Shown piece by piece: positions 1-55,029 of a DNA stretch of 55,029 nucleotides. The notes under the pieces were generated by a model, which made no database searches, was not told the origin of the DNA, and saw only the letters and a list, made by a program, of their open reading frames with translations. The position numbers and the translations under genes are program-made. The first letter of the stretch is position 1. Every line of letters starts with the position of its first letter. The stretch lies in IMG/VR virus record IMGVR_UViG_3300042569_001733, positions 1 through 55,029 of that record; one strand, 5' to 3'. Source of the DNA: a virus (Duplodnaviria; Caudoviricetes).

Positions 1-2407
1 TAGGAACTACCGTTCCCTCAGACTCCTTTGTCTCTTCGTTTAAGAAAATACCGATACGGTCTTCGTTCTTTCTGTAAATTTCAGATGCCTCGGATACAAC
101 TTTACATGTTCCTAACGCATCACGTGCAGACGAGCCAAGCAATTTAATCGCGCCCTCAACTGCCCAGGATAGAACCGCTGGAAGGGCTCCTTCAGGATCA
201 AAGATGTAGTGCTTTAGGTCTGGGTCTGGACTTTCAGGAACGTTTGTTAACGGCACGGGACGAATACGACGCCACATCGCATCATCGTTAATGATAGGTC
301 GGTGATTTGTAGTTACCCAAAGTTTTGCGCGAGAAGAAAATGTAAACGGTTTTTCACCAGGTGAACGAGCTGAGATTTCAGAAGAGCCTGTAAGTTTCTT
401 AACTGAGTTTTCCTTAAGTCTTTCAGACTCTGGAAGTTCGTCAACCCATACCATACGACGTCCGCGCAGCTCAGCCCAGTGATAAAGATCTGAGCCATTA
501 GCCTGTCCGTCGTTTTGTGCAAGGATAGAAGAGTCTAACGGCCACGCATATTGTTGCGTGCCCATGCACTTTACTAAAGCTTCAACTAATGTGTTCTTAC
601 CTGAACCAGCAGGTCCGTAAATTAAAAACATTACGTCGTACGTACGTAGACCAGTTAGCGAGTATCCAGCTGCACGCTGCAACCAATCCTGTAATTCTCT
701 GTCTCCACCTGTTGCAAAATCTAAGAACTGTTCCCACTTAACATTTCGCATTCCTGGCGTGTATGCAACAGGTGCGCGGCGTGTAATAAATAAATCAGGA
801 CGGCCTTTAAGTAATTCACCAGTACGAAGATCAATAACTCCGTTTGCAACACCAAGCAGTGTTTCATCTGAGTCCCAGGCGTTAACCTCAACCTGTACAC
901 GAGGATCGGACGTTGCGTTTTCAATACAGCCTGCGATGCGCGAGTTAGACTTAGCCTGCAGTGCCCACTTCATTAACTCTGACTGCTTGTCTGCATCCTC
1001 GTAGTTAACAACCTCGGATGCAATAACCGGTGCAAGCTTCTTTGTTAACTCCTGTAGTTCAAGATTTTCTACGTCAGGCTTCCAGTATCCGCCGTCCCAG
1101 TGAAACCAACCAAGTCCAGGTGTGTAACGAATTGCAGGACCAAACGAGTCTACAAGACGACGACCGTTTCCTGTATCTGTAAGTGTGCGCTTACCAGGTT
1201 CTCCGCCGTCATTTTCGTTAACCGCGTCAACGTCCTTAGGTACATCCATCTTTAAAAGACTTGATGCCTCGGAAATTGAATCACCGTCTGTTATAGACTG
1301 TGTAATAGATCCGCCGATAGTTCCAGGCATGTTATACGTGTCCTGCGGTGAATAATTTTCAGTTGTTCTAATTTCCTTTTGTTTTGCAGGCTTAGAACGT
1401 GTTTCATCTTGAGACTTGTTAGCCCATTCTTGTAATCCTGGCCACATGCGCTCTGATTTTGGATTGTCAATAACAAACTGTATAGCTCTGCGAACGTGCA
1501 TTAACAATCCGCCTTGGCCTTCAAGCTCAAGCGGCGGACGTACTTTTTCAGCGTTAAAGCGAATCATCATTGTTTCAACAGCAAGCTTTCCAGCCTCTGT
1601 GTTAACCGGGAACTTATTAGCAAGTGCGCACGTCATCGAGTAGATATCAACCGCGCGTGAGCCTTCCTCAATTCCTTCTTCAAGCAAACGCTCGACGTCG
1701 ATACGCTCGCCTGCAAAGTCTAGATCCTCTAGGAAACTCCAGTCGCCTTCACCAAGATTTGTGCCACCGCGTCGACTATTCTTTTTACGCAGAGACTGCA
1801 ATAGCTCTTCAGGTGCGGTTGCCATCTCAATTTCCCACGGCGCATGTCCTGGTGCCCACTCGTAACAAACTCCAGAGAAGTGTCGTGACGGAGTAATGAG
1901 AACATATCCGTTGTGCTTAATATCAACGCCCGGAAGATTTGCTTTCTTAAGATTTCCAACGAGCTGCTCTGACTCTTCACACTTATAAAATAGGTGACGT
2001 CCTCGCATAACTTTTCCACCTGCGATTGTGTACTCACCTGTGATTGCCTCAACTGTTGGAGGCAGGAATCCTTCGACTAAAGCTTCAAACTTTTCAAATG
2101 AATCTGGTCCACCTGAGCGCGGATCAATATCAATTACAAAAAATCCACTTGAACGACACATGACACCGATGTTCATGTTTGGATCTCTGTCCCACCAAGA
2201 GTTAACAGTTGCAGCGTCTGTAGTCGCGAACTTGTTCCACTCTGGAAGTGATGGGTGCTTGCCTACATCTTTTGGCTCAACGTGTGCGCCGCCACAAGTA
2301 CAGCGGCCTCCGACGATTCCATAGCAAGGAAGTATTGACCAATTATGAGTTGCATACCAACTTGCAGCAGGACCTAAACGTCCCTCAGCTGATTCCCATA
2401 CGCTCAT
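1..2407 (-). CDS. Bifunctional DNA primase/polymerase fused to D5/P4-type SF3 helicase (3' end runs off the window)
   Basis: Not in the ORF track. Manual translation from ATG at 2407 gives MSVWESAEGRLGPAASWYATHNWSILPCYGIVGGRCTCGGAHVEPKDVGKHP...NIGVMCRSSGFFVIDIDPRSGG...GRHLFY (Prim-Pol motifs DxD, H). In-frame Walker A YGPAGSGKNT at ~590-619. Confidence 0.9.
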   Translation of the reverse strand, partial: MSVWESAEGRLGPAASWYATHNWSILPCYGIVGGRCTCGGAHVEPKDVGKHPSLPEWNKFATTDAATVNSWWDRDPNMNIGVMCRSSGFFVIDIDPRSGGPDSFEKFEALVEGFLPPTVEAITGEYTIAGGKVMRGRHLFYKCEESEQLVGNLKKANLPGVDIKHNGYVLITPSRHFSGVCYEWAPGHAPWEIEMATAPEELLQSLRKKNSRRGGTNLGEGDWSFLEDLDFAGERIDVERLLEEGIEEGSRAVDIYSMTCALANKFPVNTEAGKLAVETMMIRFNAEKVRPPLELEGQGGLLMHVRRAIQFVIDNPKSERMWPGLQEWANKSQDETRSKPAKQKEIRTTENYSPQDTYNMPGTIGGSITQSITDGDSISEASSLLKMDVPKDVDAVNENDGGEPGKRTLTDTGNGRRLVDSFGPAIRYTPGLGWFHWDGGYWKPDVENLELQELTKKLAPVIASEVVNYEDADKQSELMKWALQAKSNSRIAGCIENATSDPRVQVEVNAWDSDETLLGVANGVIDLRTGELLKGRPDLFITRRAPVAYTPGMRNVKWEQFLDFATGGDRELQDWLQRAAGYSLTGLRTYDVMFLIYGPAGSGKNTLVEALVKCMGTQQYAWPLDSSILAQNDGQANGSDLYHWAELRGRRMVWVDELPESERLKENSVKKLTGSSEISARSPGEKPFTFSSRAKLWVTTNHRPIINDDAMWRRIRPVPLTNVPESPDPDLKHYIFDPEGALPAVLSWAVEGAIKLLGSSARDALGTCKVVSEASEIYRKNEDRIGIFLNEETKESEGTVVP

Positions 2408-2631
2408 ATTTGATTACCCTGCTTTAGCATCTATGCGTCGTTAGCTCCAATCAAATTATGTAAAACTCTATTTTTCTAGAGAAGAGCTATCATATCACTT
2501 ATCTAGAATCTTTGTTACTTGGCGACTATAAAGGGTACCTACCCTAAAAGTAAACAACCGAAACAACTAATATCTTAATCCTTAATATATAATTTGATAT
2601 ATCTTTAATACCCGACCGAAAGGCAACTACC

Positions 2632-3006
2632 TTGCTAAGTCAACTATCGATGCAGGTAGGCGCTGTGGTTGGAATCATAGGCGGAGGCTTATTTCTCCTA
2701 GCCTTCATCTACAAGATATACAAGATCATTAACCGCGTAGAGTCGGCCATCGGTGTAGACGAGCAGGGAAGAACGATGTCCGACCGTATGGATCGCGTCG
2801 AGTATCAGCTCTGGGAAAATGGAGGAAACTCCATGAAGGACCAGATGAACGCTAGCTCACAGCTTGCCAAGGAGACGGCGGTAGAGGTTAAGTTCATCAA
2901 GGATGTACTGCTCCAACTACTTTCTATTCCTGAAATGCACCAGGGCACCGCGCCCGTTGAGCCAAAGATGACAAAGACCCGTAAAAAGAAAGATCCATCC
3001 ATCTAA
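2632..3006 (+). CDS. Membrane protein, possibly holin-like
   Basis: One N-terminal hydrophobic helix (VGAVVGIIGGGLFLLAFIY), then a coiled region with NGGNSMKD, a pattern typical of small actinophage lysis-region membrane proteins. GAAAGG RBS before the TTG. Confidence 0.5.
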   Translation: MLSQLSMQVGAVVGIIGGGLFLLAFIYKIYKIINRVESAIGVDEQGRTMSDRMDRVEYQLWENGGNSMKDQMNASSQLAKETAVEVKFIKDVLLQLLSIPEMHQGTAPVEPKMTKTRKKKDPSI

Positions 3007-3237
3007 AAGAAGCAGTTTTCTTCACCGCTAGTTTTAACCTCTTCTGTACTGTATTCCTGTTGTAAGTACACTAAAAAGCATAGTTAAGAATACTTTTAAT
3101 TTAACTATTTATATGCCAAATAAGCAGTACTTTTGCTCACTTCTTGTTACAATTTTCCTAACTGTTAGCCCGTGGCTTATAGTTCACTTAACTGGAGATG
3201 CCGTTAAGTAGCGTGTAGACAATACTTGGAGAGCTAT

Positions 3238-3516
3238 ATGTCACTTGCTGAACGTCTATCTCAATCAACAGGAATCGGTGCAGGACTGCCATGTAAGCTT
3301 GGGAGTCTCCTAACAGGAAGCCAGCTTTCAAAGGAAGACAAGGCAAAACTTGCCGAGGTACTTGAGGTTCCCTACGGTGCCCCAGGACGTCTTCCTAACA
3401 CAACCATCGCCGCGGCTCTAAGAGAAGAAGGCTTAGACGTAGGAGATACAGCGGTGACAAAACATCGCCGCGGCGCTTGTCGCTGCTTCGGATCTAATCC
3501 TAAGATCAGTGCGTAG
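3238..3516 (+). CDS. Hypothetical protein, possible Zn-binding HTH
   Basis: ORF with an N-terminal Cys and C-terminal HRRGACRC. GGAG RBS favours ATG 3238. Abuts the next gene. Confidence 0.6.
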   Translation: MSLAERLSQSTGIGAGLPCKLGSLLTGSQLSKEDKAKLAEVLEVPYGAPGRLPNTTIAAALREEGLDVGDTAVTKHRRGACRCFGSNPKISA

Positions 3517-4710
3517 ATGACGCTATTTGACAAGCTCTCTGTTCCGGGGCGCTCTGGATCAGACTTTAAGACGAAGAACAGCGCTCCTGATGAGGCATGG
3601 CGTCCACGCATGGACGTAGGAGATGACGGCGGTTATGTAATCTCTATACCGCGACCTATCTCTGATATTCCTGATGCAAGAGAATTACTAATAGAATTTG
3701 ACCTTAATCCAGAGCATTGGGCGATTACGTCGGTAAGAAAATCGCGTTGGCAAAGATACGACGGCGAGCTTTTAGAATCACAAAGAATTAACATCGTTCC
3801 AATATCATCTCAAACAGAGTTAGACCTAGACATAAAAGATCTAATGAAGAGTATGCAAAATTGGAAGCCTGGCAAGAAGCCTCCAGTGACAACCGGAGAC
3901 CTTGCCTTTATTTTTGCGCCCAGCGACCAGCAACTAGGTAAGAAAGCTAACGGAGAGGGCACCAAGGAGACAGTAGAGCGTATTCAAACAGCAACTGAAG
4001 GTGCGGTTCATCGTTTACACGACCTTAGAAAAGTTGGAAGAGGCATAGGCACGGTTGTTATCGCGCTCCTAGGAGATCACGTTGAAGGTAACGTTTCTCA
4101 GGGTGGAAGACTGCAAAGTCACTCCGCGTCGGATATGGGTCTTACCGAACAGATACGCGTAGGCATAGGTGTGCTTATGGTTCAAATAAAGGCATTTGCA
4201 CCTCTAGTAGATCGCGTTGTAGTTGCGGTAGTAAACGGTAACCACGATGAGGTTAGCCGTCAGGTTGTGCTTGACCCATCTGAAGGATGGAATACGCACA
4301 TCGCAAACGTAGCCCAGTCTATCTGCGCTGAAAGCAGTGCGCTATCGCACGTAGAGTTTAGGTTCCCTGCAAAAGATCATCAAACACTTGCCGTTGAGGT
4401 ATGCGGAACGATGATCGGATTATTTCATGGGCACCAAAGTGGAAGAGACGTTACCAAGTATCTATCAGAGCAGGCAGCGGGTCAAACTGCTCTCGGCGGA
4501 TGCGATGTTTGGTTATCAGGACACTTCCACAACTTTAGATCTATGGACGTCGGCGGAAGATTTTGGGCGCAATGTCCCACTGTTGACCCAGGCTCAGCAT
4601 GGTTTAGAGACCGACGTGGCCTAGAGTCTAACCCTGGTATATTGACCATGGTCGTAGGTAAAGATCACGATCCAAGGCTTGATGTTAGCGTAATTCCAGC
4701 CAATAAATAA
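3517..4710 (+). CDS. Calcineurin-like metallophosphoesterase / nuclease
   Basis: Motifs SDQQ, GDHVEG, GNHDE, FHGH and GHFH in the canonical order. Confidence 0.85.
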   Translation: MTLFDKLSVPGRSGSDFKTKNSAPDEAWRPRMDVGDDGGYVISIPRPISDIPDARELLIEFDLNPEHWAITSVRKSRWQRYDGELLESQRINIVPISSQTELDLDIKDLMKSMQNWKPGKKPPVTTGDLAFIFAPSDQQLGKKANGEGTKETVERIQTATEGAVHRLHDLRKVGRGIGTVVIALLGDHVEGNVSQGGRLQSHSASDMGLTEQIRVGIGVLMVQIKAFAPLVDRVVVAVVNGNHDEVSRQVVLDPSEGWNTHIANVAQSICAESSALSHVEFRFPAKDHQTLAVEVCGTMIGLFHGHQSGRDVTKYLSEQAAGQTALGGCDVWLSGHFHNFRSMDVGGRFWAQCPTVDPGSAWFRDRRGLESNPGILTMVVGKDHDPRLDVSVIPANK

Positions 4711-4804
4711 TAAAATATCCAAGTAAAGATTTTATTTATTTGGTAGTATGTACCTGTCTCCTATTATTGTCTCTGCGATGTTCTGAGAGATATAGGTACG
4801 TTAA

Positions 4805-7087
<2,283 letters not shown>

Positions 7088-7100
7088 GGGAGGATAGTAA

Positions 7101-8792
<1,692 letters not shown>

Positions 8793-8878
8793 TCCTTTCT
8801 TATAATACCTTAAGTCATCTTCTTTCCTAAAGGATAAAATATCTTTCGGGAACCTCTCTGTTCCCAACACTCGAGTGA

Positions 8879-11260
<2,382 letters not shown>

Positions 11261-11274
11261 CCCCTTCTTAAAGG

Positions 11275-11313
11275 AAACTGCCCGTTCTTCTCCAGAAGAG
11301 CGGGCAGTTTTTT
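11275..11313 (+). terminator. Rho-independent terminator
   Basis: AAACTGCCCGTTCTTCT-CC-AGAAGAGCGGGCAGTTT hairpin followed by a T-run, just after the stop at 11260. Confidence 0.85.
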
Positions 11314-11378
11314 ATGCTCGTTTTTAAGATAAACATCGAGATTTATAGTATAGTATACCCATACCTTTGCAGCAGTGA

Positions 11379-14404
<3,026 letters not shown>

Positions 14405-14408
<4 letters not shown>

Positions 14409-15580
14409 CAACTAATTATAAGATATTAGGACAGACTGCTCCTGCTGTAGGCGGTGAATTACTTAACTACACAGTTCCCGCTGCTACCTCTACATTAGTG
14501 CGCTCAATTAACGTAACTAATACCTCTGCAACTGCAGATACTTACAGTCTTGCTATTGCACCAAAAAACTTGTTTGTAGGAATTGTTGATTATTCAACCA
14601 CAGCAACATACTCTACCGATGGTATTACTTGGACATCAACAACTTTGCCAGTCGCGTCTACTTCTGTATGGCGCGTTTCGTATGGAAATGGTGTATTTGT
14701 TGCAATCCAGCCTGATTCAACAACAGCATTCTATTCTACTAATGGAATATCTTGGAGTACAACAACCATGATATCAGATGGACAGTATGGAAATTGGCGT
14801 GGTTTAGCTTTTGGTAACGGTACTTTTGTTGCTACTGCTCAAAACACATCAGTTTCAGCTACTTCTACTAATGGTATTACTTGGACTCAAAGAAGTATGC
14901 CATCAAGTAAAAATTGGACTGCAGCGGTCTATGGAAACAATACGTTTGTTGTATTAACATCATTTTCTACTACAGCCGCCTCGTCTACAGACGGCATTAC
15001 TTGGACTGAAATAACTATGCCAGTGTCTGTTAATTTTAAAAACGTAGTTTTTGGTAAAGGTATATTTGTTGCAGTAGCAGGTGAATCAACCACATCCGTA
15101 TCTTCAACAGATGGAATTACTTGGACTGTAAGAACTCTGCCGTCTGCACCTGATTGGGTTGGGTTGGCTTATGGAAATGGTGTATTTGTTGCAACAGGAG
15201 CTTATTTTGGTTCTTCTAACGCATCGATATATTCTACTGATGGAATAACTTGGACAGCAACAACTATGCCAAATACAGCCGCTTGGGAATCGGTAGCGTA
15301 TGGAAGTAATGTTTTCGTTGCAGTGGGGTTTGGCTATGGGGGAGGTAAAGCAAGCTCAACTAACGGAATTACTTGGACTATCAGAACAATTCCAGAAATA
15401 AAAAGAATAGGATATAGCAATACAGAATCATCTAACTTTATTGCTTATAACAATTCTATTCCTGGAAATTCAACGGTAACTATAAAAGCAGGATACACGT
15501 TGCCAGCATCTGGCGGTATCAGAGTAACATCTACTAACGGTACCTCTACATTTTCAACATTCGGAGCGGAGATTTCATAA
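14405..15580 (+). CDS. Asp-box/BNR repeat beta-propeller protein (paralog of the preceding gene)
   Basis: Same ST(D/N)GITW repeats. Shares the N-terminal YKILGQ and C-terminal TFS.(Y/F)G.E.S with the preceding gene. ATGA overlap. Confidence 0.75.
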
Positions 15581-15924
15581 TGAGTAAACTTGTCTACAGA
15601 GGAGGAAGCGGCACGTCTACTGTGCAGTCCATCACCCTTGCAGCTGGTACTACGACAATTCCTTTTAGTAGCTATGGCACTATTCTCGTAACACCAAACG
15701 CTACTGCCTCCTATACGGCAACAACAACAGCGGCAACTGCGGGGGATAAAGCAACACTACTTATTGTTACTAGCGGTACATCCTCATACACGATTACATT
15801 TAGCACTGGTTTTAAGCCAAATGGTACTTTGGCTACTGGTACAGTAACCGCAAAGACATTTGCCCTCACATACGTTTTTGATGGCACTAATTGGCTAGAA
15901 TTAAGCCGCACTACCGCACTATAA
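15580..15924 (+). CDS. Small Thr-rich beta protein, fibre-tip-like
   Basis: Overlaps the upstream stop. Ends in YVFDGTNW, a pattern common in phage fibre C-terminal domains. Confidence 0.6.
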   Translation: MSKLVYRGGSGTSTVQSITLAAGTTTIPFSSYGTILVTPNATASYTATTTAATAGDKATLLIVTSGTSSYTITFSTGFKPNGTLATGTVTAKTFALTYVFDGTNWLELSRTTAL

Positions 15925-15938
15925 AAAGGAGAAATGCA

Positions 15939-16277
15939 ATGACAGCACGTTATGAACTAGATGCAGATAACGCGGTAAAGGTGTTTTACCCAGATTCTGA
16001 TGTCGCATCCCTATATCAACCTAATTGGCCTAACGGCGATGCTTGGGCAGATGCAGCAGAGGCTTCTGCGTGGGCTGTTCTCTACCTTGCATCTATCAAT
16101 GACGAAGATGCCCCATATGCACCAGGTGCACGTGGTGAGGCTGGTCGCGCAAAGCCAACAGCAGAGCAGAAGGCAGCTATTGAAGCAGCCCGTGCAACGC
16201 TAGAAGCAGCAACAACACCAGAAGAGCGTCAAGCAGCCCAGGCTGCTCTACAGGCAATCTACGAGGCAATGAACTAA
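15939..16277 (+). CDS. Hypothetical protein, possible fibre assembly chaperone
   Basis: AAGGAG RBS before ATG 15939. Last gene before a terminator in the fibre operon. Confidence 0.6.
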   Translation: MTARYELDADNAVKVFYPDSDVASLYQPNWPNGDAWADAAEASAWAVLYLASINDEDAPYAPGARGEAGRAKPTAEQKAAIEAARATLEAATTPEERQAAQAALQAIYEAMN

Positions 16278-16290
16278 ACCTTAACGTATA

Positions 16291-16328
16291 AAGGCCGTCT
16301 AGTGAAAACTAGGCGGCTTTTTACTTTT
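16291..16328 (+). terminator. Rho-independent terminator
   Basis: AAGGCCGTCTAGT-GAAA-ACTAGGCGGCTTT hairpin with a GNRA loop and a T-rich tail. Confidence 0.85.
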
Positions 16329-16331
16329 GTA

Positions 16332-16340
16332 TGTTACTAT
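16332..16340 (+). promoter_or_regulatory. Putative extended -10 promoter (TGnTAnnnT) for a leaderless sulfotransferase transcript
   Basis: TGTTACTAT separated by 6 nt from ATG 16347, with no Shine-Dalgarno in between. Confidence 0.55.
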
Positions 16341-16346
16341 TTACCT

Positions 16347-17171
16347 ATGACTACACATGACGAAAAGAAATTCTTTTTTATGGCAGGGCTTCCACGCTCA
16401 GGAGGCACGCTGCTATCTTCTATTCTTAATCAAAATCCAGATATATACGTCTCACCGCAGTCGACTCTTCCTAACACCCTAGGCGCCGCGTACAACCAGT
16501 ATCAAAGTAAAGAGAATAAAGACGCTAATCAATTTGATCATATCTACGCTGTTATGGAAACAATCATTCCAATATTCTACAGTGTCCGCCCGGAGAAGTA
16601 CATCGTCGATAAGAACTTCTCCTGGCTAGACGGGCACCCGTACGTAATTCTAGAAAACCACCTTAAAAATGATATTAGGGTTATATGTCCAGTGCGTGAT
16701 GTTTTAGGTATACTTGCGTCATGGAATAGACTATGTGAAAATGACCCTAATAACGAATACGACAAGACTATATATAAAAAATATAGAGACAAAAGCTTGA
16801 TGGCTGACAAAAGAGCCCGTTACTTCATGGAGCTTGGTGACGAAGAAAATGGAATTCTAAAGGGAATTGAAAATCTTAAACGAGTGCTATATCCTGAGTT
16901 CAAGGATAATATTCTACTAGTAGACTATGACGACCTTACTAAGGACACGGAAAGTACTATAGGCAAGGTGTACGATTTCCTTGAGATTCCTAACTACACC
17001 CATGCGTATAAGTCACTATCTACACCTCATAAGTATGAAGATACTTGGGGAGTTAAGGATCACCATAAGGTGAAGTCGACTATCAAGCGTGAAGAATACG
17101 ACTACAGTAAGATATTTTCGCCTGCAACAATTAAGCAATACTCGGGACTAGAGTTTTGGAGAAACACATGA
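16347..17171 (+). CDS. PAPS-dependent sulfotransferase
   Basis: 5'-PSB loop GLPRSGGTLL, DK motif, 3'-PB-like VRDVLGILASW, and the YDDL...IYDFLE-type C-terminal pattern of sulfotransferases. Confidence 0.85.
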   Translation: MTTHDEKKFFFMAGLPRSGGTLLSSILNQNPDIYVSPQSTLPNTLGAAYNQYQSKENKDANQFDHIYAVMETIIPIFYSVRPEKYIVDKNFSWLDGHPYVILENHLKNDIRVICPVRDVLGILASWNRLCENDPNNEYDKTIYKKYRDKSLMADKRARYFMELGDEENGILKGIENLKRVLYPEFKDNILLVDYDDLTKDTESTIGKVYDFLEIPNYTHAYKSLSTPHKYEDTWGVKDHHKVKSTIKREEYDYSKIFSPATIKQYSGLEFWRNT

Positions 17172-17923
17172 TCATTCAAATTATTGGACTACCAGGATCT
17201 GGTAAGACCACGTTAGCTAAAGCTCTTCTAGAGCACACGGATGCCATTCATCTTAATGCAGATGAGGTACGAGCTGATCTTAACAAGGACCTTGGTTTTA
17301 CTCCCGAGGATCGCATCGAGCAAGCTCGTCGTATGGGAGCTCTAGCTCGTTTGTTAGACGCGCAAGGGCGTTTAGTTGTGGTTGATTTTATATGTCCTAC
17401 CTTTGAAACGCGTAAGGTATTTGGTAAGCCAGACTACCTCGTGTGGGTAGACCGTATCGAGGAAGGACGCTTTGCAGACACAAACAAGATTTGGGAAGAC
17501 CCGCTGGAGTACAGTGTTCGCGTTGAGGCAGGGTGCACGGTAGAGGAAGAAGTTCAAATTGTCTTGACTGCAGCTGGTCTACACGACTGGAAAAAGCCAA
17601 CAACCTTAATGCTTGGACGCTATCAACCTTGGCACGAAGGCCATCATGCTCTCTACAATGAAGCCGGTAAACGAACACCGCAGGTTCTACTAGGAGTTCG
17701 CAACACGCAAGGAACAAGCGAGAAGGATCCGCTGTCGTTTGATCAGGTAAATTTTTATATCGACAAGGATCCAGCAATGAAGGACGCGATGGTTGTTCGG
17801 TTCCCCAACATCACTAACATTGTCTACGGGCGTGACGTCGGATACAAGATCGAGGAGGTTGTATTAGATGCTGCTACGCAGGCTATTAGCGCAACTCAAA
17901 AACGTAAAGAGATGGGCATATAA
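17168..17923 (+). CDS. cysC: Adenylylsulfate (APS) kinase fused to an HxGH nucleotidyltransferase domain (putative minimal PAPS synthase)
   Basis: N-terminus GLPGSGKTT, LNADEVR..LNKDLGF..EDR, FICP (CysC-like). C-terminus GRYQPWHEGH, YGRD, ISATQKR. Confidence 0.8.
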   Translation: MIIQIIGLPGSGKTTLAKALLEHTDAIHLNADEVRADLNKDLGFTPEDRIEQARRMGALARLLDAQGRLVVVDFICPTFETRKVFGKPDYLVWVDRIEEGRFADTNKIWEDPLEYSVRVEAGCTVEEEVQIVLTAAGLHDWKKPTTLMLGRYQPWHEGHHALYNEAGKRTPQVLLGVRNTQGTSEKDPLSFDQVNFYIDKDPAMKDAMVVRFPNITNIVYGRDVGYKIEEVVLDAATQAISATQKRKEMGI

Positions 17924-18025
17924 ATGAAAGAGTATACACTTGCTGTTGTTGCATCTCTTATAATTGCTGCAATTATGGTCTATTTTGTTGATAAAAAATT
18001 TGGAGGAGAGGATGAAGGTAACTAA
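17924..18025 (+). CDS. Small single-TM peptide
   Basis: Manual translation MKEYTLAVVASLIIAAIMVYFVDKKFGGEDEGN*. Starts right after the upstream stop and fills the operon gap. Confidence 0.45.
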   Translation: MKEYTLAVVASLIIAAIMVYFVDKKFGGEDEGN

Positions 18026-18215
18026 GGCTCGATCCTTTACTAAGTCGCTTAGCTACCGTATCTTTGGAACTTTAAGTTCTTTTGCTGTTGTGTTTGCCAT
18101 TACCGGCGAGGGCACATTGTCAGCCCTTATTGCCTTCTGGGAGACTGTAGTTAAAGTCGGTATCTACTATTGGCATGAAAGAATTTGGAACAAGATCAGC
18201 TGGGGAAGAAAATAG
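18012..18215 (+). CDS. DUF2061-like small membrane protein
   Basis: RSFTKSLSYRIFGT...YYWHERIW pattern. GGAG RBS before ATG 18012. Confidence 0.7.
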   Translation: MKVTKARSFTKSLSYRIFGTLSSFAVVFAITGEGTLSALIAFWETVVKVGIYYWHERIWNKISWGRK

Positions 18216-18883
18216 TGGAACATTACGACGTACTTATAGCAACGCCTGGCGCGATGCTCGAGGCGCAATATGTAAAGAGTCTAGTTGAGACGCTTGCAGA
18301 GTGCGACAAGCGCGGGATTACGTATAAGTGGCTTAATGCCTACGCCTCACTTGTTCATCATGCTCGCGAGCTAACCGCAAGTGGCGGTGAAGGTATGGAA
18401 TTAAACCCAGACCATCGTGGTCCTGTGGGAGATTCTGTAACATATAAAAAGATATTTTGGATTGACTCAGACATCGCTTGGACTCCTGAACAATTTTTTA
18501 AGCTATATGAATCAGAGTATGAAGTAGTTTCCGGGGCCTATATAGTCTCCGATGAGGTTACTACAACAGTTCATGCTTGGGGTAAACCAGGAGGAATCCC
18601 TATCCCAGAAATTATGAAGATGAAAGCGCCTCTTAAGGTTCAAAGCATCGGGTTTGGCTTTGTAACTATGAAATATGGTGTCTTTGAGCGTTTACCGCGC
18701 CCGTGGTTTAAACACTTTGACCAAACAGTTCCAACCGCTAGAGGTAATCAAGTTGTGGACTCTATCGGAGAAGACGTATCGTGGTGCATCAAAGCCTATC
18801 AAGCAGGTATTGAGATTTACTTTGACCCGTCTGTTTTAGTTAATCATATGAAGAAAAGAGCAATTACATGGCCAAAGAAATAA
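18215..18883 (+). CDS. GT-A fold glycosyltransferase
   Basis: IATP...AR...FWIDSD (DxD)...GFGF...GEDVSWC...H. Probable GTG start overlapping the upstream stop. Confidence 0.75.
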   Translation: MEHYDVLIATPGAMLEAQYVKSLVETLAECDKRGITYKWLNAYASLVHHARELTASGGEGMELNPDHRGPVGDSVTYKKIFWIDSDIAWTPEQFFKLYESEYEVVSGAYIVSDEVTTTVHAWGKPGGIPIPEIMKMKAPLKVQSIGFGFVTMKYGVFERLPRPWFKHFDQTVPTARGNQVVDSIGEDVSWCIKAYQAGIEIYFDPSVLVNHMKKRAITWPKK

Positions 18884-19581
18884 AAAAGAAGAGTGTCTAT
18901 ATCGCTACACCTATGTATGGAGCTATGTGTAGCGGTTACTTTGCTCGCAGCCTTACGGACCTTGTTATTAACCTTCTACAAAGTGGACACGAGGTCCACT
19001 TTCAAGATGTGTATAACTCAAGCCTTGTTACCGAGGCGCGAAATTTCTTAACAGAAGACTTCCTTCGCAAGGAGTATGACTACCTTCTATTTATTGACGC
19101 CGACCAGGGATTTAATCCACTGGGTGTGATTAAGATGATTGAAGAAGATGAAGACGTTATCTCCGGCGTAGTCCCGCTTAAGTTTCTAAACTGGGATGGT
19201 GTACTTAACGCCTCTCGTCAAGGGAAGATTGATCTATATAACTACACATCTGCCCATAATATTGTGCCTCTTAACGCAGATAACGTAGACCCTTCTCAGA
19301 AAATCGAGGTCGCGTCAGCTGGCACCGGGCTCATGCTTATCAGTCGTACAGTATTTGAAAAAATGATGCCTACAACTGAAGTCTACGGATTTGGCGGAAC
19401 ACCTTGTCTTAACCTTAGCAAAGGCGATGAGATTTATAACTTCTGGTCACTTGAGACTATTGATGGTATTAGGTTTGGAGAAGATGTTAATTTCTGCCGT
19501 AAATGGCGTGAACTTGGTGGAAAGATCTATACGACATTTTGGCCTCAGGCTACGCACGTTGGAACCTACGTCTATAAGTAG
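18868..19581 (+). CDS. GT-A fold glycosyltransferase
   Basis: IATPMYG...ARN...LFIDAD...GTGLMLISR...GEDVNFC...THVG. Confidence 0.8.
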   Translation: MAKEIKKKSVYIATPMYGAMCSGYFARSLTDLVINLLQSGHEVHFQDVYNSSLVTEARNFLTEDFLRKEYDYLLFIDADQGFNPLGVIKMIEEDEDVISGVVPLKFLNWDGVLNASRQGKIDLYNYTSAHNIVPLNADNVDPSQKIEVASAGTGLMLISRTVFEKMMPTTEVYGFGGTPCLNLSKGDEIYNFWSLETIDGIRFGEDVNFCRKWRELGGKIYTTFWPQATHVGTYVYK

Positions 19582-19620
19582 TAGTGTTCTGCATAAATAG
19601 ACACTTTCTAGCGTTATTCT

Positions 19621-19629
19621 TGATAGGGT
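19621..19629 (+). promoter_or_regulatory. Putative extended -10 promoter for a leaderless GT2-TPR transcript
   Basis: TGATAGGGT (TGnTAnnnT) separated by 6 nt from ATG 19636, with no SD. Confidence 0.5.
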
Positions 19630-19635
19630 AATCAC

Positions 19636-20700
19636 ATGAAAGTTGCCGCATACGCCATCTCGTTAAACGAGGAAAAGCACGCTGCCCGCTGGGCTGAAAC
19701 TACAAAGGACGCGGACTTCCGCCTTGTATGTGACACTGGATCCACAGATAGAACGGTTGAGATCCTACGCGAGCACGGAGTAATAGTTCACGAGATTAGC
19801 GTCAAGCCTTGGCGCTTTGACGTTGCACGCAATACCGCACAGAGTTTACTACCCGACGACATAGACGTATGCTTGTCTTTAGATATGGACGAACTTGTAG
19901 ATGAAAACTTCTTTGAGGAAGTTAAGAAGCAGTGGGTAGACGGAGCTACAAAAGGTTGGTGTGAGTTTGACACCGGACACGTTTGGTGGGGTTGCCGTCT
20001 TCACTCACGACATAAGATGTATTGGAAATATCCAATTCACGAGGTATTTGTTCCTTCGCTTGATACACAAAATGTTAGCTGCCAAATTCACGGAGTTAAG
20101 ATGTATCATAAGCCTGATGACACTAAGTCGCGCGGACAGTATCTACCTATGCTTGTTGCCGCGTCAAAGGAGTTTGGAGAGGATCACCGCATCTGGGTCT
20201 ACCTATGTCGTGAATACTACTTCTATAAGCAGTGGGAACTTGTTATCAGCGCGGCTGAAAAGGTTACAGAGTTTAGCAAGGACTGGTACATCGAGCGTGC
20301 AGCCGTGTGTCGTTGGGCCGCGGAGGCTTCGCGCAACATAGGTAAGAAAGAAGAGGCGCACGTTTGGGCAGACAAGGCAATTGAGATTGATCCTTGCGGA
20401 GAAAATTACTACGAGAAGGTCCGCTGCTACTACGACTCCGGTGACTGGGGCGGAGTCTGGGAGACGTGTAAGCTTGTCGCCGCGTGTGACAAGACGGATC
20501 ACTATCTTTCATCCGAGGCGCTATGGCGTTGGCAACTTGACGACATGCGTGGGCTATCCGCGCACTACCTAGGTGATAGAGATAAGGCTGTACAATATGG
20601 TGAGTTGGCGGTTGCAGGTAGCCCTGACGACGAACGCCTAAAGACAAACCTAAGGTTCTATAAAGCAGGAATCGAGGCACAACTAAATGGAACAGCCTGA
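19636..20700 (+). CDS. GT2 glycosyltransferase with a C-terminal TPR-like helical domain
   Basis: NEE, DTGSTDRT, FDVARN, LDMDE and IHE motifs followed by helical repeats. Confidence 0.85.
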   Translation: MKVAAYAISLNEEKHAARWAETTKDADFRLVCDTGSTDRTVEILREHGVIVHEISVKPWRFDVARNTAQSLLPDDIDVCLSLDMDELVDENFFEEVKKQWVDGATKGWCEFDTGHVWWGCRLHSRHKMYWKYPIHEVFVPSLDTQNVSCQIHGVKMYHKPDDTKSRGQYLPMLVAASKEFGEDHRIWVYLCREYYFYKQWELVISAAEKVTEFSKDWYIERAAVCRWAAEASRNIGKKEEAHVWADKAIEIDPCGENYYEKVRCYYDSGDWGGVWETCKLVAACDKTDHYLSSEALWRWQLDDMRGLSAHYLGDRDKAVQYGELAVAGSPDDERLKTNLRFYKAGIEAQLNGTA

Positions 20701-21550
20701 TGTATTTGTTGCAGTTCTTGTAAAGCAAAAAGAAGCTGTATTACCTCTATTTCTTGAATCACTTGAGGCTTGGGATTACCCTAAGGAAAAATTATTTCTC
20801 TACATCCGCACGAACAACAACACCGACAATACCGTGCAGATCTTAGACGACTGGATAGAGAAGAACGTTCATCTTTATAAAGGCTGCGTGTACGATAAGC
20901 AAAATGTCGGCGAGGCGGTAGAGCGTTTTAAGCAGCACGAGTGGAACGGCGAACGATTTAGGGTCCTTGCAAAAATTCGTCAACAAAGTTTTAACGAGTG
21001 CCTTGATACTGACTGCAAATACTACTTTGTGGTTGATGTTGATAACTTTATATTCCCGGAGACGCTCAACGAGCTTATTAAGTTAGACCTGCCTATCGTA
21101 GCTCCGTTTATTCGCTACGCGGTTGCGTTTGGCGATAATGTAGACGACGAGGAAACTGCAAAGGAACGCGAAGGACACCTTGGACAGTACTACGCTAACT
21201 ACCATCACATCGTAGACGACTACGGCTCAATCGTCGCAAACGACGCCTACTACCAGGTGCTAGAGCAAAAGGTTAAGGGACTTATCGAGTGCATGTGCGT
21301 TCACTGCACGTATCTTATTAAGCGCGAACATCTTTCAGAGCTTTCGTATTTAGAGGATTCTGATCGCTGGGAGTACATGGTGTTCTCAAACTCCGCGCGC
21401 GATAAAAATATTAAACAGTATCTAGATAACAGAACTATCTACGGTATCCTTACGCTGTCAGAAAACGCAGGCGCATCGCGCTGGTGGTACGAGTATCTAA
21501 AGGATAAAGAAGATAGAGCTGTGGCGTATAAAGATCGCTGGCTACAGTAG
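20687..21550 (+). CDS. GT-A glycosyltransferase resembling the procollagen galactosyltransferase N-terminal domain
   Basis: DYPKEK...NNTDNT..IL..W...W...RF.....RQ.......YYFVVDVDNF...TL..LI....PIVAP...YANY...VHCTYLI. Confidence 0.7.
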   Translation: MEQPDVFVAVLVKQKEAVLPLFLESLEAWDYPKEKLFLYIRTNNNTDNTVQILDDWIEKNVHLYKGCVYDKQNVGEAVERFKQHEWNGERFRVLAKIRQQSFNECLDTDCKYYFVVDVDNFIFPETLNELIKLDLPIVAPFIRYAVAFGDNVDDEETAKEREGHLGQYYANYHHIVDDYGSIVANDAYYQVLEQKVKGLIECMCVHCTYLIKREHLSELSYLEDSDRWEYMVFSNSARDKNIKQYLDNRTIYGILTLSENAGASRWWYEYLKDKEDRAVAYKDRWLQ

Positions 21551-22060
21551 CGGTTTTTCCTTCTTAGGCTTCTTTTTCTTTTCTTTATCGCGCTCGCTCT
21601 TTGCTAGCTTCTCTTCACGTTGAATATGATACGCGTCAACCGCGTTTGCGCTTGTGCGTGAGCGCCAGGTAAAGTCACAAGCCTCGCATTGAACAAGACG
21701 CATGGTTGCCCAACGTCCTCCACCTGGAACATCTACTACCAATGTCTTAAGTTTATTTGGTCGTGCGTTGCAGTAAGGGCACTGTGGAAAACGTTGTCTA
21801 CGAGATTCCTGTCCGTTCCAGGATACGGAAAGTGTACGACGAATTTCTCCTTCGTCTTTTCCTCCCCAGATTCCCCAGATCTGCTTGTGCTCTAACGCCC
21901 ACTTCAAACATTCTTTTCGTACAGGACACGAGAAGCAAAGATTCTTTGCCTGGTATTTTTCTGCAGGCTCGGATGAAAAGAAGAAATCTCTGAAATCCTC
22001 GTTTACCTGTTGTCCGCATGCTGAGTCTTTTTGCCAACTAAGATCTAGTGATCCGCTCAT
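21542..22060 (-). CDS. whiB: WhiB-family transcription factor with a C-terminal Zn-ribbon-like extension
   Basis: W...SAC...AKNLCFSCPVRKECL..AL....WGIWGG...ERR-type WhiB signature, plus CPYC and CEAC pairs. Confidence 0.9.
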   Translation of the reverse strand: MSGSLDLSWQKDSACGQQVNEDFRDFFFSSEPAEKYQAKNLCFSCPVRKECLKWALEHKQIWGIWGGKDEGEIRRTLSVSWNGQESRRQRFPQCPYCNARPNKLKTLVVDVPGGGRWATMRLVQCEACDFTWRSRTSANAVDAYHIQREEKLAKSERDKEKKKKPKKEKPLL

Positions 22061-22401
22061 TCTGCGATTACCTCGACCCACGTAATAGGAGTCAAGCCAT
22101 CTACGCTATCGCCTTCGCGTGTTTCACCGTCTTCATCGCACGCGGTTAATTCATTATCGCCGTCTACTTCTCCCGCGTAACCGTAGTTAATCAACGCGGA
22201 GTCAAGATACTTAAATCCGTTGCCTAATGACACGGATATACCATCGCGTTGTAGTGCAGACGCGAGTGCGCGACGAATAAGCTCGTTCTCTAGATCTATA
22301 TGATCCTCTGTGAAGAAGGTAACCGAATGAGCGTGTAAAGGCTCGTAGCCTTCACCCGTCCATTCCTTCCACAAAAGCTCACCTATACGTGAGTCTTTCA
22401 C
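22057..22401 (-). CDS. Hypothetical acidic protein
   Basis: ORF with AGGGG RBS. Overlaps the whiB start. Confidence 0.65.
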   Translation of the reverse strand: MKDSRIGELLWKEWTGEGYEPLHAHSVTFFTEDHIDLENELIRRALASALQRDGISVSLGNGFKYLDSALINYGYAGEVDGDNELTACDEDGETREGDSVDGLTPITWVEVIAE

Positions 22402-22541
22402 AATTCCCCTTAGCGCTATCGTCGTTAAGGGAATATTACACTGAAAGGTGGATCTTCGCGTGGATAAACGCAGATTATTTTACTGCAATAAATTACCTCA
22501 GGTCAGGTGTAAAAGTGTCTCTAAGCGTCACTGAGCAACGC

Positions 22542-23069
22542 CTACATGTTGTTGTAGGTGCCGAGCTGGAGTACGCCGTTGACGTCAGGCCATAGATATT
22601 GGTAGTACTCTGGGCGATAACCTTTATCCTCTGGCCAGCCGAACTGAGAGTACCACTCGTACTCCTTGCGCAATAAAGCAATGCGGTGGGTAGAGGCAAT
22701 TTGCTCATAGGTGTCCTTATCCTTAAACCAGTAAGGGAAGGTTAATTCGTCGCTGATACGTCCTAGCTCAAGCGCGCGGATTAGTGTTCCTTCAATCTTA
22801 GGAATCATCGTAGATTTATAACCGCGCCTAAGCCACTCGTCACACATGGTAGTTGCGTATAAGGCTAAAGCTTTCTCGTGGCCTTCCCACATCTTTGCCG
22901 CAGGGTGATTACGCCAACCTTTAGGGTCACGGTGTTCTCCTTGTGGGTTTAGCGAAGTAAGAACTAGCATAAGCTGCCATGCCTCAAGTACCTGTTTGTT
23001 AAGGCGCTTGTTATCTAACTCCTGGGCAATGCGCTCAAAGGAGTCGGTATGAGGTACAAATGTTTGCAT
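22542..23069 (-). CDS. Pyrimidine-dimer DNA glycosylase (DenV-like, actinobacterial MSMEG_6728-type)
   Basis: MQTFVP...LDNKRLNKQVLEA...GWRNHPAAKMW.G...EWLRRGY...H...LLRK...Y.WP. Confidence 0.8.
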   Translation of the reverse strand: MQTFVPHTDSFERIAQELDNKRLNKQVLEAWQLMLVLTSLNPQGEHRDPKGWRNHPAAKMWEGHEKALALYATTMCDEWLRRGYKSTMIPKIEGTLIRALELGRISDELTFPYWFKDKDTYEQIASTHRIALLRKEYEWYSQFGWPEDKGYRPEYYQYLWPDVNGVLQLGTYNNM

Positions 23070-23096
23070 GTATTCGTCCGTTCGTCATTTTAGTAA

Positions 23097-23105
23097 ATTA
23101 TAACA
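23097..23105 (-). promoter_or_regulatory. Putative extended -10 promoter
   Basis: TGTTATAAT on the minus strand, ~28 nt upstream of start 23069. An identical 9-mer lies at 38497-38505. Confidence 0.6.
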
Positions 23106-23109
23106 GGAA

Positions 23110-23409
23110 CTACAGCTCGTCGGGCGTAGGCTCCTCGTGTACGGGTTCTTCCTCTAGCTCGTCAATCTCATCTTCCCCATCTATCTCAACAGAAGAGATG
23201 TAAATTCCTACTACTGTTAGTCTTCCGCAGACGTAGCAATCCGACACCGCGCCTGGAGATAATTCAATCGGAACCGTAACGCTTATCAGACGAGTAATGA
23301 TATTACCGTTGATATCTACACTATCAGCTTCCCATAGACTGTTTTCGTCTATCCAGCATCTTTCACAGATCGGCACGAGACTGTCATCGTACGTGCGGAT
23401 ATGCTTCAT
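23110..23409 (-). CDS. Hypothetical protein with two CxxC pairs
   Basis: CERC and CYVC, acidic tail. ATGA overlap with the upstream gene. Confidence 0.6.
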   Translation of the reverse strand: MKHIRTYDDSLVPICERCWIDENSLWEADSVDINGNIITRLISVTVPIELSPGAVSDCYVCGRLTVVGIYISSVEIDGEDEIDELEEEPVHEEPTPDEL

Positions 23410-24671
23410 TCGCTAATAGTCTCCATAGGGCTACTGTACCACTTTTTCTTAGCGTAGTGTCTGGAGAATCCCTTATCCGCGTCGATAAGATATTCCCGAT
23501 CTCCGATTAACTCTGCGTCTGGCCCTTGTGGATTACCGTCAAGTGAATCCTTGATAGCCTTACCAATCCAGTTTGCAGCCTGCACAGGAACAGCCTTGCC
23601 CCATACAGCCGCAAGGTGTGAGTAGTCACGTGCGCTTTCAATATTCCAATCATCAGGAAGACCTTGCATGCGAGCAGATTCTCTGTGCGTAATAAGTCGT
23701 GGCTGCGTCGGGTGAACAACGTGATCTAGCGCAGAGCCTGTTAACACGTTACACCAGTGATCTTCCTTCCAGCGATATGGCTGAGAAAATCCAAGCTTAA
23801 AATCTTTACGAATAACGCGAGGAGAAATGTCGATCCATTTCTGAGGGAACTTACCGTCGTTTAAGTCTACCGCTTTTTTAAGTGCGCCACCTGTATCGCC
23901 GTTCCCTTCCCAGCCATCATTTCCGATGATGCTAAAGATCTCTTCAATACGTTGGGCGTGAATATTTGATTTACCGATATGTCCGTCAACCATACCGTTT
24001 TTTGTGCGCAGATGCTTAACATACTTTGACGGAGATGGCGCGGTGTACTTTTGCTTGTTCCACGTCTGAGGCATCTCCGCAAGATCACCGATGATGTCCA
24101 TAATACGTGGAAGTTGTTTCGGTTCGGTGATTGGTGTTGAAAACTTAAGACCAGATTCAACTGCTACCCAGAAGTAGCGCGGGCGATATGAAAATCCGCC
24201 AACCTGTAGGTTGTTTTCCTTAACATGGTACAGATCATATTTTTTACCGGAGACTTGCTCAACCATGTCGCGATACTTAACCATTACGTCGCGTCCCTGT
24301 GTGTATGCCTGTTGAACGCACTCAAAAACAATAGCGCGTGGTTTTACCCGTCCTGCGTATTTCATAAAGGCTACGGTGTGCTCGTGCGCCTTAGAGTCAG
24401 GTCCACGATTAGCAGGGCCAGACCATACAGACCAACCAGAGCAAGGAGGGCAACCCATAACTACATCTGCCTTTTGTACTCGCCATTCATTAGGATCATC
24501 TGAAAACTCTGCAGTCCAATCATCTCCAAGAAGATGACGGTTGTTTTCTGCAACGACGTTTCCAAAGTTTAACGTTCCGGTGCGTTGAATCATCTTCATG
24601 TCATTCTGGACAAAACCAAGACTCATGAACGCGGCAAGCCCATTGCAGTCGATAAATGTATGTTGTGACAA
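23406..24671 (-). CDS. C5 cytosine DNA methyltransferase-like protein with atypical motifs I and VI
   Basis: Catalytic GCPPCSGWS, FECV in place of ENV, R.R.F, and RESARMQGLP and GKAVP (motifs IX/X). Confidence 0.75.
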   Translation of the reverse strand: MSQHTFIDCNGLAAFMSLGFVQNDMKMIQRTGTLNFGNVVAENNRHLLGDDWTAEFSDDPNEWRVQKADVVMGCPPCSGWSVWSGPANRGPDSKAHEHTVAFMKYAGRVKPRAIVFECVQQAYTQGRDVMVKYRDMVEQVSGKKYDLYHVKENNLQVGGFSYRPRYFWVAVESGLKFSTPITEPKQLPRIMDIIGDLAEMPQTWNKQKYTAPSPSKYVKHLRTKNGMVDGHIGKSNIHAQRIEEIFSIIGNDGWEGNGDTGGALKKAVDLNDGKFPQKWIDISPRVIRKDFKLGFSQPYRWKEDHWCNVLTGSALDHVVHPTQPRLITHRESARMQGLPDDWNIESARDYSHLAAVWGKAVPVQAANWIGKAIKDSLDGNPQGPDAELIGDREYLIDADKGFSRHYAKKKWYSSPMETISE

Positions 24672-24736
24672 GGCAGTAACCTTTCGTAGTTCCTAAGGTA
24701 GGACCTTATACCGACTTACCATTTACCGCGTGCTAT

Positions 24737-25057
24737 CTACGCAGAAATATTGGCATTCTTTTCTAGCTCGAGCATACCTACCTCGTAGCCACAACCCGCG
24801 TATCCCGCGATATCAATCCATGTATCTGCCTGGAACCCTGACTTATTCGCGTAACGTGCAACCTTTAACCCGACCATCATCATCGCGACATCTTCATTTG
24901 ATATCTCGACACCAAGGATCATCGACCATACCTTTGAGATACGGGCAAAGTTTTCCTCAGGACCTCCGTATTGTGTGTCCCTGTCTCCTGTGATGATCTT
25001 TGCGGCCTCACGTAGTGCCTCAACACGGTACTGAACTACTGCGTCGTTCTCTGTCAT
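24737..25057 (-). CDS. DUF6378-like protein
   Basis: EAAKIITGDR..QYG.PEENF.RI...WS...DVAMMM..LKVAR....D.W.DIAGY pattern. Confidence 0.7.
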   Translation of the reverse strand: MTENDAVVQYRVEALREAAKIITGDRDTQYGGPEENFARISKVWSMILGVEISNEDVAMMMVGLKVARYANKSGFQADTWIDIAGYAGCGYEVGMLELEKNANISA

Positions 25058-25257
25058 TTATCTTCTACCTTCGTACGAATAGTAATGATTCCTGTAAGTA
25101 TCTTACCGTTGTCAAGTTTATCCTTGATCTGCAACTCCGAGTCCATAGGCAGGGTTGCGTTTTCGTCACCACAAAAATCCTGCCAACGCTGCTTAGCACC
25201 TTCCATAATCTCAGTCAAGGTAGAACCTGTAATAAAAAATTCAACTGTAGATCTCAT
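25054..25257 (-). CDS. Hypothetical protein
   Basis: ORF overlaps both neighbours in the operon. Confidence 0.6.
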   Translation of the reverse strand: MRSTVEFFITGSTLTEIMEGAKQRWQDFCGDENATLPMDSELQIKDKLDNGKILTGIITIRTKVEDK

Positions 25258-25676
25258 TATTGAACTCTCTTCTGAAGTTGATGAGGTGAATAGTGAGCTC
25301 CATCAAGGATAGGTTCCTTATCGTCGTTAGACTTAAAGATGATGTCGCCGTAGCGAATTCCTACAACCTTACCTCTGCGTCCGTTGTGCATAGAACCTGT
25401 AGACCCTTGATACGCATCAAGCTTTACGCGTACCTGATCTCCTACGGTAATTGCTCCCGGTTGCGCATCAATCCATACCTCGTTGGCAACCTCAGGGGTT
25501 ACCGCGTGACCAAGCGCTAGCTTGTTAAATAACACAAGTACTTCTTTTTGCTGAGGATCAGATAATTTTAGAGGCTCCCATGCAGCAAGAAGTTTTAGCA
25601 GCGCATTTCCCACGCCAACCTTAACCTTTGCCTCCTGCATCTGTTGTTTAATCCATTGCTCGTTGATCTCAGGCAT
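25257..25676 (-). CDS. Hypothetical protein with a possible C-terminal KOW/SH3-like barrel
   Basis: AGGAGG RBS before ATG 25676. VGDQVRV...GRRGKVVG pattern. Confidence 0.6.
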   Translation of the reverse strand: MPEINEQWIKQQMQEAKVKVGVGNALLKLLAAWEPLKLSDPQQKEVLVLFNKLALGHAVTPEVANEVWIDAQPGAITVGDQVRVKLDAYQGSTGSMHNGRRGKVVGIRYGDIIFKSNDDKEPILDGAHYSPHQLQKRVQ

Positions 25677-26154
25677 CGTGTCCATCCTCCTTTGGTAAAC
25701 ATTTTGAGCACATTTCTGGGCTCGCGCCACGACCTACGTCGTCAATTGCGCGCTGGCATAGAGCACACTTTACTCCAATGTCCTTAACCTTGTAGCCGTC
25801 TAGCTGACGTTGCTTGTTACGTTCCATCTTTTCAAGATAGAACTTATCGAGCATCTCGTCTGTTCCACCTGCCGCAACGATAATGTTTGCGACAAAGTGC
25901 AAAACGTCAACAGCTTCCTTAATTACTTCTTCTCTGTCCGCATAAGGAGCGTCGTGTTGCCAAGGCTTCCATGAGATCGCTTGGCGCATCTCTGCAAGTT
26001 CATCGTCTACCGCTAGCATATTCCAGCGTAGGTACTCTACAAACTTACGGATGTTCTGAGGCTTATCGCCTTCCATTTCTTCATAGTTAATAAAGTACAC
26101 ATCCTTTTGAAGATCACGTGTACGCTTTAACCAGCTATTGAACAAGATGGACAT
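25669..26154 (-). CDS. All-alpha NTP pyrophosphatase (dimeric dUTPase/dCTPase, MazG-like)
   Basis: DELAE....WKPW....EAVDVLHF...Y.EK...N..RQ..GY, plus a C-terminal CxxC...CxxC. Confidence 0.8.
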   Translation of the reverse strand: MSILFNSWLKRTRDLQKDVYFINYEEMEGDKPQNIRKFVEYLRWNMLAVDDELAEMRQAISWKPWQHDAPYADREEVIKEAVDVLHFVANIIVAAGGTDEMLDKFYLEKMERNKQRQLDGYKVKDIGVKCALCQRAIDDVGRGASPEMCSKCLPKEDGHDA

Positions 26155-27181
26155 TAGTTTGCTCTTTTCTCGTGAATAGGTCTAGTGCTTGTGATAAGTT
26201 GATTGCTGCGTCTCTACGTGTAGGTATATTTATAATGTATGAATCACGTTGATCCTTGGCAAGTTGAACACGCTCTTCCTGCGACATACTTTCAATACTA
26301 GATGCAAGATGCGTCCATGAAGAACCAATAAGCTGGCTTTCCTTCCAGTCTGTTGCAATAGGAGTTAGATTATTCATGCATTGTATATATCTGTAGCTCC
26401 ACCACGTACTAGAAGAATAAGGAGGAATAAGAGCTCCTAGACCAGAGGATATCTGCGTAGATACCTGCTCGTCTGTCCATGCCTTATTCCATTTCATAGG
26501 GACTGTCGGATGTGTAAGAGTTGACGTAGTAGACTTAACCCATTTAGTTGAGTAGTTTTCTACAACCCACTTGTCACGCCGCTCGATCTCAATCATGTCC
26601 TGAGTAGAAATTAAATATGAGTCTAAGTTGATTCCTACAAGCGAGTTGCCTGCACCTTCTGGTAAACAGTCTGCAACGTGTTTCATGTCGTCAGTCCACG
26701 GCAGTGCGGGGTACAAGGTAGTTGGCCATTTCTTATTTAGAAGATCGTCTATAACGTCTATAAGGTTTTGAAGCATGTTTGGCTGCGCTGCAGAGCTAAA
26801 TCCCTTGCGATACGAGTAGAAAGGCTTGGTAAGGTTGTCAGGCGTCTTACTCATAGCGCGTAGGCTCGCGGTAATCTTTGCAGGTTCCGGTGCATCAATA
26901 AATAGATGAAGCTTTGGAGAGTCTAATAAAACGTCAATAACACTCAATGCGCCGTAGACGTGGTTTGCACTTAGACTTGTTATAGGACTAATTCCAACAA
27001 GTACGGAGTCATATTGTTCAAGATCTTTTAAGTTCCAGGAGACCTCAGGATTTTCCTGTATAACCTCATGGCCTTGCTGTTCAAGAACTAGCTTCATTAC
27101 TCCCGCAAAAGATAACGAGCGCGAGTTAGCCTTCTCTGAAGCATGAGAAGCACTCATTCCTGTGATAAGAATTTTACTCAT
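26135..27181 (-). CDS. Putative nucleotide/DNA-modifying transferase (GT-B-like), paralog 2
   Basis: Shares KILITG...GH.V...DL..YD...P..SL...GAL and PPY....WW..R with the upstream gene. The fold assignment is inference. Confidence 0.45.
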   Translation of the reverse strand: MSKILITGMSASHASEKANSRSLSFAGVMKLVLEQQGHEVIQENPEVSWNLKDLEQYDSVLVGISPITSLSANHVYGALSVIDVLLDSPKLHLFIDAPEPAKITASLRAMSKTPDNLTKPFYSYRKGFSSAAQPNMLQNLIDVIDDLLNKKWPTTLYPALPWTDDMKHVADCLPEGAGNSLVGINLDSYLISTQDMIEIERRDKWVVENYSTKWVKSTTSTLTHPTVPMKWNKAWTDEQVSTQISSGLGALIPPYSSSTWWSYRYIQCMNNLTPIATDWKESQLIGSSWTHLASSIESMSQEERVQLAKDQRDSYIINIPTRRDAAINLSQALDLFTRKEQTNVHLVQ

Positions 27182-28389
27182 ACAAGTGTACCGTCTGCCT
27201 TCAATGCACGGCCTTTATCCTCGGCAACCGCACGCTTAATGATACGGTCACAGTGTTCAACAAACGCGGTGTACTCTGGGATATAAGGCGCAAGAGCAGC
27301 GCGCTGAGCCATTGCAGTTGCGTGCAGCTCTGTATCCGACATCTTTTCAACGTCAGAGATCTTTAGCTTATACGCATCACCAAGTGGATCACCTTCGCCC
27401 TTATCAGTTACAAGGATAGAGCCAACGTGCGCTGCGTATAGGAAACGACTACGCCACCAGCCAGATCCAGCGTGTGGATACGGTGGAGAAAGAATCCCCC
27501 AGTGTCTATTGTAAAATTCAAGTACGTCTTGCTCTGTAGCAAATCTCTGTCCGCCAAGCTTCTTAATAAGCTTACGACTTCCTACGATCTCAACTTGCCA
27601 GTCTGGACTCTTTCTTTCAAGCCATGTATCGTGCGGCATAAGAGCTCCAAGAACCCATGCACGCTTTTTCTCCGTAGGAGGAAGCGCGGTAACAGGTTGT
27701 AGCGTTGGAATAACAGTTGACGTCGGGTCTAACGCCTCGATAGGTCCTACTGCATCTGGCATACGCTTGCGTACGATAGCTCTGTCACCGAAGGAATACA
27801 TAGGACAAACTGGAACCATACCTGCAAGCCAACGTTCTGCGATAAGATCTCGTGATGCCTCAACTAAACGTTTTTCATAAGGCTGTACGTTTTCGTCTGA
27901 GTCCATCATGTAGTAGCGTTCGATGTAGCACTTTTTTGCCGCCGCAGGGTTTGCTTCTTTGACTCGCTCGAGTGCTGCCTCGATATCTGCACGACTAAAG
28001 TAAGTTGCGCCTTCTTCACCGCGATGTTCAGTTCCTACAAGCAGATGCTTATACAGCATCTCTGGTTTACGAATTAAAGCACGAGCACCGTTGAACACGG
28101 TGTTAAACTGCCAGTCATCAAAGAATCCTACACAAGGTAATCCAGATGACAAAGTATAAAGTGCGCCCATTGCACCTTGACGCCCGTTAAGTGAGTTCAA
28201 CGGTGCAAGGTTTACCCATGCAACATCATAAGATGAAAGATCCTCACCCGGTGTGACCTTGCGCCAATCAACATCATGGCCAGCTTCACGCAATGCTTTT
28301 GCGATAGAAGCAGGCACGTCAATCTTTTGGATCGTACGCTTCTCTGTGTTAATTTGGAGCGCGGTAAATCCTGTAATTAGAACCTTCAT
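27178..28389 (-). CDS. Putative nucleotide/DNA-modifying transferase (GT-B-like), paralog 1
   Basis: Rossmann-like start MKVLITG...LREAGHDV, FFDDW, PPYPHAGSGWWRSR. Lies in the nucleotide-metabolism cluster. Confidence 0.45.
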   Translation of the reverse strand: MKVLITGFTALQINTEKRTIQKIDVPASIAKALREAGHDVDWRKVTPGEDLSSYDVAWVNLAPLNSLNGRQGAMGALYTLSSGLPCVGFFDDWQFNTVFNGARALIRKPEMLYKHLLVGTEHRGEEGATYFSRADIEAALERVKEANPAAAKKCYIERYYMMDSDENVQPYEKRLVEASRDLIAERWLAGMVPVCPMYSFGDRAIVRKRMPDAVGPIEALDPTSTVIPTLQPVTALPPTEKKRAWVLGALMPHDTWLERKSPDWQVEIVGSRKLIKKLGGQRFATEQDVLEFYNRHWGILSPPYPHAGSGWWRSRFLYAAHVGSILVTDKGEGDPLGDAYKLKISDVEKMSDTELHATAMAQRAALAPYIPEYTAFVEHCDRIIKRAVAEDKGRALKADGTLV

Positions 28390-28418
28390 GCCCACTACCT
28401 TTCTAAGTAGATTTGGAG

Positions 28419-28452
28419 TATCACCTATTCACTGTACCAGGAATAGGTGATA
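28419..28452. repeat. Perfect 12-bp inverted repeat (possible terminator or operator)
   Basis: TATCACCTATTC-N10-GAATAGGTGATA in the intergenic gap downstream of the SSB gene. Confidence 0.6.
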
Positions 28453-28476
28453 AACCAGACTTACTTAGAGTGCTAT

Positions 28477-29028
28477 TTAGAACGGAGCAGAAGGTGGAGC
28501 TGCTGCAACTGCTGGCGCTGGTGCTTCTGCTACTGGAGCAGCGGCGGGCGCTGGAGCTGGTGCAGGTGCAGGCGCTGGTGCAGGCGCTGCAGCAGCAGCA
28601 GTTGTAGGAACTCCCGCTGCGGCTGTAGCTACGTAGTACATCTTAATTTCGTTCTTCTTTTGGCCCTGCCATGTGCGAGAGCCAACCTGTGCACGAAATG
28701 CGCGTCCCTTAGCAGCTTGCTCGATTGCAGCGTTAGAAGGACTTGTTGCAAAGAACTCACGGCCTAAACCGAGAGCTGCCATCTTGCGGAAAAACATACC
28801 AAGAGCAGCAGGTGACTCTGGAGTAACAACTAAGTTATCCCAAACAAGACGCTTATTGTGTGCGCCGCCCTGGACCTGTGCTTTAAGCGAGAACATAGTC
28901 TTGCCCGATTGTGAAACCTTTGCGACGATTTCTTGAACTACAAGATCGTAGTCACCGTCTGGTAGTGGTTCGAAACTGCCTACATCTCCGGCGTCTTTTA
29001 CAAGATCGCCCCAATTGAGTGAACTCAT
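28477..29028 (-). CDS. DUF669-type single-stranded DNA-binding protein
   Basis: FEPLPDGDY...SGK.M...GG.H..R.VWDN pattern with a tail ending PF. Lies next to the AAA ATPase. Confidence 0.75.
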   Translation of the reverse strand: MSSLNWGDLVKDAGDVGSFEPLPDGDYDLVVQEIVAKVSQSGKTMFSLKAQVQGGAHNKRLVWDNLVVTPESPAALGMFFRKMAALGLGREFFATSPSNAAIEQAAKGRAFRAQVGSRTWQGQKKNEIKMYYVATAAAGVPTTAAAAAPAPAPAPAPAPAPAAAPVAEAPAPAVAAAPPSAPF

Positions 29029-29032
29029 CTGG

Positions 29033-29812
29033 TTATTCTCCTGACTTAGTTGTTGGTGGTGTTACTGCTGGTGTACTTGGACCGAAAATCATGTCAAGCA
29101 TGCGTTCGATACCAAGGTTTTCTTGTTCAACGATCTTTCCAAGTCTACCTTGTACTCGCTCGCCTGCTTCGTATTCGTCTGTACGCTCTACGTACATACG
29201 ACGTGCCTTAAACGGTGATTGCAGTGGGTCCGGATTAGGAAACGTTTCTACTGTAATTGCGCCAAGGATGTCATAGAAGTATGGTGCTTGAATTGCAAGC
29301 TGACCCTGTAGATAAGGACGTGAACGTCCGTCTGCTCCAGGTCGTGCCATAGCAGTTAGTACAACAGCTTCTAACGGCTGTGTAGGGTGCATTGTAAGGT
29401 CACGTAGGTCACGCAATAGCGCACCCATGTGACGAAGCAACTCGCCCCATTGTTGCATCTTCATTTGTTCAGTACCTGCGATTGAATCCATGCACTTCAC
29501 TTGAAGTTCAGAGATGGAGTCAATGATAAGTGACTTGAACTGATGCTTTCCAGTTTGTAACCACTGGAATGTTTTGAGAACAACATCGTAGTCGCGAACG
29601 TTAACGACTACCGTATCCCAGGTGCCATCGGCAACTGGAGGTTCTTCTCGAATAGGGTCCCAGTACTTAACGGTGATAGGTAGGAATCGATGCCCACCCT
29701 CAACGTCAAGCATGAGACGCGGATATGGTGCGGTTACCGCGAAGGTTGATTTGCCAACCTTTGATTCGCCGTAAACCATGATAGTCAACGAACGTTGTAC
29801 GTCAGACATCAC
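29033..29812 (-). CDS. AAA_24/Sak4-like ATPase (recombinase)
   Basis: YGESKVGKST Walker A, LDVEGG, IIDSISE Walker B. Confidence 0.8.
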   Translation of the reverse strand: MMSDVQRSLTIMVYGESKVGKSTFAVTAPYPRLMLDVEGGHRFLPITVKYWDPIREEPPVADGTWDTVVVNVRDYDVVLKTFQWLQTGKHQFKSLIIDSISELQVKCMDSIAGTEQMKMQQWGELLRHMGALLRDLRDLTMHPTQPLEAVVLTAMARPGADGRSRPYLQGQLAIQAPYFYDILGAITVETFPNPDPLQSPFKARRMYVERTDEYEAGERVQGRLGKIVEQENLGIERMLDMIFGPSTPAVTPPTTKSGE

Positions 29813-29848
29813 TGTTTCCTTTCATCTCTTTGTGTGTGTTTAACATTA

Positions 29849-30778
29849 TTAAGCGTTACCCTTCTTCTCTTCTGCGCCGTAGTAGGCGTATGGGTCAGAA
29901 GGTTGGAACGCGTCTTCAAGTGCAGCCTCAGCCGCGGACCCGTCATCAAACATCGGACATATAGAGAAGAATGAGCATTTCCACTTGCAATCGCGTGAAG
30001 GACTTGGGTACACGATAAATCTGTGATCTCCACCTTCATCAAGTGCCTTACGTGCATCCATCATGTTAGTTAAAACACCGTGGATACGTTGCCAAAATGA
30101 GCGCAAGGCAAAAACGTTATGACGAACTTCAATTTGTTCGTAGAAAGGCGGCTTTGCGTTTGCAGAGCGCTTAACCTTCTTTAACATAGTAAAGATTCCG
30201 CCTTCAGAGCGTTCGCCTTCTTTGTTCTGCGCAGTTTCTAACATCATGTATGTAAGAATCTGTTCATTCATGTGTGCCATCGCAGAGAAGTCAGTAAACG
30301 AACCTCCCACGGTCTTAAAGTCTCTAAACATACGCACTCCGTCAGCCTTACGACGTACACGCATATCAATCTTACCTTGTAGGATAACCTCGCCGTTAAG
30401 CAAAGGCATCTCGATGATCTCTTCAGTAGAAATCATCTCTAGTTCAGAGTCAATACCGTTTTCATCAACCCAATCAAGGTAACCTTCAAGCATGATGCGA
30501 CCAAGCTCAGCCTCAGAGTCTAGGTCGTACGTATCGCGGAATGAAGCCTCAAGAATTAACTTATCTTTCACGACAAGTTCAGAGTGAGCCTCAAGAAGTG
30601 GGATGCCTTTGCCGTAGTACATATCAAGCGCCTCGTGAACGCGAGAACCAAGTGCAAGTGCTCCTGTCATCTGTTGAGTTCTAGGTTGTAGGCGACGATA
30701 ATATGATAACCACCATCTCCTACGGCAATCTTTGAAGGTTTGGATTTCTGAGTTTGAGATTCTTACCGGCTGGGTCAT
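29849..30778 (-). CDS. Cas4-like PD-(D/E)XK exonuclease
   Basis: SNSEI.TF..C.RRW, GSRVH, GKID...DFKT, Q...Y, C-terminal CKWKC.F...C. Confidence 0.85.
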   Translation of the reverse strand: MTQPVRISNSEIQTFKDCRRRWWLSYYRRLQPRTQQMTGALALGSRVHEALDMYYGKGIPLLEAHSELVVKDKLILEASFRDTYDLDSEAELGRIMLEGYLDWVDENGIDSELEMISTEEIIEMPLLNGEVILQGKIDMRVRRKADGVRMFRDFKTVGGSFTDFSAMAHMNEQILTYMMLETAQNKEGERSEGGIFTMLKKVKRSANAKPPFYEQIEVRHNVFALRSFWQRIHGVLTNMMDARKALDEGGDHRFIVYPSPSRDCKWKCSFFSICPMFDDGSAAEAALEDAFQPSDPYAYYGAEEKKGNA

Positions 30779-32577
30779 AGCTTTCCTGCCTTATCGTCTT
30801 TAAGTAGTGAGAGAAGCTTATCTTTATCTTTTACGATTTGTTCAAAATTATCAGCCTTAGTTGATAAAACTTGAATTACTCGTTCCTCGATAGAACCATC
30901 TGTAACATAGTCCGTGACGATAATTGAGTCGTGGATTTCAGATCCGATACGGTGAACACGGTCAAGTGCCTGCTTGTGATCTACAAGTGACCATGGACGC
31001 TGTAGCATTACTAAACGACGAGCCGCGGTAAGTGTAATGCCAACACCGCCAGCCTGCGCTGTAAAAAGTATCCACTTGATCTTGCCAGATTGGAAGTCGT
31101 CAACCGCCTGTTGACGTTCGTCCTCGTCCTGGGCACCAGTGATGAGACCATGTGGAATCTTAGCCTTAGTCATTTCTGCACTAAGTAAATCAATCAACTG
31201 ACGTGACACCGCGCATACCGCAACGGAGTCATCTCCAAAGTCGCCGTTTGAGATATCGTCCATAAGTGAATCAACCTTACAGGAAGGCTCGGCAAGAATT
31301 GCACGCATCTCTCCGGTATCTTCATTTACGTCCATAGTTGCGTATGAACTTGCAAACTGAAGTAAACGAATTGTCTGCGTTAATGCTGAAGGTGCGGTAA
31401 TTGCATCTCCGGATTCTAATTCTGCAATCATCGTGTCACGCATCTGGTCATAAGCTTTCTTTTGCTTAGTAGACATTTCAATATCGCGACGTTCAAACAT
31501 CATTTCAGGAAGCCAAGGCAATACCTTTGCCTTAAGCATACGACGCATGCGTGGATTTATAGTTGCGTAGAACTCTTGTTCCATGTGAGGCTTTACACCT
31601 AACACCATCATGCCGCCAAAGGCATTCAACATCACGTTAACCATGCGGTCAACCCAACGTGTCTTGCTTGGCCACTCTTCAGGCGATAACCAGTGAAGGA
31701 TTGACCATAGATCTAAAACGTTGTTTGCGATAGGTGTACCTGTTAAGGCAAAGCGAATATCCGCATCACCTGTTGCGGCCCATAAGGCACGTGATTGCTT
31801 AGATTTTGGCTCCTTAGAGCGGTGAATCTCGTCTGCGACTACAGACTTAAAGTCAATCATGTTAAGTTCTCGCTTGTGAACCTCGCAGCGATTTATAGTA
31901 ACCTTCTCGTCATGTCCGCCGCATTCTTGACACCGCGCGAGGGCAATAGAGCCGTAGGAAGAAAGTCTAGAATGAGAGCGCAAGGACTCCCAGTTAATAA
32001 CGTATACGTCAGCCTCTTCCTCGAAGACTTTACGGCGTTGAGTTGCTGAGCCTTTAATAACCTCTACGTCAACTCCAGGCCACCACATATCGAACTCGCG
32101 CTTCCAGTTCTTCTTTAACGTGTTAGGGCAAACGATTAAGGCAGGAAATACATCTTCCCCGTTATCCTGTAGTTGTTTTAATGCTCTAATTGCCTGCGCT
32201 GTCTTGCCTAAACCAGGTTCATCTGCTAATAATGCTCTACGGGCTACCGATAGGAATTTGACGCCTGCACGCTGATGCGGGAACAGGTCCTCGTTGCCCT
32301 CTTCCAGGGTTTCTAGGTCACGTAACGTGTTCGCCGGGGTAATACGTGTGGCTACCTCGTTGGAAGCCCAGGCGGTCAATCTAGGGCCAATTTGAAGGTC
32401 AGTTTTGAAGGTACTACGTAACGCCAAGCATGTCGCCCAACTTGTAGGCACGTTCCATACCTGAGTTCTTGCGTCCCACTTTGCTCCAGGAATACTTTTG
32501 CAAAGTTCCTTAAGACGCCACTCAGTATTGATAATTACGTGCTTGCCCGACTCGTCAAGCTCTACGTCAACTGGCAC
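30775..32577 (-). CDS. SNF2-family helicase
   Basis: LADEPGLGKT, DEIH, LTGTP, GVGITLT and QALDRVHRIG motifs. Confidence 0.9.
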   Translation of the reverse strand: MPVDVELDESGKHVIINTEWRLKELCKSIPGAKWDARTQVWNVPTSWATCLALRSTFKTDLQIGPRLTAWASNEVATRITPANTLRDLETLEEGNEDLFPHQRAGVKFLSVARRALLADEPGLGKTAQAIRALKQLQDNGEDVFPALIVCPNTLKKNWKREFDMWWPGVDVEVIKGSATQRRKVFEEEADVYVINWESLRSHSRLSSYGSIALARCQECGGHDEKVTINRCEVHKRELNMIDFKSVVADEIHRSKEPKSKQSRALWAATGDADIRFALTGTPIANNVLDLWSILHWLSPEEWPSKTRWVDRMVNVMLNAFGGMMVLGVKPHMEQEFYATINPRMRRMLKAKVLPWLPEMMFERRDIEMSTKQKKAYDQMRDTMIAELESGDAITAPSALTQTIRLLQFASSYATMDVNEDTGEMRAILAEPSCKVDSLMDDISNGDFGDDSVAVCAVSRQLIDLLSAEMTKAKIPHGLITGAQDEDERQQAVDDFQSGKIKWILFTAQAGGVGITLTAARRLVMLQRPWSLVDHKQALDRVHRIGSEIHDSIIVTDYVTDGSIEERVIQVLSTKADNFEQIVKDKDKLLSLLKDDKAGKL

Positions 32578-32664
32578 TGTTTGTCGTTCCTTTCGTCATT
32601 ATTTCGCTATACTAACAGGATTTTGCAGAAGTTGTTTATTGTTTCTGCTTAGTATCTACTTTAT

Positions 32665-33117
32665 TTATTGTAGGAGCCTTCTAGGGATCCAACCAAGCTT
32701 TACACACTGAAGAAGGGCATGTCGTATCGCATCAAGCGCGTGTCCTTCACCGCCCTTATGCCAGTATTCCAGCTTCTTAAGTTTGGGATTATCAAACATT
32801 GCCTTGGCGTCGGAAGGTGATTGGAAGATAACGTCATCTGCCTTTCTTCCTGCGTCCATAAGGCACTGCTTAAGAATACCAATCTGCTCAAGGCTGTAGG
32901 GAGCTTGCGTCTTTTTAGCAGTCTGAGCGTTAATGATAAAGCGCTCACAGACAACAGTCACATCAGGATACTCAATAAGAGTGTCACGGATAGGCTTAGC
33001 ATACTCTTCTTGTTGATACTCACCTGCCCAGATTAAGACTGGCTCCTGTCCTCTTTCAAACGAGAATAAAGTCATGCCTGTTGCCTTGCCTGGGTCTACC
33101 GATAAGATCATCTTCAC
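32665..33117 (-). CDS. RuvC-like Holliday junction resolvase
   Basis: VDPGKATG, VCERF and HALDA RNase H-fold acidic residues. Confidence 0.75.
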   Translation of the reverse strand: MKMILSVDPGKATGMTLFSFERGQEPVLIWAGEYQQEEYAKPIRDTLIEYPDVTVVCERFIINAQTAKKTQAPYSLEQIGILKQCLMDAGRKADDVIFQSPSDAKAMFDNPKLKKLEYWHKGGEGHALDAIRHALLQCVKLGWIPRRLLQ

Positions 33118-34940
33118 TAGTATTTTTCTCCCCAGTTTTCCATAGGACCATCAATGCCGGCTGTAAGTGGGACTGCCCAACCTTCGGTAGTTGTCATGCA
33201 CTCCTTAACGATACGCTTAATTTCTTCAACGTCGTTACGCGGTGCGTTAAGAACAATTTCATCGTGCACAGGGACGATTAGAAGTTCGGTTAACTCTGCC
33301 TGATCTAGTTTTACAAGATTTGCCTTAAAGATCTCAGCCGCACCTCCTTGGGCTAAATAATTAAGCAATGTATAAACTCGATCTTCATCGCAAGGAAGTC
33401 TGCGGCCTGTCCATGTGTGAACGTACCCTTGGCCTTCTGCCTTAAGACGACGCATTCCAACATCTTCAATTTTTTGCTGGAAACCGGTCATGCCTGGAAA
33501 GCGTGCGTCAAATTGATTAACTACAGTCTTCATTATCGTCTCGGGCACACCTGCAGTTAGCGCTTGCTTTGCAACACCTGCGCCATAGAGACGACCATAA
33601 ATCATGCCTTTAATAAGACCGCGTCGTTTATCAGAACGCTGGAAGTTTGGATCGCTGTATACTTCTTTTCCAATTTCAGTGAACGGATCTGATCCTGTGA
33701 GGTCTGCCTGATGAAACATACCGATAAGGTTTGGATCTCCAGTAAGAGACGCAACCATTCTAAACTCAACCTGGTCAAGGTCAGAGGTAATAATCACGTG
33801 GTCATCGTCCTTAGGAATAAACGCACGACGTACAACGTCATCACCCTTAGGCAATGTCTGCAGCGCAGGGTTTTGGATTGACATGCGAGAGGTACGAGCG
33901 CCAAGCGTTTTTACAGAAGGGTGAACAAATCCATTGACGTTATCGTTAAGAAAGTTTGCAAAATATGTATTGGCAAGTTTATCTGCCTTGCGCTGCTTGA
34001 GTACGATTTCAGCTAAGGACTTTACCTCGTCGTTGCCTTCAATAGTAAGAAGCTTAAGTTGATCCTTTGAAGCTGATTTTTGTCCCGAAGGAGTGTATTC
34101 GTTAATCTCTGCGCCAAGAGATTCTAGTAAGCGCACTAGTTGAATATTGCTACCGATGGAAACACCGTTATATTTTTCCTTAGCCCAGGTCTTAACTGAG
34201 CCCGCGTACTCTGTTAACTCGTCAAACTTCTTCTTGGAGTAGTCAAGGTCAATACGTGCGCCGTTGATTTCCATGCGGGTAACAATGCGACGTGTCGCCA
34301 TTTCTAATTCGTATGCTCTATTGTATGGACCGTCAGGGCCACACTTTTCATAAAACTTTTCCCACAGGCGCATAGTTAAGATGCAGTCTAACGCACCGTA
34401 TGCCCAGTAAGGTTGAAAATTAGTCGGAACGGTGCCCCATGTCCAGCCGTTAGTTGCTAACTCTGTATCTAACGTATCTTGAAGAGCAACCGCGCGCCCG
34501 TCAACATATAAAGCTGCAAGACGTTTTAACGCACCGACACCAAGCGGATCAATGATATGGGCCATGATCATCGTGTCGTGCGACCTGTGCCACGGCAGCT
34601 TCCAACGTGATTGAATGTCAAACCACTTTGCCTCAAAGGCTATGTTGTGACAAACAATTTGCCCATCGAACTTATCCATAGCTTGATAGAACGCACCTGC
34701 CCACTCGTCCCACGGCATTGCCCACGCCTGTTGCCCATCACCAACCTGCACAAGACGAATTCGCCCGTGCCAAGGAGATAAGGCGTCCTTGCGATCTCGT
34801 CCTGGGTATTCTCCAGTTTCAGTATCAATCGCGATTGCATCATGAGGACGACGCTCGCCAAGCCAGGTTAAAAACTCGCCTGCCTTTTCAACGCTGTCTA
34901 CGAGGTGAAGTTGTACGTCACCTAAGCCTTCAACTGTCAT
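33117..34940 (-). CDS. polA: Family A DNA polymerase (3'-5' exonuclease plus polymerase)
   Basis: DTETG, HNIAFE and YGALD exonuclease motifs. DLDQVEFR (A), R..IK...YG.LYG (B), VHDE (C). Confidence 0.95.
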   Translation of the reverse strand: MTVEGLGDVQLHLVDSVEKAGEFLTWLGERRPHDAIAIDTETGEYPGRDRKDALSPWHGRIRLVQVGDGQQAWAMPWDEWAGAFYQAMDKFDGQIVCHNIAFEAKWFDIQSRWKLPWHRSHDTMIMAHIIDPLGVGALKRLAALYVDGRAVALQDTLDTELATNGWTWGTVPTNFQPYWAYGALDCILTMRLWEKFYEKCGPDGPYNRAYELEMATRRIVTRMEINGARIDLDYSKKKFDELTEYAGSVKTWAKEKYNGVSIGSNIQLVRLLESLGAEINEYTPSGQKSASKDQLKLLTIEGNDEVKSLAEIVLKQRKADKLANTYFANFLNDNVNGFVHPSVKTLGARTSRMSIQNPALQTLPKGDDVVRRAFIPKDDDHVIITSDLDQVEFRMVASLTGDPNLIGMFHQADLTGSDPFTEIGKEVYSDPNFQRSDKRRGLIKGMIYGRLYGAGVAKQALTAGVPETIMKTVVNQFDARFPGMTGFQQKIEDVGMRRLKAEGQGYVHTWTGRRLPCDEDRVYTLLNYLAQGGAAEIFKANLVKLDQAELTELLIVPVHDEIVLNAPRNDVEEIKRIVKECMTTTEGWAVPLTAGIDGPMENWGEKY

Positions 34941-35409
34941 TTACGTCCTCTGTTATTACTACCTCGATGTTGCACTTCTTAAAATAATCTACAGTCGCAT
35001 CCGGCAAACGATGAGCCGCACGCGTTCCAATTCGCATAACAACGCGTGTAATTCCAGAGTTAGAAATTAACTTTGCACACTGATAACATGCTGCGTCTGT
35101 TATGTATATGGTACCACCTTCTACGCGAGAACGGTCAACGTATAGTAGTGCGTTTGACTCTGCGTGAATTGATGGACATGAATCATATGTGTTATCGAGT
35201 GAGCTTAATCCTTGTGCTCGTGCACACCAGTTAATACAGTCGCCTTCCGCAGGAAACAAAGCTGCAGGACCGTTATACCCGGTAGAACTTATGCGTTGGT
35301 CCTTAGACACAACAACAGCTCCAATGTGTGCACGGCTACAGCGAGATCTTTGTGCGATTGCATCTGCAACCTGCATCCAGACCTCGTCCCAGGAAGGGCG
35401 ATTACTCAT
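34930..35409 (-). CDS. dCMP deaminase
   Basis: RPSWDE, RSRC.R..GAV, TGYNG, HAESNA, ACYQC. Confidence 0.9.
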   Translation of the reverse strand: MSNRPSWDEVWMQVADAIAQRSRCSRAHIGAVVVSKDQRISSTGYNGPAALFPAEGDCINWCARAQGLSSLDNTYDSCPSIHAESNALLYVDRSRVEGGTIYITDAACYQCAKLISNSGITRVVMRIGTRAAHRLPDATVDYFKKCNIEVVITEDVNDS

Positions 35410-35585
35410 CTATCAATATCCTCAATTCCACCAATAACAGCACTTGAAAGTATCTTTGACACTAGGTGCAGTGCTTCCTTCTTGCTAAAGCCCGCAGATC
35501 TAAGTTCAACGTACATCTCGTGGAGTTGCACGGTTGCCTCGCGAAGTGGACTACTTTGTCCAAAACCCTCTAGCTCATTACTCAA
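35406..35585 (-). CDS. Small hypothetical protein
   Basis: AAGGAG RBS before TTG 35585. HEMY..L..AGF...EAL pattern common in small phage proteins. Confidence 0.55.
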   Translation of the reverse strand: MSNELEGFGQSSPLREATVQLHEMYVELRSAGFSKKEALHLVSKILSSAVIGGIEDIDR

Positions 35586-36621
35586 TTCGGTCTCCTTTCT
35601 GATTTGCCCATAGCTCATCGGACTTGCTGATATACTTATTAGTAACGTTGACCGCGAACTCTATTGCCTCTGATGATATTCTGTACATCACATTATGGTG
35701 TTCTGGCCTTAGTATTTTTCCCCAGTAAGGCGCTAACTTCTCAGTTAGAGGAGCAAAACTTTTAGAAAGTGAAGAATCTTTAACTAAGATTGGATTAGTG
35801 TCTCCAGGGTGCATTTGAAGTCTATCCCACATCTGTGCAATATCTTCATCAGGCGTTATCGTCTTTGCAAAAACTTTATTGGCAAAGTTATTATTGACGC
35901 GTTCGTGCACATCCTTGCGAGCCTTAAATCTTTGTAGACTCGTGTAAGGAAGATGACATATTAACCAATCTTCCTTATTTGACGCGGCAACCGTAGTATC
36001 CCAAAGGTGCCAGAACTTACCGTCCCCATATTTAAGCTGGTGCTGTCCTGCGTCAACAAAGTCACCGGAGTTGTTTTTTACCAGGATCTTTGAGGGAACC
36101 CTAAACTCGTGAAGAAGTTTCTCGTTTCTTTTAACCTGCTCGTGAAACTCGTCACGATCTCCTATGTGATTTACGGACGTCACATAATGATCTATGAGAT
36201 GATAATCATCTAGTCTGGTGTCAATAAATCCTAGTGGAACTATATAGTTTTCTAGCTGCATGGCTATAGCATTCCATTTTTCACCTAGATTAGATAAAAG
36301 ATCTTCTATATCTTTGTCGGTAGGGCTAACGAGAAACTCGTCTGCGTCAAAGATAAAGTTCCAGTCAGGATTTTCTTGATTACTGATATGTAGAAGAATA
36401 TTAGTTAAGGCTTCCTGGTCAAATAAGTTGTCCTCATATCTAAATACCTCTATCTGATCCGGCCAAACCTTTTGTAGCTCAGCAAGACCATTTTTTGTGT
36501 CGTCGGTGCTGGAGTGGTCAATAACAAAAACTTTATCAACATGATAAAAAAGCGCATGCGAGATAGAGAGACCTAGTAAAGGCCACTCATTTCTTGCTAT
36601 TACTACTCCATGAATTTTCAT
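35578..36621 (-). CDS. GT2-family glycosyltransferase
   Basis: ARNE, DHSSTDDT, FDQ, DADEF, K......G.H, HLPY. Confidence 0.8.
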   Translation of the reverse strand: MKIHGVVIARNEWPLLGLSISHALFYHVDKVFVIDHSSTDDTKNGLAELQKVWPDQIEVFRYEDNLFDQEALTNILLHISNQENPDWNFIFDADEFLVSPTDKDIEDLLSNLGEKWNAIAMQLENYIVPLGFIDTRLDDYHLIDHYVTSVNHIGDRDEFHEQVKRNEKLLHEFRVPSKILVKNNSGDFVDAGQHQLKYGDGKFWHLWDTTVAASNKEDWLICHLPYTSLQRFKARKDVHERVNNNFANKVFAKTITPDEDIAQMWDRLQMHPGDTNPILVKDSSLSKSFAPLTEKLAPYWGKILRPEHHNVMYRISSEAIEFAVNVTNKYISKSDELWANQKGDRIE

Positions 36622-37469
36622 CTCTTATTGACTGCCTTAATCATGGCGTTTGCATACCATTGCTCAAAAGGGTGAAGACCGTACAGAAGCGCTTTTTCCT
36701 CATGATGAATTGCAGCCGTCAACGCGTTCATTGCGTAGTCTGAAACTTCTCCCCAAGAGTTACCTACCATAGCAGGGATCTTTTCGTACGGAGCGTAAGT
36801 ATGTTTTAAGCTTTCTGCAGAGTCATAGTGTTGCTCGTAGATATGAAGAGATCCGACGTGATGGTGATACGTTCCTGGCTCGATACCCAGGATAGATGCG
36901 ATAGCAAGTTGAACGCGGGTAAACTGGAAGAAGTCGTACGCCGCTCCTAGCCATACGTCGTTTGAGCGCATGTAAACGCTCATGTTAAGTTTGTTGTTGC
37001 GAATCCTGAATTGATGAAGGATAGTGCACGGGTAGTCTCGCTTATTTGCAAGAAGATCTAGCTCCGGATTCCAAATCGTAACGACAGCCTGTCGCGTATC
37101 TGGGTCTGCCTTAAGTCTTTCAACTATAGGAGCATACTGTGACTGTGTGCGAATTCCATACGCTCCGTGAAATAATCCGTTATCCTCGGTATAGTTAGCA
37201 AACTGTGGACCGATGGCAATAACAAGTTTCGGTGTGCTTGCACCTGCGATAAGCTGGCAAGCCTCAACCGCACCGATACCTGGAACAGTTCCACGTCCTA
37301 CACCTAAAGGTAAGGTGTTGTACACGTCATCTATACGAATAATTGCATCTTCAATCTCGCGCGTCTTCATACCGCGAGGAGCGACCTCCTTGCCGTATTT
37401 AAGTACGTGCTGCACAAGATCAACGTATCCGTTAACCGCGTCAGGTATGTTAATTATCGCAGTATCCAT
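36618..37469 (-). CDS. Thymidylate-synthase-fold enzyme, probably dCMP-specific (hydroxymethylase-like)
   Basis: YG.R, DTRQAV, catalytic PC, MRSNDVWLGAAYD, SLHIYE. Asp at the position of ThyA Asn177. Confidence 0.8.
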   Translation of the reverse strand: MDTAIINIPDAVNGYVDLVQHVLKYGKEVAPRGMKTREIEDAIIRIDDVYNTLPLGVGRGTVPGIGAVEACQLIAGASTPKLVIAIGPQFANYTEDNGLFHGAYGIRTQSQYAPIVERLKADPDTRQAVVTIWNPELDLLANKRDYPCTILHQFRIRNNKLNMSVYMRSNDVWLGAAYDFFQFTRVQLAIASILGIEPGTYHHHVGSLHIYEQHYDSAESLKHTYAPYEKIPAMVGNSWGEVSDYAMNALTAAIHHEEKALLYGLHPFEQWYANAMIKAVNKR

Positions 37470-38470
37470 TTATCTTCCCTGTCTTTTGTTTGTGTTAGTC
37501 GTGTTATTGCCTTGCCGTACTCTTCTTTTTGCGAGTTAAGAAATCGTCTAACATGCTGCGGGTGGGAGGTTACAGAGTAAAGATAGCTAGGTATGTCTGC
37601 GTAGATAAGTCCTTTTTCTGCAAGACGCCCTAAGGCAACTATAGGTGGACGACGCAGGGTACACCATAGATCCTCAAAACGCTCCGATGACATATCGTTT
37701 ATGTTAACGATACCCATGGTCTTCCACTTATCGGACTCGAGAGCCGTAAGTAAAAACTCGCCGGAGTTTCCATCAACAGGCATGAACGGCAGGATAGTTT
37801 CCTCGCCATATTTCTTAGTGATATTTCTTGTATCTCCTACGAGTAGTACCCTTGGAAATCTTTGTCCGATGTACTCCGGAAACTTTACTAGTTCCTGCGT
37901 GTCTTCTTGAAAAGCTTCCGCGCGGCTAATAACGTGTGACGCAAGATGAGATATGGCATCAAGTGAATCTGGAGAAGGAGTTAGGCGTCCTGCAAGTCCT
38001 GCGGAGTTTGCTGCCGCGAGCTCGTATAAACCTAAGATCTGTTCGAGCTCGTGCGCCTGTATGTAATCGTCACCGCGAGCATTAAGACGACGAGTAATAA
38101 CATCAAGAGGTTGATAGAGCCAAAATTGAGCAACACCGCGTGATTGAAGGAAAAGCTCTGTCCAACGCCAACCTGCTCTACCAAGGAGACCGTATCCGTC
38201 GCCTGTACCCGTCTCAGGGCGTTTTATAGACGCATACGTGATTTCGCCCCAATGCCAGCGATCTGCAACCGCAATACGTTGAGACCAATCTGCCTTTTCA
38301 ATAGAGGTGACGTAGTCATATAAAACCCAACGACGAGACATCTCTTCAGGCTTAGACTTATGGTAGAACTCGATTTCTTTTTTAGGAAACTTTTCGGTAA
38401 GTTGTTTTTGAACTTCAGACACTAATGTAGATTTGCCTGAGGCGTCCGTGCCTTCAATAACTATAAACAT
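37454..38470 (-). CDS. dNMP (thymidylate-like) kinase fused to a UDG-like domain
   Basis: IEGTDASGKST P-loop, DR.HWGE, RGD. C-terminus LLVGD...NSG.FL...IVALG..A...HP...R. Confidence 0.7.
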   Translation of the reverse strand: MFIVIEGTDASGKSTLVSEVQKQLTEKFPKKEIEFYHKSKPEEMSRRWVLYDYVTSIEKADWSQRIAVADRWHWGEITYASIKRPETGTGDGYGLLGRAGWRWTELFLQSRGVAQFWLYQPLDVITRRLNARGDDYIQAHELEQILGLYELAAANSAGLAGRLTPSPDSLDAISHLASHVISRAEAFQEDTQELVKFPEYIGQRFPRVLLVGDTRNITKKYGEETILPFMPVDGNSGEFLLTALESDKWKTMGIVNINDMSSERFEDLWCTLRRPPIVALGRLAEKGLIYADIPSYLYSVTSHPQHVRRFLNSQKEEYGKAITRLTQTKDREDKWILR

Positions 38471-38496
38471 CTTTTGCGTCCTTTGTCTCTAAGAAA

Positions 38497-38505
38497 ATTA
38501 TAACA
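38497..38505 (-). promoter_or_regulatory. Putative extended -10 promoter of the nucleotide-modification/replication operon
   Basis: TGTTATAAT ~27 nt upstream of ATG 38470. Confidence 0.6.
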
Positions 38506-38517
38506 CTAAAACTTGAT

Positions 38518-38988
38518 TTACGGAATAAGCTCTATCCTGTACACCGACTCAATACCCTTATCTACTTCAGAAGCGTCTTCTAGTAATCGTTGTGCAACGT
38601 TTGTTAAATAGCGAGCTCCAGATTGGTCGTATTTATACAAGGCGTCAAGTACGGGAGTTGGCTCCTCGGATACCTGTGCCCAATGACGATGTTTCTCGGG
38701 GAAGATAACTGCAACGTTACGTGTAGGACGACATTCCTCGCAAGGAAGCGCGTCATCTACCAACGCAGATAGAGGCATCTCTATAAGGCCGTATCTTTTA
38801 ACCAACTGGCACGCGGCTCCATGAAAAATTAAAGATACACCTATGCGAGAAAGAATATAGGAGCCATTGTCTGTTTTATAGAGCTTAAACTCTATCCAAC
38901 GGTATGTTCCAGAGCGCCAGGAAGAAGACTCCGCAAGAAGTTTTCCGCTAAACTGTAGGGTCCGCGAGCCGTCCTTTACCTCATGCAC
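38518..38988 (-). CDS. Hypothetical protein
   Basis: ORF with a probable GTG start at 38988 after GGAG. Contains H..AC and CEEC. Confidence 0.65.
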   Translation of the reverse strand: MHEVKDGSRTLQFSGKLLAESSSWRSGTYRWIEFKLYKTDNGSYILSRIGVSLIFHGAACQLVKRYGLIEMPLSALVDDALPCEECRPTRNVAVIFPEKHRHWAQVSEEPTPVLDALYKYDQSGARYLTNVAQRLLEDASEVDKGIESVYRIELIP

Positions 38989-39169
38989 TCGTTGGCTCTC
39001 CTTCAATCTTCTTGATGTTATCGCCATTGACTATATTAAGTACATCTTGAAGCTGAGTTAGATCTGCACGAATAGACGCGATAGCGCTTTCGTACTGCAT
39101 GGCCATCTCACCGATGCGCTGTTGAAGCGCGATGATGATTAGCTCATCCTTAGTCTTTGGCTTGTCCAT
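38981..39169 (-). CDS. Small coiled-coil protein
   Basis: AAGGA RBS and a heptad pattern. Confidence 0.6.
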   Translation of the reverse strand: MDKPKTKDELIIIALQQRIGEMAMQYESAIASIRADLTQLQDVLNIVNGDNIKKIEGEPTSA

Positions 39170-39199
39170 TAAGTAAACGTCCTTGTCGTAGGTTAGTTG

Positions 39200-39418
39200 T
39201 TAGGAAAGAGCTGTGATCTGTGCTTCTAAGGCTACAATCTGCGCGTCTGCCTCTGCGATAGTTGCGTTAGCGTCTGATATCTTAGTAGCAGAAGGGTTTG
39301 ATGTAGCGTTTTCCTCGATGATAACTAACTCTGCGTTAAACTTATTATAGTTAATGTTTTTAATATGTGAGTTGACAACCGCGATTTTATCTGCTGCGGT
39401 TAGGTCGTAGTCTGCCAT
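39200..39418 (-). CDS. Small coiled-coil protein
   Basis: AAGGAG RBS. Weak similarity to the upstream gene (Y.(L/I)(T/S)..(D/E)KI.(V/I)(V/I).S). Confidence 0.65.
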   Translation of the reverse strand: MADYDLTAADKIAVVNSHIKNINYNKFNAELVIIEENATSNPSATKISDANATIAEADAQIVALEAQITALS

Positions 39419-39488
39419 TGTGTCTCCTTGCGTCCATTTAGCGTCCTTGTAACGCTAAATTGTATAACATTTACTGCTGTATTGCGTG

Positions 39489-39695
39489 CTATTCTACTAC
39501 AGTTTCTTTAAAGTTTTCTAGAGCAATTATTATGTTTTTATAATTAACTAGATGTTCTTCTAGTTGAATTCTAATTTGGATGTCTTCTTCCTGTGCTAGA
39601 TCATATTCTATAGTTTCTTTCATACCGATCATACAAGAAAGCTTGCTTTGAATTATATCTATCTTTTCTTGCTTAGAAATAACGTATTCTTTCAT
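39489..39695 (-). CDS. Small coiled-coil protein
   Basis: Starts 2 nt after the fibre gene stop. Confidence 0.55.
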   Translation of the reverse strand: MKEYVISKQEKIDIIQSKLSCMIGMKETIEYDLAQEEDIQIRIQLEEHLVNYKNIIIALENFKETVVE

Positions 39696-39697
39696 AC

Positions 39698-41158
39698 TTA
39701 GCCTACCGCCGTATTGTACGCGCCAGTGCCAATGGAGTTTACTGCCGCAACGGAGACCCTAATCCATGTTGCAGCCGTTCCAGTTACTCTTCCGTAGATC
39801 GTTTTTGGAGTTGTAGCATTCGCAGTTGTAAACGGGCTTGATGCGGTATAGGCCCCAGAATAAGTTCCACCTGCTGAAGTGCTTATTGAGGTAGTTGACG
39901 CAATCCAAGGGCCAGTGCTGCTTCCAGCACGCTCAACAAACACTTTATAGCTTGTTATCGTTGCACCGCCGTTTGAGGAAGGGGCAGACCACGTCGCGTT
40001 CCAAGAAAGCGTAGAGCCCGAGAGTAAAGAGGTCGCCGTGAAGGAAGTAACAAGGCCAGGCACAGTTGCAGAAGTTATAGGTCCAATTTCTTGACCAGCT
40101 GCATACGCAGACGTGCCACCGGCATTAGTTGCAGACGCATATGATCTTAGATACAGCTGCCCGCTGTTATAGTCTGCCTGAGTTATTTGGTAGGTGTCGC
40201 TTATAGCGCTTCCTGCAAAGGCAACTACTGTCTCTGTCATAAGAACTCCCGCGGTGCCACGATATAGTCTTAAATCATAGCCTGTAGGAGAGTAGTCCCA
40301 AGATCCAACTCCAAAAGTTACAATGCTTCCTACAGATAAATTTCCACTAGTTGTTGGCATACTTGTATTTACTGGGACTAAAACAGGAGCAACTGCCGGC
40401 CCTACCTGCGTAGAGCTAACTTCCGTAGAAGTTCCAGCGGAGTTAGTAGCGGTAGCAAACGCCTTAAAGAATTTTGTAGCGTCGTCTTGTACAATAGTAT
40501 ACGTCCCAGACGCGCTAGACGTTGAAGCTCTAAGAGGGTCGCTAGTTAACACGGGGTTTGTTCCGTTATAAAGTCTTAGACTGTAGCTCGTCGGTGAGAA
40601 AGACCAGCCTGTAGTTGAAAAAGTTATAATGCTTCCAACATTGTAGTTTCCTGTATTTGTAGATATTGAAACTGTTCCGCCTGAAGGCACAGCTGATACG
40701 GACACCGATGTACTTGTTGAGGTTGCGGAGGTAGAGTACGTAGAGTTCACCGCGGTTACGACAAAACGATAATACGAGATAGGAGCGGGAAAGTCTGAAG
40801 GTGTGAGCACGTAGGTTACGGTGTTTGAAGATCCTACAGAAGGGTTGGCGATAGACGTTGCAGAGCCTATGTTTGTAAAGTTAACGTTATCGGAAGACTT
40901 TTGAAAGACATAGGTTAAGGACGTAGAGTTAGCCCATCTAAAGTTAGTGCCGGTAAGAGTTGAAGGGTACGTTGCGTTGTTGCGAGAGATAGTTACCCTT
41001 AACGCGATTGAAGGAGTAAGAGCAGAGGTAAAAAAAGTACGCCATGTGCCTGAAACCTTTACATAGCCTGTACTTACAGTTCTCCATGTTCCAGAAACTT
41101 TTACATACAAATTTGTAAGAGTTCTCCATGATCCAGCTGACTTAACATGCCCAGTCAT
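39698..41158 (-). CDS. Tail fibre / receptor-binding protein with Ig- and FnIII-like domains
   Basis: N-terminal YVKVSGTWR repeats, repeated ATATNSAG-type Ig modules, and WSAPSSNGGATITSY...VAAVN..G (FnIII). Confidence 0.75.
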   Translation of the reverse strand: MTGHVKSAGSWRTLTNLYVKVSGTWRTVSTGYVKVSGTWRTFFTSALTPSIALRVTISRNNATYPSTLTGTNFRWANSTSLTYVFQKSSDNVNFTNIGSATSIANPSVGSSNTVTYVLTPSDFPAPISYYRFVVTAVNSTYSTSATSTSTSVSVSAVPSGGTVSISTNTGNYNVGSIITFSTTGWSFSPTSYSLRLYNGTNPVLTSDPLRASTSSASGTYTIVQDDATKFFKAFATATNSAGTSTEVSSTQVGPAVAPVLVPVNTSMPTTSGNLSVGSIVTFGVGSWDYSPTGYDLRLYRGTAGVLMTETVVAFAGSAISDTYQITQADYNSGQLYLRSYASATNAGGTSAYAAGQEIGPITSATVPGLVTSFTATSLLSGSTLSWNATWSAPSSNGGATITSYKVFVERAGSSTGPWIASTTSISTSAGGTYSGAYTASSPFTTANATTPKTIYGRVTGTAATWIRVSVAAVNSIGTGAYNTAVG

Positions 41159-41159
41159 C

Positions 41160-42593
41160 TTATGACCACCTTAACCATACGTCTCCGTTGCCACCGTCGA
41201 GCGCGTCACTTGGTGCAGAGGATGATGCAAAAGTGTTTCTTAGCGAGCCGGAGACACCGCTGGTGTTGCTTCCACTTGATTGAAGATACGGCGCGTTAGC
41301 AAGAGTTATAGAGTTGTACGCACCCGCTAAAATTACAGCCCCTGCATAAGCCATCGTTAGCATTGAGTCGCCTGACTGCATAACAACACCCTCAGCTACG
41401 GCTGTTATTCTGCCAATTTCTGATCCGCTTACGTTAAAGAAAATTGAATTACCAGTGCCTGATGGAGCTAGCGCAAGACCTGTGCCACTTGGATAATTTG
41501 TAGACGTAAAAGTAGAACCTTTTACCTCACCTGTAAATACCGCTGTGCCAGTGTTAAGGATAGACACTGTTGCTACAGATCCGTTATACGCAAAGAAGCC
41601 GCTAGAGTTTATTTCAATGCGAGGTGTAAATCCACCTGTGCCAGAAGCCGTGGCGCTCGTTGTAATTTTTACCGTACCGGCGACGTCTAAGTACCCAGTT
41701 GTAATTTTTCCGGCGTCAAGGTTGGCGATTACCGCGTTCCCAATTGGAGCAGACGTCCATGATGTGCCACCGGCACCTACATATTGTCCTACAACAACTC
41801 CACCAGAGTACTGCCACCAGATATCTCCAGCGGTGTTAGCCGTGCTGCCCGGCGCGGCAGTGTCATAGTAAACTTTATTTTTGCCGTTCGCTGTTGACTG
41901 CGCGGTGGAAATTGCACCATCTTGCGCAGAAACCCACGCGGTTCCACTATACCTATACAGCTTATTTCCGTCGTTAGTATCTATCCAAAGATCACCAACG
42001 TTGTACGCACCGCCGGTAGGTTCATTGTCCTGCACATACGTTTTTGCCTTACCATCAGCCGTAGCCTGCGCTGCTGCCGAGTCTTGCGACAATACCCAGT
42101 CGGTGCCGTCCCAGGCGTAAAGTTTATCATTATCATTTGTATCAATCCAGATGTCGCCGACTTCATACGCCGTGCCCGCTGGTTCGTTATCTTGGTAATA
42201 GACAGCGCTTTTAGAATCTGCAGCTGCCTGTGCAGCCGGATCAGTTATAGTTACAAAAGCTGAAACATCTTCACTGTAAACTTTCTGTGCACCTGTGTCA
42301 GGGTCAACTACAGTCGTTCCTTCTTTTACGATAGCAGGATCTGTATCAGAAACTACGGTAACTCCAAAAGCTGCCTCATTCGCTGTTACAGCGTCAGTTG
42401 CGATATTTTCTGTTTCAACCGCGTCAACTTGAATTACCTTCGTTGTTACCGCGCGATAGCCAAGCTTCTCAGTTGTTACAACGTTTGCCTTAAGACGTTT
42501 TGCACCAGGTCGTTTTTCAACACGACGAACGCGACGCTCAACGTCAACTATAACCTTGCCGATACTCTTACGGCGTCTACGTCTACTGGCCAA
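41160..42593 (-). CDS. Minor tail protein / fibre
   Basis: Repeated QDNEP.G..Y.VGD.WIDTND modules, IANLDAGKITTG, C-terminal GDVW. GGAGG RBS favours TTG 42593. Confidence 0.75.
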   Translation of the reverse strand: MASRRRRRKSIGKVIVDVERRVRRVEKRPGAKRLKANVVTTEKLGYRAVTTKVIQVDAVETENIATDAVTANEAAFGVTVVSDTDPAIVKEGTTVVDPDTGAQKVYSEDVSAFVTITDPAAQAAADSKSAVYYQDNEPAGTAYEVGDIWIDTNDNDKLYAWDGTDWVLSQDSAAAQATADGKAKTYVQDNEPTGGAYNVGDLWIDTNDGNKLYRYSGTAWVSAQDGAISTAQSTANGKNKVYYDTAAPGSTANTAGDIWWQYSGGVVVGQYVGAGGTSWTSAPIGNAVIANLDAGKITTGYLDVAGTVKITTSATASGTGGFTPRIEINSSGFFAYNGSVATVSILNTGTAVFTGEVKGSTFTSTNYPSGTGLALAPSGTGNSIFFNVSGSEIGRITAVAEGVVMQSGDSMLTMAYAGAVILAGAYNSITLANAPYLQSSGSNTSGVSGSLRNTFASSSAPSDALDGGNGDVWLRWS

Positions 42594-44550
42594 TCTTGTC
42601 AACCTCCGGCTCTGTAACTAGTAGCAATTCAGTTTCTTCTGGGAAACTTGGTGTATCAGGAACTGATACCTTAAATCCTTCGATCTTACGAACGATTACC
42701 GTATCACGAACCTCAAGGTCACTTGCAAGACGCATTCTTACAAACTCATCTTCAACAATAATCGAGCACCAGTCTCCTGGAACAAACTCTCCGATCTTAG
42801 GAGATAAAGATCCGTTAACTTTTACCTTGATGTCTGAGATAGGAGGGCGTGACTCCGCAAGGTAGCGTTGCGCGTGAGCATACAAGGCAGACTCTTCAGA
42901 CTCCTCGCTTCTTGTCTCCTCTGCATCAAGGATAGGCCAGCCTGCTAATAAAAGATCAGTTGCAGACGCAACCGCGTACGGTTGGCTGATGTCATCGCCA
43001 AGATCTGGGATATTTCCAACAACAAAGAAACGCGTTGCCGAGTCCTCGGCAGACTCTTCCATCGTCACGTCAATAATACTTCCAGGATACTCGAATACAA
43101 GCTGGTCTGCTCCGTAGCGACTTGGAGGAGATACCTCTCCTTCCGCAGGAGGGTTTGGATAGTCAATAGGTAGTAAAACAAACGTGCGTGTAAACGTAGG
43201 TATGTCTCCTATATACACAAGATCACAGTCAATACGATACTCAAAGCCGTCTACAGTGTCAGAGTACTCGTCGAGTTCTTCACCAACTGAGCGAAGCTCA
43301 AATCCGCGATATGGATTATTTGGCACGTTCTTTCCGCTATACTCATCTGTTGAATACGAGATATCAATGTCAGAGTTTCCAGGAAACGGTCCGTATGTTC
43401 CGACGTTCGCAGTTGATTGAACAACAGCCGTTCCGCCAGTTACCGCCGTAGCAACCATGTCGCTATCTGCAACGTATACCCTAAACGTAGTTGCGCTTGG
43501 AATATCTACAATTTGGTACTCGCCGTCAAACACAATGATAAGAGAGGCAGGATCATCTACACCGCTAAGCACAACCGTGTCATATTGCGCGAAGCCGTGA
43601 GAGCTGCTTGTAGTAATAGTTGCGGTGAAGTCCGCGATAGACTTAGACGTTACTGTTTTAGTTATATTTTTTACCGAGGATGTTAATGATGATGCAACAG
43701 TAAACGTAGTATCGCTAGGCACCGACGTTACATCCCACAAACCGTCTAGTCCAGCAGACACGTTATAGATCTCTGTTGTTTGAGTAGGTATCAGCCCATG
43801 TGCAGATGCGGTAGTAACTGTAGTAATACTTGACGGCGCGGTAATAGATGTAATTCGTAAGCTATTAGTAAGCGCCGGCTCAATGTCTGTGTTAGGAAAT
43901 GTTATATCGCTAAAGTCTACAAGAATCTCATCGAGCAGCTGGCGTACGTAGTCGTATGTATCAACGCGCGCGTAGACCGTCACACCGACGTATGTTCCGT
44001 TAGGCACGGATGTTCCGGTGATGGTGAATGTTATATTTGTAGGAGAGGAGGCAATTACGTAATATGCGTTATACACAAAGTCAGAAACCTCTGGAAATAT
44101 AAGACGAACAGACGAGCCTACAGGGAAGTCGTACTCTAAGGCTTCTAGAGTTGCAGTTAGAGTTCCGCCTGACGCAACAACGGTTGCGCCAAAGTCGTGC
44201 GTCCATGTCTTCCAGATATTACGGTGGAAGAAGTAGCTGGTAAACTCTGATGCGCTGACACTTAGTTCACGGTCAACGACATTGTAGTTACGGTTCCAGA
44301 TAATTCCGCCCCACACACACTCGCTATCACGCACAACGTAGAGTCCTGTTTTTCCAGGCATGGTGCTTTCATACAAGTTCATCGAGGCTGTCTCCGGGAT
44401 AACCGGTATGTTTCCGCCAAAGCTGCCCGCTGCCTTGATAGATCTTTCAAAGGAAACTCCTTTGAAAGGAATTTCTGCAAGTACCTGATTCGTTAAAAGA
44501 TCAGTAGTAAAGTACCTATATACGGCTGCGTCTGATTGATACAGTGCCAT
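42583..44550 (-). CDS. Minor tail (Tal / baseplate hub-like) protein with inserted beta-domains
   Basis: Lies after Dit. N-terminal WGGIIW.R and C-terminal PGDW...R.I.G..V patterns. Confidence 0.75.
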   Translation of the reverse strand: MALYQSDAAVYRYFTTDLLTNQVLAEIPFKGVSFERSIKAAGSFGGNIPVIPETASMNLYESTMPGKTGLYVVRDSECVWGGIIWNRNYNVVDRELSVSASEFTSYFFHRNIWKTWTHDFGATVVASGGTLTATLEALEYDFPVGSSVRLIFPEVSDFVYNAYYVIASSPTNITFTITGTSVPNGTYVGVTVYARVDTYDYVRQLLDEILVDFSDITFPNTDIEPALTNSLRITSITAPSSITTVTTASAHGLIPTQTTEIYNVSAGLDGLWDVTSVPSDTTFTVASSLTSSVKNITKTVTSKSIADFTATITTSSSHGFAQYDTVVLSGVDDPASLIIVFDGEYQIVDIPSATTFRVYVADSDMVATAVTGGTAVVQSTANVGTYGPFPGNSDIDISYSTDEYSGKNVPNNPYRGFELRSVGEELDEYSDTVDGFEYRIDCDLVYIGDIPTFTRTFVLLPIDYPNPPAEGEVSPPSRYGADQLVFEYPGSIIDVTMEESAEDSATRFFVVGNIPDLGDDISQPYAVASATDLLLAGWPILDAEETRSEESEESALYAHAQRYLAESRPPISDIKVKVNGSLSPKIGEFVPGDWCSIIVEDEFVRMRLASDLEVRDTVIVRKIEGFKVSVPDTPSFPEETELLLVTEPEVDKIGQ

Positions 44551-44595
44551 GGGTTATACCTCACTAAGTAGATTCGTCGTTAAACACATTGTATA

Positions 44596-46233
44596 CTATC
44601 CAAGCCATGCAGAGCGGTAATACACCGTTAAAGATGCAGAGCTTGTTAGGTCGCCTTCATCGTAAAAACTAAATACGTTTGCGCCAGGAGCTAAGAGTGT
44701 CCACTCTGCAAGAACGTCAATAAGACTGCGCTTACCGACCGCGTCTCCGTTAAGCGCAACCTCGTGGTCACGCGTATCAATTTCAAGAATATCTGCGCTA
44801 GATGTAATTGTTCCAGATGAAGCTACTGATACTACGTTGGTAGCTGTTTTAGCGTAGGTAAGCGTAGTTGTTGTTGGCACAGTTAATATCGTAAAGGTGC
44901 CGTTAAATGTTGCGTGAACGCCAGATACAACTACCACATCACCCGCAAGAAGCCCGTGAGCAGCCGAGGTTGTAAGCGTTGCAATGTTGTCTGTTAAAGC
45001 CCTGTTAGAAACGGTAGGTGTCAGGACTCCGCGCAACGCGCCAATGATGGTGATAGACTCGTTAGTTGTCTCGTTAAGGATAGTTGCAGGACCAGTAAGA
45101 GGGCCGGTAACCTCAAAAATAACAGGCGAATATGCGTTTCCTGTATTTGTAACCGTGCCTGTTCCAGATCCGGGAGTTCCCGAATCTTCTCCTGCAATCG
45201 TCACCGCACGATAGCCTAGTTCGTTTCCTTCGTACCACTCGTACTTAAGAGGGTCTGGTGCACGTAGTCCGATAGAAAACTCTGTGCGTCCACGAGCGTT
45301 TACAGTTTGAATATCTGGTTGACCAGATAAACGAACGAACGAAGCCTTGGTAGGATTTTCATTTGTCTTCAACCATCCGCCAACGTATACAAGATCTGTC
45401 TCTTGGATAAGCTTATCTCTTGACACTGGAATTAGCGATGGGTCTGGAGTAAGAAAGACTCCATTAAGTGTAATTTGGCGAGCTTGATAGCGTCCGCGCA
45501 CATCGTAGGATCCGTCTCCCCAACCGCGAGGAATATCACGTACCTCCGGCTCAGGATGAACCCACCAACCTTCAATATCCGTGCATACCCAGACAACGCC
45601 GTTTTCATCTACCGTGTTAAGAATAAGACTTCCGATTGAAACGTCAGCGTTAAGCTGCATTCCTGTGATCTTAGGGATAGGTAGTGGAGTAAGCCCAAGG
45701 TTGACGTACTTGTTTTCAGTTGCCTGCGTTACGTCGTCAAAATACTCGCCGACGTAGGATGCGGCCTCAAAGATAAAAGCATCTGCGTAGAATTTCTTAC
45801 TAACCGTGCCAGCCAACGGTTGAACAATCGAGATTAGCGCTCCAAGGGCTAATGCAGGCGCGGTCATTACACCCATTAGTCTTATCCAGTCATCGCCTGG
45901 AGTGTTCTCTAGACTGATTGTGGAGGTCGTGGAGATAAGGCTACCACCGCTTAGGGCAGTGTACCAGCCGACGTTAATTTGAAAGGCACCGGTTTCTTCT
46001 CCCGCAGGGACCTTTACGTATCCGGCAACCGCATACGAGGTAGCGGCGGAGACAGAGATGCGAGATGCAATCACCGCACCTGAGTTTACGGCCGCGGCCT
46101 TCGTAATTTCTAGGCAGGAGGAGCCAAAGAACGCGTCGGTGGTAATACGAGTAATCGTTGAAGATCCTGTGGCAGACCAACCTGTTGTGTCTGTCTTAAA
46201 TGAAGGGTTGACGATTAAGTTATTTCTCGCCAT
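44596..46233 (-). CDS. Distal tail protein (Dit) with an N-terminal CBM-like domain
   Basis: Follows the tape measure. NLIVNPSF...GW CBM-like start, then R.ITL.G, APDP.KY, NTGN...P, L.PG.N. Confidence 0.8.
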   Translation of the reverse strand: MARNNLIVNPSFKTDTTGWSATGSSTITRITTDAFFGSSCLEITKAAAVNSGAVIASRISVSAATSYAVAGYVKVPAGEETGAFQINVGWYTALSGGSLISTTSTISLENTPGDDWIRLMGVMTAPALALGALISIVQPLAGTVSKKFYADAFIFEAASYVGEYFDDVTQATENKYVNLGLTPLPIPKITGMQLNADVSIGSLILNTVDENGVVWVCTDIEGWWVHPEPEVRDIPRGWGDGSYDVRGRYQARQITLNGVFLTPDPSLIPVSRDKLIQETDLVYVGGWLKTNENPTKASFVRLSGQPDIQTVNARGRTEFSIGLRAPDPLKYEWYEGNELGYRAVTIAGEDSGTPGSGTGTVTNTGNAYSPVIFEVTGPLTGPATILNETTNESITIIGALRGVLTPTVSNRALTDNIATLTTSAAHGLLAGDVVVVSGVHATFNGTFTILTVPTTTTLTYAKTATNVVSVASSGTITSSADILEIDTRDHEVALNGDAVGKRSLIDVLAEWTLLAPGANVFSFYDEGDLTSSASLTVYYRSAWLG

Positions 46234-46234
46234 G

Positions 46235-49200
46235 CTATGCTCCTCCGCGACGAAGTTGGAATGCTATTTGACGTGAAATTATAGACGCAAGCTCTGATTC
46301 GTTCATACCTTGTGAAGGATAGACGTTAATTGTATTTCCACCACCGCCACCAGAAAGCATACTAATCATAGCCTTGTCACGCTTTGATAGTCCGTCTGGG
46401 TCAAGAGGCTCTACTCGCTCTGAACGACCAGCTTCTCCAATAACCGCAAGCGTGCCTCCGCGGGAAGCCGGAATAACTCCGCCTTGAGCTAACTGCACTG
46501 GAGAAATCGGAGAGATTTGAAAATTTACCTTCCCGAAAGTTGCAAATTTAAGACCCTTTAGAAGTAAATTGATTGCTCCAATAGCCCCATTTAGACCTCC
46601 AATAATAAAGTTAATAACACTTTGAAGTCCGCCCTTTAGCCCATCCCACATTCCTTTAGCTGCATTTGCAATTTTTCCAGGAAGACTTTTAACAAAGTCA
46701 ACCATTAAGCCGATGTTGCCCTTTAACGTTTCATATCGATCTTTAAAAAAGTCAACTAGCCAGTTAAATATGCCTGCTGCTGCAGTTTTAACTTTGCCTG
46801 GTAGACCAATTATAAAGGTAATAAATGCACCGATGTTGCCCTTTAATGTCTCGTATCGAGCTACAAAAAAGTCTACTAGCCAGTTCCATATTGCTTTTCC
46901 AGCTTCTGCAAGTTTACTACCTAATCCCTTAACAAAAGCAACAATTTCATCAAAGTTCTTTACTACAGCCAAAACTGCTAGTCCAAACGGTCCTGTAAGA
47001 ATAGCAAGTATCATAGGCCAGTTGTTTTTCAAGAAATCAATTACTTTTAAAAAAGCATTTTTTATTGCCGTACCTATACCATCAACAAGATTTTTAAAAG
47101 TTTCACTTTTTCCATAAAGTATCGCGATAGCAGCAATTACAAGACCTACTACCGTAAGAAAAACTCCAAGAGGGTTTGCTTTCATAACAACACCCAAAGC
47201 TTTAAAAGCGCCAACAAGCTCTTTTCCTATCACCTTTGCAGTATCTTTAGCGCCTTTCTTTATTGAATCAAAGGCATACATGCCTTTAAGCGCTATTGTC
47301 TCTAGACCTGACTTAACTTTAGCAAGAACAGGGGCAGGCACAATAGCCTTTACCAGTGTACCAATACTACGTAGACTACTTTCAACAACCTTTGTACCAA
47401 ATTTACCAACTTTGCCAATCGTGCCAAGAGCCAAGCCAAAGGCTAGAATCTTTCCTGTAGCATTGAATACAGCCTTGATAAACTTGTTTTCTAAGAGGGT
47501 GTTTATTGCCTCCAGAACGGTGTTAAGCGTATTAAAGAATACCTTTATCGCGCCGGCGTCTGTAGTTGCCTTCGTAAACTTAAGAATGTTTACTACTAGT
47601 CTAGCAAGTGATGGGCCTGCTTCATTAGCTGACTTAAGAATGTCTCCAAAGATAGGAGCGCCTTCTTTTAACGTATCCCAGAAAACCTTAACATTAGGGT
47701 CTGCGCCAACTTTAAGAATTTCCTTTACAAATGCACCAACTGACTCTAAAATTGCTATTGAGTTTGTTGCCGCGCCCTTAAAGTACTCTGCTAATGAATC
47801 TTTTCCTTCTACTGACCCCGAGAATGCTTCAAACTTAGCAGTAATCTTTTCTAGCCAGTCAAGGACGATGTATCCACCGCCGCCAGGCTGGAAGTTGGCG
47901 CTGATGACATTAGAGATTCCACTAAATAAATTACCAAAAACTCCGCTTAACTGAGCGGCGATATTTCCTGCCTTAGTGAAAAATGCCTCTAGCTCTCCGC
48001 TGGCTTGCCCTGCGTTTAAGAATTTTGCAAAGTCTCCAGTTTTCTTAGTTAAGAAGTCAGTAAACTTGCGAATAAGAGGATCGGCGGCAACGAGAATAGA
48101 AAGAATAGAATCGTAGACGTTTCCTATGGTCTCTCCAAGACCTTCAACTATATAACCTGACTGCTCAAATACTTTCTCAAGATCTTTAATGTTTTCTGGT
48201 TTGACTATAGAGTCAATAATAGAGTTAAAACCCTTGCCGATAGAAGTTGCAAGCTTTGCAAGCATTGGCTCTAGCGGATCAAATAATTCTGTTCTTAGTT
48301 TTTCAAGGCCATTTTGTAGAAGAGGGAGAAGAGCTTCGGCAGCCGCATCTCTAAGTTTTTTAAGCGCGGGGATAAATGTACCAACAAGATATTTAACAAA
48401 CGCCTGAGCCGCAGGAGAAAGACCTTTTAATGCATTCGCGTACGCATCAACACCACCGGTAGCGCCTTTATTTGCAGTTTCCTGGTCTGCTAGTGCTCGA
48501 GCAAGATCATCATACGCGTCTTGAATACGGGCGATAAGATCTTCTTCTCTGTCTAAGTACCTTTGCTTAACATCTGCGTACTTCTGCTCTGCATCAGCTA
48601 TCTTTCTAGCATTGTCTGTTTTTACGTTCGCAATATTCTTTTCTACATCAGCTATTTTTTTAGCATTCTCTATTTTTACGTTTGCAATATTATTTTCTGC
48701 ATTAAGAATCTTTATAGCATTAGAAGCTCTTACAGATGAAAGATTTGCCTCAGCTTCTTGTTGAGAGCGTAGCGCATTGCGCGCGACTTGAGCTACTGTT
48801 ACCTGCGCGTCTTCTTGGCGCTTTAGCGCATCAATGTATCCTGTAGTATTCTTAGGATCTCCAGCTAGCTTATCTTGTTCCTTTTGAAGATCTTTATTCT
48901 TATCTTTAGCACGACGTAGACCAAGTTCAGCCTCAGCAAACGCAAGTTGTGCTTCACGACGAGCGCGGGTATTCGGAGGTAGATCTTGAGTACGCTGTAA
49001 GGTCTCACGAGCTTTTTCAAGAGTAATAGATGCGCGCTTCTCTGAAAGAGCTGCGTCCTCTGCATCAAATCCAAGTTGTTGTACTTCTTCACGGCCAGCT
49101 TCCAATGCTTCTGTAAGATCAAGTTGTGCTTCCTTTAGGCGATTATTCGCCTCAATCATGGACTCGGTATTTTGCTCTTTAACTAGTGAAAGACGCTTCT

Positions 49201-49948
49201 CGGCTTCTTCTTCTCGAAGAGCTGCTTCTTCTACAGCTGAAGCTTTTTCTTGTATTGCTTCGCGTTCCTTCTGCGCCGCCTCTTGCACAACTAAAGTTTT
49301 CTTTTCTACTGCTTCTCTTTCTTTTTGTGCAGCATCTTCTGCGGCTTGTGCTTTGTCTTGCTCGGCTTCTGCTAAATCTTTTAGACGGTCTCTTTCAAGA
49401 CGGAAACTGTCCTTGCTAAGTTCTTCAATCCGCTTCTCGATGTCTTCAACTCTACGAGCTGCTGCAATCTTAGCAGCTGTGTTCTCTTGCGTTGCCTTTT
49501 TCTGTTGGTTTAGTCCAGCAGAGACAGCCTTGCCTACTCCACCAAGGGCAGCAACAGTTGTTATAGCCGCAAGACCAATTGCAGTAAATATTCCAGGAAG
49601 CACAACTAGAGCAGGCGTCGCAGCTCCGACTATAGAAAGAAGAGAGACAAAGCCTCCGCCAAGAGAGCCAAGGCTAGAGATAAGAGGACCAATAGAGGCG
49701 GTAAGCACAAAGTTTGTTCTGACAAGACTTTGAAAAGTTGCTCGTGCAGCGTCAGCCTCGCTGGCAGAGAAGTCAAACTTCTTGCCTAGACCTTTAGACA
49801 GACTACTACTAAACCCTTCTATAAAAGATTCACCAATAGACTCGCCGTCTGACTTAAGGTTGATACCATTAAGAGAACGACGTACGTCTTTTTCAAAGCC
49901 AGATGTAATAGCCTTTACGACTATATACGCATCGCCAACTACTGCCAC
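46235..49948 (-). CDS. Tape measure protein
   Basis: 1237 aa, coiled-coil and amphipathic W/F-spaced repeats, C-terminal AQGG...GEAG..E. Lies downstream of the chaperones. Confidence 0.9.
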   Translation of the reverse strand: MAVVGDAYIVVKAITSGFEKDVRRSLNGINLKSDGESIGESFIEGFSSSLSKGLGKKFDFSASEADAARATFQSLVRTNFVLTASIGPLISSLGSLGGGFVSLLSIVGAATPALVVLPGIFTAIGLAAITTVAALGGVGKAVSAGLNQQKKATQENTAAKIAAARRVEDIEKRIEELSKDSFRLERDRLKDLAEAEQDKAQAAEDAAQKEREAVEKKTLVVQEAAQKEREAIQEKASAVEEAALREEEAEKRLSLVKEQNTESMIEANNRLKEAQLDLTEALEAGREEVQQLGFDAEDAALSEKRASITLEKARETLQRTQDLPPNTRARREAQLAFAEAELGLRRAKDKNKDLQKEQDKLAGDPKNTTGYIDALKRQEDAQVTVAQVARNALRSQQEAEANLSSVRASNAIKILNAENNIANVKIENAKKIADVEKNIANVKTDNARKIADAEQKYADVKQRYLDREEDLIARIQDAYDDLARALADQETANKGATGGVDAYANALKGLSPAAQAFVKYLVGTFIPALKKLRDAAAEALLPLLQNGLEKLRTELFDPLEPMLAKLATSIGKGFNSIIDSIVKPENIKDLEKVFEQSGYIVEGLGETIGNVYDSILSILVAADPLIRKFTDFLTKKTGDFAKFLNAGQASGELEAFFTKAGNIAAQLSGVFGNLFSGISNVISANFQPGGGGYIVLDWLEKITAKFEAFSGSVEGKDSLAEYFKGAATNSIAILESVGAFVKEILKVGADPNVKVFWDTLKEGAPIFGDILKSANEAGPSLARLVVNILKFTKATTDAGAIKVFFNTLNTVLEAINTLLENKFIKAVFNATGKILAFGLALGTIGKVGKFGTKVVESSLRSIGTLVKAIVPAPVLAKVKSGLETIALKGMYAFDSIKKGAKDTAKVIGKELVGAFKALGVVMKANPLGVFLTVVGLVIAAIAILYGKSETFKNLVDGIGTAIKNAFLKVIDFLKNNWPMILAILTGPFGLAVLAVVKNFDEIVAFVKGLGSKLAEAGKAIWNWLVDFFVARYETLKGNIGAFITFIIGLPGKVKTAAAGIFNWLVDFFKDRYETLKGNIGLMVDFVKSLPGKIANAAKGMWDGLKGGLQSVINFIIGGLNGAIGAINLLLKGLKFATFGKVNFQISPISPVQLAQGGVIPASRGGTLAVIGEAGRSERVEPLDPDGLSKRDKAMISMLSGGGGGNTINVYPSQGMNESELASIISRQIAFQLRRGGA

Positions 49949-49979
49949 TTACTCACCTCCTTTCGGTTTTTAATTTTTC

Positions 49980-50447
49980 TTATCCTCTAGTAATAGGACC
50001 GTCTAGCGTGTCGCCAAATGGCTGATCCGCTGCGGCATTTACTGTTGTAGGTCTAATAAACGGTTTAACTGCCTTTTGCTTTTGCAAGGGGTCAAAAGGG
50101 ACTATCTTTTCTTCTTCCTTTTGAGAGATAGATTCAAAGTCATCAAAATTCCTGCTAAGTCCTTGGCCACCGGCTGTGGAACTTGAAGCAGCAGAGTAGG
50201 CATAAGATGATTTGTAGAAATCTTCATAGATAGCTACACGAGAACGGTCTCTGCCCTCTGCCTGTTCAACAGTTGAGTAGAACAGATCTTCTTCAAAGAA
50301 GTAGTGCAAGACGTCAAGCATGTCGCTTGCCTCCATTTCCTTTAAGTTTAGTCCGTTCACGAGTGCTTTTCCATTAATGTAGGGCCAGAGATCTATTCCC
50401 CAGGAGACGAGACTTCTGGCCCCTGAGTCGGGCGCGAGGTGTAACCC
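49980..50447 (-). CDS. Tail assembly chaperone, downstream (-1 frame) part
   Basis: The frame is open from 50447, overlapping the end of the upstream chaperone in the -1 frame. No clear RBS before GTG 50360. Confidence 0.65.
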   Translation of the reverse strand, partial: GLHLAPDSGARSLVSWGIDLWPYINGKALVNGLNLKEMEASDMLDVLHYFFEEDLFYSTVEQAEGRDRSRVAIYEDFYKSSYAYSAASSSTAGGQGLSRNFDDFESISQKEEEKIVPFDPLQKQKAVKPFIRPTTVNAAADQPFGDTLDGPITRG

Positions 50448-50740
50448 TCAACTAGCCAGGCGCTAATTTCTCCTAGTTTTTCCATCTGAACAATCTTGTC
50501 AGGGTGCAAAAGCAGAGCGTTAAATCGCTCGTAGCTTTCTTCCATAAGAGCATGCTTAAAGAAGAAGGTAATAGAGTTAGCAGCCTCTGCTGCATCATCT
50601 GAGTTTGATTTAGAAACTAGGTCTAAAAGAACTTTTCCTTGTAGCTCTGGGCGACAGAAAAATTCTTCGCCGTGAATCTTAAAAGATATTTCTTCTTTTT
50701 GGCCGGTGTCTTCGGACCCAAAATCTTTGAACTTGGTCAT
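50393..50740 (-). CDS. Tail assembly chaperone
   Basis: GGAGG RBS. Acidic 115-aa protein two ORFs before the tape measure, ending W..E.Y..RPT. Confidence 0.8.
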   Translation of the reverse strand: MTKFKDFGSEDTGQKEEISFKIHGEEFFCRPELQGKVLLDLVSKSNSDDAAEAANSITFFFKHALMEESYERFNALLLHPDKIVQMEKLGEISAWLVEGYTSRPTQGPEVSSPGE

Positions 50741-50772
50741 TATTTCTTCCTCCGTATTGTGTTGGTGTCTTT

Positions 50773-50792
50773 ATTAAAGCACGTGCTTTAAT
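50773..50792. repeat. Perfect 20-bp palindrome
   Basis: ATTAAAGCACGTGCTTTAAT is its own reverse complement. Intergenic. Confidence 0.8.
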
Positions 50793-50798
50793 TCTAGG

Positions 50799-51185
50799 TT
50801 ATCTTATCAAATAAAGGTTGTCGGTGAGGTATCTGTTTGGCCTTGTTCCAGGGTGTCTTACCATATGTGTGTAGATCACTCTTGAGCCGGCAGTAAATCT
50901 AAGCACCTGAGATCTATTAGGAACTATTAGGTGCGGGCGGCTTCCTTCATGGTGTACTAACGCATGCTTAACAGGTGAGCCTACCTCAATGTATTGACCC
51001 ACGCCAGAGCGGCTGTGGCGCATGTGAATTGATGCCTTCAGTCTGCCTGTGTCAACACCCACCTGCCCTTTCGCAGCTGCAACTATACGCTGGCCTACAG
51101 ACGCTAAGTATACGCCTACTGTTCCAGCGGGTGAGTTAAGAAGCGTGTCTAGCGCAGCAGGTCTAAATACTACTGTAACTGCCAT
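50799..51185 (-). CDS. HK97 gp10-like neck/tail completion protein
   Basis: VDTGRLKASI...A..HEG...HPGT.PN.YL. Confidence 0.75.
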   Translation of the reverse strand: MAVTVVFRPAALDTLLNSPAGTVGVYLASVGQRIVAAAKGQVGVDTGRLKASIHMRHSRSGVGQYIEVGSPVKHALVHHEGSRPHLIVPNRSQVLRFTAGSRVIYTHMVRHPGTRPNRYLTDNLYLIR

Positions 51186-51688
51186 TATGGGACCACCATA
51201 GATACCTGCATACGAACTGTCTCGAAGCCACCCTCAGGGTTACCAGCCTCGACGGTTGCAATGACACCCATGCCGTATTCGTTCTCTTCCCACTGGTCGA
51301 GTTTGCGCATAAGCTCCATAAATAGGTAGCAATCAACTGCCGCGATCTCTGAACCTTCTTGAATTTTTTCTCCCGTAGGAGCCTTGCCGTTATTTCCAAC
51401 TACGGGGATCTGTCGAGATACCGCAATGCTAAGCACCGCTGTTCGTGGTTGGGTACAGCGTTGAGGCTGGCTTGCCTGATCTCCAGGAAGACCTAGATAC
51501 ATTTGAATAAATGACACAGAAAGCTGCTCGCAGTCAATCGCAGGCTCGCCCATTAACCAAAAACGACGTGAAGGCAGGTCTACGTTGTACTCTTCATAGG
51601 TAGCAACTACCTTGGCAAGAACTGCGTCAAGAAAATCCTTAAGGTGTAACGCTTTAGAGTCAACCGTGGAGATGTCAATAATTGGCAT
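51185..51688 (-). CDS. Neck / tail terminator-like protein
   Basis: Lies between the adaptor and the gp10-like gene. DC.QL.V...GG pattern. Confidence 0.55.
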   Translation of the reverse strand: MPIIDISTVDSKALHLKDFLDAVLAKVVATYEEYNVDLPSRRFWLMGEPAIDCEQLSVSFIQMYLGLPGDQASQPQRCTQPRTAVLSIAVSRQIPVVGNNGKAPTGEKIQEGSEIAAVDCYLFMELMRKLDQWEENEYGMGVIATVEAGNPEGGFETVRMQVSMVVP

Positions 51689-51698
51689 ATTGCGTCTC

Positions 51699-53066
51699 CT
51701 AGTTGTCTAGTGTATATGTAGGTGTCGGTACAGCACCAAGTTTAAGTGATAGGTTACCGGACGCAATATACACAGTTTCAGTTCCCTTTACTGCATAGAG
51801 ATCCCACGTACCTGGGTCAACAAAGCCCGCGTAGGCATATGCATCTGCGTAGGGAACCGATAATGTTAGTGTGTCGCGAGACTCGTTTGTAACAAGCGCC
51901 GTTCCGGTGTCTGCGCCGTACGCAACGTTGCTTGCAACCTTGACATACATAAAGGTAGTAGTCGTAGGGACATCCGCGATGTAGTACGAGCCGTTAAAGG
52001 TTGCGTTGATGCCTGAGATTGTCACGTAGTCGCCTGCTGAGAACCCGTGGGCAGTCGACGTGGTAATAATCGCCATGTTATCCGCGAGCTGCTTGTGAGA
52101 GACGGACTTAGAGATGTCGGTAGTGATGGTGTTAATAGAAACGGCGCCTGAGCCAAGATCTTTTGTCTTAGTTCCGCTGTAGTTACTGATCTTAAGGTTA
52201 GGCACCCATGTATCATCTGTTACCAGGAACGCGGCGTTGATGTAGTCGATGTTTACGTCGAGAGTTCCGCCGTCATTTCCTGTGATGATCATGTCAAGAA
52301 CACTTGGAGCAAGAGAAAGAGGCTTAGAAACATGACGACGAGCGCGAGGAACGTCTGGAGAGAATACGCGTGCCTTTGCACGTGCCTTATCTGGGTTTGA
52401 AGACTTAAGGAAGAGATCTACAACGTATAGACCTGTGCGTAGCTCATCAATGAAGTCCTGGTTGTCAAGAACAGTGTAGGAAACGCCTTGGCGAGAGATA
52501 GCGGTAATACGTTGAGGCAATGCACAGTCATCGTTGCCAGACCAGAGCTTAATAAACTCTGTAGCAAGGGTACGCGCGGCTGCCTTGCCAGACGCAGGAG
52601 GTGGAGATCCATATGTGTATGTAACTTCAATGTTGCAAGGTGCCCAGGCTGTCCCGGAGCGTGCTTGAAGCGTAGAATGATCTACTAAATAGTAGTTAGA
52701 AGGGTCGACTATCATTCCAGTGCGGTCACGGACGGCGTCGATCTTAACTACAGGCCGTCCGCGTAGGCGTAGACGTGTAGAAGGTGACATACCGTCTGTT
52801 GTAAGCTCGGCGTAGTCGTCAAATTCATCAAAAGGAAGGTTATACATGTCGCCGGCGACAAGTTCCGGCGTGTAGTTACGAGCAGAGGCGCCTAGACGAT
52901 ACGCACGTGACGCGCATACATATTTTTCTGTAACTGTATTGATTCCACCATACTTGCGACCAGACATAGACCATAGAAGTTGAGACGCTACCTTAACGGC
53001 CTCGTACGCGTATTCATGATCCGCGTAGATATCTAGTTCTTCAACGTTAACCCAAAGGTTTGACAC
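51699..53066 (-). CDS. Head-to-tail adaptor with a C-terminal extension
   Basis: AS.LLW.MSGR.YG, VTYTYG.PPP, C.LPQR.T.ISRQGVS, TGL..VD.F....NP motifs. Confidence 0.75.
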   Translation of the reverse strand: MSNLWVNVEELDIYADHEYAYEAVKVASQLLWSMSGRKYGGINTVTEKYVCASRAYRLGASARNYTPELVAGDMYNLPFDEFDDYAELTTDGMSPSTRLRLRGRPVVKIDAVRDRTGMIVDPSNYYLVDHSTLQARSGTAWAPCNIEVTYTYGSPPPASGKAAARTLATEFIKLWSGNDDCALPQRITAISRQGVSYTVLDNQDFIDELRTGLYVVDLFLKSSNPDKARAKARVFSPDVPRARRHVSKPLSLAPSVLDMIITGNDGGTLDVNIDYINAAFLVTDDTWVPNLKISNYSGTKTKDLGSGAVSINTITTDISKSVSHKQLADNMAIITTSTAHGFSAGDYVTISGINATFNGSYYIADVPTTTTFMYVKVASNVAYGADTGTALVTNESRDTLTLSVPYADAYAYAGFVDPGTWDLYAVKGTETVYIASGNLSLKLGAVPTPTYTLDN

Positions 53067-53110
53067 TTATCTGTCCTGTCTAATCGTCGTTAATGTAGAT
53101 CTTAATAAAG

Positions 53111-53154
53111 GAGCGGCATGCCTGTGTTGGTGGTAACACATCGGCATGCCGCTC
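53111..53154 (-). terminator. Strong hairpin, probable terminator after the major tail gene
   Basis: GAGCGGCATGCC...GGCATGCCGCTC stem with inner TGTGTT/AACACA, followed by CTTTATT on the minus strand. Confidence 0.75.
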
Positions 53155-53165
53155 ACATTCTATTA

Positions 53166-54215
53166 TTAAGAGGTTGGATCCTCTGTAGACGCAATGATGA
53201 AGTCTACGTCGTTATCAGCGTTATAGTCCAAGCTGCCAGGAACGTTATAAGCTGTAGTTGAACCTTCTGACGCAAAGTCAGTGACCGCGCGTGAGTTTGT
53301 AGGTACTAGAGCTGTTCCAGTATCTGCAGCAGAAGTGATTGTTCCACTTGTTGCTGTTGTGTATGTGAAGGTTGTTGTTGTTGGTACAGTTGTGATTGTG
53401 TATGTACCATGCAAAGGAGCATTTCCGTTTGTACCGGAGATTGTTACTGTATCACCAACCTCAAAGGTGTGAGCCGTTGAGGTAGTGATTGTAGCAGTCG
53501 TGCCAGTACGCTGTGAGTTAGAGATTGTCTTTGAGATATCTCCGTGCCATGTGTAGAAGCCCTTGCGGCCTGTTGGAGCCCAAGCATTGCGAGCATATGA
53601 GTATGGGCGCTCTGTTGCAACTGGGAATTCCCAGCGATCATCTAAGCCCATTGAGAATGCTGTGTTGCCAAGTCCGTAACCTTCGAATGTATTTGCAAGC
53701 AAACCATTCTCAATTACGCGGTCGCCTGAAAGGCGAAGTTTTGCGTATGGGAATACCCAGTGGAAGTAAGGAAGTGTTGCTGCCTTCTTGCCGTCAATGA
53801 TTGCGTGTGACCATGTCTCAATAGCAACACCGTTACCTGCAGGATCATCACCTGTTGCAGGAGAAGACCAACCAACAGATTTGCGATCTGGTGTAGCAAA
53901 TGTTCCAAGGTTCTTACGAAGCAATAGACCGCCTGAAAGAAGCTGCGTTAATTCTGTATCTGGCTCGCAGATTGCAAGTTCCATTGTGATACGCTTTAGC
54001 GTATCTGGAGACTTGTATGTTACGCAGACAGCGCCGTTAGCGCCTTTTTCTGTAATTTCATCGCCTTCTTCATATTCTGGTGTGAATGAAAGACGCATGA
54101 ATGCAGATGTTGTGTAGCTGTCGCCAGGCTCATTTAGGAGGTTACCAGACGCGTCAAGTCGAGTTACTCGAATTGAGACGCCCTGAATACTGGCGGCGTA
54201 TTCTTGAGTTGCCAT
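53166..54215 (-). CDS. Major tail (tube) protein with a C-terminal accessory domain
   Basis: RVTRLD..G, EEGDEI..K.A.G..CV, LK...L..C.PD, W.FP patterns. AAGGAG RBS. Followed by a terminator. Confidence 0.8.
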   Translation of the reverse strand: MATQEYAASIQGVSIRVTRLDASGNLLNEPGDSYTTSAFMRLSFTPEYEEGDEITEKGANGAVCVTYKSPDTLKRITMELAICEPDTELTQLLSGGLLLRKNLGTFATPDRKSVGWSSPATGDDPAGNGVAIETWSHAIIDGKKAATLPYFHWVFPYAKLRLSGDRVIENGLLANTFEGYGLGNTAFSMGLDDRWEFPVATERPYSYARNAWAPTGRKGFYTWHGDISKTISNSQRTGTTATITTSTAHTFEVGDTVTISGTNGNAPLHGTYTITTVPTTTTFTYTTATSGTITSAADTGTALVPTNSRAVTDFASEGSTTAYNVPGSLDYNADNDVDFIIASTEDPTS

Positions 54216-54268
54216 TGTTTGTTTTTCTCCTTATTTTTGATGTATAACTGTCTGCTAATACGTATATT

Positions 54269-55029
54269 TTACGCGGTTAGATCGATCCTGACTGCTGCGT
54301 GAACAGACGAGTCAAAGTATACTGCTGCCGGGCGGATTGCCTTAAGAAGCATGTTGTTCGCGTTGCCTGATACGTCATAGCCTTGGGCTAGGTTATCGTT
54401 GACAACGTCAATATCGCCAAGAATGACCCTGACGTCTCCTGTCGCGTACATCCATTTGTTTGTCGCGCTTGGTGTTTCCGTGGCGTCTGCCGCGTCGGTT
54501 GGACCTGCCCCTGAGTAGCCAGAACCAATCACTATAGGAGTTCCACCAACAGTTCTAAGGAAGGTGTCACTGCTGCCAGTTGAAGGGTAGACTAGATTAG
54601 AGCTTGCAACAAGCGCCGCAACGTCGCGTGTCATGTGAATGACTCCTTGGATTCCGCACGCTGAAGATTCTCCAATTGTCTGCTCAAGAAGCGCTAGTGC
54701 GCGACGAGCGGATAATGCTGTACCTGAGTTAAGTATCGTAGCGGCAGGATCTACTAGTGCTCGATTTGCATGGCTAGCGCCAATGCGAACTGCACCGTCC
54801 CACAGCTCTGTTTCAAGAGCTTTTTGCGTAATACACTCTAACTGACGCTTAAGTCTTTCAATATGGTCTATACCAAGTAGACCTAGAGTTGAGCGATAGT
54901 CTTCAACCTCAACAAAAAATGGTTTAACTTCTAGATAACGAGCAGGTGTTGCGTTGCTTACAATTGTAGATGAAGTTGTGTCTGTATCATCCCAGTTTTT
55001 AGCGGAATATACTCCGCTGTCCCAGTACT
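54269..55029 (-). CDS. Capsid-associated (minor capsid-like) protein, 5' end outside the window
   Basis: The frame of the 54269-54634 ORF stays open to the window end (...PFFVEVEDYRSTLG...QKALETELWDG...GVIHMTRD...G.GY.G..P...WMYATG.V). Confidence 0.65.
   Translation of the reverse strand, partial: YWDSGVYSAKNWDDTDTTSSTIVSNATPARYLEVKPFFVEVEDYRSTLGLLGIDHIERLKRQLECITQKALETELWDGAVRIGASHANRALVDPAATILNSGTALSARRALALLEQTIGESSACGIQGVIHMTRDVAALVASSNLVYPSTGSSDTFLRTVGGTPIVIGSGYSGAGPTDAADATETPSATNKWMYATGDVRVILGDIDVVNDNLAQGYDVSGNANNMLLKAIRPAAVYFDSSVHAAVRIDLTA

Follow-up and report, generated by a model that had tools for sequence, protein, structure and literature searches.

A phage fusion gene encoding a compact APS kinase and a minimal HxGH nucleotidyltransferase as a candidate one-gene PAPS synthase

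A gene of the phage DNA analysed here encodes a 251-aa protein in which a compact APS-kinase domain (aa 1-137) is followed by a 114-aa HxGH nucleotidyltransferase (NT) domain. We put the chance at about even that this fusion gene makes PAPS on its own, with an ATP sulfurylase of a new family unrelated to Sat as one of its two domains. The N-terminal half is APS-kinase-like by sequence and fold, and phosphorylation of APS by this half is well supported by homology. Adenylylation of sulfate by the NT domain is what we infer from gene fusion, co-occurrence and synteny. The window, that is, the whole stretch of DNA analysed, comprises 55,029 nucleotides of a viral record that is ~43% complete.

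The fusion gene and its kinase half

The fusion ORF occupies positions 17168..17923 (+), with its ATG at 17168 and its TAA stop at 17921-17923. The compact APS-kinase domain (17168..17578, +) was assigned by Pfam APS_kinase, PDB alignment and fold match; the minimal NT domain, the proposed sulfate adenylyltransferase, extends from 17579 to 17923 (+; aa 138-251 and the stop). The motifs GRYQPWHEGH, IVYGRD and ISATQKR are located at aa 150-159, 218-223 and 240-246, respectively. The initial annotation had described a shortened CysC-like kinase joined to a domain of ~110 aa with these three motifs, and both the ORF translation and the Pfam match bear this description out. The AlphaFold2 model of the fusion protein had a pLDDT of 96.2 and a pTM of 0.82.

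Across 34 phage homologues, the N-terminal M1-I2-I3 and all three motifs are invariant or nearly so. Within a set of 51 diverse full-length homologues (34-68% identity), K13, R35, G221, R222, G225 and R246 were found to be invariant (51/51), and G150, R151, Q153, P154, H156, G158, H159, R178 and S241 are kept in at least 90%. On sequence grounds, this conservation of motifs and residues indicates that the fusion architecture is more than chance. The architecture is not unique to the window; the full-length protein matches PHROG 10255 (E 5.6e-68), and the same arrangement is present in cultured Xylella, Xanthomonas, Stenotrophomonas and Clavibacter phages as well as in SAR11, SAR86 and alphaproteobacterial genomes. 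Existing annotation (phage 'cysC'; PHROG 10255 'kinase') names the kinase alone.

The kinase half carries a Walker A motif (GLPGSGKT), NADEVR, LGFTPEDR..EQARR, DFICP and a short lid, RFADTN..WEDP. The match to Pfam APS_kinase (PF01583; E 8e-17) reached 62.1 bits at a cut-off of 21.1; because only profile positions 4-90 of 152 are covered, the kinase half is considered shortened. The score against NCBIfam TIGR00455 was below the cut-off (63 bits vs 138.7). A phmmer search of the PDB matched the APSK domain of PAPSS1 (E 4e-11), with R35, F44, R49 and the RR pair aligned. At least 90% of the 51 homologues retain the APS-site residues D32, F44, R49 and Q52, and R35 is invariant; we assume the APS-site roles to be those of the R of DxxR, the F of LGF, the R of EDR and the RR pair. 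Fold comparison of the kinase half with VIA-align revealed M. tuberculosis CysC (4rfv_A) as the best match (Z 19.3, rmsd 1.5, 127 aligned), other APS kinases scoring Z 18.8 (2yvu), 17.7 (2gks) and 17.0 (3cr8). The next family is gluconate kinase (Z 15.8), and dephospho-CoA kinases are at Z 10.5-11.5. Foldseek matched 2ofw (E 4.7e-10).

These values bear on the reading of the protein as a permuted NadR-like salvage enzyme, in which the P-loop domain would phosphorylate nicotinamide riboside, the NT domain would make NAD+, and DUF2061 and PnuC-like proteins would import the precursor. Such an enzyme would help the phage against NAD+ depletion, which serves as an anti-phage defence. The NT domain does resemble NMNAT, the NadR structures 8x7f, 6gye and 1lw7 are among the fold and profile matches, and PnuC-like ORFs of 70-91 aa, a hint of nicotinamide riboside salvage, occur in 7 of the 80 related viral loci (adjacent to the fusion gene in 4). 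We nevertheless regard this reading as quite improbable: APS kinases, at Z 17-19.3, clearly match the kinase fold best, all others scoring at most 15.8, and AAA_28, which we take to be the NadR kinase family, was matched only below its cut-off (E 5.5e-4; 20.6 bits vs 27). Moreover, the domain order is kinase then NT, whereas NadR has NMNAT then kinase, and both the CysC fusion and the aprBA synteny described below would be left unexplained.

Relationships of the nucleotidyltransferase domain

The NT domain is characterised by the motifs GRYQPWHEGH, VR178, PNITN, YGRDVGY and ISATQKR. It had initially been interpreted as a stripped-down ATP sulfurylase of the Sat type. Profile searches of the PDB with HMMER instead revealed NMN adenylyltransferases to be nearest (1f9a, E 1.1e-11; 2qjt NadM, E 1.3e-10), and the family profile found no Sat catalytic domain there; Sat-containing chains match via their kinase-like domain only, as evident from 1i2d and 1m8p, which were matched by the family profile through their APS-kinase-like domain. 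Pfam PF01747 (Sat) gave no match on the fusion protein at E up to 0.1, and hhalign of the NT domain against Sat returned a probability of 11% over 25 columns confined to the HxGH region. An origin of the NT domain as a trimmed Sat was rejected on the profile matches and the low hhalign probability. The Sat motifs given in the initial annotation were only partly right: the Sat sequences compared carry FQTRNPxHR[AS]H, IVGRDHAG and [IL]SGTxxR, so that the IVGRD and ISGT..R types hold, whereas the HxGH ascribed to Sat is HxxH. The Sat signatures QTRNPxHRxH and GRDHAG are absent from the phage NT domain, which has GRYQPWHEGH and YGRDVGY instead.

With NMNATs as the best sequence matches, the NT domain might act on an acceptor other than sulfate. 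The kinase half alone would then serve sulfur metabolism, boosting PAPS from host APS, and the NT domain would adenylylate another phosphorylated acceptor (NMN/NaMN, a sugar phosphate or a phospho-glycan precursor) for the neighbouring glycosylation genes. We consider this unlikely. The alignment with NMNAT is limited to about residues 3-82; NMNAT past about residue 80 is unmatched in the NT domain, including the C-terminal ~50 residues, which have no counterpart. The phage NT domain misses the family cut-offs (16.4 bits vs 181.2 for TIGR01527; 21.2 vs 127 for PRK01153), and all NT domains scored, at 16-58 bits, are far under the NMNAT cut-offs of 127-181.

Comparison of a predicted structure with Sat and with other nucleotidyltransferases, suggested in the initial annotation as a way to tell the families apart, could be made with an NT-domain model of pLDDT 95.1 and ended in a tie. 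VIA-align gave Z 9.6 for 1f9a, 9.5 for 2qjt, 9.5 for the phosphopantetheine adenylyltransferase (PPAT) 4nah and 8.6 for the ATP sulfurylase 1v47_B, other Sat chains being at Z 5.3-6.5; the Foldseek top match was PPAT 3nv7 (E 6e-4). With one Sat no more than 1 Z unit behind NMNAT and PPAT, the fold searches do not assign the NT domain to any one family. The HxGH and ISxTxxR motifs on a Rossmann core are present in the NT domain as in NMNAT; these motifs are common to the whole HIGH superfamily.

That PPAT ties for the best fold and tops the Foldseek search favours a CoA-synthase-like pair, with the NT domain as PPAT and the kinase acting on the 3'-OH of dephospho-CoA. The CoA and PAPS pathways both phosphorylate an adenosine 3'-OH, which is established chemistry, and CoA-binding and enoyl-CoA hydratase genes are among the SAR11 Ia neighbours of homologues. 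On the kinase half, however, dephospho-CoA kinases score far worse than APS kinases, the APS-site motif LGFTPEDR is retained, and the aprBA and sulfotransferase contexts would have no explanation, which makes this reading remote.

Alignment of 23 diverse NT sequences showed three invariant signatures, G-R-x-Q-P-x-H-x-G-H, S-x-T-x-x-R and G-R-x-V-G-Y, the phage YGRDVGY being represented by YGRGVGY in SAR11. This invariance of catalytic signatures, and the existence of the NT domain as a stand-alone gene in SAR11 and viruses, argue against a catalytically dead NT domain that would bind nucleotides and serve the kinase in regulation or oligomerisation. Such a domain would mirror fungal ATP sulfurylase (1i2d, 1m8p), which carries an inactive APS-kinase-like domain, and would agree with the unusual shortness of the NT domain (114 aa vs fold-match chains of 115-586 residues); we judge it very improbable.

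Gene fusions and the SAR11 genomes

Fusions of the NT domain to compact kinases occur with either domain first, and one fusion is to a full canonical CysC. In the latter protein (P0164), NT is followed by CysC (TIGR00455, 233.6 bits vs a cut-off of 138.7), and in two others (P0258, P0147) NT likewise precedes the kinase. At one SAR11 locus (L103), NT and kinase are separate, overlapping genes.

The SAR11 survey comprised 151 Pelagibacteraceae genomes, and all counts ignore shared ancestry. NT was found in 96 genomes, AprA in 81 and both in 79, with AprA lacking NT in 2 genomes and NT lacking AprA in 17. The co-occurrence in 79 of the 81 AprA genomes corresponds to a Fisher value of 3.8e-23, not corrected for phylogeny. 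Sat is present in 6 and CysD in 7 of the 151 genomes; neither is present in 75 of the 79 genomes with both NT and AprA, and NT is found in none of the 7 CysD genomes (p 6.6e-4, shared ancestry ignored). Displacement of Sat by NT in SAR11 was considered and rejected, as 5 of the 6 Sat-positive genomes also carry NT. NT is not needed for NAD synthesis, judging by NadD, whose score exceeds its cut-off in 3 of 5 SAR11 genomes examined, and by the 55 of 151 genomes that have no NT.

In 30 genomes, NT lies at most 4 kb upstream of aprBA on the same contig and strand; of the 79 genomes that carry NT together with AprA, 49 do not have the two genes adjacent. These 49 genomes, the 17 with NT but no AprA and the 5 with NT and Sat agree less well with the proposed link. 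One of the loci with NT upstream of aprBA (L165; NT at 4206..4586) has the order NT alone, 263-aa membrane protein, AprB, AprA, unassigned 116-aa ORF and TauE. With the query used, a kinase was not found in 4 of 5 SAR11 genomes with NT alone linked to aprBA. Among 30 sampled Pseudomonadota sat loci, aprB is directly downstream of sat in 20; because sat holds the same position upstream of aprBA there, the NT gene would occupy the sat slot in SAR11. According to two reports (PMC5069961, PMC3448164), Ca. P. ubique is without cysDNCHIJ and sat, yet has kept aprBA. The published view of SAR11 is that of a core aprBA under strong purifying selection in a pathway that is incomplete, with sat and cysDN missing.

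Other contexts were also observed. Further homologues are located in polysaccharide clusters beside other sugar nucleotidyltransferases, which would suit a role in sulfation as well as an acceptor other than sulfate, and PMC10914622 treats phage 'cysC' as plain cysC. Adenylylation of another acceptor leaves unexplained, however, the NT-alone gene without kinase upstream of aprMBA in Sat-less SAR11 and the 79/81 co-occurrence with AprA. A further SAR11 locus (L090) combines a fused homologue with a Sulfotransfer_1 gene 2.8 kb upstream, in line with a link to sulfation. The fusion to CysC, together with co-occurrence and synteny with aprBA in Sat-less, CysD-less SAR11, supports a tie of the NT domain to APS metabolism, as far as gene content and order can indicate.

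For SAR11, we propose that NT, alone or with the kinase, would operate in reverse behind AprBA (APS + PPi -> ATP + sulfate) and replace the missing sat. Joining the phage and SAR11 observations leads to a broader reading, to which we give slightly less than an even chance. The 114-aa domain would represent an ATP-sulfurylase class of independent origin, the third after Sat and CysDN, derived from an NMN-adenylyltransferase-like ancestor by loss of acceptor-binding parts. With the compact APS kinase it would form the smallest known one-gene PAPS synthase in phages; alone beside aprMBA it would be the long-missing 'sat' of SAR11 sulfite oxidation, through which ATP would be gained from organosulfur-derived sulfite.

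Phage neighbourhood, proposed pathway and comparison with known systems

Directly upstream of the fusion gene, a sulfotransferase is encoded (16302..17171, +), matching Sulfotransfer_3 (E 2.6e-13), Sulfotransfer_1 (E 4.4e-13) and PHROG 27463 (E 7.9e-65, aa 21-288); its true start may be an internal ATG ~45 nt downstream of 16302. Its N-terminal motif, GLPRSGGT, is presumably of the PAPS-binding type. The overlap of the two genes, already seen in the initial annotation, amounts to 4 nt (ATGA; sulfotransferase TGA stop at 17169-17171, fusion-gene ATG at 17168), pointing to translational coupling. Three different sulfotransferase Pfam families were found upstream of the fusion gene in 13 of the 80 related viral loci, abutting in 4; the type present in the window was detected by tblastn in only 3 of the 80 and was rejected as a conserved neighbour. 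PAPS_reduct (PF01507) had no match in the window or in four large relatives, and a phage-encoded PAPS reductase was rejected as the PAPS consumer in these sequences. The near-complete relatives G457 (100% complete), G458 (98%) and G459 (90%) revealed no clear PAPS consumer, with sub-threshold Sulfotransfer_1 matches alone in two of them; Sulfotransfer_2 and _3 gave nothing at cut-off in G457 and G456, and one sub-threshold Sulfotransfer_3 match in G456. In phage Sano, the fusion gene is placed among DNA-metabolism genes, without a sulfotransferase match. Both the near-complete relatives and phage Sano thus speak against the PAPS-synthase reading. At related loci, a group of ORFs without Pfam match (Cluster 7) mostly precedes the fusion gene, with a median start offset of -890; by eye, these ORFs look like 2OG-Fe(II) oxygenases, not sulfotransferases.

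Downstream, a putative 33-aa ORF (17924..18025, +) with one hydrophobic stretch (MKEYTLAVVASLIIAAIMVYFV...) overlaps the start of a gene for a small DUF2061 membrane protein (18012..18215, +; 67 aa from the ATG at 18012, preceded by GGAGGAG; Pfam E 8.7e-16). DUF2061 is the most conserved neighbour, with a homologue following the fusion gene at 75 of the 80 related viral loci, and in one protein (P0265) DUF2061 is fused to a compact kinase. Bacterial DUF2061 neighbours are katG/LysR, ferritin or Dps, and disulfide reductase genes. None of 30 Pseudomonadota DUF2061 loci has cysC, sat or cysN beside DUF2061, so that a general association of DUF2061 with sulfate activation was rejected, which counts against the PAPS-synthase reading; one preprint reports DUF2061 from a nod locus of Mesorhizobium that also contains nodH, nodP and nodQ. 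A search for longer, fused DUF2061 forms gave one uninformative match, and an Atlas search gave DUF2061 clusters only. Complex prediction for the fusion protein with DUF2061 scored 0.00, which is evidence neither way.

Four consecutive glycosyltransferase-like genes follow (18185..18883, 18868..19581, 19636..20700 with GT2+TPR, and 20687..21550; all +), with matches to the 'glycosyltransferase' families PHROG 1574 and 34859 among them. Their Pfam matches (Glycos_transf_2, Glyco_tranf_2_4, Anp1) are mostly below or near cut-off, which was reached only by Anp1 on 20687..21550 (28.9 vs 28.8 bits). These genes may build an acceptor glycan and would thereby be linked to sulfation.

In the pathway proposed for the phage, the C-terminal NT domain, as an offshoot of an NMN-adenylyltransferase-like branch and not of Sat, would adenylylate sulfate (ATP + sulfate -> APS + PPi), and the N-terminal kinase would phosphorylate the 3'-OH of APS to give PAPS, thereby pulling the unfavourable first step forward. 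The phage might in this way make PAPS independently of host enzymes, as suggested in the initial annotation. PAPS would be supplied to the translationally coupled sulfotransferase. The sulfate acceptor would probably be a glycan made by the four downstream gene products, on the virion or on the envelope of an actinobacterial host, and the DUF2061 protein would probably tether the enzyme to the membrane.

Sat and CysDN are regarded as the enzymes responsible for the first step of sulfate activation; the NT domain, if an ATP sulfurylase, would be a new enzyme family for this step and would close a recognised gap in SAR11 sulfur metabolism. The widespread, transcribed phage 'cysC' auxiliary genes would then be complete PAPS synthases, enabling glycan sulfation in hosts whose own sulfate activation is weak or absent, and, at 251 aa, such a PAPS synthase would be convenient for PAPS regeneration in enzymatic sulfation. 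Transcription of freshwater phage cysC genes is reported in PMC10914622. The literature consulted assigns no function to the NT domain and proposes no alternative SAR11 ATP sulfurylase; supplementary data (Grote 2012 tables, ISME J 2025 Fig. S13, COBRA cysC tables) may list such genes.

Among known systems, Sat (PF01747; 1v47) would share with the NT domain the proposed reaction, and it has in common a Rossmann core of the HIGH superfamily (110 residues aligned at Z 8.6 and rmsd 2.7, within 1 Z unit of NMNAT and PPAT), the motif order G-R-D then S-x-T-x-x-R and the gene position upstream of aprBA. In contrast to Sat, the NT domain has HxGH and not HRxH, no QTRN and GRDVGY instead of GRDHAG, reaches roughly half the length of the Sat catalytic domain (212 positions) and lacks an N-terminal domain. 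Archaeal and NadM NMNATs (1f9a, 1ej2, 2qjt) are closest by sequence, sharing GRFQPxHxGH, NP[FL] and the IS[AG]TxxR helix (profile E 1e-11 to 1e-9; Z 9.5-9.6). Relative to them, the NT domain has an additional invariant R178 and G-R222-x-V-G-Y, lacks ~50 C-terminal residues, and is partnered here by APS-kinase-type domains, never by Nudix. CysC (PF01583; 4rfv, 2ofw, 2yvu) and the phage kinase have in common the P-loop fold, Walker A, D-x-x-R, LGF[ST]xEDR..RR and the [SD]F[IV][SC]P strand; the phage kinase differs by NAD in place of DGD, a shortened lid and a length of ~137 aa vs 143-211 residues in the solved APS-kinase chains matched. Animal PAPS synthase, named in the initial annotation as a much larger protein of the same kinase-then-sulfurylase order, is the nearest parallel in architecture: PAPSS1/2 (1x6v) combine kinase and adenylyltransferase in this order on one chain, the kinase half of PAPSS1 aligns with that of the phage, and the lengths are 630 vs 251 aa. 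The C-terminal half of PAPSS1/2, however, is a Sat-type sulfurylase, to which the phage NT domain has no homology beyond the HxGH stretch.

The fusion gene and its two halves

The gene at window 17168..17923 (+) encodes a two-domain protein of 251 aa, consisting of an APS-kinase-like half and an HxGH transferase half that looks catalytically intact, and is coupled to a sulfotransferase gene. Its ATG shares bases with the stop codon (TGA) of the sulfotransferase ORF just upstream, 16302..17171 (Pfam Sulfotransfer_3, E 2.6e-13; Sulfotransfer_1, E 4.4e-13), and this ATGA confirmed the overlap reported in the initial annotation; the three motifs quoted there were likewise recovered, at aa 150-159, 218-223 and 240-246. 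M1-I2-I3 is kept in 34 phage homologues, which confirms the start codon.

Residues 1-137 are a compact APS kinase. Pfam APS_kinase scored 62.1 bits, matching profile positions 4-90 of 152 only, and TIGR00455 gave 63 bits, below its cut-off of 138.7. Alignment with the human PAPSS1 kinase domain revealed Walker A, D-x-x-R, LGF[ST]PEDR and RR all to be kept. The AlphaFold2 model of the fusion protein (pLDDT 96.2, pTM 0.82) had APS kinases as its best structural matches (4rfv, Z 19.3, rmsd 1.5, 127 residues), followed by gluconate kinase (Z 15.8), shikimate kinases (Z ~13) and dephospho-CoA kinases (Z ~11), and Foldseek agreed in placing this half nearest to APS kinases. We consider true APS kinase activity of this half likely.

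The C-terminal nucleotidyltransferase domain (NT, aa 138-251) had initially been proposed to be a stripped-down Sat, which was rejected. A 51-homologue profile was nearest to NMNATs (archaeal 1f9a, E 1.1e-11; NadM 2qjt, 1.3e-10; 1ej2 and 4yp7, ~6e-10) and matched Sat-containing chains only via their kinase-like domain, and when 23 NT sequences were compared with 12 Sat catalytic domains in hhalign, just 25 columns around the histidine motif aligned, at a probability of 11%. The structure comparison proposed at the same time yielded a model (NT alone, pLDDT 95.1), but fold matches were tied between NMNAT (Z 9.6), NadM (9.5), PPAT (9.5) and T. thermophilus ATP sulfurylase (8.6), and Foldseek matches were weak. 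NT is therefore a small family of its own within the HIGH superfamily, with NMNAT as the closest relative by sequence. Among its residues, G-R-x-Q-P-x-H-x-G-H, P-N, G-R-x-V-G-Y and S-x-T-x-x-R are invariant. Because most of the NMNAT acceptor-binding part is lost and two extra conserved arginines are present compared with NMNAT (R178, nearly invariant at at least 90%; R222, invariant), a small, anionic acceptor would fit NT. The NMNAT-like ancestry would also allow acceptors other than sulfate.

Distribution and phage neighbourhoods

The whole fusion architecture matches PHROG 10255 'kinase', and as a PHROG the family is already known. Searching phage records with the fusion protein (tblastn) gave 19 matching records, 12 of which, at 37-39% identity, aligned over 80% or more of the protein's length (Xylella phages Sano, Salvo and Bacata; Xanthomonas, Stenotrophomonas and Clavibacter phages); Ralstonia phages phiRSL1 and RsoM2USA matched via the kinase half only. 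A search of 5.8 billion proteins returned 4243 matches, of which the best 120 were mostly 251 aa long and, where they had a name, were annotated as adenylylsulfate kinase, adenylate kinase family enzyme or Kti12. A representative search gave 4901 matches at E <=1e-3 and 95 at E <=1e-30, and a one-genome-per-species scan showed that SAR11, SAR86 and alphaproteobacterial genomes contain relatives of full length. Other architectures comprise reverse-order fusions (P0147, P0258), NT with a full CysC (P0164; TIGR00455 233.6 bits) and stand-alone NT (P0150). The compact kinase module is repeatedly fused, on either side, to the small membrane domains DUF2061 or DUF4118, as kinase-DUF2061 (P0265), DUF4118-kinase-NT (P0126) and, for example, kinase-DUF4118 (P0202), and also in P0205, P0207, P0211 and P0223.

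Phage context was sampled in 80 IMG/VR loci (identity 58-73%), 52 of them with 3 kb or more of flanking sequence on each side. A DUF2061 gene lies downstream of the fusion gene in 75, and this together with the recurrent DUF2061/DUF4118 fusions suggests that the enzyme works at the membrane. In 30 Pseudomonadota DUF2061 loci (L205-L234), the neighbours included katG with a LysR-type regulator, ferritin or Dps, cytochrome c peroxidase and pyridine-nucleotide disulfide reductases, and sulfate-activation genes adjoined DUF2061 in none; this suggests an oxidative-stress or iron role in bacteria, which does not explain the tight pairing with the phage gene. Neighbours in the 80 loci include WhiB, DUF7455, CHAP, Hsp20, thioredoxin, peroxiredoxin and ferritin, among others, and the neighbourhood resembles an island of auxiliary genes in freshwater actinophages. 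PnuC-like mini-ORFs occur in seven loci (L008, L025, L036, L074 and three more viral loci); they span 70-91 aa, adjoin the fusion gene or DUF2061, and match the N-terminal part of PnuC at borderline (NMN_transporter 27.4 bits, cut-off 27.3).

Upstream of the fusion gene, 13 of the 80 loci carry a sulfotransferase that Pfam recognises, drawn from three different families; in 4 of these loci it directly abuts the fusion gene. In many relatives, no PAPS consumer is visible. PAPS reductase found no match in three near-complete relatives (100, 98 and 90% complete), and Sulfotransfer_1 matches there stayed below threshold; Sulfotransfer_2 and Sulfotransfer_3 were searched in some of the relatives. 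In Sano, the fusion gene is located among DNA-metabolism genes. These relatives and Sano argue against a general phage sulfation role. Sano gp28 (L001 2199..2876), annotated as cysteine dioxygenase and ~3 kb upstream of the kinase-NT gene, might supply sulfite or sulfate via cysteine sulfinate. In phiRSL1, the kinase-only homologue ORF238 (L003 3989..4684) is a compact kinase with a different, HxGH-free C-terminal domain; its cluster holds two sugar nucleotidyltransferase genes, and a Sulfotransfer_2 gene lies ~5 kb away.

The window, an IMG/VR virus record with an estimated completeness of 43%, is siphovirus-like, with tape measure protein, major tail protein and collagen-like fibres, and its WhiB gene (21542..22081) points to an actinobacterial host. 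A putative gene of 33 aa with one hydrophobic helix (17924..18025) lies between the fusion gene and DUF2061, overlapping the DUF2061 start. Consecutive dCMP deaminase, GT2 glycosyltransferase and thymidylate-synthase-like genes (34930..37469, -) adjoin the DNA polymerase gene (33117..34940) and may form a module for DNA base modification or glycosylation. Directly after four collagen-like tail-fibre genes, two adjoining proteins (13185..15580; 407 and 391 aa) consist of ~45-aa repeats ending in S-T-D-G-I-T-W-T; Pfam matched neither, and a PHROG scan of the first gave no match.

NT in SAR11 and other cellular genomes

Among 151 Pelagibacteraceae genomes, each at least 80% complete, NT was found in 96, AprA in 81 (79 also with NT), Sat in 6 (5 with NT) and CysD in 7 (0 with NT); no claim rests alone on G154, the one unpublished genome. 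Fisher tests, whose values ignore phylogeny, gave 3.8e-23 for NT versus AprA and 6.6e-4 for NT versus CysD. Neither Sat nor CysD was present in 75 of the 79 genomes with AprA and NT. In 30 genomes, NT lies on the same strand at most 4 kb upstream of aprA. Locus L165 (G088:C2, 4206..9347) encodes, in this order, a stand-alone 126-aa NT, a membrane protein of 263 aa that has four hydrophobic segments, AprB, AprA, a 116-aa ORF and TauE; Cys/Met-PLP enzyme, MFS transporter and TENA-like genes precede NT, and beyond TauE lies an altronate-dehydratase-type gene in opposite orientation. At L166, a fused kinase-NT gene is located three genes further upstream, with TENA-like, cytochrome c and SET genes intervening, and at L103 two distinct genes that overlap encode the kinase (141 aa) and NT (124 aa). 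With the query used, no kinase was found in four of five NT-alone genomes.

Of 30 Pseudomonadota sat loci sampled, aprB directly follows sat in 20 (aprA in 18), and NT therefore occupies the sat slot. According to published work, Ca. P. ubique has kept aprBA and lacks cysDNCHIJ and sat (PMC5069961), sat occurs in only one of seven SAR11 strains (PMC3448164), and the pathway was still termed incomplete in 2025 (PMC12636525). Where Sat and CysD are lacking, NT upstream of aprBA is a candidate for the APS-to-sulfate step that SAR11 is missing. NadD was above cut-off in three of five SAR11 genomes tested, so NAD synthesis does not require NT.

Other homologues are located in surface-polysaccharide clusters. 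At L090, a Sulfotransfer_1 gene lies 2.8 kb upstream; the cluster at L128 of a gammaproteobacterial MAG holds split kinase and NT genes and also, at 11687..14282, genes for a PAPS_reduct-domain protein of 197 aa and for a phosphatase of the Inositol_P (CysQ-type) family.

Predicted reaction and relation to known enzymes

In the proposed pathway, NT would take sulfate as acceptor to form APS, the kinase would convert APS into PAPS, and the sulfotransferase would spend PAPS on a glycan built by four downstream glycosyltransferase-like genes. The NMNAT-like ancestry, the bacterial DUF2061 context, the PnuC-like mini-ORFs and the relatives with no visible PAPS consumer count against a PAPS synthase, and we regard the predicted activity as evenly balanced between true and false. 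Phage cysC genes are known and reported to be transcribed (PMC10914622). In the literature searched, no function was assigned to the C-terminal domain and no sulfurylase other than Sat or CysDN was proposed for SAR11. If the fusion protein is a PAPS synthase, it would represent a new family of enzymes that carries out an already known reaction and follows a known bifunctional logic.
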